A DNA stretch of 64,000 bases from Prosthecobacter sp. (GTDB lineage Bacteria; Verrucomicrobiota; Verrucomicrobiia; Verrucomicrobiales; Verrucomicrobiaceae): the NCBI GenBank assembly GCA_044370285.1, contig JBILVU010000002.1, forward strand, positions 22,785-86,784. The letters are read 5' to 3'. The notes beneath the pieces are model-generated. The model had not been told where the DNA came from. It ran no database searches and saw nothing but the letters and a program-made list of their open reading frames with translations. Each line of letters begins with the position of its first letter. Position 1 is the stretch's first letter. This document shows positions 1 through 64,000 of the stretch, piece by piece. Made by a program: the position numbers and the translations under genes.

Positions 1-21
1 TGGCTTTAATCGTTTGAAGCC

Positions 22-267
22 ATGAGACTCGCCATCGCTCTGCTTCTGCAAATAGTGGCACTGTTTTTTGCCAATATTACAGTAGCAAAGGGAGGCTACG
101 ATACCGTTTTGACGCTCTCACTTCTGTTCACCTGCCTTGCTGGTTTGCTTTTGATCCAGCCCTTTCGTCTTGGAGGCATTGCGCAGAAGATCATGTGCCT
201 TTTGATCGCCCTTCCGAGCCTTTTCGTATTTGCTGAGTTCCTGGGGCGTGTTTCATTCCTTCGCTAG
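22..267 (+). CDS. small hydrophobic (membrane) protein, function unknown
   Basis: 81-aa ORF with 2-3 hydrophobic helices. No family recognised. Ends 2 nt before the hicA start. Confidence 0.35.
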   Translation: MRLAIALLLQIVALFFANITVAKGGYDTVLTLSLLFTCLAGLLLIQPFRLGGIAQKIMCLLIALPSLFVFAEFLGRVSFLR

Positions 268-269
268 CC

Positions 270-473
270 ATGCCCCGCAAAATTCGAGAACTCATCCGCG
301 ACCTGGAACAGGCGGGTTTTTACCTCGTCAAAGGCCAGGGCAAGGGTGATCACCGCAAGTTTCGGCATCCGAAAGTAGCCCGGTTCGTGATCCTTGATGG
401 ACGAGATGGGCAAGATGCGCATCATTACCAAGAGAAGCATGTCAAACAACGCATCCGGGAGACCAATGCATGA
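270..473 (+). CDS. hicA: HicA-family toxin (type II TA, mRNA interferase)
   Basis: 67-aa basic protein. KIRELIRDLEQAGFYLVKGQGKGDHRKFRHP fits the HicA/YcfA pattern. Its stop overlaps the next start (ATGA at 470-473). Confidence 0.75.
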   Translation: MPRKIRELIRDLEQAGFYLVKGQGKGDHRKFRHPKVARFVILDGRDGQDAHHYQEKHVKQRIRETNA

Positions 474-721
474 GAACACAAATCCAACGAGTCGCCGAAC
501 GCTATCTAAAGCTCGTCCGCTGGAGTGACGAGGATGGTGTCTTCGTAGGCAGCATCCCGGATCTGTGCGGGGATTGTTGTCACGGTGACACAGAGGCCGA
601 GGTCTATGAGAAGCTCGTCCTGATCGCCGAGGATCTGGTCGCGGATTACTTGGAAGAAGGTAGCACGCTGAAGCTCCCGCCCGTCTCCGTGCGGCCTATG
701 CGTGAACTCGTGGCCGCCTAA
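470..721 (+). CDS. hicB: HicB-family antitoxin (UPF0150 fold)
   Basis: 83 aa. WSDEDGVFVGSIPDLCGDCCHGDTEAEVYEKL fits the HicB signature (PdlpG...G.T.eEA). Translationally coupled to hicA. Confidence 0.7.
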   Translation: MRTQIQRVAERYLKLVRWSDEDGVFVGSIPDLCGDCCHGDTEAEVYEKLVLIAEDLVADYLEEGSTLKLPPVSVRPMRELVAA

Positions 722-827
722 GCTGCAAAGATGCACCCGCCGTGCATGTTTTGGCGTTCACTGTGCCAAAAGAGGCAAAGCGGGCGGTGGAAGCCAAGGG
801 ACGGTGGGAAGATTCGTTTGATGCTGC

Positions 828-1622
828 ATGTCACAGGCACGTCCCATTCTCTTTTTGCTCGCCGCAGTGGCGGTGATCACGGCGACATCGTTTTTCATCA
901 AACAGCCGGAACCTGCTCCGCGTAAGCCAGCGGCCAAAATGACTGAAAATCTCACGGCACCTGAGGTTTCGCCCGTCATTCCCATGGTCACGGCGGAGAT
1001 GAAGGATGGGAAGGTCCTCTTCGAGCAGGTTTGCTCGGCCTGCCACGGCATGGACGGCGGCGGGAAAGCGGAGTTGAAGTCGCCCGCCATTGCTTCGTTG
1101 CCGGAGTACTACGCGAAAAATCAGATCGCCAGCTTTCGTGAAGGCCGCCGGGGCCATCACCCGGAGGACACGCAGTCGTTTCTGATGGGCAGCATCGCCA
1201 AGCAGCTCACCGCAGCGCAAGCGGAGGCGGTGATCACGCACCTCACGAAAATGCCGCGCACCATCCCAGCAGAGATCGAAAAAGACTCGAAGGATGCGGA
1301 CCTCGCCAACGGCATGATGCTCTTCCAGGAGCGGTGCATGGAGTGCCATCGCTACAATGCAAGCGGCGAGATCGCCTTTGCCAGCCCTCCTTTGATCGGC
1401 CAGCAGGCGTGGTATCTGACGGAGCAGATCCACAAGTTCAAAGACGGGCGACGTGGCACGGTGAAGGGCGATGTGAATGGCGCGAAGATGGTGCTCTCGT
1501 CGAACTTCATCGAAGATAAGCAGATGCTGCGAGACATCGTGGCCTACATCGTCTCCCTCAATCCCAAGCCGGAAGGGGCGGCGGTGAAGGATGAGAGTCC
1601 CTTTGAGTCAGCCTCGCGATGA
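828..1622 (+). CDS. secreted dihaem c-type cytochrome
   Basis: N-terminal hydrophobic signal/anchor (ILFLLAAVAVITATSFF). Two CxxCH haem motifs (CSACH, CMECH) in two similar halves. Confidence 0.8.
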   Translation: MSQARPILFLLAAVAVITATSFFIKQPEPAPRKPAAKMTENLTAPEVSPVIPMVTAEMKDGKVLFEQVCSACHGMDGGGKAELKSPAIASLPEYYAKNQIASFREGRRGHHPEDTQSFLMGSIAKQLTAAQAEAVITHLTKMPRTIPAEIEKDSKDADLANGMMLFQERCMECHRYNASGEIAFASPPLIGQQAWYLTEQIHKFKDGRRGTVKGDVNGAKMVLSSNFIEDKQMLRDIVAYIVSLNPKPEGAAVKDESPFESASR

Positions 1623-2262
1623 ACCGCAGTCGTTGACACAGGGCGGCACGCATGCCAAACACGGCGCTTCCACACGCGCCGCATTGAAGTACCTCACGAT
1701 CATCCGCCACGCCAAATCCAGCTGGGATCAGCCGGGTGTGCCGGATCATGACCGGACGCTGAATGATCGTGGACGCCGGGCCGCACCCGCCGTGGCGGCC
1801 TTTCTCCACCGCACCTACTTCGGCGGCGGAGGCGGTGAAAAGCTCCTGCCATCACCGGATCGCCTCGTCAGTAGCACGGCTCAGCGTGCTCTGAACACCG
1901 CTCAAATCATGCGTGAGACCTTTGCGATGCCGGCCGAGAGCATGCTGCTCGATTCCAAGCTCTACCTAGCCCAACCGACGACGATCCTGGATTGCGTCCG
2001 CAACTTTGATGAAAAGTGGAATCACGTCTGCATCTTCGGCCACAATCCCGGACTGCATGAGTTTGCGGATAAAATCCTCGCCCGCGCCAGCGTGCCGAAA
2101 ATGCCCACTTGCACCGCCGTGCTGATGGCCCTGCCTCATGAGTTTTGGGGCCTTGCGGACTGGCAGGAAGCGCAGCTCATCGGCTACATCACGCCCAAGT
2201 CCCTCGAACGCCGCTTCCCGGAACTCTACGGCAACATCTCCCAAGGCGACGGGGACGATTGA
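1591..2262 (+). CDS. histidine phosphatase superfamily protein (SixA-like)
   Basis: LTIIRHAKSSW...DHDRTLNDRGRRAA...IFGHNPGL matches the RHG/H phosphatase motifs. The ORF start overlaps the cytochrome gene by 32 nt, so the true start may lie downstream. Confidence 0.7.
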   Translation: MRVPLSQPRDEPQSLTQGGTHAKHGASTRAALKYLTIIRHAKSSWDQPGVPDHDRTLNDRGRRAAPAVAAFLHRTYFGGGGGEKLLPSPDRLVSSTAQRALNTAQIMRETFAMPAESMLLDSKLYLAQPTTILDCVRNFDEKWNHVCIFGHNPGLHEFADKILARASVPKMPTCTAVLMALPHEFWGLADWQEAQLIGYITPKSLERRFPELYGNISQGDGDD

Positions 2263-2271
2263 TCCACGGGT

Positions 2272-3015
2272 TCACTCCGAGTGGATGCCGCAGATCTGCA
2301 GCACCATTCGGAAGATATTGCCGAATCGTGAGCCGTAGGGCCGTGCAGGCCGCAAAATGGGCCAGCCACGTTGTTTCGCCACCGGCTCCAGTTTGAGCGT
2401 GGGATGCACGCACACTGGGTTGCCGGTGAATTCGAGCAAAGGGAGATCGGCATGGCTGTCGGAGTAGCTCCAGCACTTCGCCCGCTCTTCATCAGTGAGT
2501 TCGAGAACCCCGGGCACATCGGCGCACATGGCGGTGATCTTCGCATCGCGCTTGTTATTGCCTCGCGGCAGTTTCGGCAACAGCGGCATCTTTTCTCCGA
2601 TCACCATTTTCGTGGCGATGCAGTGGTCAAACTCCAGCTCGCGGGCGATCTCGTGGGCGTAGAAATCCGGACTGGCGGTGTTGAGCACGAGGATGCGGTT
2701 CTGATGGCGATGACGCAGCATCTCAGCTCGCAGATCGGGGTAGGTCCAGCGCTCCACGCTCGTCGCGGCGAACTCGCGGGCGAGCTTTCGGAGTTCGTCC
2801 ACCGGCATGCCCCAGAGGTAGGCATTGAAGGCCCGCTTGGCCGTGTCCGTGCTGGCAAGGCGACAGGCCCGGGCGAGGGCGAAGGGGATGAAGAAGGCAT
2901 GCAAAAACACCCGCCAAGGCTGCCGGCGAAGCACAAAATTGCAGAACAGCGCCTGTGTGTCGAAAGGCAGCAGAGTGTGATCGAGGTCAAAAAAGGCAAA
3001 CTGTCGGGCGGGCAT
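2272..3015 (-). CDS. HAD-superfamily subfamily IB hydrolase
   Basis: FAFFDLDHTLLPFDTQ (DxDxT motif I) and a C-terminal SDSHADLPLL motif. I chose the Met at 3015 (MPARQFAFFDLD) rather than the ORF-track start at 3102. Confidence 0.7.
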   Translation of the reverse strand: MPARQFAFFDLDHTLLPFDTQALFCNFVLRRQPWRVFLHAFFIPFALARACRLASTDTAKRAFNAYLWGMPVDELRKLAREFAATSVERWTYPDLRAEMLRHRHQNRILVLNTASPDFYAHEIARELEFDHCIATKMVIGEKMPLLPKLPRGNNKRDAKITAMCADVPGVLELTDEERAKCWSYSDSHADLPLLEFTGNPVCVHPTLKLEPVAKQRGWPILRPARPYGSRFGNIFRMVLQICGIHSE

Positions 3016-3105
3016 GGGCGAATGACGGATGCAGTAGGGTAAATGTCGAACGAGAAAATCTGCCTTGTCTCCCGCCTTTCCGCACTGCAAGTCTCGCTCC
3101 AACTC

Positions 3106-4323
3106 ATGTCCTCACGCACCCTTCCAGTCCTGCCCGACGCCCACGGCCATTTCGGCAAATACGGTGGCATGTTCGTGCCCGAAACGCTCATGGCAGCCCT
3201 CACCGAGTTGTCCGATCATTATGAGAAGGCCAAGGCCGATCCCGCCTTCCACAAAGAGCTCGACGGCCTCCTCCACGAGTATGTCGGCCGCCCGACCCCG
3301 CTCTACTTTGCCGAACGCTGGACCGAGAAGCTCGGCGGAGCCAAAATTTATCTCAAACGCGAGGATTTGCTCCACACCGGCGCCCACAAGATCAACAATG
3401 CCCTCGGCCAGATCCTACTGGCACGGCGTCTCGGCAAAAACCGAATCATTGCCGAGACCGGAGCTGGTCAGCACGGTGTGGCCACTGCGACAGTTTGCGC
3501 CCGCTTTGGCTTCGATTGCACGATTTACATGGGGAAGGTCGATATGGAACGCCAGGCCCTCAATGTGGCCCGCATGCGTTTCCTCGGTGCGAAGGTCGTC
3601 GCCGTCACTGCTGGCCAAGCAACGCTCAAAGAGGCCGTAAACGAGGCCATGCGCGATTGGGTGACGAACGTACGCAATACGCACTACATCCTCGGCTCCG
3701 CCCTCGGCTCCCATCCCTTCCCGATGATCGTGCGTGATTTCCACCGCATCATCGGCGTGGAGGCTCGTCGGCAGATTTTGGAGCGTGAAGAACGCCTTCC
3801 CGACCTCCTTGTGGCTTGTGTGGGCGGCGGCAGCAATTCCATCGGCCTCTTCCATCCCTTCCTGAACGACAAGGATGTGCGCATGACCGGCGTGGAAGCC
3901 GGTGGCGACGGCATCATCCCCGAGCGCCACGCTGCCCGCTTCCAAGGCGGACGCCTCGGCGTGCTCCAGGGAACCAAAACCTGGCTCCTCGCCAATCCTG
4001 ATGGTCAAATCGAGCTCACCCACAGCGTGAGCGCCGGGCTCGACTACGCCGCCATCGGCCCCGAGCACGCTTGGTTGCACGATGAAGGCCGCGTGACCTA
4101 CAACTACGCCACCGACTCCGAAGCGCTCGCTGGTTTCCAGGAGCTCAGCCAAATTGAAGGCATCATCCCCGCCCTCGAAAGCTCCCACGCCATCGCCGAA
4201 GTCAAAAAAGTGGCTCCCACGATGCGAAAAGATCAAATCATCCTCGTGAACCTCAGCGGCCGTGGAGACAAAGACGTGGCCCAGGCGGCACGAATGATCT
4301 TTGGTGAGGAATTGAAATTCTGA
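3106..4323 (+). CDS. trpB: tryptophan synthase beta chain
   Basis: [33 protein letters not shown] (PLP lysine) and GGGSNSIG. Start set at MSSRTLPVL (3106). No trpA follows. Confidence 0.95.
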
Positions 4324-4327
4324 CGGC

Positions 4328-5041
4328 ATGAAGGCGTGGCTAACGGTTCTCTGCGCCTGTGTTTTCTCTTTCGAAAGCACTCAAGCAGAGACCAAACGCA
4401 TCCACGTCTTCGTCGCTCTGGCCGACAACGAGCATCAGGGCATCTCCAAGGTGCCGCCAAAGATCGGCAACGGTGATGATGCGGCGAACAATCTCTACTG
4501 GGGAACCACCGACGGATTCAAATCCGTTTTTGGCCGCAGCAAGGCATGGAAACTCGAGAAGACTGAGGAAAACCCCACATCACAGATTCTCGAGCGCCGC
4601 AGCTACCGCCACACCTCGAAGGATTGCGTGCTCGTGGCCGAGGCTTGGGGTGGAAAGAACATTCACCCGTGCCTCGAAGCCTTTTTCGCGAACCTGCGCG
4701 ACCGCCAAAGCGATCTCAGCGCCTTCATCGGTCACAACGGCCTCATGGATGGGCCTTTGACCGTTTCACCCCTGGACACCGCGACCTCGACGGACGCCAT
4801 CGTCCTCTGCTGCATGAGCGCAGGTTGGTTTAAACAGTATCTCGAAGCCCTCAAAGCCCGCCCGGTGCTCACCACCGAGCAGTTCATGTATCCCGGCTCC
4901 TTTCTGCTGCGTGATGCACTCGATGTCTGGCTGCGCGGCGGCCCGCGTTCCGACATTCGGATGGCTGCTGCCCGTGCGTATGCGGCGAATCAGAAAATCT
5001 CCGTGAAGGCTGCCGAGGGCGTGTTTACCAAGCTGGAGTGA
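4328..5041 (+). CDS. secreted hypothetical protein
   Basis: 237-aa ORF with an N-terminal signal-like segment (MKAWLTVLCACVFSFESTQA). Protein-like composition. No family recognised. Confidence 0.5.
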   Translation: MKAWLTVLCACVFSFESTQAETKRIHVFVALADNEHQGISKVPPKIGNGDDAANNLYWGTTDGFKSVFGRSKAWKLEKTEENPTSQILERRSYRHTSKDCVLVAEAWGGKNIHPCLEAFFANLRDRQSDLSAFIGHNGLMDGPLTVSPLDTATSTDAIVLCCMSAGWFKQYLEALKARPVLTTEQFMYPGSFLLRDALDVWLRGGPRSDIRMAAARAYAANQKISVKAAEGVFTKLE

Positions 5042-5052
5042 TACGAAAGCAA

Positions 5053-5088
5053 GATCGGACCGATCCGTCCGATCAGACCAATCCCCGC
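5053..5088. repeat. 9-bp-period tandem repeat GATCNGNCC (about 3.5 copies)
   Basis: gatcggacc gatccgtcc gatcagacc aatccccgc. Intergenic. Three GATC sites spaced 9 bp apart. Confidence 0.7.
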
Positions 5089-5090
5089 CC

Positions 5091-5128
5091 AAAAAAACCG
5101 CCTCCGGCTTTTGAGGCTCGGAGGCGGT
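5091..5128 (-). terminator. rho-independent terminator of the rpoBC operon
   Basis: On the minus strand, 9-bp GC stem CCGCCTCCG/CGGAGGCGG (5098-5106 / 5119-5127) followed by a T7 tract (A7 on plus, 5091-5097). Lies 23 nt after the rpoC stop. Confidence 0.7.
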
Positions 5129-5150
5129 GTGGGGATGGTTACAGGGCTGA

Positions 5151-9275
<4,125 letters not shown>

Positions 9276-9333
9276 GATGGTGATGAGTTAGGAGGTTGCT
9301 GCTTGTTCTTCTGTTCTTTGGGAATGCGGCGGA

Positions 9334-13203
<3,870 letters not shown>

Positions 13204-13609
13204 GGGACGAGAGGACGGGTTTTGGGACAATTTGGGGTGGCAAAATGCGCTGTGCGCGGCGGAATTCAGACGACGAGGCTGAACTCGGCCGCACACGGCG
13301 GGAAGATCGCACTTTCACCAAAAAACACGGTTGAAGCCGTGATACCGGTGAAGGCGAAGTAGGGCGCAAAACGGCTCGAATCGCACGAAAACCCTTCCGC
13401 ACGGTCAAAACCGCGCTGGGAGAGATTTTCGGAGAAAGAGCCTGTCATGCTATGGATGGGATTTTTTCGGGGGAAAAGCCTATTACGATATTTAAGGGAA
13501 TCGAAAAAGGCTTTTTGAGTTTTCGGGCCGATCAGGACCGCGTGGGGAGTACTTTATACTGCCGCCACGCGGCCAAAGAGCGTATGTCGGTTGAAGGACC
13601 AGACCGGGA

Positions 13610-13987
13610 TTACTTGATCTCGACCTTGGCACCAGCGGCTTCCATCTTCTTTTTGATCTCTTCCGCTTCTTCCTTCTTGACGCCTTCTTTGAGCTTCTGC
13701 GGAGCGCTCTCGACGAGCTTCTTCGCTTCAGCAAGGCCAAGGCCCGGGACGACGCCACGGACTTCTTTGATGACGCCAATCTTGTTCGCGCCAGCATCGG
13801 TAAGGATAACGTCAAACTCGGTCTTCTCCTCAACGGCCGCAACAGCGGCACCACCACCGGCTCCAGCGGCAGCGACAGGAGCAGCGGCGCTCACGCCCCA
13901 CTTCTCTTCGAGGGTTTTGACGAGGGTGGAAACTTCGAGGACGGTCAAGCCACTCAGTTCTTCAACGATTTTGTTCAGGTCAGCCAT
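13610..13987 (-). CDS. rplL: 50S ribosomal protein L7/L12
   Basis: 125 aa. [32 protein letters not shown], an Ala-rich hinge, and a C-terminal [10 protein letters not shown]...AGAKVEIK. Confidence 0.97.
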
Positions 13988-14130
13988 ATTAGTGTGTCGG
14001 TATCGCCGCTTTCCGAAGCATCGGAGGGTTTAAGAGCAAATGCTTTTGCCCCGGCAAGGAACCATTAGGTGTTTATGTGTTCAAGCCGTGTGACGGGCTA
14101 TCAGGTCAAATTTGATGTGTTTGTAATGAG

Positions 14131-14700
14131 TTAAGCAGCGACGGCTTCAGCAGGGGCCGCCTCGGCGGGGGCAGGAGCCTCCGCTGGAGCTTCAGCAGGA
14201 GAGGAAGCATCTGCTGGACCACCGTCCTTCTCTGCCTTGGCCTTGAGGGCACGGGCAAGAGCGGAGCCGGGAGCCTGCAAGACGCCAAGAAGCATCGAGT
14301 AAAGGACTTCGCGGGAGGGCAGATCAGCAAGAGCCTTGATGGTGGCGACATCGAGCAGCTTGCCGTCAAGCACGCCAGCCTTCATCACCGGCTTCTCGAA
14401 TTCGGCGGCAAAGTTCTTCATGATCTTCGCGGTGGCGAAGATTTCTTTGACGCCAGTGACGAAGGCACTCTGGCCGGTCAGGTGAGTGCTAAGGTCATCC
14501 GGGTAACCTGCTTTTTCAGCAGCTTTACGAACGAGGTTATTTTTGAAGACGTGGATTTCGGCTCCGACTGCGCCGAGGCGCTTACGAAGTTCGGCAAACT
14601 TATCCACTTTGAGGCCAGTGTAATCGACGACGAGCAAGAACGGCGAGGCGTTCACGCGGCGCAGGACGTCTTCGATGAGCAGTGTTTTTTCAGCATTCAT
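14131..14700 (-). CDS. rplJ: 50S ribosomal protein L10
   Basis: 189 aa in the conserved position between rplA and rplL. L10-like N-terminal domain. Carries an Ala/Pro/Glu-rich C-terminal tail. Confidence 0.93.
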   Translation of the reverse strand: MNAEKTLLIEDVLRRVNASPFLLVVDYTGLKVDKFAELRKRLGAVGAEIHVFKNNLVRKAAEKAGYPDDLSTHLTGQSAFVTGVKEIFATAKIMKNFAAEFEKPVMKAGVLDGKLLDVATIKALADLPSREVLYSMLLGVLQAPGSALARALKAKAEKDGGPADASSPAEAPAEAPAPAEAAPAEAVAA

Positions 14701-14720
14701 GGGTCAGGTCTGCGCGGAGT

Positions 14721-15419
14721 TTAGAGTTTGATGTACTTAGAGACGTCGATGCGCACAGCGGGGCTCATCGTGGACGCCAGTGTGATGGTCTCGACATAGC
14801 GACCGCGAGCGGAGGCAGGCTTTGCACGCGAAACGGCCTCAATGAGGCTGCGTGCGTTGTCGGCGAGCTGCGAGACATCGAAATTCACTTTGCCAATCCC
14901 GGAGGCTATGTTGCCATTTTTGTCGAGCTTGAAGTCAGCACGACCAGCCTTGACGGCTTTCACCGCGCCGGCGGTGTCGTCCGTGACAGTGCCCGTGCGT
15001 GGATTGGGCATCAAACCACGAGGACCGAGTTGTTTACCGAGTTTACGGACTTCATTCATCGCAGCAGGAGTGGCGATGGCGACATCGAAATCCGTGAAGC
15101 CTTCTTTGACCTTGGCGATCAAATCTTCGTAGCCGACGATTTCAGCACCGGCGGCTTTGGCAGCCTCAGCAGCATTACCAACGGCGAACACGGCGACACG
15201 AACCGACTTACCAGAGCCATGAGGGAGCGGGCAAGTGCCGCGAACCATTTGGTCTGACTTCTTCGGATCGACACCCATGCGGAAAGAAAGGGTGACGGTC
15301 TGGTTGAACTTGGTGCCAGGGAGCTTACGGAGCAGGTCAGCGGCTTCCTCAAGCGAGAATAGCTTTCCTGCCGGGATCATCTCGGCGGCTTTTTTGTAGC
15401 GTTTGCTTCGGGTTTGCAT
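14721..15419 (-). CDS. rplA: 50S ribosomal protein L1
   Basis: 232 aa. KRYKKAAE..., RGTCPLPHGSGKSVRVAVF and LGPRGLMPNPRTGTVT. Confidence 0.97.
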   Translation of the reverse strand: MQTRSKRYKKAAEMIPAGKLFSLEEAADLLRKLPGTKFNQTVTLSFRMGVDPKKSDQMVRGTCPLPHGSGKSVRVAVFAVGNAAEAAKAAGAEIVGYEDLIAKVKEGFTDFDVAIATPAAMNEVRKLGKQLGPRGLMPNPRTGTVTDDTAGAVKAVKAGRADFKLDKNGNIASGIGKVNFDVSQLADNARSLIEAVSRAKPASARGRYVETITLASTMSPAVRIDVSKYIKL

Positions 15420-15481
15420 GGTGGGGGGCAGTGTTGACGAACGGGTGTGTTCTCCTGCGGTGGGTTTGGGGTGGGAAAAGA

Positions 15482-15907
15482 TTAATCGGTGATTTCGATA
15501 CCCATCTGGCGGGCGGTGCCAGCCATGATGCGGGAGGCATGCTCGAGATCCTGCGTGTTGAGGTCAGCGAGTTTCAGCTTGGTGGCCTCAAGGAGCTGGG
15601 CCTTGCTGATTTTGGCGACTTTCTTCTTATTCGCCTCACCGGAGCCAGAAGCGATGTTCGCCACCTTCTTGAGAAGGTTTGAGGCAGGAGGCTGCTTGGT
15701 GATGAAGGTGAAGGATTTGTCTTTGTAAACAGTGATGATCGTGGGGAGCACATCACCGCCTGCCTTCTGAGTGGCCGCATTGAACTCTTTGCAGAAGGCC
15801 ATGATGTTCACGCCGGCCTGGCCGAGGGCGGGACCGATTGGCGGAGCGGGGTTTGCCGCGCCGGCTTTGATCTGCAATTTGATTTGTTTGACGATTTCTT
15901 TGGCCAT
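15482..15907 (-). CDS. rplK: 50S ribosomal protein L11
   Basis: 141 aa. [35 protein letters not shown]. Confidence 0.97.
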
Positions 15908-15973
15908 GTCTGGGGGTCCTTAGGTTTTTTGTGTTCTGGGAATGGTTTCGGCGAAGCAATGCGGGAGAAGAAT

Positions 15974-16552
15974 TTAAGCGGCATCGGCCTTCTCGACCTG
16001 CCAATACTCGAGATCGACAGGGGTAGAACGTCCGAAGATATTGACCGAGACACGCAGCACGCCGCGCTCGGGATCGATCTCCTCGACAGTTCCAATCTGG
16101 CTCTCGAACGGACCGTCGGCCACGCGAACGCTATCACCTGGGCTGAAGGCGATTTTCGGAACAGCCCCCTCTTCTTTTTCGCGTGCCTGTGCCAGCATGG
16201 CATCCACGTCACGCTCGCGCATGGGCATGGGATTGTCTTTGCCGCTAGCGAAGTTGAGCACGCCATCAGTCTCTTTGATGAAGTACCAGGAGCGATCAAT
16301 GATCCTGTTGTGTTCATCCAGCAGGTGGCAGTTCACAAAGACGTAACCTGGATAGTACTTACGGTTGTGCTCGCTGCGCTTGCCTTTCTTGACCTCGGAG
16401 ACTCTCTCCATGGGTACAAGGACGCTAAAAACATGGTCGCCCATCTCTTCGGTCTGGATGCGGCGTAGCATGTTCTCACGAACCTTGTTTTCAAGGCCGG
16501 AGCGAACATGAATCGCATACCACTGATCTTTTGCGGCGGGGATGGCTGCCAT
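15974..16552 (-). CDS. nusG: transcription termination/antitermination factor NusG
   Basis: 192 aa. NGN domain (WYAIHVRSGLENKV) and C-terminal KOW (GDSVRVADGPFESQIGTVEEID). Conserved secE-nusG-rplK context. Confidence 0.95.
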   Translation of the reverse strand: MAAIPAAKDQWYAIHVRSGLENKVRENMLRRIQTEEMGDHVFSVLVPMERVSEVKKGKRSEHNRKYYPGYVFVNCHLLDEHNRIIDRSWYFIKETDGVLNFASGKDNPMPMRERDVDAMLAQAREKEEGAVPKIAFSPGDSVRVADGPFESQIGTVEEIDPERGVLRVSVNIFGRSTPVDLEYWQVEKADAA

Positions 16553-16614
16553 GGTTAAAGGGTCGGAGGCGGGTGAGGGGGACGAAATAATGCCGGATAG
16601 CCCCGGCGGGCATA

Positions 16615-16836
16615 CTACTTACCAAACCAAGACTGGGCAGCTTGGAATGCTTCGCGGAACGACACGTCAAAGACAGCGACGAATGCTCCGAGCAAAATCA
16701 TCGCGATGAAGACCACCACAGTGGATTCATTCAGTTCACGATATTTGGCGAAACCCTTTTCTTTCGGGTCCCAGGGCCAGGTGGCTTTTCTCAATTCGAG
16801 GAAGACCTCGCTGAGATATTTGCGGATTTTGCTCAT
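16615..16836 (-). CDS. secE: preprotein translocase subunit SecE
   Basis: Start set at MSKIRKYLSEVFLELRKATWP (16836), giving 73 aa with one C-terminal TM helix. The longer ORF-track version (to 17049) would overlap tRNA-Trp. Confidence 0.85.
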   Translation of the reverse strand: MSKIRKYLSEVFLELRKATWPWDPKEKGFAKYRELNESTVVVFIAMILLGAFVAVFDVSFREAFQAAQSWFGK

Positions 16837-16885
16837 GAAGCGTGACGTGTGAGGCGGATTTGCAGATGATTCGTGATTTCTTCGC

Positions 16886-16961
16886 TGGCAGGCCAGGAGG
16901 GACTCGAACCCCCAACCGACGGTTTTGGAGACCGCTACTCTACCAATTGAGCTACTGACCT
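16886..16961 (-). tRNA. tRNA-Trp (anticodon CCA)
   Basis: The reverse complement folds as AGGTCAG/CTGGCCT acceptor, GCTC..GAGT D arm, anticodon loop CTCCAAA, T arm GGGGG-TTCGAGT-CCCTC, with encoded CCA. Classic tuf-tRNA(Trp)-secE position. Confidence 0.9.
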
Positions 16962-17105
16962 TTGTAAGCGAAGACGCTTCCCGAAAAGGATAGCGAGGAA
17001 TATCGATTCTAGCAAGCTCGTCCCTGCTTTCGCCGGGAGATGAGATCACCGCCGGGCCTGACGCCAGACCCGGCGGGACTCAAACAAACGAACTTGCGCG
17101 GAGGC

Positions 17106-18290
<1,185 letters not shown>

Positions 18291-18363
18291 GTGGGTGGGT
18301 GAGGGGGTGCGCTTGTGTTCGTTTGTTGATTGTCGAAGGACCCCGTCGCAAAAAAGCAGCCGC

Positions 18364-18438
18364 TGGAGCTGTTAGAGGGACTTGAACCCTCGACCTCGTC
18401 CTTACCAAGGACGTGCTCTACCACTGAGCTATAACAGC
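18364..18438 (-). tRNA. tRNA-Thr (anticodon GGU)
   Basis: The reverse complement is GCTGTTA TA GCTC AGTGGTA GAGC A CGTCC TTGGTAA GGACG AGGTC GAGGG TTCAAGT CCCTC TAACAGC T CCA. Lies upstream of tuf, as in many bacteria. Confidence 0.88.
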
Positions 18439-18732
18439 ATAACCTGCGGCGGCCCTGTGGAAGGAGGCCTCCTCCTCTTTCGATAAGAAAACCGGGGCAC
18501 GTTGAACCTTGACTTGGCGTCAAGGGACAGTACACCCCGGCCTGCGAATTGAAAAAGTGGCCGGAGAGTAGGAGGTCCGCCCCATCTGTCAAAGTCTTTT
18601 TATGCTTTTCAAAAGCTCTTCCCGCCAGATTCCCGACGGGGTTCTGTTGGGACAGATCCAATCGACTCCGCATTTGCACGCTCCTCCCCGGCCTGCCATA
18701 CTCTCCCTCCCCAACGCTAGTCAAAAAAACTG

Positions 18733-20856
18733 ATGGTCCATCCCTTCCTTACGCAGGACTTCCACCTCCGGTGGTCAACCCTCACCCCAGCCCCTATCCA
18801 GAACGACATCCGCGAGGCTCTGAGCCGAGCACAGATGAAGCTGGATGCCGTCATCGAGCAAGACCGGGGCAAAATGAGCTTTAAGAGCGTCATCCTTGAC
18901 CTTGATGAAGCCACAAGGGAGCTCAACGAAACTTGGGGTCTCGTGCAGCATCTCGATTCCCTCTGCAATTCACCTGCCCTGCGGGAGGCGCATAACGCCA
19001 TGCTCCCCGAGGTGAGTTCTTTCTTTGCAAAAATCCCTCTTAACGAGCACCTCTGGGACCTCCTCGTCACCTACAGCAAGACCGAGGACGCCCGCCAACT
19101 TTCTCCCGTGCGCCAGCGTGCCCTGCGCGAGTGCATGGAAGGCTTCATCGAAGCCGGTGCCGACCTTCCGGCGGACAAAAAGAAGCGCATGGAGGAGATC
19201 GAGTCCGAGCTTTCCCAGGCCACGCAGAAGTACTCGGAGAACGTTCTCGACTCCACCAACAAGTGGGAACTGCTCATCGAAGATCCCGCCAAGCTCAAAG
19301 GCCTACCACAATCCGCCATCGCTGCGGCGAGGGCAGATGCAGCGGTAAAGGGCCTCGGCACTGAGGAGAAGCCCGTATGGCGCTTCACGCTCAAGGCTCC
19401 CTCGATGATCCCGGTGCTTGAGTATCTCGATGACGCTGCCATTCGCCGCCAGGTGTGGGAGGGGACAACCTCCATTGGCCGCACGACGGAGCACGATAAT
19501 ACGGCCCTCGTCTGGAAAATCCTCCGCCTCCGCCATGAGAAGGCGCAGATCATGGAAAAGGCGAATTTCGCTGATTACATCCTGGCCCACCGCATGGCGA
19601 AGAACGGCCGCAGTGCTTTGAATTTCATCGAAGACCTTCACCGCCGTGTGCGGGATGCTTTCCAGCGTGAAACCATCGAACTTCAGGAGTTCCGAGCCGA
19701 TGCACTGAACAAGGCCGCCGACCTCTTTGAGCCCTGGGAACTCGCTTTTTGGTCCGAAAAGCAGCGAAAGGCGAAGTACGACTTCGACGAAGAGGAACTC
19801 CGTCCTTACTTCCCTCTCGATAAGGTGCTCAACGGCATGTTTCGCCTCGCTGAGATCGTTTTCGATCTTCGCATTACCGCCCGCGAGGTCGTTTACATCG
19901 AGCCCGGCAAAACCGCTGAAGGCCCAGCCACCAGCACGCAGCCTGGAAAGCCCGGCCCGGTCGAGGTCTGGCATCCGCAGGTGAAATTCTACGAGGTGCG
20001 CAACGAGAAAGGCACCCACATCGGCTCCTTCTATGCCGACTGGCATCCACGCGATTCCAAACGCGGCGGCGCTTGGATGAACTACCTCAAAATGGGCATC
20101 CCGCCGAATGGCGACCACGACCGCCGCCTCCACCTCGGTCTCATTTGCGGGAACATGTCACCGCCCGTCGGCGATAAAGCCGCGCTGCTCACCCACGACG
20201 AAGTCTGCACCGTGTTTCATGAGTTCGGCCACCTCCTTCACTTGCTCTGCGGCAGCGTCGAGGTGCCCTCGCTCAATGGTACCAGCGTCTATTGGGACTT
20301 CGTTGAGCTGCCCTCCCAGCTTCTCGAAAATTTCTGCTGGGAACGCGAGAGCCTCGATCTCTTCGCACGCCATCATGAGACCGGTGAGGCCATTCCCGCC
20401 AGACTCTACAAGAAGATGCTCGCCGCGAAAAACTACCGCAGTGCCAGCGACATCATACGCCAGCTCAGCTTTGGAAAGCTCGATCTCGAACTGCACATGA
20501 AGCACGCCACTTCTGAAGGTGCCGATCTCGATGTACTCTCCCGCCAGATCCTCGACGGCTACCTCATGGCCTTAAAAACCGAGTCACCCAGCATGGCCCG
20601 CCGCTTCGGCCATCTCTTCAGCAGCCCCACAGGGTATGCGGCGGGTTACTACAGCTACAAATGGGCTGAGGTGCTCGATGCCGATGCCTTCACCCGCTTC
20701 CAAAAAGAAGGTGTCCTCAATCCCGCTGTCGGCCGTGACTTCCGCGATAAGATCCTCAGCAAAGGCAACAGCGAAGATCCTGCCAAGCTCTTCCATGATT
20801 TCATGGGCCGCGATCCTGATGCGAAGGCGCTTCTCGTGCGAGCCGGGCTAATGTGA
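18733..20856 (+). CDS. M3-family zinc metallopeptidase (oligopeptidase A / dipeptidyl carboxypeptidase type)
   Basis: 707 aa. Zinc motif HEFGH (TVFHEFGHLLH) with a downstream E (FVELPSQ). Length and layout are typical of PrlC/Dcp. Confidence 0.9.
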   Translation: MVHPFLTQDFHLRWSTLTPAPIQNDIREALSRAQMKLDAVIEQDRGKMSFKSVILDLDEATRELNETWGLVQHLDSLCNSPALREAHNAMLPEVSSFFAKIPLNEHLWDLLVTYSKTEDARQLSPVRQRALRECMEGFIEAGADLPADKKKRMEEIESELSQATQKYSENVLDSTNKWELLIEDPAKLKGLPQSAIAAARADAAVKGLGTEEKPVWRFTLKAPSMIPVLEYLDDAAIRRQVWEGTTSIGRTTEHDNTALVWKILRLRHEKAQIMEKANFADYILAHRMAKNGRSALNFIEDLHRRVRDAFQRETIELQEFRADALNKAADLFEPWELAFWSEKQRKAKYDFDEEELRPYFPLDKVLNGMFRLAEIVFDLRITAREVVYIEPGKTAEGPATSTQPGKPGPVEVWHPQVKFYEVRNEKGTHIGSFYADWHPRDSKRGGAWMNYLKMGIPPNGDHDRRLHLGLICGNMSPPVGDKAALLTHDEVCTVFHEFGHLLHLLCGSVEVPSLNGTSVYWDFVELPSQLLENFCWERESLDLFARHHETGEAIPARLYKKMLAAKNYRSASDIIRQLSFGKLDLELHMKHATSEGADLDVLSRQILDGYLMALKTESPSMARRFGHLFSSPTGYAAGYYSYKWAEVLDADAFTRFQKEGVLNPAVGRDFRDKILSKGNSEDPAKLFHDFMGRDPDAKALLVRAGLM

Positions 20857-20859
20857 TCG

Positions 20860-22404
20860 TCAATTCCCGAAGAACTGATCGCCCTTCACCACCGTGCCGT
20901 CACGCAGTACGACGGAGAAGGTGCCACCATTCGCCTTGGCTAGCCGGTCCATCTCCGCCGCAGCATCGGTCTCCATCATGACGCTGGTGTGAATCACGGT
21001 GCGGGTCATGGAACGATTGTTTTCGCTGGTGATGATGTCCACCCAGCCTTGCTCGTCACTCTTCTGGCCGTCGGTCATGAAGAAAATGATGTCGGGCTTC
21101 GGATTGGCTTTCAGCGCCATCAGCAGGCCGCTGCCCCAGTTGGTGCCGCCGGGATTATCTGCCTCCTGCACGATCTTCCGGCTGTCCGCCAGATTGAAGG
21201 GCGAGGCCAAAAGATAAGCAAAGGTGGGGATCTTTGCCTTCTTCCATTCGTCCGAGGTAATACTCCAACGGAACTTCTCAAACGCGGCGGACTTCTTCGG
21301 ATCGATCGTGTTATGCGGCCAGGCGAAGTCGGAGAAAAACAGGATCTGATACTGCGTGCCGGAGGGCACCCGGCCCAGACTTTTGACGAGCTCCTTCTTG
21401 AGCACATCAAAGCGACTCGTCCCCCCTTCGCCGACCTGCGACATCGAAGCAGACACATCCACCACGAAGACCACCCGCCGGCCAAAAGCCGTCTGGCCGA
21501 GGAAGCTGAACATGCCGCCCTTGCCGATGCCCGCGCCGAAGCCACCACCACTTCCTCCTGCGCCCATGCCTGCATTCAACCCGAGACCGCCGGAGAGTTT
21601 TCCTAGTTCCATGCGCTCCGTCATGCCGGAAAGGTTCAGAGAGTCCATTTCCATCTCCGGGAGTTGAACGTCGGCCGTGATGGACTGCACCGTCACCCGG
21701 GACATCGGCTTGTTCTTGAGCCAAGTGTTCTTCTTCTGCCTCACCTTATGCTCCAGCGCCTCGGAGGCTGCCGCGGACTGTGGGCTGCCGCCGGGCAAAA
21801 AGTCCACCTGCTTGTCCATCACATGGCGCACGGTGATCGCTGCTCCGAGGAGCAAAATAAGCGCATGAATGCCTACGCTCACCCCTAGTGAGCTGGCACC
21901 GATTTTGGCTTTCCAGTCCTGCCACCAGCGGCGGCGCTTTTCTTCCACGGTGAGAGGCACCTCCGGCACGACGTCGGGTTTTGGAGGCTGAACGATCTCT
22001 GAGAGCTTCGATTCCACCTTCTCATCCTTGCTCAAGGGCAACACCTCAACCTTCGGAGCCACGACAGGAGGCGGTTCATCCGCTTTTTCTTCAGCCTTCA
22101 GGGCTAGCGTCTCGACATGTTCCACTCGTGGCGGCTGAATGAAGATGGCAGGTGCCTCCTCCACAGGTTTTGGCGCTTCCACGAACACTTCCGGCTCAGG
22201 CAACAACTCCGGCTCAGGTTCCACGACCTTCATCTCCGGCTCAGGCACATGCACTGGCTCCGGTTCAGCGGGCGAAGCCGCCACCTTCCGCGCACTTTGA
22301 TACTCATGCCACTTCTCATCGCGGTCGATGAGGTCATCGTCGTCCACGTCTGCCACGGTAGGCAGGGCGCTCAAATCAATGTCGTGGCGGGCATGGCGGC
22401 TCAT
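20860..22404 (-). CDS. membrane-anchored von Willebrand factor A domain protein
   Basis: Start set at MSRHARHD (22404). Pro/Glu-rich N-terminal region, one TM helix (LGVSVGIHALILLLGAAITV), then a VWA domain with the MIDAS motif VVFVVDVSASMS. Confidence 0.75.
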   Translation of the reverse strand: MSRHARHDIDLSALPTVADVDDDDLIDRDEKWHEYQSARKVAASPAEPEPVHVPEPEMKVVEPEPELLPEPEVFVEAPKPVEEAPAIFIQPPRVEHVETLALKAEEKADEPPPVVAPKVEVLPLSKDEKVESKLSEIVQPPKPDVVPEVPLTVEEKRRRWWQDWKAKIGASSLGVSVGIHALILLLGAAITVRHVMDKQVDFLPGGSPQSAAASEALEHKVRQKKNTWLKNKPMSRVTVQSITADVQLPEMEMDSLNLSGMTERMELGKLSGGLGLNAGMGAGGSGGGFGAGIGKGGMFSFLGQTAFGRRVVFVVDVSASMSQVGEGGTSRFDVLKKELVKSLGRVPSGTQYQILFFSDFAWPHNTIDPKKSAAFEKFRWSITSDEWKKAKIPTFAYLLASPFNLADSRKIVQEADNPGGTNWGSGLLMALKANPKPDIIFFMTDGQKSDEQGWVDIITSENNRSMTRTVIHTSVMMETDAAAEMDRLAKANGGTFSVVLRDGTVVKGDQFFGN

Positions 22405-22490
22405 TCGGAGTTCGGGCGGTGACTTTCGAGCCTTTCCGCATCCGTTCAACGGACATTCTTCGCGGCACATTAGCCGTGAGTGTGATAAAA

Positions 22491-22733
22491 CTACCTTTGA
22501 GGCGCTTCTGCGGCCTTCGGCACGGCAGGAGCAATCGGTGCTGGAATCACGATGGGAGCAGGAGCTGGCGTGAGCTGCACCGCAGGCGGCGGCATCTGCT
22601 GCCAGTAAGGCATCGGCGGACGTTCCGTCTGCGCTTTGATCAGCAGCCAGAAGAGAAAGGCCAGCACAAAGGCCACCAGCTTCTCACGCCAGTTGCTGAC
22701 GAGCATATTGCTAAATCGTGTGCCCCAGTTCAT
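22491..22733 (-). CDS. small membrane protein resembling only the N-terminal anchor of CdaR/YbbR
   Basis: 80 aa. SNWREKLVAFVLAFLFWLLIKA resembles the YbbR N-terminal TM segment and is followed by a Pro-rich tail. Overlaps the cdaA 3' end by 23 nt. Confidence 0.4.
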   Translation of the reverse strand: MNWGTRFSNMLVSNWREKLVAFVLAFLFWLLIKAQTERPPMPYWQQMPPPAVQLTPAPAPIVIPAPIAPAVPKAAEAPQR

Positions 22734-23526
22734 GGCCCTCCTCCTTGTCTTTTTTCACTGGCGTTCCATCGCCGTTGCTGTCCCCGGATAGGATTTCATT
22801 GATGCGCTGCCGCAGCTCGTCCGGTTCGAGATCGTGCTCCAGCTTGCCCTGATAGCAGAGTGACAATGCACCCGTCTCCTCACTCACCACGAGGGCGATG
22901 GCATCCGTCTCCTCCGTGATGCCCATGCCAGCGCGATGACGCAGGCCGATGGCGCGATCTTGGATGTCTCGCTGGCTCACGGGAAAAACGCAACCGGCAG
23001 AGGCGAGGCGCCCCTGATCAATGATCAGCCCACCATCATGCAGCACGGTCTTCGGGTGGAAAATCGTCGCGATGAGCTCTGTCGAGATCGCCGCGTCGAT
23101 CTCGACGCCAGATTCGGCATAGAGTTTGAGATCAATGCCACGCTTCAGAGCAAACAACGCCCCACACCGCCGCGAGGAAAGCTGCTGCATAGCCTCCATC
23201 AGCAGGTCGAGCGCCTCAGGATCAGGTCGGTTAAAGGAAAACATCCGGCTGCTGCCCAGTTCCGCCAGCACACGGCGCAACTCCGGCTGGAACAGCACCA
23301 CCAGCGCGATGGCAAGGAAGACGGACACACGTTGCAACAGCCAGGTGATGACCTCCAGCTCCAGCAGCAGCGAAATGAGCGCCAAGCTCAAAAGCAGAAT
23401 GAGCAGCCCTGTCAGGATGCGGGCACCACGCGTGGCCCGGAAGAAGAGATACCCATGATACGCCAGCGCGGCGAGGATGAGTATTTCCACGCCGTCGCGC
23501 CAGTGCGTTGTCAAAAAGTCCCACAT
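22711..23526 (-). CDS. cdaA: diadenylate cyclase CdaA (c-di-AMP synthase)
   Basis: 271 aa. Three N-terminal TM helices plus a DAC domain (GALFALKRG, VLHDGGLIID, AIGLRHRAGMGITEETDAIALVVSEETG). Confidence 0.9.
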   Translation of the reverse strand: MWDFLTTHWRDGVEILILAALAYHGYLFFRATRGARILTGLLILLLSLALISLLLELEVITWLLQRVSVFLAIALVVLFQPELRRVLAELGSSRMFSFNRPDPEALDLLMEAMQQLSSRRCGALFALKRGIDLKLYAESGVEIDAAISTELIATIFHPKTVLHDGGLIIDQGRLASAGCVFPVSQRDIQDRAIGLRHRAGMGITEETDAIALVVSEETGALSLCYQGKLEHDLEPDELRQRINEILSGDSNGDGTPVKKDKEEGHELGHTI

Positions 23527-23594
23527 GCGGTCAAGTGCCGCCCATGATGGCGCTCACTCCGCTTTTGGCAAAAGGAAGGTGAACCTCTCTGCGC

Positions 23595-25064
23595 CTACTT
23601 CTTCGCTTTGTTTGGGATCTGCGGCTTCGCTTCGGGATGCGTGGCGAGCAGCTTACGAAGCTCCGCGACCACCTCGGGCTGCTCGGCGGCAAGGTTCTTG
23701 GTTTCGGCGGGATCGTTCTGGTAGTCGTAGAGTTCGAAAACGGCAGTCTCAGGTGCTGCACTAGGCTTTTTCCATTCCACGAGGCGATGCCGCGCCGTGC
23801 GAATCGCCCGCCCGATGATTCCCTGCGGCCGCGGATACACATGAATCACATGGTCACGCGTGCTCGCAGACGGATCGGCGAGCACTTGGGCAAAGCTGCG
23901 GCCATCGACCTGTTTGGGCGCGGGGAGTTTCGCCAGCTCGGCAAGCGTCGGATTGATGTCACAGGTCTCGATGAGCGCTTCGGTGCGCTTTCCACCCGCG
24001 ATGCCGGGCGCAGCGACGATGACGGGAATTCGCGCCGCCTGTTCATAATTCGAGTGTTTGCACCACATGCCGTGATCACCCAGGTGCCAGCCGTGATCCC
24101 CCCACAGCACGATGATCGTGTTTTCGGCCAAGCCATTCGAGTCGAGCGCATCGAGCACCTTGCCGAGCTGCGCGTCCATGTAGCTCGTAGCGGCATAGTA
24201 GCCGTGGATGAGGTGGCGAGCCTGCTCGGGCGTCACCGGGCCTTTTTCGGGCATGTCTTTGTATTGCCGCAATTCACCCCACGAGGTCGGCGCGAAGTCT
24301 GGAGCACCTTCGGGCGCTTTTTGAAGTTCCGGCAGCTTGAAGGCCGCGGCCTCATAGAGGTCCCAATACTTCTTCGGAGCCACGAAAGGCAGGTGAGGCT
24401 TCAAAAAGCCGATGGCGAGGAAGAAAGGCTCCTCCGGCTTCGCTTTGGCCGCCGCGAGACGCTTGATTGCCTCCTCGGCGATGATGCCATCGCCGTAGCG
24501 ATTGTCCGGCACATCAGCGTTTTCCGTGGCCGCACCGCGAGGCAGTTTCCAGGCCTCCTTCTTGTTCTCAAACAACGCCTGCTCGCGGGTGGACTCCGGC
24601 GGATTGTTCTCCGGCAGCGCATAGCTGATCGTCTTCGGGCTAAAGTGCGGCACGCTCCACGAGGCCTCGTCATTCACATTGCCATGGCCCACATGGAAGA
24701 TTTTTCCGAGCGCCTCAGTGCGATAACCCTGTGCCATGAAATGCTGCGGCAGCGTGACGGCATCCTGCACCGCTCGGCGGAAGTTTGTGCTCAGCTCGTA
24801 GATGCCGAGCGTCTGCGGTCGCAGGCCGGTGAGCAGGGTATTTCGCGAAGGGGCGCACACCGCCTGATTGCAGAACGCCTTTTCAAACAGCACGCCGCGT
24901 GCCGCGAGGCGGTCGATGTGAGGCGTCGTTACGATGGAGTCGCCGTAGCAGCCGATCACCGGCTTCAAATCATCCACGCAGATGAGCAGGACATTCGGTT
25001 TCGAAGCCGCCGTGAGCGTGGAGGCGATGGCAAGGAAGGTGTAAAAGGAGCGGAACATGAGCAC
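23595..25064 (-). CDS. secreted sulfatase (Cys-type, CxPxR)
   Basis: Signal peptide, PNVLLICVDDL, formylglycine motif CAPSRNTLLTG, and GDHGWHLGDHG. Confidence 0.9.
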   Translation of the reverse strand: MLMFRSFYTFLAIASTLTAASKPNVLLICVDDLKPVIGCYGDSIVTTPHIDRLAARGVLFEKAFCNQAVCAPSRNTLLTGLRPQTLGIYELSTNFRRAVQDAVTLPQHFMAQGYRTEALGKIFHVGHGNVNDEASWSVPHFSPKTISYALPENNPPESTREQALFENKKEAWKLPRGAATENADVPDNRYGDGIIAEEAIKRLAAAKAKPEEPFFLAIGFLKPHLPFVAPKKYWDLYEAAAFKLPELQKAPEGAPDFAPTSWGELRQYKDMPEKGPVTPEQARHLIHGYYAATSYMDAQLGKVLDALDSNGLAENTIIVLWGDHGWHLGDHGMWCKHSNYEQAARIPVIVAAPGIAGGKRTEALIETCDINPTLAELAKLPAPKQVDGRSFAQVLADPSASTRDHVIHVYPRPQGIIGRAIRTARHRLVEWKKPSAAPETAVFELYDYQNDPAETKNLAAEQPEVVAELRKLLATHPEAKPQIPNKAKK

Positions 25065-25228
25065 GCCGATAACGAAGGCATTCTTCGCATGTGACGCCTT
25101 TTTTCAGATTCAGGCAGGTTGAAGAAAAAATCTTGGAGGGATCAAAACACCTGCGGGGTAGCACCCCATGAGCGCGACCAACCATGCGCTCAATCAAAAC
25201 CAACCCAACCCGAAACAAACACCCAACC

Positions 25229-25462
25229 ATGAAACCCACCCTGCTTGCGATCCTCGCCGTGACCACCCTCGTCTCGTGCAACGCACCCTCCGTGCCTAGC
25301 CTCACGCAGACCTACAATGGCAAGCCCGTGCTCACCCGCGCCAGCCATCCCTCAGGTGGCAGAATGACCGAGGTGGACGGCGTTTACCTCGGCCGCCGCT
25401 ACTACCATCCGCCGGGAGCCAAGACGGGACTCGCTTGGATTGACGTATATGGTCAGCGCTGA
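25229..25462 (+). CDS. small lipoprotein, function unknown
   Basis: MKPTLLAILAVTTLVSC lipobox. Start chosen at 25229 inside the longer ORF from 25184. Confidence 0.5.
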   Translation: MKPTLLAILAVTTLVSCNAPSVPSLTQTYNGKPVLTRASHPSGGRMTEVDGVYLGRRYYHPPGAKTGLAWIDVYGQR

Positions 25463-25509
25463 TCCATGCGCCCTCCTCTTTCACCCTCAAACCTAAGCCT
25501 GCACCTGCC

Positions 25510-25827
25510 ATGAAGCCTAATGATCCCGATCCGCTCGATGATCTGCTCGCCCAGTGGCAGGTGCCGCAGGCCGAGACACCGCCAGACTTCCGTCGCGAAG
25601 TCTGGCGGCGCATTTCCGCCACGGAACCCGAGCCCGGCTGGATCGAAAAACTCGCCTGGTGGCTCCTCCGGCCAAAGCGCGAGGCTTTCTGCGTCGTCGC
25701 CGCCATCGTGCTCGCCGTGCTTTGGGGCCTCACGCATCCGCCGCAGCCGGAGTTCACGCCGCATGACGCCTACGTCATGTCCGTGAGTCCCTTTGATCCG
25801 CATCATCTCGACGGTCGCTACCCATGA
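25510..25827 (+). CDS. single-pass membrane protein, candidate anti-sigma factor
   Basis: 105 aa. Cytoplasmic N-terminus (DDLLAQW...FRREVWRRI), one TM helix (FCVVAAIVLAVLWGL). 4-nt overlap with the next gene. Lies in an operon with an ECF sigma. Confidence 0.45.
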   Translation: MKPNDPDPLDDLLAQWQVPQAETPPDFRREVWRRISATEPEPGWIEKLAWWLLRPKREAFCVVAAIVLAVLWGLTHPPQPEFTPHDAYVMSVSPFDPHHLDGRYP

Positions 25828-26300
25828 CACCCGCCGGACGCATCGCCGCTTTCCTTTTTCTGACTGCCGCCGCTGCTGGAGCCGCGCTCTGGGCCACCCG
25901 CGAGAGCCTGCGCCCTCGTGAAAATCCACAGGAGGTCGGCCTCCGCTGGCTGAAGGACGCGTATCACCTCGATGAGGCTACCTTTGAAAAGGTCAGCGCC
26001 ATGCATCGCGACTACTTCCGTCAGTGCGACAAGATGTGCCGCCAGATCGACGAGGCAGATCGTCCGCTGCTCTGGCGGGCGCGGCGCCAAAAGCGCCAGC
26101 CCGGCGAACTCGATGCGCAGCTCACCCGCGATCAACTCGTCTGCGGCGACTGCGAAAAAGCCGCCACCGAGCACTTGAAGCAAGTCGCCCGGCTCATGCC
26201 TGAAAACAGCGGGAAACGCTTCCTCGAAGACATCCTGCCCGTGATGCAGCAGCAGCGCCGCGTGCATGACGAGAATCTCTCCTCAAATCTCCGCCGATGA
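25824..26300 (+). CDS. membrane-anchored four-cysteine protein, function unknown
   Basis: 158 aa. N-terminal anchor (IAAFLFLTAAAAGAALWA), then a helical domain with CDKMC and CGDC pairs. 4-nt overlaps on both sides. Confidence 0.45.
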   Translation: MTPAGRIAAFLFLTAAAAGAALWATRESLRPRENPQEVGLRWLKDAYHLDEATFEKVSAMHRDYFRQCDKMCRQIDEADRPLLWRARRQKRQPGELDAQLTRDQLVCGDCEKAATEHLKQVARLMPENSGKRFLEDILPVMQQQRRVHDENLSSNLRR

Positions 26301-26872
26301 GCAGCCCCGCTCGTGACGAGCTTGATGCCGAACTCATGCGCACCCTGGCCGAGGGGGACGACCTCGCGCTGAATCACCTCATGGATGCCTGGAGCCAACA
26401 GCTCATCAGCTACCTCATGCGCCTCACCGGCAGCCACGCCACCGCGTGCGATCTAGCGCAGGAGAGCTTCGTCCGCGTTCATCGGCACCGCCTGGAGTAT
26501 CGCGCCTCGCAGAAGTTCTCCACCTGGCTCTTTGCCATCGCCACGAATCTCGCCCGCAACCATGCCCGCTGGCGATCACGCCATCCCGAAAGCCTCACCG
26601 AGCCTGAACAACTCCGCGAGCTACCCATCGCCGGCTCCAGAGCCTCACCCGATCAGCAGGCCGCCACGAACGAACGTCTCGCCGCCGTGCAACAAGCCGT
26701 CAGCGAGCTGCCGCACGACCTGCGTGAGGTTTTGATCCTCTCCACCTGGCATGGCCTGAGCCACGCCGAGATCGCCCGTATACAGGACACCACGGAAAAA
26801 GCGGTCGAAGTGCGCCTTTATCGTGCTCGCAAGCTGCTGCGTGAGATGCTCGGCGAGCATCTCAAGGCGTGA
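26297..26872 (+). CDS. ECF-type RNA polymerase sigma-70 factor
   Basis: 191 aa. Region 2 (ACDLAQESFVRVHRH...WLFAIATNLARNH) and region 4 HTH (LREVLILSTWHGLSHAEIARIQDTTEKAVEVRLYRARKLL). Confidence 0.9.
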   Translation: MSSPARDELDAELMRTLAEGDDLALNHLMDAWSQQLISYLMRLTGSHATACDLAQESFVRVHRHRLEYRASQKFSTWLFAIATNLARNHARWRSRHPESLTEPEQLRELPIAGSRASPDQQAATNERLAAVQQAVSELPHDLREVLILSTWHGLSHAEIARIQDTTEKAVEVRLYRARKLLREMLGEHLKA

Positions 26873-26875
26873 GCG

Positions 26876-28378
26876 TTAGCCCACATACCGCTCCCGCAGA
26901 TGCGCCACATGCCATTTGGCATCCGTCGCCTTGCCGGTGGCCGCCTGCATGATCTCCGTTGGCGTTAATGCCGCGCCATAAGCATGCACGTAGTCACGCA
27001 GCCACTTCAGCAGCGGCGAGTAGTCGCATTTCTCCAGGCCGGTGGCGATCTTCTTGTTCTTCTTCGCCGTCGCGAAAAGCTGGGCGGCATTGAGATTCCC
27101 GAGCGTGTAGGTGGCGAAGTAGCCGAGGCCTCCCATGCTCCAATGAATGTCCTGCAAGCAGCCACGGCGGTCATCCGGCGGCGCGAGGCCGAAAAGATCG
27201 CGAAACTCCTCGCTCCACACCTTTGGCACATCTTTGACCGCCAGCTCTCCCTTCACCAGACGACGCTCGATGCCAAAGCGCAGCAGGATGTGCAGGTCAT
27301 ACGTCGCCTCATCGGCCTCCACGCGGATGAAGCTGAATTCGCTGCGCAGCATCTCCTTCATGAAGGCATCCAGCTTCACCTTCTTCAGATGCGGGAAGAG
27401 CTCCTTCGCACGTGGCAGCCACTTCGCCCAGAAGGTGCGGCTGCGGCCCACATGGTTCTCCCATAGGCGGCTTTGCGATTCGTGAATGCCCAGCGAGGCC
27501 GCGCTGCCGCTCGGCAGGCCGTAATCGAGTCCCGGCAGGCCCTGCTCATACAAACCATGACCCGCCTCATGCATCACACCGAAGAGCGACGAGAGGAAAT
27601 CGCTCTCATCATACCGCGTCGTGAGCCGCACATCACCCGCACCCAGCGTCGTGCAGAAAGGATGCGCCGTCGTGTCGATACGCCCGGCTTCAAAATCAAA
27701 ACCGAGGCTCTCCGCGATCTCGCGGTTCAAAATCTGCTGCTTCTCAATCGGGTAGCGACCCTTCAAAACACCCGGTTTGACCTTCTTTGACCTCGCCACG
27801 GCTCCACGGGCAATTTCTGCCAGTTGCGGACGCAGCTTCGCAAACAGCGCCGCCACCTCGCGGGTCTTCGCGCCGCGTTCGTAGAGGTCCAGCAGCGCAT
27901 CGTAAGGCTCATCGGCATAGCCAAACAGATCCGCCTTCCGCCTCGCGATGCTCAGCAAGTGCTCCAAATACGGCGCAAACATCGAAAAGTCCGATTTCGC
28001 CCTCGCTTCGACCCACGCGGCTTTGGCATGCGTGGCCGTCTCGCTCTCCTCCTGCACCAGTTTGGCCGGTAGCTTTGTGGCACGATCAATGTCACGACGC
28101 AGGCCGCGCACGTTCGCCGCCTGCGTGGGAGTTTCCGGCATCTCGGCCTCCGCTTTGTCGAGCAGCTTGCGAGTCTTCGCAGAGGTCAAAAGTGCATGCG
28201 CCTTGCCCGTGAGGTAGGACATCTGGCGGGCACGGAAATCGAGCGCCTTCGAAGGCATATAAGTTTCCTGATCCCAGCTCAGCACCGCCTCCGTCGAGGT
28301 CAGCAGCGAGATTTCCGAGACGATTTCACAAAGCGATTGGTAGGCGGACATGGTGCCATGCTCTGGCAGCGTCTCCAC
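26876..28378 (-). CDS. M32 carboxypeptidase (Taq-type metallocarboxypeptidase)
   Basis: 500 aa. HEAGHGLYEQG (HExxH), DIHWSMGGLGYFATYTLGN. Confidence 0.9.
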   Translation of the reverse strand: METLPEHGTMSAYQSLCEIVSEISLLTSTEAVLSWDQETYMPSKALDFRARQMSYLTGKAHALLTSAKTRKLLDKAEAEMPETPTQAANVRGLRRDIDRATKLPAKLVQEESETATHAKAAWVEARAKSDFSMFAPYLEHLLSIARRKADLFGYADEPYDALLDLYERGAKTREVAALFAKLRPQLAEIARGAVARSKKVKPGVLKGRYPIEKQQILNREIAESLGFDFEAGRIDTTAHPFCTTLGAGDVRLTTRYDESDFLSSLFGVMHEAGHGLYEQGLPGLDYGLPSGSAASLGIHESQSRLWENHVGRSRTFWAKWLPRAKELFPHLKKVKLDAFMKEMLRSEFSFIRVEADEATYDLHILLRFGIERRLVKGELAVKDVPKVWSEEFRDLFGLAPPDDRRGCLQDIHWSMGGLGYFATYTLGNLNAAQLFATAKKNKKIATGLEKCDYSPLLKWLRDYVHAYGAALTPTEIMQAATGKATDAKWHVAHLRERYVG

Positions 28379-28418
28379 GCGGCATCAAGCTGGAATCATC
28401 TAGCCTCATCAGCTTCGC

Positions 28419-29987
28419 GTGCTATGGCTGCCGCCCGCTATGTCCGCCGCTCCCTCTCCTGCCACGCCTCCGCGCTCGAATCATGCCATCCGCCTCTTCC
28501 TCGGCCTCGTCTGCTTCCTGGCGGGCGCGGCCATCATGGTGATCGAAATCAGCGCCTTCCGCCTGCTGGCACCTTACTTTGGCAACACCGTCTTCACTTC
28601 GACCGCACTGATCGGCGTCATCTTGGTGGCGTTCAGTGTCGGCGGCTATCTCGGTGGCTGGTTGGCAGATCGAAAGATGGCGCTCGACCTCATCGGCTGG
28701 CTGCTGGCCGGCGCCGCGGTGCTCACGCTGTTCATTCCGGCGCTGCACGCAGCCTTCAGCCTGCGTCTTAGTGCGGGCGGCGTGATCAGTGGCCCAGTGA
28801 TGATCTCGCTCATTCTATTCTCGGTGCCCGGTGTGCTGCTCGGAGCCGTTTCACCTGCCTCCGTGCGCTTTTACAGTCTGGCGGACAAAGACAGCCACAT
28901 CGGAGCCTCCGCAGGCACGATCAGCATGCTCGGTTCCCTTGGCAGCTTTGTGGGCACCTTCTTCTCCGGCTTCTTTCTGCTGCCGAGCTTTGGCGTGAAG
29001 AGCATCTTCCTCGCCGCAGGCCTTGTCTTGCTGCTGCTGGCTGCGGCGGCCTTTGTGATGGCTCGTAATTCACTCAAGCAGCAGCTCCCCATCGTGCTCA
29101 GCGGCCTCCTCGCCGGCTTCATCGGCTGGCAATCGCAGCCACAGGCCATGAAGGACGTCATCTACGAGCACGAGAGTGTCTATCACCACATCCGCGTGCT
29201 CGAAAACGGCGAGAAGCCCTATCGCTACCGCGTACTGATGCTCGATTCCACCCAGGAAGGCGGCATGAACGCGGACACCGGTGAGCTCACGCTTCCCTAC
29301 CAAGAATACTGGAAGCTCGCCCTGCTGCGTGAATCCGAAAAGGTGAACAGCGCCCTCTTCATCGGCGCGGGAGCCTTTGGCATGCCGGAGAATGTCTCGC
29401 GTGATTTTCCGGAAGCCAGCGTCGATGTCGTCGAGATCGACCCACAGGTCATCGAGGTGGGTAAAAAGTTCTTCAAGCTCGACGAGCATCCCAAGGTGAA
29501 GGCGCACGCAGCGGATGCGCGACGCTTCCTCAACCTCGCTGGCGACAAACAATGGGATCTGGTCTTTGGCGATGCCTACAACGGCCGTCACGCCATTCCA
29601 TCGCACCTCGCCACGCAGGAGTTCTTCCAGCAGATCGCCGATCACCTCACGCCAGACGGTGTGTACATCATGAACATCATCGCCAGCGTCAACGGTCCGC
29701 AGTCCGAGCTCACTGCCGGCATCCTCTCCACCTTGCGAAACGTCTTTCCGCACATCCAGGTTTTCGGTGTCGGCGGCAGGCCGGATCAAACTCAGAACGT
29801 CATCTTGCTCTGCGGCCGTCAGGACCTTCGTCCGCGCTTCATGGACCGCTATTTTGCCCGCGGCTCATGGCAGCAACGCCTCACCAGCCGTCTCATCCCC
29901 ACCGGCCAGCTTCCCAAGCCCCGCCTAGCATTTACCGATGATTACAACCCCGTCGATGCCATCATCGCACGGGGTCTGCTGGAGTAG
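28419..29987 (+). CDS. fused polytopic membrane domain / spermidine-synthase-like aminopropyltransferase
   Basis: About 220 aa of TM helices, then a spermidine synthase-like Rossmann domain (ALFIGAGAFGMP...VDVVEIDPQVIEVGKKFF...DLVFGDAY). Confidence 0.8.
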   Translation: MLWLPPAMSAAPSPATPPRSNHAIRLFLGLVCFLAGAAIMVIEISAFRLLAPYFGNTVFTSTALIGVILVAFSVGGYLGGWLADRKMALDLIGWLLAGAAVLTLFIPALHAAFSLRLSAGGVISGPVMISLILFSVPGVLLGAVSPASVRFYSLADKDSHIGASAGTISMLGSLGSFVGTFFSGFFLLPSFGVKSIFLAAGLVLLLLAAAAFVMARNSLKQQLPIVLSGLLAGFIGWQSQPQAMKDVIYEHESVYHHIRVLENGEKPYRYRVLMLDSTQEGGMNADTGELTLPYQEYWKLALLRESEKVNSALFIGAGAFGMPENVSRDFPEASVDVVEIDPQVIEVGKKFFKLDEHPKVKAHAADARRFLNLAGDKQWDLVFGDAYNGRHAIPSHLATQEFFQQIADHLTPDGVYIMNIIASVNGPQSELTAGILSTLRNVFPHIQVFGVGGRPDQTQNVILLCGRQDLRPRFMDRYFARGSWQQRLTSRLIPTGQLPKPRLAFTDDYNPVDAIIARGLLE

Positions 29988-29990
29988 TTC

Positions 29991-30026
29991 GTCCTCGTCC
30001 TCCTACTCGAACTCGTCCTCGACCCT
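29991..30026. repeat. hexamer tandem repeat (GTCCTC-like, 6 copies)
   Basis: gtcctc gtcctc ctactc gaactc gtcctc gaccct, starting 4 nt after the stop codon at 29985-29987. Confidence 0.6.
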
Positions 30027-30103
30027 CCAGCCTCACTCACAGGACCAGCATTCAAGGCTCGACGAAGCGCCGAAGAATCCTTTTCAGATCGCTGAGGCAT
30101 CCC

Positions 30104-30484
30104 TCACCCAATGTGCGCCGCATAAGCTGCGGGCGTCATGAGCTTCTCCACCTCGGCTGGATTCGAGGGCTTGATCTTGAAAATGTGACCACCGAGGTAG
30201 GGATCGGTGTTGATGAGGCCGGGCTCGTTTTGCAGCGCCTCGTTCACCGCCACGATCTCGCCACTGAGTGGCGCGTAAATGTCGCTCGCGGCCTTCACGG
30301 ATTCGATCACGCACACCTGCTGGCCTGCCGTCACCACGGCTCCCACCTTCGGCAGATCGACGAAGACGACGTCCGTCAGTTCCGCCTGCGCATGATCCGT
30401 AATGCCCACTGGCGCGGGATCTTGCATCGGGTCGATCCATTCATGGGAATCACGGTAGCGGAGATTGTCGGGGATTTTGCTCAT
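30104..30484 (-). CDS. gcvH: glycine cleavage system protein H
   Basis: 126 aa. VGITDHAQAELTDVVFVDLP and the lipoyl-lysine motif ESVKAASDIYAPLSGEIV. Confidence 0.95.
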   Translation of the reverse strand: MSKIPDNLRYRDSHEWIDPMQDPAPVGITDHAQAELTDVVFVDLPKVGAVVTAGQQVCVIESVKAASDIYAPLSGEIVAVNEALQNEPGLINTDPYLGGHIFKIKPSNPAEVEKLMTPAAYAAHIG

Positions 30485-30501
30485 GGGTGGGTGGGGAAAA
30501 A

Positions 30502-30852
30502 TTAGCCGCAGAAGCCTAGCTCGGCCCAGTGGCGAAGGGTTTCAGGGTGAAGATCAAAGCCATTCGGCCAGGTCAGGACGCCGTGATCGAGATAAACTTG
30601 GCTGAAGTAGTGTTCGTCGATGAGTGGCCGCGACATGGGGCCTCGCTCAGCAGACTGGATCCACGGTTCGAAGTCCACTTCAGCCATGAAGTCATCCTTG
30701 AACCGCAGGCAGAGACGAAAGCCCTCAAGGACACGCACATTCTTGAGGTGGTAATGCTGGATGTCGCTGATCACCGGCCCCATCTCGTAGTCATCAGCCT
30801 GCGGCGCAGACTGGCGAGGGAAAGGTTTAGCAGTGGGTGCGACGGCTGGCAT
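30502..30852 (-). CDS. DUF2442-family protein
   Basis: 116 aa. HYHLKNVRVLEGFRLCLRFKDDFMAEVDFEPW...VYLDHGVLTWPNGFDLHPETL fits my memory of the DUF2442 pattern. Confidence 0.65.
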   Translation of the reverse strand: MPAVAPTAKPFPRQSAPQADDYEMGPVISDIQHYHLKNVRVLEGFRLCLRFKDDFMAEVDFEPWIQSAERGPMSRPLIDEHYFSQVYLDHGVLTWPNGFDLHPETLRHWAELGFCG

Positions 30853-30857
30853 GGTGA

Positions 30858-31121
30858 TCAGGGAGGCGGAATGCGTTTTAATGCTCGCTCATCTTGGGCG
30901 AGTTTCCAGTTTTCTTCCAACGCCGCCCGGTTTTGGGCGACCCAACCACGGATCATTTGCATGCAGGAGGAAGGCAGACGTCCTTCGAGAATCATGCCCG
31001 TGCGAATGCACACGCTGGCCTCATCCTGGCCGTGACTGGCATGGAAATGAGGCGGCGGGTGCTCGCGAGGCCCGAAATACATCGTGATGCGAATGCCGCT
31101 GAATCTGCAAATCTCCGGCAT
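30858..31121 (-). CDS. DUF4160-family protein
   Basis: 87 aa. FSGIRITMYFGPREHPPPHFHASHGQDEASV is the characteristic DUF4160 N-terminus. Confidence 0.7.
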   Translation of the reverse strand: MPEICRFSGIRITMYFGPREHPPPHFHASHGQDEASVCIRTGMILEGRLPSSCMQMIRGWVAQNRAALEENWKLAQDERALKRIPPP

Positions 31122-31124
31122 GAG

Positions 31125-32234
31125 TCACCCCTTTTTCCAAAACGGCTTCTTCACGATTTCAGCCGGGAATTGGCGGCCGCGCACTTCAATTTCAATCTGG
31201 GTGCCAAGGGCGGCGATGGCACTCGGCAGGTAAGCCATGCCAATACCAGCGCTGAGCGAGGGGGATTGCGTGCCGCTGCACACCTCACCCACGATTTGCC
31301 CGCCGTGAAGCACCGGATAGTGCGGACGCGGCGGCGGAGCCGTGCCGGTCATGCGAAAGGCCGCCAGCTTGTCCGGCATGCCATTGACTTTTTGCGCCGC
31401 GAGAGCCTCGCGACCCGTAAAATTACCTTTCTCCATAGCCACGAAGAAACCGAGCCCGGCCTGGAGCGGCGTGCGTTCCTCGCTGAGATCGTTTCCATAG
31501 AGCGGATAGCCCATTTCGAGGCGCAGCGTGTCACGAGATCCGAGACCGCAAGGGACGCCGCCTTCGGCTTTGACCGCATCCACGATGCTGCGGAACCAAG
31601 TGGCCGCTTTTTCAGCGGGGACGAAGAACTCAAAGCCATCCTCGCCGGTATAACCCGTGCCGCAGAGCCACATCGGGCCGCTTTCCGTCATGCTGATGAG
31701 GATCGTGTTCTTCTCAGGATAGGGAGCACTGCTCTCAAACACCCGCTGAAACACCTCGCGACTGCGCGGCCCCTGCACGGCGAGGCCGGCGGTGAAGTCG
31801 CTCGCATTCGCCATCATCACATCATCCTCCTCGGTGAGCTGCTTTTCGAGCTGCTCCCAGTCCGCATCAATGCGGGAGGCATTCACGACGAGAAAAAACT
31901 CCCGCTCACTCGTGCGGTAGGCGATCAAATCATCCACCACGCCGCCTTTGTCATTCAGCAGCAGCGTGTAGTGGCCCTGCCCCGGAGCGAGCTTCGACAC
32001 ATCATTCGTCAGCGTGCGGTTCAGAAATGCCTCCGCTCCCTTTCCGCCCACGAGAAACTGGCCCATGTGCGAAATATCGAACACGCCTGCGGCATTCCGC
32101 ACGGCTTTGTGCTCCTCCACGATACCCGAATACTGCACCGGCATCTCCCAGCCTGCAAAAGGCACCATGCGGCCTCCGAGTTCGAGATGCACATCGTGGA
32201 GCGGCGTTCGGCGGAGGGAGGTGGATTCAGTCAC
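31125..32234 (-). CDS. gcvT: glycine cleavage system aminomethyltransferase T
   Basis: 369 aa. RTPLHDVHLELGGRMVPFAGWEMPVQY, AVRNAAGVFDISHMG, RDTLRLEMGYPLYGND. Confidence 0.95.
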   Translation of the reverse strand: MTESTSLRRTPLHDVHLELGGRMVPFAGWEMPVQYSGIVEEHKAVRNAAGVFDISHMGQFLVGGKGAEAFLNRTLTNDVSKLAPGQGHYTLLLNDKGGVVDDLIAYRTSEREFFLVVNASRIDADWEQLEKQLTEEDDVMMANASDFTAGLAVQGPRSREVFQRVFESSAPYPEKNTILISMTESGPMWLCGTGYTGEDGFEFFVPAEKAATWFRSIVDAVKAEGGVPCGLGSRDTLRLEMGYPLYGNDLSEERTPLQAGLGFFVAMEKGNFTGREALAAQKVNGMPDKLAAFRMTGTAPPPRPHYPVLHGGQIVGEVCSGTQSPSLSAGIGMAYLPSAIAALGTQIEIEVRGRQFPAEIVKKPFWKKG

Positions 32235-32267
32235 AGCCCGAGCATCGTGGGAAGCGGCTGCCTTTTG

Positions 32268-33128
32268 TCAAACCACCCCGCCACGATACTCGCCCGGTGC
32301 CACGCCCACCCAGCGGCGGAAGACACGGGAAAAAATGGCCGCGTTCGCATAGCCCACGCTGGCCGCCACGACCTCCAGCTTGTCGTTTTCACGTTCGAGG
32401 AGCCTTCGGGCCAGTTCCATGCGCAGGCAGGTGAGGTGCTGCATCGGGCTGCGCCCCAGTTCCTTCATGCAGAGGCGACGCAGATGCTCCGGGCTGCAAT
32501 GACTGCGGTGCGCCAGCTCCGCCAGCGTCCAGTCACGACGCAAATCCTGCTCCACATCGGCCCACAGCTTTGCCACACGCGGTTCGCGGCTCCGCCACGG
32601 CTGCGCGATGCGGCGGATGGTGCCGTGCAGCAGTTCCAGCCAGTGATGCAGCATGCGCGGCTCTTTTTCGCCCTCCCACTCGCTCCGCAGGCCGCAGATA
32701 ATTCGCCCGATCTCCCCTGCCTGCGCCACCGGCATCACCGGCGATGCCGCACCGACGACGGGCGTCACAAAACTCGGCTCATCATAGCGCACCCAGGCGA
32801 AGCACCACTTTTCACGCCCCTTCGCCTCGAAGGCATTCAGCACCCTCGGCGGCGCGAGGCACACCATGCCCGGCTTCACCCGCTGCCAGCGTCCATCGAG
32901 CAAAATCGAGCCTTCACCACTCACACAGGCCATCACAAAACTCCCCTCCGGCGTCATCCTCACCCGCCGATACGGCGGCAGTGCCTCATCCATGCCCAGC
33001 CTCGCGATGCGGTGCGTGCTCATCTCCGCACAATCACACGCCTCGATCACCCAGCGGCGGGTTTTGGGCCCGTCGATGGTGGTTTCAGCCAGATCACCCG
33101 TGGTTTGCATCCTCGCATTAAAGACCAC
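32268..33128 (-). CDS. AraC-family transcriptional regulator
   Basis: 286 aa. Cupin-like N-terminal domain plus double HTH (WTLAELAHRSHCSPEHLRRLCMKELG...ASVGYANAAIFSRVFRRWVGVAPGEYR). Confidence 0.85.
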   Translation of the reverse strand: MVFNARMQTTGDLAETTIDGPKTRRWVIEACDCAEMSTHRIARLGMDEALPPYRRVRMTPEGSFVMACVSGEGSILLDGRWQRVKPGMVCLAPPRVLNAFEAKGREKWCFAWVRYDEPSFVTPVVGAASPVMPVAQAGEIGRIICGLRSEWEGEKEPRMLHHWLELLHGTIRRIAQPWRSREPRVAKLWADVEQDLRRDWTLAELAHRSHCSPEHLRRLCMKELGRSPMQHLTCLRMELARRLLERENDKLEVVAASVGYANAAIFSRVFRRWVGVAPGEYRGGVV

Positions 33129-33218
33129 TCCACCGTTCTGTCACGCGCAGGTGCATTTCAGGCATGACACCGTGCATGCGTTCCTGCTAGCCTGCGTGCT
33201 TCATCCCGTATTCCCACC

Positions 33219-36200
33219 ATGCGCCTCGCACTCCTTTCTCTCCTTTTCGTCCCTTTCGTCCTTCACGCCGAACCCGTCAGTCTCTTCGACGGCAAAACGC
33301 TCGACGGCTGGGACTTTGATCCCGCGATGTGGCGTGTGGAAGACGGCGTGATCACCGGCGGCTCCACGACGAAGAAGATCAAAAAGAACGACTTCATCAG
33401 CACGAAGAAGAGTTACCAAAACTTCGAGCTGAAGCTCAAAATCAAAGTCAGCGGCGATCCGAAGACAGGCATGCTGAATAGCGGCATCCAGATCCGCAGC
33501 GTGCGTGAGGGCAGCGCCATGAGCGGCTATCAGGTGGACTGCGGTGCGGGCTGGTTCGGCAAAATCTACGACGAGCACCGCCGCAACAAGATCATCTGGG
33601 CACCCACGCCCGAGCAGCAGGCCGCGCTCGACAAGGCCATCGACGTCTTCGGCTGGAACGAATACCGCATCCGCGCCGAAGGCACGCGCATCCAGACCTG
33701 GATCAACGGCGTTCACTGCATGGACTACACCGAGACCGATCCGAACATCGCCCTCGACGGCCACATCGCCCCGCAGGTGCACAGCGGCGGCGTTTGCCTC
33801 GTGCAGGTCAAAGAGGTCACCATCGAAGAACTGCCCGCCACGCCCGGTGCGCCCACTTGGCAGAGCATCGGCGGCGTCGAAGGCATGAAGGCCAAGCTAC
33901 CGCCGAAGCCGCAGGCCGATGCCGCGAAGCCAAAGCGCGACATCTCCTACAACGACGTCCAAGGCACCTCCAAAACCGCCGAAGAGCAGCAAAAGCTCTT
34001 CCACCTCCCCGAAGGCTACGAAATCGAGCTCGTCGTGCAGGAAAGCGAAGGCCTCGGCAAATTCGTCAGCGTCTATTTCGATCAACGCGGCCGTTTGTGG
34101 ACGCAGACCGCGCTGGAGTATCCCGTCGATTCGAATGAAAACCCCGCCGCCGCCGAAGCGGTGTATGCGGGCAAGGGCAAGGACAAGGTGCTCGTCTATC
34201 CGAGGGAGTCTTTGAACGCGAAGATTCCCGCGGGTGGACTCACGAATCCCACCGTCTTCGCCGACGGCCTTGCGATCCCGCTCGGCATCCTGCCCTGGGG
34301 CGCGGGCGATACCTGCTACGTCCAGCACGGCCACGATTTGAAGCTCTACAAAGACATGAATGGCGATGGCAAGGCGGACACCTTTGATGTCGTCCTCACC
34401 GGCTTCGGCGTGCAGGACTCGCACCTCTTTCCACATCAATTCACGCGGGCACCCGGCGGCTGGATTTGGATGGCGCAGGGCCTCTTCAATAACAGCAAAG
34501 TCCACAAACCCGGCAGCGATGTCGTCGTCGATTGGCCCAAGTGCAGCATGGCCCGCATGCGACCCGATGGCAGCGAGTTCGAAGTCATCAGCACCGGCCC
34601 GAACAACATCTGGGGCCTCGTCATCACCGGCGAAGGCGAGACCTTCATCCAGGAAGCGAACGACTACGGCTACCCCGTCATGCCCTTCCACGAATACGCC
34701 TACTACCCCGGCGGCATGGAGGCATTGAAGAAGAGCTACCAGCCTGATTTCCCACCTCAGGCCGAGTTCCGCATGGGCGGCACGGGTTTGAGCGGCTTGG
34801 CGCTGATCGAAAGTGGTTCGCTCAGAGACAAACAGGCCGCGCACACCATGGCCGTCGCCAATCCCATCACCTCCAAGATCCAAACCATCGCCATGCATCG
34901 CGACGGCGCGTATTGGAAGCTCGCCCAGCTCCCCGACCTCATCACCTGCGACGACCCCTTCTTCCGCCCCGTCGCCCTCACCAACGGCCCCGACGGTTGC
35001 ATCTACATCGTCGATTGGTACAACAAGATCATCTCCCACAACGAGGTCCCGCGTGCCCATCCTGACCGCGACAAGACGCGGGGCCGCATCTGGCGCGTGA
35101 AGCCAAAAGCCGCGAAGACCGAAGTGGCTGATTTCACGAAGCTGGGCACCGAGGAGCTGATCGCATCAATTGGCAAAGAACCTGTCGGCAAAGCGCATCT
35201 CGCATGGCAGGAGCTTCTCGACCGCAAACAGCTCCCGCTGACCCATTTTGCCGCTCAAGAGTATCTCGCCAGCAGTCAATTCGGGCAGATCAGTCAGATC
35301 GGTCGGAGTCTGTCCGATCAAAACATCTCCGTGCTCCTCGCCTTCGCCAAACCCAGCCTTACCAACGGCCCCACCATCGCCTCCTCCCGCGGCAACAAGC
35401 AAATCCCCGTGCGCGAGGCCTATGACCGCGAGTTCGAGCGCTTCCTTGTCCGCATGTTCCTGGAGCGTCATCCAGAACTCGTCGCGAAGTTCCTCGACTC
35501 CGAAGCCGCCGCGAAACTGCCCGTGGAAGCCCGCGTGCTTGCCTCGCTCGCGTTGGAGCCGAAGGCGAGCGCTTCCCGCGTCGCCAAACTGCTCCCACAG
35601 CTCGACCGCGCCCCGAATGACGAGGAACTCCTCCGCCTCGCCCAGTTCCCCGCCGAAGCCGGTGTCGGCGAAGCTCTCCAAGCCCTCCTCACCAACGAAA
35701 AATCCCGCGCCGCCGTCGCCGAGAAGTTGCTCGCGCAGCGCACGAAGCTCGATGCGAAGCAGATCGCGCCGTTGTTGACGGAAACGGCGAAAGGCATGCT
35801 TTCTGGAAGCGCGATTGAACTCAAACCGAAGGCCAATCCCAGTGTGGAAGCTCACAGCTTGGCTTTGAAACTCATCAGCGGCTTTCAACTGACGTCTTTG
35901 GAAGATCAGATCGTTACGGGCATGCAATCGAGCATCGCCGTCAGCAGCGGTGACTTGAGAATTCCGTTTGGAGGCGAGCTGACGAGTGACCCGGCTCGCA
36001 TCGTCGAAGTGTTGCATGCCTTGCGCGATATCCACAGCAGCGCCGCAGATATCTTCGCATCATTGAGCACGATGGGAGCGCCTCAGGTGCGCGATGCCGC
36101 CCTCGAAGCCCTCGCTGCCTCCCGCGCACCGAATGCTGGCACTAAGCTCCTCGCGCTTTATCCTTCACTCCAGCCGGCACAGCGCCGCAGCGCCTTGAAC

Positions 36201-37394
36201 GCGCTTTCCAGCAGCAAAGCCGGAGCCAAGACCATCGTCACCGCCTTGCTCGACAAAACGCTCCCACAGGCCGACCTCGACGGCCCCACCGTCGAGCGAC
36301 TCGCCACCGTGCTCGGCGATGACCCCGCCATCACAAAGCTCCAGCAGCAGCTCGGCGGCATCTTCCGCGAGGTCTTGCTGCTCGACGGCCAGGACACCGC
36401 GTGGGTCGATTCCAAGATCACGCTTGATGGCCCCTTCACCGTCGAGGCCTGGGTGCGGCTCGCGCCCGGCATCGGCAATGAAGACAGCCTCCTCGGTATG
36501 AAGGGCGGCGTGGACATGAATTTCTTCGGCGGCAAATTCCGCGTCTATGCCGGCTCCGAGCTGCACGACGTCTGCGTGGCCACCAAACCCATGACACCCG
36601 ATCTCTGGACCCACCTCGCCGTCACCCGCGATGCCCAAGGCCTCATCCGCATCTACCAAAACGGCGAACTCGACGCCACCGGCAGCAAGCCCGCACCCGC
36701 GAAGTGGGAAAACTGCCAGATCGCCTGGAGCGGCCCCAAAAAAGGCACCGAGGGCGCGATGATGGAGTTTCGGGTTTGGAAGGTGGCGCGGAGCGCTGCG
36801 GAGATTCGGAACGGCTTTGATAGGTCATATAGGCCGGATAAGACCTATACGACCTATCTCAAAGCCGGTGAAAAACTCGGCAAAGGCGCCCGCCTTGCCA
36901 AAACCATCGACACCCCGCCGCTGCTCACGGAAGAAGCCGCGAAGGCCCTCGACACCAAATTCGCCAAATTCACCGCCCTGGCCCCCAAAGGCGATCCCCA
37001 GGCCGGAAAAGCCCTCAGCGCCCTTTGCATGGCCTGCCATCAGATCGGCAGCGCGGGCGGTCAAATCGGCCCCAACATCTCCGGTGCCGGCGCCATGGGC
37101 CTGGAGGCCGTCTTGCGCAACATCCTCACGCCGAACGCCGCCATGGAGCCCGGCTACCGCATCTACCGCGTCGAAATGAAAAACGGCGACCTCATCGACG
37201 CCTTCTTCGTCAGCGAAGACAAAGATGCCGTCGTCATCCGCCAAGCCGGCCTCCCCGACCGCCGCGTCCCCAAAGCCGACATCCGCAGCACCAAATTCAT
37301 CCGCCGCTCCCTCATGCCCGAAGGCCTGCTCGATGCCTTGCAGGACCAGCAAGTCGCCGATCTGCTCGCGTATCTGATGACGCTGAAAGGCTAA
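33219..37394 (+). CDS. secreted multidomain PVC-type haem-binding protein (DUF1080 + dehydrogenase-like propeller + HEAT repeats + LamG + cytochrome c)
   Basis: 1391 aa. Signal peptide, then DUF1080-like module (GKTLDGWDF...WRVEDGVITGG...GIQIRS...NEYRIRAEGTRIQTWINGV). Central domain with CIYIVDWYNKIISHNEVPR, a long helical repeat region, a LamG-like block (WVRLAPGIGNEDSLLG...HLAVTRD), and a C-terminal CMACHQIG haem site. Confidence 0.85.
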   Translation: MRLALLSLLFVPFVLHAEPVSLFDGKTLDGWDFDPAMWRVEDGVITGGSTTKKIKKNDFISTKKSYQNFELKLKIKVSGDPKTGMLNSGIQIRSVREGSAMSGYQVDCGAGWFGKIYDEHRRNKIIWAPTPEQQAALDKAIDVFGWNEYRIRAEGTRIQTWINGVHCMDYTETDPNIALDGHIAPQVHSGGVCLVQVKEVTIEELPATPGAPTWQSIGGVEGMKAKLPPKPQADAAKPKRDISYNDVQGTSKTAEEQQKLFHLPEGYEIELVVQESEGLGKFVSVYFDQRGRLWTQTALEYPVDSNENPAAAEAVYAGKGKDKVLVYPRESLNAKIPAGGLTNPTVFADGLAIPLGILPWGAGDTCYVQHGHDLKLYKDMNGDGKADTFDVVLTGFGVQDSHLFPHQFTRAPGGWIWMAQGLFNNSKVHKPGSDVVVDWPKCSMARMRPDGSEFEVISTGPNNIWGLVITGEGETFIQEANDYGYPVMPFHEYAYYPGGMEALKKSYQPDFPPQAEFRMGGTGLSGLALIESGSLRDKQAAHTMAVANPITSKIQTIAMHRDGAYWKLAQLPDLITCDDPFFRPVALTNGPDGCIYIVDWYNKIISHNEVPRAHPDRDKTRGRIWRVKPKAAKTEVADFTKLGTEELIASIGKEPVGKAHLAWQELLDRKQLPLTHFAAQEYLASSQFGQISQIGRSLSDQNISVLLAFAKPSLTNGPTIASSRGNKQIPVREAYDREFERFLVRMFLERHPELVAKFLDSEAAAKLPVEARVLASLALEPKASASRVAKLLPQLDRAPNDEELLRLAQFPAEAGVGEALQALLTNEKSRAAVAEKLLAQRTKLDAKQIAPLLTETAKGMLSGSAIELKPKANPSVEAHSLALKLISGFQLTSLEDQIVTGMQSSIAVSSGDLRIPFGGELTSDPARIVEVLHALRDIHSSAADIFASLSTMGAPQVRDAALEALAASRAPNAGTKLLALYPSLQPAQRRSALNALSSSKAGAKTIVTALLDKTLPQADLDGPTVERLATVLGDDPAITKLQQQLGGIFREVLLLDGQDTAWVDSKITLDGPFTVEAWVRLAPGIGNEDSLLGMKGGVDMNFFGGKFRVYAGSELHDVCVATKPMTPDLWTHLAVTRDAQGLIRIYQNGELDATGSKPAPAKWENCQIAWSGPKKGTEGAMMEFRVWKVARSAAEIRNGFDRSYRPDKTYTTYLKAGEKLGKGARLAKTIDTPPLLTEEAAKALDTKFAKFTALAPKGDPQAGKALSALCMACHQIGSAGGQIGPNISGAGAMGLEAVLRNILTPNAAMEPGYRIYRVEMKNGDLIDAFFVSEDKDAVVIRQAGLPDRRVPKADIRSTKFIRRSLMPEGLLDALQDQQVADLLAYLMTLKG
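36819..36863. repeat. 9-bp-period tandem repeat (GATAGGTCA-like, 5 copies) embedded in frame in a CDS
   Basis: gataggtca tataggccg gataagacc tatacgacc tatctcaaa, encoding DRS YRP DKT YTT YLK. Same kATMnGnCC periodicity as the intergenic repeat at 5053-5088. Confidence 0.6.
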
Positions 37395-37420
37395 CAAACC
37401 TCGCGACAGCGTCCTGGAGT

Positions 37421-37441
37421 GCGCTGGTCCTCCAGCGCTTT
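37421..37441 (+). terminator. possible terminator hairpin downstream of the 1391-aa gene
   Basis: GCGCTGG-tcct-CCAGCGC followed by TTT, 27 nt after the stop. The T-tract is short. Confidence 0.4.
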
Positions 37442-37518
37442 CAAGGCACGTGAGACGCACGAAAAGCTCCAGAGCACCTGAACTCAAGACGGCTTGATTG
37501 TGGGACGGGGAGTCATTT

Positions 37519-37586
37519 CCAGCAGATTCGGGGAGGCCAGCAGATTACCTCAGAAACCAATCTGCTGGCCTCCCTGAATCTGCTGG
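37519..37586. repeat. 28-nt imperfect inverted repeat (palindromic intergenic element)
   Basis: CCAGCAGATTCGGGGAGGCCAGCAGATT (37519-37546) / AATCTGCTGGCCTCCCTGAATCTGCTGG (37559-37586). 27 of 28 positions complementary, 12-nt loop. Confidence 0.8.
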
Positions 37587-37692
37587 AGAATAAGGAACTT
37601 TTTCGGGAGGTCTGGAGCACTACAAAACGCTGTCGCGCCAATTGGATGCCTATTTGACTGCGATGCTATGAGCCGATAAGCCTCCACGAATC

Positions 37693-38901
37693 ATGTCTTC
37701 CACTATCCCCGAAACCGCCTCCAAGTCCGCTGTGCCAGCCGACTTGGAGATTAAAGATGCCCAGCTCATCTTCAACCACGTGTGGAAGCAGCTCGAAGCG
37801 GATTACGGCCGTGTTAATCTGCGCTTTCCGAAGGAGCTCATCCTGCTCGGTGGGGCACCGGGAGCAGGTAAAGGCACGAACACAGACTTCATCCGCCAGG
37901 TGCGCGGCATTGATGCGCAGCCCATCGTCGTCAGCGCCCTGCTCGACACGCCGGAGGCCCGCGAAATCAAAGCACGCGGCGGCATGGTGGGCGATCGCGA
38001 GGTCGTGGGCATCCTCATCCGCAAGCTGCTCGAACCCGAGCAGCAGAATGGGGCCATCCTTGATGGCTTCCCGCGCACGAAGGTGCAGGTGGAGTGCCTC
38101 AAGATGCTCTTCGACAAGATGGTGCGCCTGCGCCGCGACTTCCTCGACACACCGGACGCAGCGCACTTCAAGCAGCCCATCTTCCACATCATGGTGCTCT
38201 TTGTCGATGAGGCCGAAAGCATCGCCCGCCAGCTCAAGCGCGGTCAGGAAGTGCTCGTTCACAACGCGGAGGTGCGAAGCTCCGGCCTCGGTGAGCTTTG
38301 GGAAGAACGTGCCACCGACTTCGATGCCTCGCTGGCGAGGAATCGCTACAAAGTCTTCAAAGAGAAGACCTACGATGCGCTCGTCTCGCTGAAGGAGATC
38401 TTCCATTACCACTTCATCAATGCTCAGGCTCCGTTGGAACTGGTGCAGGAAAACATCGTCAAAGAGCTGGAGTATCAAAGCTCCCTAGAACTCGACCCGC
38501 GCACCTTCGACCTCCTCCGCAAGCTCCCGCTCGCCAGCGAGATCATCCGCCATGCACGGCAGGACCTCGTGCGCCGCCTCGATGCCTACAAGGTCGAAAA
38601 GCCCCAGATCATGGAGTCCGTTGTCGAGTTCATCGAGGGCAAGATGATGCCCATCATCGTCCGCCACGCCATCTCCGGCCGTGCCGACATCAACACCGAG
38701 GACAAGCTCTTCCACGACCCCGAAGCCCTCGCCATCCTCATCGACATCTTCTCCGAGCGCGGCTTCCACGCGAAGACCGATGTGCACGTCATCGAAATCC
38801 CCGACAGCTTCGACCTTCAAACCGGCAAGATCGAATGCCGAAAGAAAAAAGTCTTCCGCATCGGCATTCAGTTCAAGGGTTCGGAGATCCGACGCGGCTG
38901 A
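37693..38901 (+). CDS. adenylate-kinase-family P-loop protein with an approximately 170-aa C-terminal extension
   Basis: 402 aa. LILLGGAPGAGKGT (P-loop as in Adk) and ILDGFPRTKVQVECL (Adk LDGFPRT motif). No family recognised for the C-terminal third. Confidence 0.6.
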   Translation: MSSTIPETASKSAVPADLEIKDAQLIFNHVWKQLEADYGRVNLRFPKELILLGGAPGAGKGTNTDFIRQVRGIDAQPIVVSALLDTPEAREIKARGGMVGDREVVGILIRKLLEPEQQNGAILDGFPRTKVQVECLKMLFDKMVRLRRDFLDTPDAAHFKQPIFHIMVLFVDEAESIARQLKRGQEVLVHNAEVRSSGLGELWEERATDFDASLARNRYKVFKEKTYDALVSLKEIFHYHFINAQAPLELVQENIVKELEYQSSLELDPRTFDLLRKLPLASEIIRHARQDLVRRLDAYKVEKPQIMESVVEFIEGKMMPIIVRHAISGRADINTEDKLFHDPEALAILIDIFSERGFHAKTDVHVIEIPDSFDLQTGKIECRKKKVFRIGIQFKGSEIRRG

Positions 38902-38982
38902 TGAGCAAGGAGAGGCTTGTCATTTGCCTCAGACCAAGCCGGGACTTGGCAAGTCCCGCTCCTTGAACGAGCACATCACCTG

Positions 38983-40659
38983 ATGCCTCCCTCCCGTCTC
39001 GATTTCCAACTGCAAGCCCGCGCCAGCGGCTCGCGGGCTCGTGCGGCGACGTTTCGGACGTTGCATGGCGTCATTCAAACGCCGCTGTTCATGCCGGTGG
39101 GCACGCAGGCGACGGTGAAGGCGCAGACGCCGGAGACGCTGGCGGCTTCGGGATCGCAGATTTTGCTCGCCAACACCTACCACCTGCTGCTTCGGCCAGG
39201 GCCGGAGGTGTTCGAGCAGATGGGCGGCATTCATCGCTTTATGAAATGGCCTGGGTCGGTGCTCACGGACTCGGGTGGCTACCAGATCTTTTCGTTGCCG
39301 CATTCGCGGTCGATGACGGAGAAGGGCGCGGTGTTTCAAAGCTATGTCGATAACCGGCGCATCCTCCTCAGCCCGGAGCTGAGCATCCAGACGCAGCGCA
39401 GCATCGGCAGTGACATCATGATGGTGCTCGACCAGTGCATCCCGAGCACCGCCGATGAAAAAACGGCGCGGAAGGCCCTGCAGGTCACGCAACGCTGGGC
39501 GGCACGCAGTCTCGCGGCCCGCGAGGACTCGCCTCAATCGCTTTTCGCCATCGTGCAGGGTGCGTTGTATCCGCATTTGAGGCAGGAAAGCGCCGCCGGA
39601 CTCGTGACGATGCCTTTCGATGGCTTCGCCATCGGCGGACTGGCCGTGGGAGAGGAAAAACATCAGCGCGAGGATGTGTGCGAGCTCACCGCCGCGATGC
39701 TGCCGGAGGATCGTCCGCGTTATTTGATGGGCGTGGGCATGCCGATTGATCTGCTGGAAGCCGTGCATCGCGGGATGGACATGTTTGACTGCATCATCCC
39801 CACGCAGGTGGCGAAACGCGGCACCGCTTTTACCTCGCGCGGCATCGTCGAGCTGCGGCGCAGCGTATATAAATTCGCTGATGCACCGCTGGATGCCGCC
39901 TGCACCTGTCCGGTGTGCGCCACGCACTCGCGGGCCTACCTGCATCATCTCACGAAGACGCAGGAGACGCTTGGCTGGACGCTCATCGGCCAGCACAACA
40001 TCCACTTCTACCACCAGCTCATGCGTGAGATCCGTGCGAGCATTCTCGAAGATCGCTTCCTGCCGCTTTACCACGAGAAGCGGGCCATCCTCGCCGAGGA
40101 GGATCTCGATCATCCGGTGAAGCCGCCAAAACGCGGTCAAAACTCCACGGTGAGTGAAATCGGCCAGTTTGAGCTTCACAGCTCGTCGATCCGTCATCTC
40201 GAAACAGGTGCGGTGGTGCCGACGGAGATCCGCGAGGAGCTTCCAGAGCTTGTGAAGCTGCTGAAGGCCAAACACGAGACGCCGGTCATCGTCTTGGATG
40301 AAGGCCTTGGAGCCGGGGCGGCGGCTTTGTCGTCCATTTTGATCTATGAAGGCCTCGCTCAAAAACAAGCGGTGAGGCCGATGCACATCGTGAGCGTAGC
40401 GAAGGATCTGGATGCCTTGCGCCTCGCATTGACCCACAAGAAAATCTTCTCTTGGCTGCGTCATGGGGCGGCGGACACGCTGTTGCATCGCGGAGCTTGG
40501 AAATCACGTTTTTGCCCCGGCTTGAGCTGGAGCCTCGCGAAGGATGAGGAAGTGCCAAAGCCGGATCTGGTGCTGCGAACGTTCAAGGTAGTCCATGCGC
40601 ATCATGAAGCGGAAGTGGTCGATTGGTCGGAATGTCTGGCTGAGTCCGTTTCGCTCTGA
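38983..40659 (+). CDS. tgt: tRNA-guanine transglycosylase (queuine tRNA-ribosyltransferase) fused to an approximately 185-aa C-terminal domain
   Basis: Start set at MPPSRLDF (38983). TPLFMPVGTQATVK, LANTYHLLLRPG, LTDSGGYQ, RYLMGVGMP, and the Zn site CTCPVCATHSRAYLHHL. The Tgt fold ends near codon 395 of the ORF, and the remainder (40102-40659) is extra. Confidence 0.9.
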   Translation: MPPSRLDFQLQARASGSRARAATFRTLHGVIQTPLFMPVGTQATVKAQTPETLAASGSQILLANTYHLLLRPGPEVFEQMGGIHRFMKWPGSVLTDSGGYQIFSLPHSRSMTEKGAVFQSYVDNRRILLSPELSIQTQRSIGSDIMMVLDQCIPSTADEKTARKALQVTQRWAARSLAAREDSPQSLFAIVQGALYPHLRQESAAGLVTMPFDGFAIGGLAVGEEKHQREDVCELTAAMLPEDRPRYLMGVGMPIDLLEAVHRGMDMFDCIIPTQVAKRGTAFTSRGIVELRRSVYKFADAPLDAACTCPVCATHSRAYLHHLTKTQETLGWTLIGQHNIHFYHQLMREIRASILEDRFLPLYHEKRAILAEEDLDHPVKPPKRGQNSTVSEIGQFELHSSSIRHLETGAVVPTEIREELPELVKLLKAKHETPVIVLDEGLGAGAAALSSILIYEGLAQKQAVRPMHIVSVAKDLDALRLALTHKKIFSWLRHGAADTLLHRGAWKSRFCPGLSWSLAKDEEVPKPDLVLRTFKVVHAHHEAEVVDWSECLAESVSL

Positions 40660-40662
40660 AAT

Positions 40663-40844
40663 TTGGACTGCGGCAGCCTGCTGCCGCTTTCAGAAGGCCA
40701 GCCTGCTGGCCGTCGAATGATGCCAAGGCCATCCAATGCATGGAGCACCCTCACTCACGCCAGTTGTGGGCCAGCTTGTGTCTCAAAACCAACGGCGGCA
40801 GCAGGGCTGCCTCGAAAGAGCGGCAGCAGGCTGCCGCAGTCCAA
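40663..40844. repeat. composite palindromic repeat element between convergent genes
   Basis: TTGGACTGCGGCAGCCTGCTGCCGCTTTC (40663-40691) is the inverted complement of 40814-40844 apart from a 2-nt indel. Each arm is itself palindromic (GCGGCAGC-CT-GCTGCCGC). Two more related palindromes lie inside (GGCCAGC-CT-GCTGGCC at about 40697-40712; GGCAGC-AGG-GCTGCC at about 40797-40811). Confidence 0.8.
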
Positions 40845-40861
40845 GGAACAATCCCCATGCT

Positions 40862-41686
40862 TCATCCACGACATGCCACACGCTGCTCATGCGTGTAAAC
40901 ATTCATCGTCTCACCGCGGAGGAAGCCGATGAGGGTCTGGCCGGCATCGTGGGCGAAGTCGATGGCGAGGCTGCTGGGGGCGGAGATGGCGGCGACGAGG
41001 GGGATGCCGGCAGCGAGGGCTTTTTGAATCATCTCGAAGGAGACGCGGCCGCTGAGGAGCAGGATGTGGTGATCGAGCGGCAGGAGGTCGTGCATGAGCG
41101 CATGACCGAGGATCTTGTCGAGGGCGTTGTGACGGCCCACATCTTCGCGGGAGACGATGAGGTTGCCTTCGAGGTCAAAAACGGCGCAGGCGTGCAGGCC
41201 GCCAGTTTTGGAAAAGGTCTCCTGGGTGGCGCGGAGCTTGTCGGGTAGTGAAGCGATCAATTGAGGAGACACAGCCCATTCTGCGGTGACGGGCGGAAAC
41301 TGACCGAAGACGCTTTCGATGCTCGTTTTACCGCACAGGCCGCAGCTTGAGGCGCTGAAGACATGCCGCGTGAGCGAGTCCCAGTTCACCACGGCTCCAC
41401 CGAGGAGCACATCGACGACGTTGCCATGCTTGTTATTGACGCTGGGGCATTGGGAGACTTCGAGAATGTCACGCGGATGCTTCACCACGCCTTCGCTGAC
41501 GAGAAAACCAGCGGAGAGCTCCTCATCGTGACCAGGCGTGCGCATGACGACGGCCACGCTGCGGCCCTCGACGCGGATTTCGAGCGGCTCCTCACGTGCG
41601 GCCACATCCGCCACCTCGCGTGAAGCTCCAGCGGCATCCACTTTGAGCACACGCACCTCGGTGATCGTTGGATGGGCGGTTTCCAT
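40862..41686 (-). CDS. fdhD: formate dehydrogenase accessory sulfurtransferase FdhD
   Basis: 274 aa. SSCGLCGKTSIE active-site loop and GRHNALDK. Confidence 0.9.
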   Translation of the reverse strand: METAHPTITEVRVLKVDAAGASREVADVAAREEPLEIRVEGRSVAVVMRTPGHDEELSAGFLVSEGVVKHPRDILEVSQCPSVNNKHGNVVDVLLGGAVVNWDSLTRHVFSASSCGLCGKTSIESVFGQFPPVTAEWAVSPQLIASLPDKLRATQETFSKTGGLHACAVFDLEGNLIVSREDVGRHNALDKILGHALMHDLLPLDHHILLLSGRVSFEMIQKALAAGIPLVAAISAPSSLAIDFAHDAGQTLIGFLRGETMNVYTHEQRVACRG

Positions 41687-42909
41687 CAGGTGGACTCCAT
41701 GAAATCAGCCGGAAGGATGCCCACGGGCACATGACGCGGCTCGGCGATGAGGCGCACGAGCTTGTCGAAGATCTCGCGGCCCTTCACGATCTCGATCTGC
41801 ACGCGCATGAAGTAGAAGGGCACATCGGCAGGCGGCAGTTTGGGAAAGCGCACGAAGTCCTTCTCGGTCGTGACCATGCAATGCACATCGCGGCGCTGGC
41901 AGCGCTCGATGAACTGCGTGATCTCCGGCCCATGAAAGCGGTGATGATCCGGAAACCGCGCCGTGACCTCCACGCGAGCACCGAGACGGCGCAGACCGTT
42001 TTCAAAGCTCTCCGGCACGGCGATGCCGCTCAATGCGCCAACGAATTTTCCGCTCATCTCGTCCAGCCCGAGCTTCGCACCGGTATAAATGTCCTCGAAG
42101 TGCATGGGGCGGTGGCGGCACTCGATGATCTCGGCGGCCTTGTTGTAGCGGCGGATCTGCTTCACGAGATCCTCGCTATCGCCATCGCTCTTGGTGATGA
42201 AGATGTAGCTGGCACGGCGCAGGCTGCGCGGCGGCTCACGCAGCGTGCCGCGTGGGAGCATGTGGCCATTGCTGCCGAAGGGCGCGGTCTTGTCGATGAG
42301 CACAATGTCGTGCCGGTGCTTCAGCTTGAGATACTGTAAACCGTCATCGAGCACTAAAACGTCCGCGCCGAGATGCTTGATGGCATGTGCGCCAGCCTTC
42401 ACGCGGTTCTTATCCACCACGACGGGCACGCCGGGGCAATTTCGAGCGAGCATGTAGGGCTCATCACCGGCCACATGCGAATCGAGCAGCACCTTCTCCC
42501 CATCGCTCACGATGCGCGGCGGGGCTTCCGGCGGCTTTTCCACGAAGCCGAGCTTCGCGCCGATCCGCTTGAGCATCGGCGCTTTCTTCTGGCGCTTGCT
42601 TTTGTAGCCACGGCTCAGGATGCACACGCGGCGACCGCGTTCCTGAAGGGCTTTGGCCAGCATTTCGACGACGGGCGTCTTGCCGGTGCCGCCGACGGTT
42701 AAATTGCCCACGCTGACGACGGGCACGCCGAGATGATGGTCGTGGATGAAGCGCTCGCGGTAGAGCTTCAATCGCAGCGAAACGACACTCGAATAGACGA
42801 CCGCCAGCCCACGGAAGGCGACTCGCAGCAACGAAGCACGAATGCCGCGGCGGTTATGAACCACCACTTCCGTCACAAAGTTTTCGAGGTCTTCCAGAGC
42901 TTCCTTCAC
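41686..42909 (-). CDS. lpxK: tetraacyldisaccharide 4'-kinase
   Basis: 407 aa. VVSVGNLTVGGTGKTPVVEMLA P-loop, ILSRGYK. Its stop overlaps the fdhD start by 1 nt. Confidence 0.9.
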   Translation of the reverse strand: MKEALEDLENFVTEVVVHNRRGIRASLLRVAFRGLAVVYSSVVSLRLKLYRERFIHDHHLGVPVVSVGNLTVGGTGKTPVVEMLAKALQERGRRVCILSRGYKSKRQKKAPMLKRIGAKLGFVEKPPEAPPRIVSDGEKVLLDSHVAGDEPYMLARNCPGVPVVVDKNRVKAGAHAIKHLGADVLVLDDGLQYLKLKHRHDIVLIDKTAPFGSNGHMLPRGTLREPPRSLRRASYIFITKSDGDSEDLVKQIRRYNKAAEIIECRHRPMHFEDIYTGAKLGLDEMSGKFVGALSGIAVPESFENGLRRLGARVEVTARFPDHHRFHGPEITQFIERCQRRDVHCMVTTEKDFVRFPKLPPADVPFYFMRVQIEIVKGREIFDKLVRLIAEPRHVPVGILPADFMEST

Positions 42910-42962
42910 AAGGTGGCACTGGAGCGCAGGACGGGGATGCGCTCAAGCACCGATGCGAAAGG

Positions 42963-42979
42963 CCGCCTCGGAGAGGCGG
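42963..42979 (-). terminator. possible weak terminator/attenuator hairpin after the J-like gene
   Basis: CCGCCTC-gga-GAGGCGG (7-bp GC stem). On the minus strand it is followed by CCTTTCGC. Sits 8 nt after the stop at 42987. Confidence 0.35.
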
Positions 42980-42986
42980 AGTACGT

Positions 42987-43322
42987 TTAAATCTCGCCAA
43001 AGTGCTTCTCACGGACGTCCACGATGGCGTTGAGCATCGTTTCGGCCTCACTGCGGACTTTAGCGTCGAGGCTGCTGGCGCTACGATTGAAGCGGCGATA
43101 GAGGAGCTTCAATTGGGCGCGGATTTCGTCCTTGCTCATCTTCGGCGTGATCTCGCAGAGCTCCTCGGGCGTTTGCACTCTGGCCGGAGCCGGAGGGGCG
43201 GCATTGCCTTTGGCGACTTGGTTGAGCACACCGCCTTTGGGGGCCTCGACGGGCTTTTTGACCTCGGCAGCGGGTTTGTGACCGGTGAGAGACTTCGAGA
43301 GGGATTTGAGGATCTTGAACAT
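42987..43322 (-). CDS. small J-domain-like protein lacking the HPD motif (candidate co-chaperone)
   Basis: 111 aa. Basic/Pro-rich N-terminus, then EITPKMSKDEIRAQLKLLYRRFNRSASSLDAKVRSEAETMLNAIVDV. This resembles J-domain helices II-III with NRS where HPD is expected. Lies 34 nt downstream of the Hsp70 gene. Confidence 0.45.
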   Translation of the reverse strand: MFKILKSLSKSLTGHKPAAEVKKPVEAPKGGVLNQVAKGNAAPPAPARVQTPEELCEITPKMSKDEIRAQLKLLYRRFNRSASSLDAKVRSEAETMLNAIVDVREKHFGEI

Positions 43323-43356
43323 AAATGGCGTGATTTGAGGTTCCTGAGTCCTGGGG

Positions 43357-44847
43357 TTATTCGATGCGCATCGCTCGCAGATGGGCGCTGCGGCGCTTGA
43401 GTTCCTCGTCGCTCAAAACGCCAGCTCCCTTGTAGCTGACGGCGACTTCCTTGCTGCGGCCGGATTGCTTATCGACGATGAGGGCGCGGACGCGCTGGTT
43501 TTCGTCGTAGCTGAAGGTCACGGCGATCTCGCAGCCCTTCGGACGGCCGGCGGGCACGTCGAGGGTGATGCGGCCGATGACATCGACGTATTTCGCGTCG
43601 GGGTCCTCGCCCTGAGTGATGTCCACCTCGATGATGCGCTCGTTGTCCTCGCTGGTCTGATACACCTGCGTGCGGGAGCAGGGGATCGGCGTGTTTTTCG
43701 GGATGACGATGGAGTTCATGAGCTTCTCCTCCTTCGTCTTGGCGTTGTAAACCATCGCGAGAGTGCCGTAGCTGGCATTGCAGACCTCTTGGATCTTGGC
43801 GGACTTCTTGGCGAAGAGCGCCGCACCGAGGGCCACGCATTCATCGACATTGCCGCAGCTCTTGGGCACCTTGCCGAACATCTTTTCGAGGATGACCTTC
43901 ACCTTTGGAATGCGGGTGGAGCCGCCGACGAGCACGACGTGGTCGATGTCGCTCGTTTTGAGCTTCGCGGAGTCCAAAGCCTGCTCCACGAGGAAGACGG
44001 TGCGGGTGAGCATGTTGCGGATGAGCTTCTCAAAGTGCTCGCGGGAGAGATCAATGCGGGCGATGCCGGAATTCTGATCGTTGGCGACGGTGTCGTTCAC
44101 GCGTTGGAGCTTCGAGAGCATCTTCTTGGCGTCTTCCGTGGCCTGGAGCACACGGCGGCGGTGGCGTTCGTCGGAGAAAAGCTCCGCGCCGGTCTGCTTC
44201 TTGTATTGCTCCGCGTAGGCATCGAGGAGGATGTCGTCAAAATTGCTGCCGCCGAGGTGGCGGGCACCTTCGGAGGTGAGGATCTTGATGTTGTCGCCCT
44301 CGACTTCGAGGATCGTGGTGTCCAGCGTGCCGCCGCCCAGGTCATAGACGAGGATGCGGCCCTTCACGCCCTGCGAGTGAGCGTAATACACGGCAGCGGC
44401 GGTCGGTTCGTTCACGAGGCGCTTCACCTTCATGCCGGCCATTTCAGCGGCGGCGATGGTGCTCTTGCGGGCGAGTTCGTTGAAGTTAGCTGGCACGGTG
44501 ATGACCACATCGGTGATGTCTCCGCAGATTTTGGAGCAGTCACGCTTCAGCTTGGAAAGGATGAGCGCGGAAATCTCGGCGGGCGTCCATTTCTTACCGT
44601 CGATCTCCACGAGATGCTCGGGATCGTCCATGTGGCGCTTGATCTGGAAGATCGTGCGGTCCGGCTCACCGCCATCGCGTGCGGCGCTGCCCACGAGCTT
44701 CACATCCTCATGCGAATCGAAAAAGACGACGGAGGGCGTGAGGCGCTCGCCATCGGAATTCGGGACGATTTCCGGATTGCCGTCCGGTTTCAGGTAGGCC
44801 AGGCCCGAGAGGGTCGTGCCGAGGTCGATGCCAACGTATTCAGCCAT
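43357..44847 (-). CDS. Hsp70-family ATPase lacking the C-terminal helical lid
   Basis: 496 aa. GIDLGTTLSGLAY, DLGGGTLDTTILEV, VVLVGGSTRIPKV, then a beta-sandwich-like substrate domain (IPKNTPIPCSRTQVYQT...IEVDITQGE...VTFSYDENQRVRALIVD). Ends where DnaK would begin its lid. Confidence 0.9.
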   Translation of the reverse strand: MAEYVGIDLGTTLSGLAYLKPDGNPEIVPNSDGERLTPSVVFFDSHEDVKLVGSAARDGGEPDRTIFQIKRHMDDPEHLVEIDGKKWTPAEISALILSKLKRDCSKICGDITDVVITVPANFNELARKSTIAAAEMAGMKVKRLVNEPTAAAVYYAHSQGVKGRILVYDLGGGTLDTTILEVEGDNIKILTSEGARHLGGSNFDDILLDAYAEQYKKQTGAELFSDERHRRRVLQATEDAKKMLSKLQRVNDTVANDQNSGIARIDLSREHFEKLIRNMLTRTVFLVEQALDSAKLKTSDIDHVVLVGGSTRIPKVKVILEKMFGKVPKSCGNVDECVALGAALFAKKSAKIQEVCNASYGTLAMVYNAKTKEEKLMNSIVIPKNTPIPCSRTQVYQTSEDNERIIEVDITQGEDPDAKYVDVIGRITLDVPAGRPKGCEIAVTFSYDENQRVRALIVDKQSGRSKEVAVSYKGAGVLSDEELKRRSAHLRAMRIE

Positions 44848-44897
44848 AAGAGTGGGAGGGTGAGAGATGAAATGTCAGAAGTAAGAAGTGAAAACGG

Positions 44898-47800
44898 CTA
44901 TTGGCTGGAGGTGCGGACTTCGACCTTCCGCAGGATTACCTCGTGTCCTTCGCTGCGCGAGTAGATAAAGCCGGTGCGGCAGCTTTCGACGACGCGGGGT
45001 TTGGCCTTGCCGGGCGTGCTGTCCACCACGGCGATGCGCTTACGCAGCTCGACATCGACCTCGGTGCCGCTGGGCACGTCAAACTCGGTGACGCCGTGCT
45101 GGAGGAGGATGTCCTCGAAGCTCTGCCGCAGCGTGTGGAGCTGGGTGACGATGTCATTGCCGCCGTTCACACCAGAGTAGCGTTCCTTCAGCGCGTCGAT
45201 GAGGTCGATGCGTTTGATCAAATCGTTGGCGAACATCACCACGGTCGATTCGTCCGTGCCGAGGCCTCGACGGAGGATTTCGTGCTTCTCTTCCAGCTCG
45301 CCGAGCTGGCCGCGGAGGCGTTTTTCGATCTCCTGCCAGTGTTTGAGCTGCGCCTCGGCCTGAGCCATCTCGCTGCGCTTCTCGTCGAGGCGCACAAGCT
45401 CGGCCTTCGTCTGCTCAATCTGGGTGACGATGCGGGCTTCGGCGGCGGCGTGATCGTTGATGCGCTTTTCCAGTTCGGCGATGCGCTTCTTCTGCTCCAC
45501 CTCGTAGTTTTGAAGCGTGGAGGCCTGCTTCTGGATGTCGCTGCTGAACTGCTTGAACTCCGCCTCGGCGGCCTCGCGGTCCTTGCGGGCCTGCTCGGCG
45601 CGAGTGGTCTCGCGGTTGAGGGTTTCCTGAGCGGCATTGACCTTCACCTGGATGGCGAGGTCTTCTTCCGAAGCCTTGCGAATGGCCTTCGTGATCTCGT
45701 TCTGGCGTGATTCGAGGTTCGAAATGGCCTCGCCAAGGCCGAGCATCTTGCCACCGACGTGGATGAACTCACTGAGACGCGTCTGATGGCTGTCGATCTT
45801 GCCTTGCAGCTCCTTGAGCATGCTGTCCGCGCCTTGCAGATCGAGCTTCTGATTATCGACGATCTTGGTGAGGCGCTCCTCGTCGGCCTTGAGGTTCTGC
45901 ACGCGATCAAGGCGGGTACGAAGCTCGTCGTCGATCGTGGCGGCTTCCTTCTTCGTGGCGGAAACTTTCGCCCGCAGGTCCTTCAATTCCTTGTCGGTAT
46001 CCGCGAGGGCGGCTTCGGCAGCGCGGGTCTGCTCCTGGGCGGCTTTGAGCTTGAGGCCTTCCTTGTCCACATCCTCCTGTGCTTTCATCACCCGCTGCTG
46101 GCGGAGTTGGTGGGCCTCTTCGAGCTGCTCGATCTGCTGCTGCAATTCGGCGAGCTTCTTGTTTTGCGTATCCGTGGTGACGTTGAGGCGCGTGACGAAC
46201 TGCGAGGCCTCGTCACGCTGCTTTGTGAAGGTGGAAAGAGCGGCTTGGATGCCGGCCAGTTCGGTGGTGAGCGTGGGAATCTGCTTCCGCAAAGCCTTCT
46301 CCTCGGCGCGGGCGTTTTCGAGGCTGGCATCGGCTTCGTTGCGGGCCTTTTCGGCGGCCTGCTGAGCGGCGAGAGCCTTCTGAAGACGGGCCTCGGTATC
46401 GGTGGCCTTGGTTTCGGTGGCTTTGAGCGTTTTGTTGAGGTCGGCGAGCTTGCTGGTCTCGGCTTTGAGGTCGGATTCGAGAGCCGCAAGGTCGAGGCGC
46501 AGCTTGTCCTGCTGCTTGCCGAGTGTGGCGACGTTCTTTTCCTCGGCGGCGCGGGTCTTTTCGGTGTCCTTGAGGTTTGTCGTGGCGGCGGCGAGGCGTT
46601 CGTTGATGTCTTCGAGTTCCTTGAGTCGCGATTCGCCCGTGGCGACGCGTTCCTGAATGCCTTTGAGGCGTGTCTCGGCCGCGTTGGCCTCGGAGAGCTT
46701 GGCTTTGACTTCCGCATCCAAGGTGGAGCGTTTTTCGCCGAGAAGCTTCTCGAGGTTCGTGGACTCGATGCGCAGCGCTTCGGTGGCCGTTTCGGCTTCC
46801 TGGCGTTGTTTGACGGCCAATTGCATCGCATCGAGCGCGGCCGTTTTGTCCTTCGTGAGAGCGGCGAGCTCGTCGGCGAGGTTTTGGGCCTGCGCACGCG
46901 TTTGCTCGACCTTGCCGCGAAGATCCGGCAGGAGCGCTTCGAGATCCGTGCGCTCTTTGGTGAGGCGCTGGGCTTCGGAGGCGATCTTGTCGCGGTTTTG
47001 CGTGGCGGCGGTGATGGCGGCGGAAAGCTCGGCGTGCTGCTTGCTGGCCTGATTGAGTTCCTTGAGGCGGTCTTCGAGCCCGGCGGTCTGATTCGTCAGC
47101 TCGGCCACGCGTTTCTCCGCGGCGACGATTTCCTTCTGCTTCGCGGCGAGGCTGTCCTGGAGGTTTTGATGATCGGACTGGGCGGCGGCAATGCTCTGCT
47201 GCGTGGTGGCGTGCGTGCTGGTGAGCGTGGCGATGACGGCCTCCAAGCCGCTGATCTTCTCCGCGAGCGTGAGATGATGCTGCGAATTCTTTTCCAGCGA
47301 GGCGACGGACGCGGCCAGCTCCTTCGTTTTCGTGGCGAGCGAGGCGGTGAGTTCTTCCAGTTCGCTTTTGGTGCTGGCGACTTGAGTGGCGAGCTTCTTG
47401 TCCTCGGCCTGAGTCGTCTTGAAGTGTGCTTCCGCTGTGGCGGCCAGTTCCTGGACGTTTTGGAGACGCTGCTCGGCGGTGGCGATTTGCGACTGGCGGT
47501 CGCTGAGATCGGTCTCGGCTTGTTTGATGTCCTCGCGGAGCTTGCCGAGATCGTGCGAGAGATTCGTCTGCTGATCCTCAATGGTGCGGACTTCTTTTTC
47601 GACGGCCTCGCGACGCGTGGTGAGTGTCTGGATGAGCAAATGCTGCGCCCGGCCATGCTCGGTGGCGGCGAGAAGCTCGCGGGTGCGCTCGTCGCGATCT
47701 TTGACCAGCGCGGCGACGGCGGCGACGACTTCCGCTTTGTGCGATTCGACGGCTTTGAGTGCCTCGTTGCTGTCTTTGAGGCGTGAATCGGTGTCCGAGA

Positions 47801-50800
47801 GATCGGAGAGCTTGTTTTCGAGGTCGGCAGCCTTGTCTTCGAGGGCTTTGACCTGCGCGGCGAGATCGTTCGAGCGAGTGGTGCGCAGTTCGATTTGGAG
47901 ATCGAGTTCGTCGCGTTCCTTGGTGGCGGCTTTTTGCTGCTCGGTGGCTTTGGCCTGGGCTTCGGCGGTCTGCTTTTGAAGCTCCGCCAGCTTGGCTTCG
48001 GCGGCTTTTTGCTTCGCGTCAAAATCGGCCTGTGCAGCATCGCGTTCCTTGCAGATGCGCTCGAACTCGCCCTTCGCAGCCTGCTGCTTCGCGTTGAAGT
48101 CATCGACCTCGGCGCGGAGCGTGGTGAGGCGCTGCTCGGAGCCGCTCACGTCTTTTTGATGCGTCGTCTGCGTGGCGAGAAGGGCGGCGATGGCCGTTTC
48201 AAGCACGCCACGCTGATCCTGCATCTGGCCGAGCTGCTTGGTGACCTCGACGAGCTTCGTCTCGTTGCCACGAAGCGCCTCGACGCGGGCTTTGAGCGCC
48301 GTTTCCTCGCCGCTGGTCTGGGCGAGGCGCTGCTGCGTGTCGAGAAGCTGCTCCTGCGCTTTTTGGAACGCCGCGTTTTTGGCTTCGAGGTCGTCGGTGA
48401 GCTTGGCGAGGTCTTTGTCGAGCTTTTGAAGCTCGGCGCCGCGTTTGGATTTCAGTTCGGCTTCGGATTTTTCGGCCTCGGCCTTGAGCTTGGTGAGTTC
48501 GGCGACTCGTGTTTCACTCGCGGCGATGTCTTTGGTGAGCGCGGAGAGTTTTTGCTCGGCGGACGAGGCGTCCGCGCTCTTTTGCGCCAGCGTGGTTTCG
48601 AGGGCTTTGAGGTCGCCGGAGAGCTTGTCGAGCTTGGTTTGGGCGGACGAGGCGTCCGCGCTCCTCGTGGTGATTTGCTCGGCGAGTTTCGCGGCCTCGG
48701 TCTGTTTCGCGGCGAGGTCTTTTTTGATGGCGTCTAGCTCGGCGGTGCTCTTTGAGAGGTCTCGGAGGCGTGTTTCGCCGGTAGCGATGTCGGCGGTGAG
48801 TTTGGCGAGCTTTTGCTCGGCGGACGAGGCTTCCGTGCTCCTTTGCGCCAGCGTGGATTCGAGGGCTTTGAGGTCGGAGGTGAGCTTGTCGAGCTTCGTT
48901 TGGGCGGACGAGGCGTCCGCGCTCCGGCTGGTGATTTGCTCGGCGAGTTTCGCGGCCTCGGTTTTCTTGGCGGCGACATCTTTGTCGAGGGCTTGAAGCT
49001 CGGCGCTGAGTTTCGTGCGTTGCTCGCCTTCGGATTTTTCGGCTTCGTTGCGGCGCTGGACGAGTTCTTTGATGCGGGCCTCGGCGACGCTGATCTCGGC
49101 GGTGAGCTTGCTGAGCTTTTCCTCGGCGGAAGTGAGCGCGGGCAGCTTGGCTTCGAGGGTTTGGGTTTGCTCGGTGAGCTGCTTGAGCCTTGCCTCGGTG
49201 GCGGTGGCGCTTTCGCTGAGCTTGGCAAATTCGGCCTGCTTGGCGGTGAGGCTGGCTTCGAGGCCTTGGAACTCGACGGCGCGTTTTTCGCCTGCGGCGA
49301 TGTCGGCGACGAGTTTGGAGAGATTGCGGCTCGCGGCGGCAGCCTCGGCCATGTTCGACGACAAGGTCGATTCGATGGCCTTTGCCTGATCGGTGAGCAG
49401 GGCGTGCTTTTTCTCGGTGGCGGTGAAGTCGGCGGTGAGCTTGTCGAGTTCGGCCTGCTTGGCGATGAGAGTCGCTTCGAGGGCTTTGAGTTCGCTGCCG
49501 CGCTTGGATTGAAGCTCGGCCTCAGATTTTTCGGCGTCGGCTTTGCGGGTGGTCAGCTCGGTGAGACGGGACTCGGCGCTGGAGATGTCGGCGGTGAGCT
49601 TCGAGAGCTTGGTTTCAGCGGACGAGGCGTCCGCGGTCCTCTGCGCCAGTGAGGATTCGAGAGATTGGAGCTTCGCGGTGAGGTCGTTGAGCTTCGTTTC
49701 GGCGGACGAGGCGTCCGCGCTCCGGGTGGCGAGCGTGGCTTCGAGAGCTTGGAGTTCGCTGCTGCGCTTGGATTTGAGTTCGGACTCGGACTTCTCGGCG
49801 TCGGCTTGGAGCTTCGTCAGCTCCGCGATGCGTGACTCGCTGGTGGCGATGTCTTTTTGAAGCGCAGCGAGCTTTTGCTCGGCAGCGGTGAGTTCGGGGA
49901 GCCGGGCTTCGAGGGCTTTCGACTGCGCGGTGAGCTGCTGGAGCTTCGTTTCAGCGGACGAGGCGTCCGCGCTCCGGGCGGTGAAAAGGGCGACGAGGGT
50001 GGCGAGTTCGGCCTGCTTCGAGGTGAGCGTCGATTCGAGGCCTTGCAGCTCGCTGCTGCGCTTGGATTTGAGTTCGGACTCGGATTTTTCGGCATCGCCT
50101 TTGAGCCTCGTGAGCTCGGCGAGGCGAGCCTCTGTGGTGGCGATGTCTTTTTGAAGGGCGGCGAGCTTTTGCTCGGCGCTGGCGGTATCGGTGGCTCGCT
50201 TGGCCTCGGCGGCGGAATGGATGCTTTCGAGGGCTTTTTGCGCGGTGGCGAGGTCGGCCTCGGCTTTGGTGACGAGGGTGCGGGTGGAATCGAGCTTGCT
50301 CTCGATGTTGCCGAGATCGCGGCGCTTCTGGTCAAACTTGGCGGCTTCGGCTTTGGCGTTTTCCACCTCGGCGCGGGCGTTTTGGACCTGCTGGCGGAGC
50401 GTTTCGGACTCGGACTTAAAGCCGGTGAGGCTGGTCTGGGTCTCGGTGAGTTCTTTTTTGCGGACTTCGAGCGTGGCTTCGAGGCTGCGGAGTTCATCGC
50501 GGCGACGCTGTTCGACCTCCGCCTCGATTTTCAGCGCGTCGCGCTGCTGGCGAAGCTTTTCGATTTCGTCGCGGAGATCGGCGGCTTGTTTCGCGGCGGC
50601 GGGGTCGGGCTTCGGGATGAGCGAGGGCGGCGGCGCGGCGGGAGACTTCTGCGAATCGCCGGTGGAGGAGGCCATGCGATGCACGACCGGCTTCGTCGGC
50701 TCGACCTTGCCGGTGTCTGGCGAAGGCGGTGACGTGTCGTCTTTGTCACGGGCGGGAATGCCCTCGGTATCGCCGCGGCGGCCGTCGATGCGCGGCGGCT

Positions 50801-51143
50801 CATTTTTGGTGGCGACGGCTTTGGAGGCGCCGACGGGGGCGAGGCCCTTCGGTGCTCGCTCGCGAAAGCGGCTTTCCAATTGGCCGAACATGATGCGATC
50901 CCCGCCTTTCACGCGGGCCTTCTCGATGCGCTTGCCGTTGACGAAGGTGCCGTTGGAGGATTTCAGATCGACCAGCTCGTAAACGCCGTCCGGCTGCTTC
51001 AGGAACTCGGCGTGGAAGCCGGAGATGAAGGTGTTGTCGATGACGATGTCGTTTTTCGCGTCACGACCGATGGAAAGACGGTCTTCGAGCACATCGAAGA
51101 CGAATTCGTTACCATCGTTGAGATTGAAGGCCAGGTACGGCAT
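44898..51143 (-). CDS. giant FHA-domain / coiled-coil / GrpE-like fusion protein
   Basis: 2081-aa uninterrupted ORF. N-terminal FHA, a P/S/T-rich linker, about 1850 aa of A/E/K/L/Q/T-rich heptad-like sequence with internal repeats, and a C-terminal 115 aa resembling GrpE. Confidence 0.85.
   Translation of the reverse strand: [2081 protein letters not shown]
44901..45245 (-). other. GrpE-like nucleotide-exchange domain (C-terminus of the giant protein)
   Basis: By-eye match to E. coli GrpE recalled from memory: [17 protein letters not shown] vs [45 protein letters not shown] vs [49 protein letters not shown] vs [18 protein letters not shown]. Confidence 0.6.
48290..50215 (-). repeat. in-frame tandem duplications of 84-87-codon coiled-coil modules
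   Basis: A 22-nt core GGCGGACGAGGCGTCCGCGCTC (plus strand) recurs at 48558, 48642, 48819, 48903, 49617, 49701 and 49953, some copies with 1-2 mismatches. Offsets of exactly 261 bp occur twice and 252 bp once, with long near-identical flanks. Confidence 0.85.
50859..51143 (-). other. FHA (phosphothreonine-binding) domain at the N-terminus of the giant protein
   Basis: [64 protein letters not shown] carries the canonical G-R...S..H...NGT..N FHA signature. Confidence 0.85.
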
Positions 51144-51301
51144 GCGGCGGACGCAGAAAAGAGGCGGGTGAAAGCGGGTAAACTAGCGGGGGAAAATCAG
51201 TGAAGCAATCTTAATGAAATTTGGCGGACAAGAGGGAAGATGGGCGGCTATTGTTTCAAAAATCAGTCCGATTCCAAGCATTCAGTTAAGATTACCAAAA
51301 T

Positions 51302-52078
51302 ATGACCACGAAAAGTTACCGTCGCGATTTATGGCTTCTCACCCTGGCCGGGGCGGCCTTTCTACTCGGCTGCGCCGCTCCCCTGCCCCCAGCGCAGGCC
51401 GGTTTGACCTCGGCGCAGATGAACCGCGTGGGCCAGCGCATCTGGCAAAACGAGTGCGCTGGCAGCGTGGCCGGCCTGACGAGCTGGAACGGCGGGGAGG
51501 ACTTCGCGTCGCTGGGCATCGGCCATTTCATTTGGTATCCGGCCGGACGGCGCGGGCCATTTGAGGAGAGTTTTCCCGGTCTCGTGAGGCATCTGGAGGC
51601 TCGCGGCGTGCCGATGCCGGGCTGGACCAAAGGTGCATGCGCCTGGATCTCGAAGGCGGCCTTTGACGCCGACAAAAATGGCCCGCGACAGGGCGAACTG
51701 CGAAAGATCCTGGCCGCGAATGTGGGCCTGCAAACCGAGTACATCATGCTGCGGCTCCAGCGGGCGTCGGGCAGCATGAGCGGCGCGGCGAAGACGGGCT
51801 TCACGGCTTTGAGCACGACGCCGGAGGGGATGTTTTGCCTGATCGACTATGTGAACTTCAAAGGCGAGGGCACGAACCCCAAGGAACGCTATCGCGGCCA
51901 AGGCTGGGGCCTCATGCAGGTGCTCGAAGACATGCGCGGCGGCACGCCCGCCGCCTTTGCCGAAGCCTCCAAACGCGTCCTCAGCCGCCGCGTGGCGAAT
52001 TCCCCGCCCGAACGCGGCGAGCAGCGCTGGCTGGCCGGCTGGCACAACCGCTGCGAGGCGTATAAGCGGCCGCTGTGA
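51302..52078 (+). CDS. lipoprotein, function unknown
   Basis: 258 aa. Lipobox LLGC in MTTKSYRRDLWLLTLAGAAFLLGCAAP. Protein-like composition. No family recognised. Confidence 0.5.
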   Translation: MTTKSYRRDLWLLTLAGAAFLLGCAAPLPPAQAGLTSAQMNRVGQRIWQNECAGSVAGLTSWNGGEDFASLGIGHFIWYPAGRRGPFEESFPGLVRHLEARGVPMPGWTKGACAWISKAAFDADKNGPRQGELRKILAANVGLQTEYIMLRLQRASGSMSGAAKTGFTALSTTPEGMFCLIDYVNFKGEGTNPKERYRGQGWGLMQVLEDMRGGTPAAFAEASKRVLSRRVANSPPERGEQRWLAGWHNRCEAYKRPL

Positions 52079-52137
52079 GGTGACCTCACTGACCTGATTG
52101 ACAGAGTGACGGCGTGACTGGCGTTCGCTGCGCCTCC

Positions 52138-53535
52138 ATGAAGACCCTGCTCGTCCTTTTGTTCCTGGCCTCCCCGCTGCTCGCGGCGAAGCCGAATGTG
52201 CTTTTTCTCTTCGCCGATGACCACACCTACGAGGCGGTGCGGGCCTTCGGGCACACGGATATCGACACGCCGAACCTCGACCGACTCGCCGCACGCGGCA
52301 CCACCTTTACCCGCGCTTACAACATGGGCTCGTGGAGCGGCGCAGTGTGCGTGGCCAGCCGCACGATGCTCATCAGCGGACGCAGCGTGTGGAGCGCTGG
52401 CAAAATCCACAAGACCACCGATGCGGAGCGCAAGGGCGGCGTGCTCTGGCCGCAGCTCATGAAGAAAGCGGGCTACAAAACCTACATGACCGGCAAGTGG
52501 CACATCGAGACCGATGCCGCGAAATGCTTTGACGTGACACGCGATGTCCGCGCCGGCATGCCGAAGACCGTTCCCTCCGCCTACAACCGGCCCATCGCCG
52601 ACCAGACGGATGCGTGGAGCCCGTTCGATCAATCCCTCGGCGGTTTTTGGGAAGGCGGCACGCATTGGAGCGAGGTGGTGGCGAATCACACCCTCAGCTT
52701 CCTCGCCGATGCGAAGCAAGGTGGCGATTCCTTCTTTATCTACGCCGCCTTCAATGCCCCGCACGATCCACGGCAGGCACCGAAGGACTTCGTGGACCGC
52801 TACCCGCTCAGCCGCATCGCCATGCCAGAGAATTTTATTCCCGAGTATCCGCACAAGGACGCCATCGGCTGCTCGCACAAGCTGCGGGATGAAAACCTCG
52901 CGCCGATGCCCCGCACCGAACTGGCGGTGAAGACGCACCGCGCCGAATACTACGCCCTCATCACGCATCTCGACTCGCAGATCGGCCGCATCCTCGATGC
53001 GCTCGATACCTCCGGGCAGGCGGAGAACACCTGGATTTTCTTCACCGCCGACCACGGGCTCGCGGTGGGACATCACGGCCTGTTCGGCAAACAGAACCTG
53101 TATGACCACAGCGTTCGTGTGCCCTTCCTCGTGGCCGGCCCCGGCGTAGCGAAAGGCGCGAAGAACGACGCCTCAATCTACCTGCAAGACGTGATGGCCA
53201 CCGCCCTCGATCTCGCCGGGGCGGAGAAGCCCGCGCATGTTTTCTTCAACAGCCTGCGTCCGCTGTTGAACGGCGAAAAAAGCCGTTACGAGTCCGTCTA
53301 TGGTGCCTACCTTGAACTCCAACGCGCCATCACGCACGATGGCTGGAAGCTCATCGCCTATCCAAAGGCCAAGGTGCTACGACTTTACGATCTGGCCGAA
53401 GATCCGCAGGAGATGCAGGACCTCGCCGTGAAGCCCGAGCATGCCGCAAAGGTCAAAGACCTCCTCCAGCGCCTCGTGAAGCTCTCCGCCGATCTCCACG
53501 ACGAGGTGGATTTGACGAAGGTGTTTGGGGAATGA
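52138..53535 (+). CDS. secreted sulfatase with a CxAxR-type active-site motif
   Basis: Start set at MKTLLVLLFLASPLLA (52138). PNVLFLFADDH, CVASRTMLISGR, TADHGLAVGHHG. Confidence 0.9.
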   Translation: MKTLLVLLFLASPLLAAKPNVLFLFADDHTYEAVRAFGHTDIDTPNLDRLAARGTTFTRAYNMGSWSGAVCVASRTMLISGRSVWSAGKIHKTTDAERKGGVLWPQLMKKAGYKTYMTGKWHIETDAAKCFDVTRDVRAGMPKTVPSAYNRPIADQTDAWSPFDQSLGGFWEGGTHWSEVVANHTLSFLADAKQGGDSFFIYAAFNAPHDPRQAPKDFVDRYPLSRIAMPENFIPEYPHKDAIGCSHKLRDENLAPMPRTELAVKTHRAEYYALITHLDSQIGRILDALDTSGQAENTWIFFTADHGLAVGHHGLFGKQNLYDHSVRVPFLVAGPGVAKGAKNDASIYLQDVMATALDLAGAEKPAHVFFNSLRPLLNGEKSRYESVYGAYLELQRAITHDGWKLIAYPKAKVLRLYDLAEDPQEMQDLAVKPEHAAKVKDLLQRLVKLSADLHDEVDLTKVFGE

Positions 53536-53547
53536 ACGTCGCGCCGC

Positions 53548-53976
53548 TCACGACCGTGAGCTAGCCAATGGCGTGAATCTGCCCGGAAGCGGGATGTGAA
53601 TGAGCAGCAGCAGGATCGAGCCACCGATGAAGGGCAGCCAGGCATCCTTGCCGGGGCTGCCGAGGCCGTTGACGAAGCCGAGGACGCCGATGCTTTCGCT
53701 GAGGGCAAAGACGATGATGTTGCCGATCATGAAAAAGCTCTGCCCTGGAAGTGTGTCGATGGACACTTTGCCTTTGGCGAAGCCGCCGAGCATGAAATGG
53801 CGGAGCACAAAGGTCAGCGTGGCGTTGACTCCGGCCACGAGAGCGAAGATGTCCGTATTTGATTCGCCCTTGGGCTCGCTGGTATCAGTGGTGAGCACAA
53901 AGATGAAGAGGAGCTGACCGATGATGAGGGAACTCCAGATGAGGAAGACGACGAGAAAGACGGGGCGGATAGGCAT
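53548..53976 (-). CDS. polytopic small membrane protein, function unknown
   Basis: Start set at MPIRPVFLVVFLIWSSL (53976), giving 142 aa with about 4 hydrophobic helices. The longer ORF-track version would overlap the upstream hydrolase gene. Confidence 0.55.
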   Translation of the reverse strand: MPIRPVFLVVFLIWSSLIIGQLLFIFVLTTDTSEPKGESNTDIFALVAGVNATLTFVLRHFMLGGFAKGKVSIDTLPGQSFFMIGNIIVFALSESIGVLGFVNGLGSPGKDAWLPFIGGSILLLLIHIPLPGRFTPLASSRS

Positions 53977-53983
53977 GTGCGGG

Positions 53984-54050
53984 AGAAAGTGGAACAGGTT
54001 TTTAACCTGTTCGCTTCTGATGAACAGGTTAAAAACCTGTTCCACTTTCT
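53984..54050. repeat. perfect 29-bp inverted repeat with nested 9-bp palindromes
   Basis: AGAAAGTGGAACAGGTTTTTAACCTGTTC (53984-54012), 9-nt loop, then the exact reverse complement at 54022-54050. Each arm contains GAACAGGTT-NNN-AACCTGTTC. Sits between the hydrolase stop (54051) and the next start (53976). Confidence 0.9.
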
Positions 54051-55133
54051 TCAAGGCTTCAGCCAGTGCTCGAAGAAGCGGTAGATGGCCTCGTTGGATT
54101 CCTCGTTGGGATCGTGCTTCTCGCGGTTGGTCATGGAGACGCGGTCGGTGAAGCCCAGGAGCTGGTTCACGGCGATGGCGTGCTTGAGCGAGAGCCAGCG
54201 CTTCGGCGGGTCTTCTTCCCCACCAGAGACGAGGAAGGGTCGCGGAGCCATCAGTGCGTGCAGTTCCTGAAGGTCGTGGCCTTTTTCGATGAGCACTTTG
54301 TATGCACCGGTGCGCGGGCTGTCCGCTCGAACGAGACCGGGTTTGCGAGCGAGCGAGGAATCGAGGCCCAGATACCATGGCTCCTGGTAGTTGATGCTGT
54401 GGCGAGTTTCCTCAAACACGATGCCGGGATCGCTCCAGGCGGCACAGGCATATTTTTCCCAAAGGCAGGAGCCAAACAGCGACCACTTCCCGCCATACGA
54501 ATGGCCGACGATGCCGATGCGGCCGGCATCGACCTCCGGCTGCGCGGCGAGGGCGTGCCACATGTTGGCGCAAATGTAGCCGAGGTAAGACAGCGGCTGG
54601 CATTTGGCCTCGGGGCTCAAAACCGGTTTTCGCGCATCGCCACCGGGTGAGCCGATGCAAAGCGTCACAAAACCACGACGGGCGAGCTGCCAGGCAAAAT
54701 CACGCAGCGGTTTCGGACCGAGTCCGGCGCTGGTTTCGGGATCGTAATACGGCACGAAGACCGCCGGACGTTTGCCAGAGGCTTTCGGTAGCAGCAGGTA
54801 GCCCTCGCCAGTCTGGCCGGGGGCGATCTCGATGCGCACTTTTCGCTGCGTGATGCCTTCTTCGCGCTCTTTGGTTTCCAGCACCTCGACGCGGGGATTC
54901 TCGATCACCTTCGGCCAAGCGCCCATGAGGCCGTGCCAGTCCTGGAGGATCTCCTCACGGCGTCGCGGCCAGTCCTGCGCGGTCTTCACCGGGCTGCCAT
55001 CGCGAAAAATCAGCGGTGAAGCTCCCAGCGCCGGTTGAGAAGCAAACTCCGTCGGCATCGTGGTGTAGGGTGCCTCGGCGAAACCGAGTGTGAGGAGCGA
55101 GAAGAAGGCGAAAGCGAGTTTCATCTCCTCCAA
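54051..55133 (-). CDS. secreted alpha/beta hydrolase (esterase / dienelactone-hydrolase-like)
   Basis: 360 aa. Signal peptide and nucleophile elbow GHSYGG (IVGHSYGGKW). Confidence 0.7.
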   Translation of the reverse strand: MEEMKLAFAFFSLLTLGFAEAPYTTMPTEFASQPALGASPLIFRDGSPVKTAQDWPRRREEILQDWHGLMGAWPKVIENPRVEVLETKEREEGITQRKVRIEIAPGQTGEGYLLLPKASGKRPAVFVPYYDPETSAGLGPKPLRDFAWQLARRGFVTLCIGSPGGDARKPVLSPEAKCQPLSYLGYICANMWHALAAQPEVDAGRIGIVGHSYGGKWSLFGSCLWEKYACAAWSDPGIVFEETRHSINYQEPWYLGLDSSLARKPGLVRADSPRTGAYKVLIEKGHDLQELHALMAPRPFLVSGGEEDPPKRWLSLKHAIAVNQLLGFTDRVSMTNREKHDPNEESNEAIYRFFEHWLKP

Positions 55134-55168
55134 GTCGTGATCAAACCACCCAACGTTTCAGTCTTTGC

Positions 55169-56836
55169 TCATCCCATCTGCGCGATGATCTGCGCCGCGA
55201 CGATGCGCAGCAGCATCGTGAGCGGGTAAACCGCCGCGTAGGCGATGGCCGGTGAATCACAGCGGGCCATCGTAGTGGCAAAGGCGAGCGCAGGTGGATC
55301 GGTCATGCCGCCGGAGAGCAGGCCGCAGAGGTTCATGAAGTTCATGCGGTGCCATTTGCGTGCCACGAAGCCCACCAGCAGCAGCGGCAGCATGGTGACG
55401 AGCACGCCGAGCAGCACCCATTGCAGCCCCTGTGTCGAAAACACCGTGGCGGCGAATTTTTCGCCGGAGAGCAGGCCCACATTCGCGAGGAACAGAATGA
55501 TGCCGAGTTCGCGGAGGGCGCGATTGGCATTTATCGGCATGTGCATGACCATCGGCCCGAGGCGGCCGAGATGACTCAAAAGGATCGCCACGACCAGCGG
55601 ACCTCCAGCGAGGCCGAGTCGCACGGGCGCAGGAAGGCCTTCGATGTGCACGGGATACAGCCCGAGTAGTACGCCGAGTAAAATGCCCGCGAAGATCGCG
55701 GCGAACTTCGTCTCCTGAAGCATGTGAACGGCATTGCCGAGCGCTTGCGTGGCGTGATTGAGGCTTTCTTCATCGCCCACAAGCTGGAGCATGTCGCCAA
55801 ATTGCAGCCGCACATCTGGCAGCGCGGTGAAGATGAGATCGCCACGGCTCACGCGGGTGACAGTGACATTGTGAAGATGCTCCAGGCCGAGCTCGCGGAC
55901 GGTTTTGCCCAGCATGCGCTTGTTTGTCAGTACCACGCGGCGGTAGGTGACATCGCCGGGAGCCTTCATGAGGTTCTCCGCGCTCACGCTGCCGATGACG
56001 AGGCGGAATTGCTCGAGGTGCGATTGCGTGCCCACGGCCATGATCGCATCGCCGAGATGCAGCCGCGTCTCCGGCGTGGCGGCTTTGACCTCCGTTTCAT
56101 TCGCGGCGCGATAGCGGGAGATCACCACGCCGGTTTCCTGAATGCCGGGCACCTCGGCCAGCAGGATGCCATCGAGGTTTGGATTCTCGACGCGGAGATT
56201 CATGCGCTGGAGCGCCTCGATGCCCTCGCCCTGTTCTTCGCGAAATTTCGCCGCTTCCGCCGCCACATCGATTTTGAAGATCAGCCGCAGCAGGATGAGC
56301 GAGCCAATGATGCCGACGATGGCGAGCGGGTAAGTGGCCGCGTAGGTCAAAGCGGGCAGCGTGACGAGATCCTGCGCGGCTCCCGAAGAGGCGAGGGCTT
56401 GCTGCGCCGCGCCGAGAGCGGGTGTGTTCGTGGTGGCACCGGCGAAAAGGCCCGCGATGGCCGGCAACGGCATGCCGAGCAGCCAGCCGCCGATGCCAGC
56501 GACTACCGCGCCACCGGCGACGAGGATGAAGGCATAGCCATTGAGCACGCGCCCCTGCTTTCGCAGCGAGGCGAAGAAGCCCGGCCCCATCTGCATGCCG
56601 AGCGCGAAGACGAAGAGCACGAGCCCGAAGTCCTTCAAAAAGTGCGAGACCTCCGTTTCCGGCCTCAGGCCGAAATGCGCCGCCAGCAGGCCGGTGAAGA
56701 GCACACCCGCGATGCCCAGTTTGATGCCTTTGAAGCGCACATTCCCCAGCCCGATGCCCGCGAGCACCACGATGCTTAAAACGAGCAGATCATGGGCGAC
56801 GGGCGAGGACTCATGCAGGCGATGGAGAAAGGACAT
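55169..56836 (-). CDS. YidE/YbjL-family transporter (AAE-type permease halves flanking two RCK-C/TrkA-C domains)
   Basis: Start set at MSFLHRL (56836). Two membrane halves of about 5-6 TM each, with a central soluble pair of TrkA-C-like repeats (LRVENPNLDG...LGDAIMAVG and VVLTNKRMLGKTVREL...GDMLQLVG). Confidence 0.8.
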   Translation of the reverse strand: MSFLHRLHESSPVAHDLLVLSIVVLAGIGLGNVRFKGIKLGIAGVLFTGLLAAHFGLRPETEVSHFLKDFGLVLFVFALGMQMGPGFFASLRKQGRVLNGYAFILVAGGAVVAGIGGWLLGMPLPAIAGLFAGATTNTPALGAAQQALASSGAAQDLVTLPALTYAATYPLAIVGIIGSLILLRLIFKIDVAAEAAKFREEQGEGIEALQRMNLRVENPNLDGILLAEVPGIQETGVVISRYRAANETEVKAATPETRLHLGDAIMAVGTQSHLEQFRLVIGSVSAENLMKAPGDVTYRRVVLTNKRMLGKTVRELGLEHLHNVTVTRVSRGDLIFTALPDVRLQFGDMLQLVGDEESLNHATQALGNAVHMLQETKFAAIFAGILLGVLLGLYPVHIEGLPAPVRLGLAGGPLVVAILLSHLGRLGPMVMHMPINANRALRELGIILFLANVGLLSGEKFAATVFSTQGLQWVLLGVLVTMLPLLLVGFVARKWHRMNFMNLCGLLSGGMTDPPALAFATTMARCDSPAIAYAAVYPLTMLLRIVAAQIIAQMG

Positions 56837-56987
56837 GTGTCCATCTCCAGTGGCATGAAGAGTGCCAGCCGTCCCGCTCTTTTGCATGCCGATCTTGTCA
56901 TGCGGCGGCTGGCGTTCACTGCGCGGGATTTGGCATGGGCATTATGCACCTTCCAGGCGGCCTTTTTCCTGCTTTGAAAGGTCTCCT

Positions 56988-57362
56988 ATGAGCGACCCTT
57001 CCCCTTCTCTATACGAACGCCTCGGCGGCGAGGACATGATCTCCACGCTGATCCCCGCGTTTTACGTCCGCGTGCTAGCCGATGCCGAGCTGGCACCGTT
57101 TTTCCGTCACACGGCCCTCGAAAAGCTGCACGACATGCAGCGCGAGTTCTTCACCATGGCCACCGGCGGTCCGGTTTCGTATTCCGGCAAGCCTCTCGCC
57201 CATGCGCATCATGGTCGCGGCATCTCGAAGCATCACTTCGCCCTCTTCACCACGCATCTCGTCGATACCCTGCTCGACATGGGTGTGACGCAACTGGAGG
57301 CCGATGAGGTCATCGACCGCGTGAACACCTTTGTGAACGAGATCACCGGCACGTCGTATTGA
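56988..57362 (+). CDS. group I truncated haemoglobin
   Basis: Start set at MSDPSPSLYERLGG (56988). LYERLGGEDMISTLIPAFYVRVLADAELAPFF...MQREFFTMATGGP...HHGRGISKHHF fits the 2-on-2 globin pattern. Confidence 0.85.
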   Translation: MSDPSPSLYERLGGEDMISTLIPAFYVRVLADAELAPFFRHTALEKLHDMQREFFTMATGGPVSYSGKPLAHAHHGRGISKHHFALFTTHLVDTLLDMGVTQLEADEVIDRVNTFVNEITGTSY

Positions 57363-57371
57363 CGCGGTGGA

Positions 57372-57764
57372 TCACTCGCAGCCGATGTCATAGACCTGCA
57401 CCTTATTCGCCAGCGGCAGGAGGGTTTCCTTCACGGTGTTTTGATGCACCGGATGCTTTTCATAGGCGTCCATGTCCGCCTTGCTGGCGAAACGCATCAC
57501 AAAGCCGACATCGAAACTGTCATCCACGATGGGGCGCTCGCTCGCCACGGCTGCGCCGACGCTGAGGTGCTGGATCTCTTGGATCTCCGCCTGGAACTTC
57601 CTCGCACAGGCGATGAGCGTGGCGCGGTCGGCGGCATTTCCAGGACGCTTCAGCCACACCAGCACGATGTGCTCGACCTTGCCCTTCGGCGTCGTCTGAC
57701 AGCAGGTGCAGGAGTTCAAAAACAGCGAAACAGCGGCGGCGAGGATGAGAGTGGCGTTCTTCAT
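57372..57764 (-). CDS. Dabb-family (stress-responsive alpha/beta barrel) lipoprotein
   Basis: 130 aa. Lipobox FLNSC, then VEHIVLVWLK...FDVGFVMRFASKADMDAYEKHPVH, the Dabb signature. Confidence 0.75.
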   Translation of the reverse strand: MKNATLILAAAVSLFLNSCTCCQTTPKGKVEHIVLVWLKRPGNAADRATLIACARKFQAEIQEIQHLSVGAAVASERPIVDDSFDVGFVMRFASKADMDAYEKHPVHQNTVKETLLPLANKVQVYDIGCE

Positions 57765-57787
57765 GACGTTGGTTAGCCTGACACAAC

Positions 57788-59269
57788 ATGAAAAACCCGT
57801 CGAGACTGTTTCTGCTCCTTTTCGCCTTCTCCGCCTGCGCCGCGCAGGAGGCCTTTGACCGCCTCACCTTTCACGCCGCGCCGAAACCGCTCTCGACGAC
57901 CGCGAAGACCAGCGACTGGCCGCGTGTGCTCGGTCCCTCGGATGATGCGACTTCGCTAGAAACGCCTCTTTTGAAAAAATGGGCCGCAGGCGAACCCAAA
58001 GCCGTGTGGGAAGTGGCGATGGGCGAGGGCTACAACTCGCCCGCGATCAGCGGCGAGCATTGCGTGATCTTCCACTCTCTCGAAGGCAAGGAAACCATCG
58101 AGTGCCTGCATCGCGAGACCGGAAAACGTTTCTGGCTGCACGACTACGCGGTGACTTATCAGGACCGCTACGGCTTCAGCAATGGCCCGCGAGGTAGCCC
58201 GGTGATCGCCGAGGGCATCGTGGTGACCTTTGGCGTGACCGCGGAGATGCGGGCGCTGGATTTGAAGACCGGAAAACTGCTCTGGAAGCATGATCTGAAG
58301 ACGGAGATGCATGTGCCGCAGGATTTCTTCGGGGCTGGAGGCACGCCGTTGATCCTCGACGGCCGTGTCATCGTGAATGTCGGCGGCAAAAAAGGGCCGA
58401 TTGACGACTCCGAAGGCCTTCGCGACCGCAAAGAGCGCCTCGCTGAAGCAGGCGTGAGCGTGGCGGCCTTTGATCTGAAGAGCGGCGAGGTCGTTTGGAA
58501 GGTCGAGGACGCGTGGGGCGCGAGTTACGCCTCCCCCATTCCTGCCAAGCTGCACGGGCAGACGAAGGTACTCGTCTATGCCGGCGGCGAGAGCGATCCA
58601 GCCACGGGCGGCCTCATGTGCATCGATCCGAAGAGCGGGAAGCTGCATTCAAAATTCGCGTGGCGTGATGACGAATACATCCAGGCCATCGGCACCTCAC
58701 CCGTGGTCATTCCCGAAAAAAACCGCGCCTTCATCACCACCGCGTATCCGAAGGGCCGACCGCTCGGCGGCGTGATGGTGGAGTATGACGCCGACTTTCA
58801 GCCGAAGGAGGTGTGGAAGTCCACGAAGCTTGGCGTGCACTGGATGAACCCGGTTTATCACGACGGCCATCTCTACGCCATCGACGGCGAGACCGAGCCG
58901 AAGTCCCGCCTTGTCTGCGTGAACGCCGAAACCGGCGCGGAAGTGTGGGAGCAAAAGATCGAGTGGGAGGATGCGGAGTTCAGCCAACAAACCGGCCGCG
59001 CCAATCCCACCCGCCTCAGCATCCTCCGTGCGAGCCTCATCCAAGCAGACGGTGCCTTCCTCTGCCTCGGCGAGATCGGTTCCCTGCACTGGCTCGACCT
59101 CAGCCCCGCCGGAGCCAAAGTGATCGCCCAAGCCCAGCCCTTTTACGCCCTCAACACCTGGAGCCTGCCTGCCTTGAGCCATGGTTTGCTGTATGTTCGC
59201 CAGCAGCAGAAGGATCTGATGCAGAAGACCGGTGAGCGGATCATTTGCCTCGATTTGAGAGGGGAGTGA
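57788..59269 (+). CDS. secreted PQQ-like beta-propeller repeat protein
   Basis: 493 aa. Signal peptide and repeated blades of the form ALDLKTGKLLWKH, AFDLKSGEVVWKV, CIDPKSGKLHSKF, CVNAETGAEVWEQ. Confidence 0.75.
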   Translation: MKNPSRLFLLLFAFSACAAQEAFDRLTFHAAPKPLSTTAKTSDWPRVLGPSDDATSLETPLLKKWAAGEPKAVWEVAMGEGYNSPAISGEHCVIFHSLEGKETIECLHRETGKRFWLHDYAVTYQDRYGFSNGPRGSPVIAEGIVVTFGVTAEMRALDLKTGKLLWKHDLKTEMHVPQDFFGAGGTPLILDGRVIVNVGGKKGPIDDSEGLRDRKERLAEAGVSVAAFDLKSGEVVWKVEDAWGASYASPIPAKLHGQTKVLVYAGGESDPATGGLMCIDPKSGKLHSKFAWRDDEYIQAIGTSPVVIPEKNRAFITTAYPKGRPLGGVMVEYDADFQPKEVWKSTKLGVHWMNPVYHDGHLYAIDGETEPKSRLVCVNAETGAEVWEQKIEWEDAEFSQQTGRANPTRLSILRASLIQADGAFLCLGEIGSLHWLDLSPAGAKVIAQAQPFYALNTWSLPALSHGLLYVRQQQKDLMQKTGERIICLDLRGE

Positions 59270-59311
59270 AGCGGTTGACTTTGCCCCGGCCGCCCCCACA
59301 CTCGCGGCCTC

Positions 59312-59749
59312 ATGGGACTCCTCGATTCACTCGCTAAAAACGCGCTGGGCAGCATGCTCGGCGGCTCTTCCAAACAAGATCCTGCTGCGATGCTCAGCGG
59401 CCTGCTCGGTGAAGCGGGCGGCATCGAAGGGCTGAAATCTCAGTTTTCATCCGCCGGCCTCGGCGAGCAGTTTGCCTCGTGGGTTTCCACCGGTGAAAAC
59501 CAACCCGTGACCGAGGACCAGATGCAGAGCGCCATCGGCCCGGATGTCCTCCACGGCCTCGCGAGCAAGCTGGGCATGAACACCAGCACCATCATGCCGC
59601 TGCTGGCGCAGTTCCTCCCGCAGGTGATCGACAAGCTCACGCCTCAAGGCCAGATCACCGACAACCAGCCCTCCAGTGGCCAGCTACAAAGCGTGCTCAC
59701 CAGCGTGATCAGCAGCGGACTCGGTGGTCTTTTTGGTGGCAAGAAGTGA
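59312..59749 (+). CDS. YidB-family protein (DUF937)
   Basis: 145 aa. MGLLDSL...GLGEQFASWVSTGENQPVTEDQMQSAIG...LPQVIDKLTPQG. Confidence 0.75.
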   Translation: MGLLDSLAKNALGSMLGGSSKQDPAAMLSGLLGEAGGIEGLKSQFSSAGLGEQFASWVSTGENQPVTEDQMQSAIGPDVLHGLASKLGMNTSTIMPLLAQFLPQVIDKLTPQGQITDNQPSSGQLQSVLTSVISSGLGGLFGGKK

Positions 59750-59788
59750 TCGCTTGAACAGTTTTTCTTCCACGGCATCGTCGGCTCC

Positions 59789-61075
59789 ATGCCGTCGCTG
59801 CCGCCCATCATCGAAGAACCTGCCAGTCCCGAGGTGGACTGGCTGTTTCTCGATTTGAACAGCTTCTTCGCCAGCGTCGAGCAGCAGGAAAATCCGGCGC
59901 TGCGGGGCAAACCGGTGGCTGTGGTGCCGGTGATGACGGATGCCACCTGCGCCATCGCGGCAAGCGCCCAGGCGAAGAAATTTGGCATCAAGACCGGCAC
60001 GAACATCGGCGAGGCCCGCCACAAATGCCCGGACCTCCAGCTCGTGCTGGCCCGGCATGATAAATACGTCGAGTACCACCACGAGATCATCAAAGAGGTC
60101 GAGCGGCACTACCCCGTGACCTCCATTTGCTCCATCGACGAGATGGGGCTGCGCCTCGACCGCCTCCGCCGCCCGCTCCCAGCCGCCATCGACCTTTCGA
60201 AGCGCATCAAGGCCGGCCTGCGCCGCACGATGGGCGAGTGCATCACCTGCTCCGTGGGTCTCGCCCCGAACCGCTTCCTCGCCAAAGTGGCCTCTGACAT
60301 GCAAAAGCCGGACGGGCTGGTCATTTTGACCGCCGCCGAACTTCCGGGTCGTTTGCTCGATCTGGAACTGCGTGACCTTCCCGGCATCGGCCGGCGCATG
60401 GAGCCGCGACTGCATGCCGTGGGCATCCGCAGCATGCGAGATCTATGGGAAGCCACTCGCGAGGAAATGCACCGCGCCTGGGGCGGCGTGGTGGGGGACC
60501 GCTTCTGGATGGCTTTGCATGGCGAGCCCTCCGAGGACGAGCCTGAGCAAGATCCCAAAAGCATCGGTCACAGCCATGTGCTCTCGCCCGAACTGCGCAA
60601 ACCACCGCAAGCCGCCATCGTGCTGCGTCGGCTGCTTCTCAAGGCTGCCAGCCGCCTGCGGCGCTCCAATCACCGGGCCACCGAGATGAGCGTGAGCATT
60701 CGCGCCGAGGACGGGCCGCGTTGCGAGGCACATCTACGCTTTTCTGCCGTCAATGACAGCCTGGCGCTCACCGAGGTGATGCGCCGCCTGTGGGAAAACG
60801 TCATGCACCAGGCCCGCTGGCAGCGCGTGAAGAAGGTGGCCGTCACGCTCTCCGGCCTCGAATCCCTCACCCAGCCGCAGCAGCTCGATCTTTTCACCCA
60901 GGGTGAAGACCCGCGCCAGCGCCGCGAATCCCTCTCCCGCGTGCTCGATGCCATCAACAAGAAGCACGGCCGCGATTCCATCGTCGTCGGCTTCACCCCC
61001 GACACCGTGCGCACCTTCTCCGGCTCCAAAATCGCCTTCAACCGCATCCCGGACCGCGAGGAGTTCAAGGAGTGA
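59789..61075 (+). CDS. Y-family DNA polymerase (Pol IV-like)
   Basis: 428 aa. FLDLNSFFASVEQ (catalytic Asp), CSIDEMGL (SIDE motif), LRDLPGIGRRM (HhH). Confidence 0.85.
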   Translation: MPSLPPIIEEPASPEVDWLFLDLNSFFASVEQQENPALRGKPVAVVPVMTDATCAIAASAQAKKFGIKTGTNIGEARHKCPDLQLVLARHDKYVEYHHEIIKEVERHYPVTSICSIDEMGLRLDRLRRPLPAAIDLSKRIKAGLRRTMGECITCSVGLAPNRFLAKVASDMQKPDGLVILTAAELPGRLLDLELRDLPGIGRRMEPRLHAVGIRSMRDLWEATREEMHRAWGGVVGDRFWMALHGEPSEDEPEQDPKSIGHSHVLSPELRKPPQAAIVLRRLLLKAASRLRRSNHRATEMSVSIRAEDGPRCEAHLRFSAVNDSLALTEVMRRLWENVMHQARWQRVKKVAVTLSGLESLTQPQQLDLFTQGEDPRQRRESLSRVLDAINKKHGRDSIVVGFTPDTVRTFSGSKIAFNRIPDREEFKE

Positions 61076-61099
61076 GTGAGCGAGCAAAAAGGCCCGAGC

Positions 61100-63274
61100 T
61101 TACGCCCCTTCGCCCGCTTTCGGCTCACGCACCACGCGATCGACGCTGTGCTTCGTGATGATATTCCCCAGGGAATCGCGGCCTTTGATCGCGATGGAGT
61201 TGAAGGGGAATTTGATCGTCAGATTGCGCAGGTAGAGGGCGGGCTTCAGATGGACCACGGCGGCGAAGGCATTACTCTCCTCTTCCGTCTCGTGGCGGAT
61301 GAAATAGAGCACCGAGGAGCCGGGCGTGCCCTTCGTGAGCACATACTCCTTGTCACGCGTGATGCCGCCAATGCGGAAGCGCTTCGCCATGACGTTGCCC
61401 TGACGGCCATCGCGATACACGAAGCTGTAAACGGCCTGATCGTCCTTCTTGAAGAGGTTGATATAGAGCGGGTTCTTGCCCACGAAGAACTTCTCTCCGG
61501 CCTTCGTCACGCTCATGGTGCCGTCTTTGGTGAAGAAGATCACATCATCCAGCGGCGAGCACTTGCAGATCGGCTCGCCCTCACGCTTCAGGCCCGTGCC
61601 GGCAAAGCCGTCCTTGGCGTTGAGATAGAGCGTCTCGTTCTGCATGATCACCTCGGCAGCGGCCACGCGTTCCAAAGTGCCCGCGATCACCGTCTTGCGC
61701 TCGCGACCCACGCCGTAGGTCTTCTTGAGGCGCTCAAAGTGGGCGATGGTGTACTTCGTGAGCTGCTTGAGGTTTTTCTGCACGCCCTCGATATCGTCTT
61801 CGAGCTTCTTGATGGTTTCGTCCGCTTCGAAGCTGTTGAACTTCGAGATGCGCTTGATCTTGATCTCCGTGAGGCGAGCCACGTCCTCGTCATTCACCGG
61901 CCGTTTCAGCACGCTGAGGAAAGGTTTCAGACCTTTCCAGATGGCGGCCATCACGGCGTCCCAGGTCTCGCACTCCTCGATTTTGCGGTAGATGCGGTTC
62001 TCGATGAAAATCTTTTCCAGGGAGCTGAAGTGCCATTTTTCCTCCAACTCGCCCAATTGAATCTCCAGCTCCATGCCGAGCAGTTTCTTCGCATGCTCGG
62101 CGCTGGCCTTCAGCAGTTCCGTCACGCCCACAAAGCGCGGTTTATCTTCAAAGATGACCACCGCATTCGGCGAGAGGCTGATTTCGCAATCGGTAAAGGC
62201 ATACAGCGCCTGGATCGTCTGGTCCGGATCAGCTCCGGCGGGCAATTGGATCACCAGCTCGACGTTTTCCGCCGTGTTGTCGTCCACGCGGGCGATCTTG
62301 ATCTTCCCCTTGTCGTTCGCCGCCACGATGCTGTCTTGGAGGCCGCCCGTGGTCGTGCCAAAGGGGATCTGCGTGATCACCAGCGTGTTCTTCTTCTGCC
62401 CTTGCTCGATCTTCGCCCGCACGCGGACGCGACCGCCGCGCTGGCCGTCATTGTAATCCGTGGCATCCATGATGCCGCCCGTGGCAAAATCCGGCAGCAG
62501 CTTGAAAGGCTCCCCGCGCAGCGTCGCCACGCAGGCATCGCAGAGTTCGAGGAAATTGTGCGGCAGGATGCGGCAGGAAAGCCCCACCGCGATCCCCTCC
62601 ACGCCCTGCGCCAGCAGCAGCGGGAATTTCACCGGCAGCGTCACCGGCTCCTTGTTGCGTCCGTCATAGCTGGAGGACCATTCCGTCACCTTCGGGCTGT
62701 AAACCACATCCAGAGCGAACTTCGACAGGCGAGCCTCGATGTATCGCGGTGCAGCCGCGTTGTCGCCCGTCAGCGTATTGCCCCAGTTCCCCTGCGTGTC
62801 GATCAGCAGCTCCTTCTGGCCGAGCTGCACCATCGCATCGCCGATGGAGGCATCGCCATGCGGGTGATACTTCATCGTATTCCCCACCACGTTCGCCACC
62901 TTGTTGTAGCGGCCATCCTCCAGCTCGTGGAGCGAGTGCAGGATGCGGCGCTGCACCGGCTTCAGGCCGTCATGGATGTGCGGCACCGCACGCTCCAGGA
63001 TCACATAGCTGGCGTAATCCAGGAACCAATCCCCGTAGAGATCGTCCACAGGCTTGTGCTCCACCGGCGCGGCGGAGGGCAGGATCGGAGAATGAGCGTC
63101 AGTCGGCTTGGAGGAAGATTTTTTGGCCACGGGCGGGAAGGCGGAGAGCTGAGGGCTAAGAGCAAAAAGGTTGGGGAGGCGCTTATTAGGAACTGAGGGG
63201 CTGCGGTGCAAATCGAAATTCCACCCCGCCACCGACGCTGGGAGGGCGGGATTCCATTCCCACCGATGAATCAT
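61100..63274 (-). CDS. parC: type IIA topoisomerase subunit A, ParC-type
   Basis: ERAVPHIHDGLKPVQRRILHSL, NTMKYHPHGDASIGDAMV, and active-site Tyr in AAAPRYIEARL. The true start may be the GTG at 63130 (VAKKSSSKP), because the first 48 codons look non-coding. Confidence 0.85.
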   Translation of the reverse strand: MIHRWEWNPALPASVAGWNFDLHRSPSVPNKRLPNLFALSPQLSAFPPVAKKSSSKPTDAHSPILPSAAPVEHKPVDDLYGDWFLDYASYVILERAVPHIHDGLKPVQRRILHSLHELEDGRYNKVANVVGNTMKYHPHGDASIGDAMVQLGQKELLIDTQGNWGNTLTGDNAAAPRYIEARLSKFALDVVYSPKVTEWSSSYDGRNKEPVTLPVKFPLLLAQGVEGIAVGLSCRILPHNFLELCDACVATLRGEPFKLLPDFATGGIMDATDYNDGQRGGRVRVRAKIEQGQKKNTLVITQIPFGTTTGGLQDSIVAANDKGKIKIARVDDNTAENVELVIQLPAGADPDQTIQALYAFTDCEISLSPNAVVIFEDKPRFVGVTELLKASAEHAKKLLGMELEIQLGELEEKWHFSSLEKIFIENRIYRKIEECETWDAVMAAIWKGLKPFLSVLKRPVNDEDVARLTEIKIKRISKFNSFEADETIKKLEDDIEGVQKNLKQLTKYTIAHFERLKKTYGVGRERKTVIAGTLERVAAAEVIMQNETLYLNAKDGFAGTGLKREGEPICKCSPLDDVIFFTKDGTMSVTKAGEKFFVGKNPLYINLFKKDDQAVYSFVYRDGRQGNVMAKRFRIGGITRDKEYVLTKGTPGSSVLYFIRHETEEESNAFAAVVHLKPALYLRNLTIKFPFNSIAIKGRDSLGNIITKHSVDRVVREPKAGEGA

Positions 63275-63337
63275 GGCTCAATCCTACCCCTACGCCGCTT
63301 GACCTCCGCCCGCTTCCTCACCTAAAAAGGCTGACGC

Positions 63338-64000
63338 ATGACCTCCGCCGAAGCCAAAGAACTCCTCCCGCCCTTCCTCGACTTCGTGAAGACGTTGAAG
63401 GGCGATGAGAAGAGCGAGGCGCAGACCTTCCTCGACCGCCTGTTTCGCGCCCTCGGGCATGCAGGGGCCAAGGAAGCTGGTGCCACCTTCGAGTATCGCG
63501 TGGCCAAGAAGCCCGGCTCCTCCCAACTCTCCCTCTTTTCCGGCGATGACCTCGCTTCCGCGCCGAAGGCTAAAGGCGGCGTCAAGTTCGCCGATCTCCT
63601 CTGGCCCGGTCGCGTGCTCATCGAAATGAAGTCCCGTGGTGAGAAGCTCGAAAAGCACTACGACCAGCTCTTCTATTACTGGAGCCACATTGTCCCGAAG
63701 CGCCCGCCCTTCGCCATCCTGTGCAATTTCGACGAACTCTGGATCTACGACTTCAACGAGCAGCTCTTCGATCCCGTCGATCGCATCCGCATCGTCGATC
63801 TCCCGCAGCGCCACACTTCCCTCGGCTTCCTCTTCCGTCATCAGGTCAAGCCCCTCTTCGAGAACAACCGCGTCACCGTCACCCGGAACGCTGCGGACCA
63901 CCTCGCCCACGTCTTCCGCTCCCTCATCTCCGACCGTCCCGAGGGCGAGCGCATCGAGCGTGCTCGTGCGCAGCGCTTCATCCTCCAGATGCTCGTCAGC
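63338..64000 (+). CDS. MmeI-family type IIL (IIG) restriction-modification enzyme, N-terminal endonuclease domain (partial, runs off the window)
   Basis: My own translation from the ATG at 63338 gives 221 codons with no stop: MTSAEAKELLPPFLDFVKTLKGDEKSEAQTFLDRLF...GVKFADLLWPGRVLIEMKSRGEKLEKHYDQLFYYW...FAILCNFDELWIYDF. This parallels MmeI as recalled (GFVDLFWPGILLIEMKSRGKDLDKAYDQALDYF...YVLVCDFQRFRL). Absent from the ORF track because it is open-ended. Confidence 0.75.
   Translation, partial: MTSAEAKELLPPFLDFVKTLKGDEKSEAQTFLDRLFRALGHAGAKEAGATFEYRVAKKPGSSQLSLFSGDDLASAPKAKGGVKFADLLWPGRVLIEMKSRGEKLEKHYDQLFYYWSHIVPKRPPFAILCNFDELWIYDFNEQLFDPVDRIRIVDLPQRHTSLGFLFRHQVKPLFENNRVTVTRNAADHLAHVFRSLISDRPEGERIERARAQRFILQMLVS

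Follow-up and report, generated by a model that had tools for sequence, protein, structure and literature searches.

A giant FHA–coiled-coil protein of Verrucomicrobiaceae carries a GrpE-type C-terminus and is encoded beside a lidless Hsp70

GrpE is usually regarded as a small, invariant housekeeping co-chaperone, and modular exchange factors that send Hsp70 to particular sites are considered eukaryotic—as are the BAG proteins. What, then, is the role of a bacterial protein of 2081 residues that ends like GrpE and is encoded next to an Hsp70? The locus lies in a window of 64,000 nt (the whole stretch of DNA that was analyzed) from Prosthecobacter sp. (Verrucomicrobiaceae). Its features are collected in Table 1, with protein numbering following the 2081-aa ORF; a gene of the same 2081 aa is also called on independent metagenome contigs. 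From N- to C-terminus, the giant protein consists of an FHA domain (aa 1–95), a proline-rich linker, a coiled coil of ~1750 aa, and a GrpE module. The two ends are its best-conserved parts: across 41 orthologues, identity is highest for the FHA domain (0.87), reaches 0.75–0.83 for the GrpE module, and falls to 0.3–0.6 in the length-variable rod.

Table 1 Features of the giant-protein locus (positions in the window)
Feature	Position	Strand	Basis
Giant gene, 2081 aa: FHA domain, linker, coiled-coil rod, GrpE module	44898..51143	-	ORF list and translation
FHA domain, aa 1–95 (Pfam match aa 24–87)	50859..51143	-	Pfam FHA and Yop-YscD_cpl matches
Pro/Ser/Asp-rich linker, aa 96–181	50601..50858	-	Proline distribution, conservation
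Coiled-coil rod with internal repeats, aa ~182–1935	45339..50600	-	Composition, heptads, few prolines
DNA tandem repeat, period 84, 1.9 copies, inside the rod's repeat zone	49605..49759	-	Tandem Repeats Finder, score 215
GrpE module, aa 1936–2081: basic paired-helix end, two four-helix-bundle helices, beta-wing	44901..45338	-	Pfam, AlphaFold2, Foldseek
Partner Hsp70, 496 aa, lidless, start 50 nt downstream of the giant gene	43357..44847	-	Pfam HSP70
Third gene, 111 aa: disordered N-terminal half and conserved helical C-terminal domain	42987..43322	-	Conservation, AlphaFold2
Divergently transcribed 258-aa gene	51302..52078	+	No Pfam match

A sequence-only reading of this DNA had proposed that the last 115 aa (44901–45245, aa 1967–2081) are GrpE-like, pairing three segments by eye with E. 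coli GrpE strings—exact when compared with the real sequence—and naming HMMER against Pfam beforehand as the test. The match to PF01025 is significant and passes the curated threshold: 29.1 bits for these residues (E 9.4e-7, gathering cut-off 25.8), 37.9 bits for the last 200 aa (E 1.8e-9), and 30.6 bits for the whole protein. As Pfam aligns aa 1918–2062 with profile positions 12–152 of 165, the paired-helix end is included in the homology; the domain itself stands, whereas its start has to be moved upstream of the 115 aa first delimited. The same profile (E ≤ 0.01) matches 22 of the 31 divergent family members. Profile–profile alignment by hhalign of family profiles with E. coli GrpE gives E values of 8.3e-5 and 6.7e-5, at a probability of only 61–64%, and covers its residues 85–193; the three by-eye strings are present and paired in the same way, and the long paired helix lies outside these alignments, being aligned by the Pfam HMM only. 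With a family HMM, E. coli GrpE reaches 22.1 bits, whereas none of 2000 shuffles exceeds 10.6. Among PDB sequences, phmmer with the last 200 aa alone finds no GrpE, and a close-family profile returns coiled-coil noise only, again with no GrpE; it takes a broader family profile to reach Geobacillus GrpE 4ani (E 0.0068, aligned 94–212, with "LRKaeV" opposite "LRPAMV") and also Thermus GrpE 3a6m. NCBIfam returns coiled-coil matches only for the C-terminus. Taken together, the C-terminus of the giant protein is a GrpE-type domain, with a similarity far above chance.

The predicted fold, also set beforehand as a possible refutation, tells the same story. In the AlphaFold2 monomer model (pLDDT 89.9), helices at aa 1933–1960, 1965–1989, and 1995–2015 are followed by strands within aa 2018–2079—long helix, two bundle helices, beta domain, which is the order of GrpE. 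In a Foldseek comparison with the PDB, the best nine matches are all GrpE or GrpEL1, with probabilities of 0.98–1.00 for the first eight; they include 9bls_C (E 1.9e-5), 1dkg_A (1.2e-4), 4ani_A, and 8gb3_E, span 144–162 aligned columns, and show an identity to the GrpE module of only 16–20%. The element order and significant profile and fold matches are shared with canonical GrpE (E. coli 1DKG, Geobacillus 4ANI, Mtb 8GB3) and with GrpEL1/Mge1, and the paired long helix, the two bundle helices, and the C-terminal beta-wing are common to both. The "G[YF]…LRKAEV" of the giant protein stands opposite the canonical "GY…LRPAxV"; in the finer alignment, "G[YF]…[IL][LI]RKAEV" faces "GY…VLRPAMV" of 4ani and "GY…TIRAAMV" of E. 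coli, with a 5-residue insertion. An Hsp70 gene adjoins in both cases.

The differences are equally pronounced. The family is ~10 times longer than canonical GrpE (937–2388 aa versus about 200 aa), a size increase that had been foreseen, and the paired helix is prolonged by ~1750 aa of coiled coil; the idea, drawn from the sequence-only reading, that a very long coiled coil continues the N-terminal helix fits this anatomy. An FHA domain stands where canonical GrpE bears a short disordered N-terminal tail. The last beta-hairpin exceeds that of canonical GrpE by 5 residues, and the canonical "FDPxxHxA" motif is not retained, being replaced by "vDxxlRxRI" in the family, with the Asp kept in the 2081-aa protein. 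Instead of DnaK, the partner is an Hsp70 paralogue with an altered linker and no lid, and no full-length member of the giant family was seen annotated as GrpE. The conserved C-terminal stretch starts in the basic paired-helix end (…EKRLRGQLGELEEKHEILRRGL…); in Mtb GrpE, this same region contacts NBD-IA and the SBD of DnaK and is essential (PMC10803776).

Between the two ends lies a rod of about 1750 aa that has just 4 prolines, a composition rich in A/L/E/K/T/Q, and a heptad a/d hydrophobic occupancy of 0.66–0.77, compared with 0.47–0.56 at the termini. A long rod had been recognized from the outset, though estimated at ~1850 aa; it measures ~1750 aa because the first ~180 aa are FHA domain and proline-rich linker. 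Internal repeats of 87–98 aa with repeated 8-mers occupy aa ~320–900, and conservation along the giant protein is lowest in this repeat zone (identity about 0.30, 41 orthologues). Judged by its sequence, the coiled coil upstream of the GrpE module is compatible with a parallel dimer. In Pfam and NCBIfam, the rod matches SMC, Rad50, and the crescentin rod as coiled coil, all far under the respective cut-offs. Very long, proline-poor, and heptad-rich, with weak profile matches, it resembles SMC/Rad50 arms, crescentin, and cyanobacterial HmpF; it differs from all of them in that its ends are FHA and GrpE domains, and from SMC/Rad50 also in having neither ATPase head nor hinge. An SMC/Rad50 identity ("chromosome segregation ATPase") was hence rejected, as only coiled-coil segments match (162 bits versus a cut-off of 567) and the ends are those just named.

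The FHA head is assigned by Pfam (PF00498, E 1.1e-19, 71 bits versus a cut-off of 20.7), and the same N-terminal region also matches Yop-YscD_cpl (E 3.2e-10). In its sequence, G26-R27, S41-x-x-H44, and N64-G65 are intact, which we take, from established knowledge of FHA domains, to be the phosphothreonine-binding motifs. The linker that follows holds 17 of the 26 prolines of the whole protein (at aa 98–181), has a conservation of about 0.5 across the 41 orthologues, and is probably disordered.

The adjacent Hsp70, of which the sequence-only reading had singled out the NBD, is real and kept beside the giant gene; it is more than an NBD, as it comprises NBD and SBD-beta, though, compared with E. 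coli DnaK, it has no alpha-helical lid. Its sequence places it in the Hsp70 superfamily (Pfam HSP70, E 1.3e-104, profile positions 2–509 of 599), with Geobacillus DnaK 2v7y as the nearest PDB sequence. It is not assigned to DnaK, HscA, or HscC: the NCBIfam score of 370 bits compares with a DnaK cut-off of 648, the protein stays under every DnaK/HscA equivalog cut-off, the lid is missing, and the interdomain linker VLLLDVTPLSLG of E. coli DnaK is replaced by EVCNxSYGTLA. Residues D8, K70, E171, D194, T199, and D201 are invariant when it is aligned with E. coli DnaK, and with these catalytic residues retained the protein should cycle nucleotide. Canonical grpE and dnaK genes are assumed to be present elsewhere in these genomes. 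Through its lid, a canonical Hsp70 touches the beta-wing of GrpE, and through its linker the long helix (PMC11685456). As the partner here has no lid and an altered linker, any interaction with the GrpE module cannot follow this pattern in full.

The search for other long proteins ending in GrpE, also suggested beforehand, showed that the giant protein is no isolated case but belongs to a widespread family of variable length. Genomes of at least 107 Verrucomicrobiaceae species encode this architecture, with giant ORFs of 937–2388 aa (lengths from about 60 complete loci), and it recurs in several more distant subfamilies. Named members all belong to Verrucomicrobiae or Verrucomicrobiales, organism names being available for few of the distant ones; the homologous-protein search returned fragments of at most 263 aa, with little taxonomy. 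In about 70 of the 79 Verrucomicrobiaceae loci that are informative (~89%), the giant gene is followed directly by the Hsp70 gene, at 84–100% identity; the adjacent Hsp70 is missing in about 10% of the Verrucomicrobiaceae loci and in some subfamilies (P0095). The set of giant gene, Hsp70, and third gene is also found in two distant subfamilies, making three subfamilies in total. The small downstream gene is present in cultured species, which therefore probably carry the operon. Database labels on full-length members are "FHA domain-containing" and "chromosome segregation ATPase", with "golgin" also used, and no paper describing an FHA–coiled-coil–GrpE protein came up in searches of the literature. 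Family breadth, like the FHA domain and the third small gene, had no place in the sequence-only reading.

The third gene is kept downstream of Hsp70 in the three subfamilies, and its product is modeled with a pLDDT > 90 for aa 50–108. The best 8 Foldseek matches of this model are all J-domains, though weak ones (E 0.56–1.5, probability up to 0.89). The product has no Pfam match and no HPD motif; aligned by hhalign with the J-domain of E. coli DnaJ, it gives no significant score (E 0.23, probability 0.3%), and the sole match among PDB sequences is a weak one to a phycobilisome linker. A J-domain assignment (PF00226) was rejected on these grounds—no profile match, no HPD, and a weak fold resemblance only. 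Going by the model, the product may nevertheless be J-like in function without an HPD.

How could these parts work together? We favor, with moderate confidence, a long modular rod-shaped co-chaperone of the GrpE type which serves a dedicated Hsp70 and tethers this Hsp70 machine to partners marked by phosphothreonine. Two chains would pair in parallel, like canonical GrpE via its long N-terminal helices, and the pairing would run on as a two-stranded coiled coil of ~1750 residues—a rod of roughly 260 nm if continuous, and of about 90–305 nm across orthologues. At one end, the four-helix bundle and the beta-wings would dock the NBD of the lidless Hsp70 and promote ADP release. At the other end, two FHA heads on flexible proline-rich linkers would bind phosphothreonine-marked partner proteins. 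With Hsp70 docked at the GrpE end and phospho-partners bound at the FHA end, the rod would couple or space the specialized Hsp70 cycle to places that Ser/Thr phosphorylation has marked. The third gene product might act as an HPD-less J-like regulator or anchor of Hsp70. In favor of this picture are the GrpE identity, the functional constraint seen in the better conservation of both ends than of the rod, the linkage to a catalytically intact Hsp70, and the FHA motifs; against it are the divergence of the GrpE domain, the partner's missing lid and altered linker, the loci that have no neighboring Hsp70, and the absence of a kinase or phosphatase among the large ORFs scanned in the window. Only tentatively do we go further and propose that Verrucomicrobiae have an undescribed, spatially organized Hsp70 machine, in which a parallel rod of about a quarter of a micrometer, GrpE-driven exchange on a lidless Hsp70, an HPD-less J-like helper, and an FHA domain reading Ser/Thr phosphorylation come together.

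Other explanations have to be weighed against a tethering exchange factor. The module might be a true GrpE homologue which is no longer an exchange factor and merely dimerizes and docks, anchoring Hsp70, or else some other ATPase of the actin fold, to a structural coiled coil, with Hsp70 as cargo or adaptor. The diverged canonical motifs and the longer last hairpin would suit this idea, as would the family members without an adjacent Hsp70; since the partner has neither lid nor canonical interdomain linker, classical allostery is probably altered as well. Every catalytic residue examined in the partner Hsp70 is retained, however, and the module is strongly conserved, including the basic paired-helix end that contacts NBD and SBD in canonical complexes. 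Moreover, all solved complexes show that a GrpE dimer, on binding the NBD, opens its nucleotide cleft (PMC10803776, PMC11685456), so that binding without an effect on exchange would be unusual, and we consider the loss of exchange activity unlikely.

Less plausible still, the giant protein might primarily build filaments of a cytoskeleton or scaffold, much as crescentin and other proteins of the intermediate-filament type do, in cells that are often prosthecate; GrpE module, Hsp70, and small protein would then serve as a built-in assembly or disassembly machine, and the FHA domain would regulate polymerization via phosphorylation. A ~1750-aa rod with weak crescentin-rod, SMC, and Rad50 matches, a gene in the core chromosome, a family whose named members are confined to Verrucomicrobiae including Prosthecobacter, and a rod length that differs between species—as expected of a structural element—are all in keeping with a filament. 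Yet the coiled-coil family matches, being far under cut-offs, reflect composition only, there is no sign of lateral or head-to-tail assembly, and globular heads at both rod ends suit a tether equally well; a filament would also be compatible with a tethered Hsp70 rather than exclusive of it. A convergent or chance likeness to GrpE, in an FHA coiled-coil protein unrelated to chaperones, deserves next to no credence: phmmer and the close-family profile find no GrpE among PDB sequences and identity to solved GrpE is only 16–20%, yet this idea is contradicted by the Pfam match above cut-off in the query and the matches in 22 of 31 relatives, the broad profile reaching two solved GrpE proteins, hhalign and the shuffle control, a structural search topped by GrpE only over the full length, and the Hsp70 gene adjoining in more than 70 loci and in three subfamilies.

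The closest conceptual parallel to a tethering GrpE is found in eukaryotic BAG1, BAG3, and BAG6, where an Hsp70 exchange-factor domain is fused to a targeting domain and Hsp70 is thereby steered to one location or class of clients; the analogy is our inference, and BAG domains have an unrelated three-helix fold, bear no long rod, and are eukaryotic. Bag1, in one account, links Hsp70 to the proteasome (PMC12922752). Among bacteria, GAP1-N2 GTPase conflict systems encode a second specialized Hsp70 with its own GrpE (eLife 2020, PMC7159879), the Hsp70 sometimes lacking the peptide-binding domain and J-domain fusions occurring (PMC7159879). The likeness to the present locus is a dedicated Hsp70 paired with its own GrpE. 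Those systems, in contrast, occur in actinobacteria and firmicutes, are centered on GTPases and FNIII-repeat proteins, and have a GrpE of ordinary size, with no FHA–coiled-coil–GrpE fusion described (PMC7159879); the locus studied here lacks a GTPase and, coiled-coil matches apart, shows no PADLOC defense signature.

If a tethered Hsp70 machine of this kind holds true, a bacterial equivalent of the "targeting" exchange factors of eukaryotes would be known for the first time, meaning that bacteria too build targeted Hsp70 machines and that Hsp70 action can connect to Ser/Thr phosphorylation signaling. Such a machine would also provide a natural test case for the regulation of a lidless, linker-altered Hsp70, and the length-variable rod could serve the architecture of the cell as a molecular ruler or as a tether. 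For the cell biology of Prosthecobacter and its relatives, the protein is a candidate long structural element, and the database labels "chromosome segregation ATPase" and "golgin" are corrected.

The surroundings of the locus are made up of core genes—rpoBC, lpxK, tgt, and a gyrA/parC-like topoisomerase subunit A gene. In PADLOC, the giant protein matches LmuB and JetC by coiled coil only, and the Hsp70 has no match; given this core-gene setting and the lack of a specific PADLOC match, the locus is not a mobile defense island. Among the large ORFs scanned in the window, there is neither a Ser/Thr kinase nor a PP2C phosphatase. A counterpart of the divergently transcribed 258-aa gene is absent from the corresponding position in two loci (L086 and L088), and present upstream of the giant gene in a locus of a distant subfamily (L091), where it is 53% identical (E 1e-88); by this sequence comparison, the divergently transcribed gene is possibly linked to the giant locus.

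The C-terminal domain of the giant protein is a member of a known family, GrpE. Its last 115 residues, for which the sequence-only reading had suggested this identity by eye, contain all three peptide strings quoted there, and the E. coli GrpE strings used for that alignment are exact when compared with the fetched E. coli K-12 grpE (L085). Against the Pfam GrpE profile (PF01025, gathering cut-off 25.8 bits), the last 115 residues score 29.1 bits (E 9.4e-7), the last 200 residues 37.9 bits (E 1.8e-9, profile positions 11–152 of 165), and the whole 2081-aa protein 30.6 bits—significant and above the cut-off. The module is divergent: neither phmmer of the C-terminus nor a profile of its 18 closest relatives (A1) reached a GrpE among PDB sequences, and NCBIfam gave only coiled-coil matches for the C-terminus. 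A profile spanning divergent subfamilies (A3, 31 sequences, 22 with an individual Pfam GrpE match) finds the solved GrpE of Geobacillus (4ani_A, E 0.0068, residues 94–212, 'LRKaeV' opposite 'LRPAMV') and of Thermus (3a6m, E 0.049). Aligned with E. coli GrpE by hhalign, A3 (E 6.7e-5, residues 85–193) and a further family alignment, A2 (E 8.3e-5), both reproduce the three segment pairings proposed by eye; with an HMM made from A3, E. coli GrpE reaches 22.1 bits versus 10.6 for the best of 2000 shuffles.

The AlphaFold2 model of the last 150 residues (pLDDT 89.9, pTM 0.69) offers independent support. A long helix comes first; after a short break at 'GLGT', two helices and a six-stranded β domain follow. 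The nine best Foldseek matches of the model in the PDB are all GrpE or GrpEL1 chains (144–162 aligned columns; 9bls_C at E 1.9e-5, 1dkg_A at 1.2e-4, also 4ani_A and 8gb3_E); apart from such chains, no PDB match falls below E 0.29. As the profile score is significant and the predicted fold is GrpE-like rather than unrelated, the observation is confirmed and the GrpE interpretation supported.

Features of the locus (window positions) and members of a short related group
Feature	Position	Strand	Residues	Remarks
Giant ORF	44898..51143	-	2081 aa	ORF list and translation
FHA domain	in giant ORF	-	aa 1-95	Pfam E 1.1e-19
Linker	in giant ORF	-	aa 96-181	17 of the protein's 26 prolines
Rod	in giant ORF	-	aa ~182-1935	four prolines only; Ala/Leu/Glu/Lys/Thr/Gln-rich
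Gly-rich break in rod	45728-45757	-	aa 1796-1805	'VGGKMLGLGE', ~130 residues ahead of GrpE module
Last 115 residues	44901-45245	-	aa 1967-2081	part of the GrpE module
Hsp70	43357..44847	-	496 aa	Pfam E 1.3e-104
Third gene	42987..43322	-	111 aa	directly after Hsp70
Divergently transcribed gene	51302-52078	+	258 aa	no Pfam family
Multidomain protein	33219-37394	+	1391 aa	3-keto-disaccharide hydrolase, DUF7133, Laminin_G_3, cytochrome c domains
~185-aa group	L089:5001-5555			P0114, P0117, P0118, P0145, P0151, P0170, P0174, P0186

At the other end of the protein, the FHA domain carries G-R, S-x-x-H, and N-G in its translation, which we take to be its phosphothreonine-binding motifs. Hydrophobic residues occupy 0.66–0.77 of the heptad a/d positions of the rod, which bears internal repeats of 87–98 aa from about aa 320 to 900. 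The coiled coil comes to ~1750 aa instead of the 1850 aa estimated from sequence alone, and would be roughly 260 nm long if continuous and two-stranded (0.1485 nm per residue). Canonical GrpE dimerizes via parallel long N-terminal helices; hence, a parallel coiled-coil extension would be structurally natural. The Gly-rich break of the rod recurs in a distant fragment (P0064) as 'HVGGQILSFGAALA' and may be a conserved hinge.

The partner Hsp70 starts 50 nt downstream of the giant gene on the same strand. Compared with E. coli DnaK, it keeps D8, K70, E171, D194, T199, and D201 as well as SBD-β, lacks the α-helical lid, and bears 'EVCNxSYGTLA'—conserved across three subfamilies—at the position of the interdomain linker 'VLLLDVTPLSLG'. 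It stays under all NCBIfam DnaK and HscA cut-offs. A segment of ~23 residues is missing from NBD subdomain IB relative to DnaK, and the protein ends in a conserved 'LRAMRIE'-type tail.

When one genome per GTDB species was scanned, 107 genomes matched and 80 of them were kept, all Verrucomicrobiaceae (Prosthecobacter, Brevifollis, and MAGs; closest match JADJPM010000001.1, 99%). Where the ORF is complete (~60 loci), the giant protein spans 937–2388 aa, always with an N-terminal FHA domain and a C-terminal GrpE module, and in ~70 of 79 informative loci the Hsp70 (84–100% identical) and then the small ORF follow directly downstream. Among 41 orthologues (1410–2388 aa), the FHA domain (0.87) and the last ~130 aa (0.75–0.83) are best conserved and the repeat zone least (~0.30). 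The conserved C-terminal block begins in the basic end of the paired helix, which in the Mtb complex is essential and contacts NBD-IA and the SBD (PMC10803776). In one locus (L034:10450-16568, OW818661.1), an insertion of ~6 kb encoding 1306-aa and 357-aa proteins on the opposite strand separates giant gene and Hsp70. A small clade (L061, L063, L064, L068) shares another gene order downstream, with ORFs of 345, 338, and 335 aa and no Hsp70 within 6.5 kb; hence, the two genes can be unlinked. Three MAGs recorded as 'Akkermansia muciniphila' (L006, L037, L055) carry the locus at 79–97% identity to the query over the 150-aa C-terminal region; that name is probably a taxonomic mislabel.

Further long proteins ending in a GrpE domain, whose search the sequence-only reading had suggested, do exist in several subfamilies. 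Out of 1.84 billion representative proteins, an exhaustive search by profile returned 194 at E ≤1e-3. Nearly all complete long matches (255–1924 aa, several clearly distinct subfamilies) carry FHA at the N-terminus and the GrpE-like domain at the extreme C-terminus. Members with an organism name are all Verrucomicrobiae or Verrucomicrobiales. Two distant subfamilies (L086, L091) have the three-gene set as well; the Hsp70 is not adjacent in another subfamily, nor in a group of ~185-aa proteins with the same divergent GrpE-like domain. In the latter, a hydrophobic N-terminal segment—probably a transmembrane helix—replaces FHA and rod, which would make it a form of this module anchored in the membrane.

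The best-supported reading is that the giant protein is a modular GrpE-type co-chaperone. The data establish which domains are present, their fold and order, the gene linkage, and the pattern of conservation. Beyond this, we infer that the protein would form a parallel dimeric rod, whose GrpE end might dock the dedicated lidless Hsp70 and exchange its nucleotide, and whose FHA heads might bind partners marked by phosphothreonine; the rod would hence tether the Hsp70 to these partners or set its distance from them—conceptually similar to eukaryotic BAG-family exchange factors. In solved complexes, the Hsp70 lid touches the GrpE β-wing and the linker touches the long helix (PMC11685456). The partner Hsp70 has neither the lid nor the canonical linker, which counts against a fully canonical mechanism, as do the loss of the FDPxxH motif of canonical GrpE and a last hairpin longer by 5 residues. 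One rival explanation is a degenerate GrpE that serves for docking only; another is a filament of the cytoskeleton that carries its own chaperone. A chance resemblance to GrpE is effectively excluded.

The 111-aa product of the third gene has no match in Pfam. Conservation is strong in the C-terminal 60 residues, which are modeled confidently as a short helix and a helical hairpin. The eight best PDB neighbors of this domain in Foldseek are all J-domains, weakly (E 0.56–1.5, probability up to 0.89; rmsd 2.2–2.7 Å across ~51–58 residues in the best-fitting matches). The HPD motif is absent, with 'NRS' at the end of helix II, and an hhalign comparison of its sequence to the J-domain of E. coli gives no significant match. 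'J-like' is a lead here, not a finding. The N-terminus 'MFKILKSLSKSL' is invariant and amphipathic-looking, the middle disordered. The protein could act as a J-like regulator tethered to the membrane.

In automated annotation, short C-terminal fragments go under 'GrpE', while full-length proteins go under 'FHA domain-containing protein', 'chromosome segregation ATPase', or 'golgin subfamily B member 1'. A word-indexed protein search gave only C-terminal fragments of ≤263 aa and none of the giants in full length. That collection lacks the exact 2081-aa sequence, although contigs do carry the gene call. Assemblies seem to under-represent or fragment long repetitive genes. Full-text searches of the literature found no description of the FHA–rod–GrpE architecture. 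The nearest published theme is the dedicated HSP70–GrpE pairs of actinobacterial and firmicute GTPase-centred conflict systems; their GrpE, however, is of ordinary size and in another context (PMC7159879). The FHA–rod–GrpE architecture, together with an atypical Hsp70 of its own and perhaps a J-like partner, appears undescribed, and it occurs widely within a single bacterial class. Workers on chaperones and on bacterial cell biology should find it of considerable interest.

The genes around the locus are housekeeping genes (lpxK, fdhD, tgt, rpoB/rpoC, and a gyrA/parC-like topoisomerase subunit A gene), and PADLOC gave no specific match at the locus. The divergently transcribed 258-aa gene shares 53% identity with its positional counterpart (L091:4075-4935), which lies upstream of a giant gene from a distant subfamily. 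It is not at that position in L086 or L088, and may be a fourth gene with loose linkage. A protein similar to the 1391-aa DUF7133 protein adjoins the membrane-anchored GrpE-like gene in L089, and this multidomain architecture seems common in these loci.
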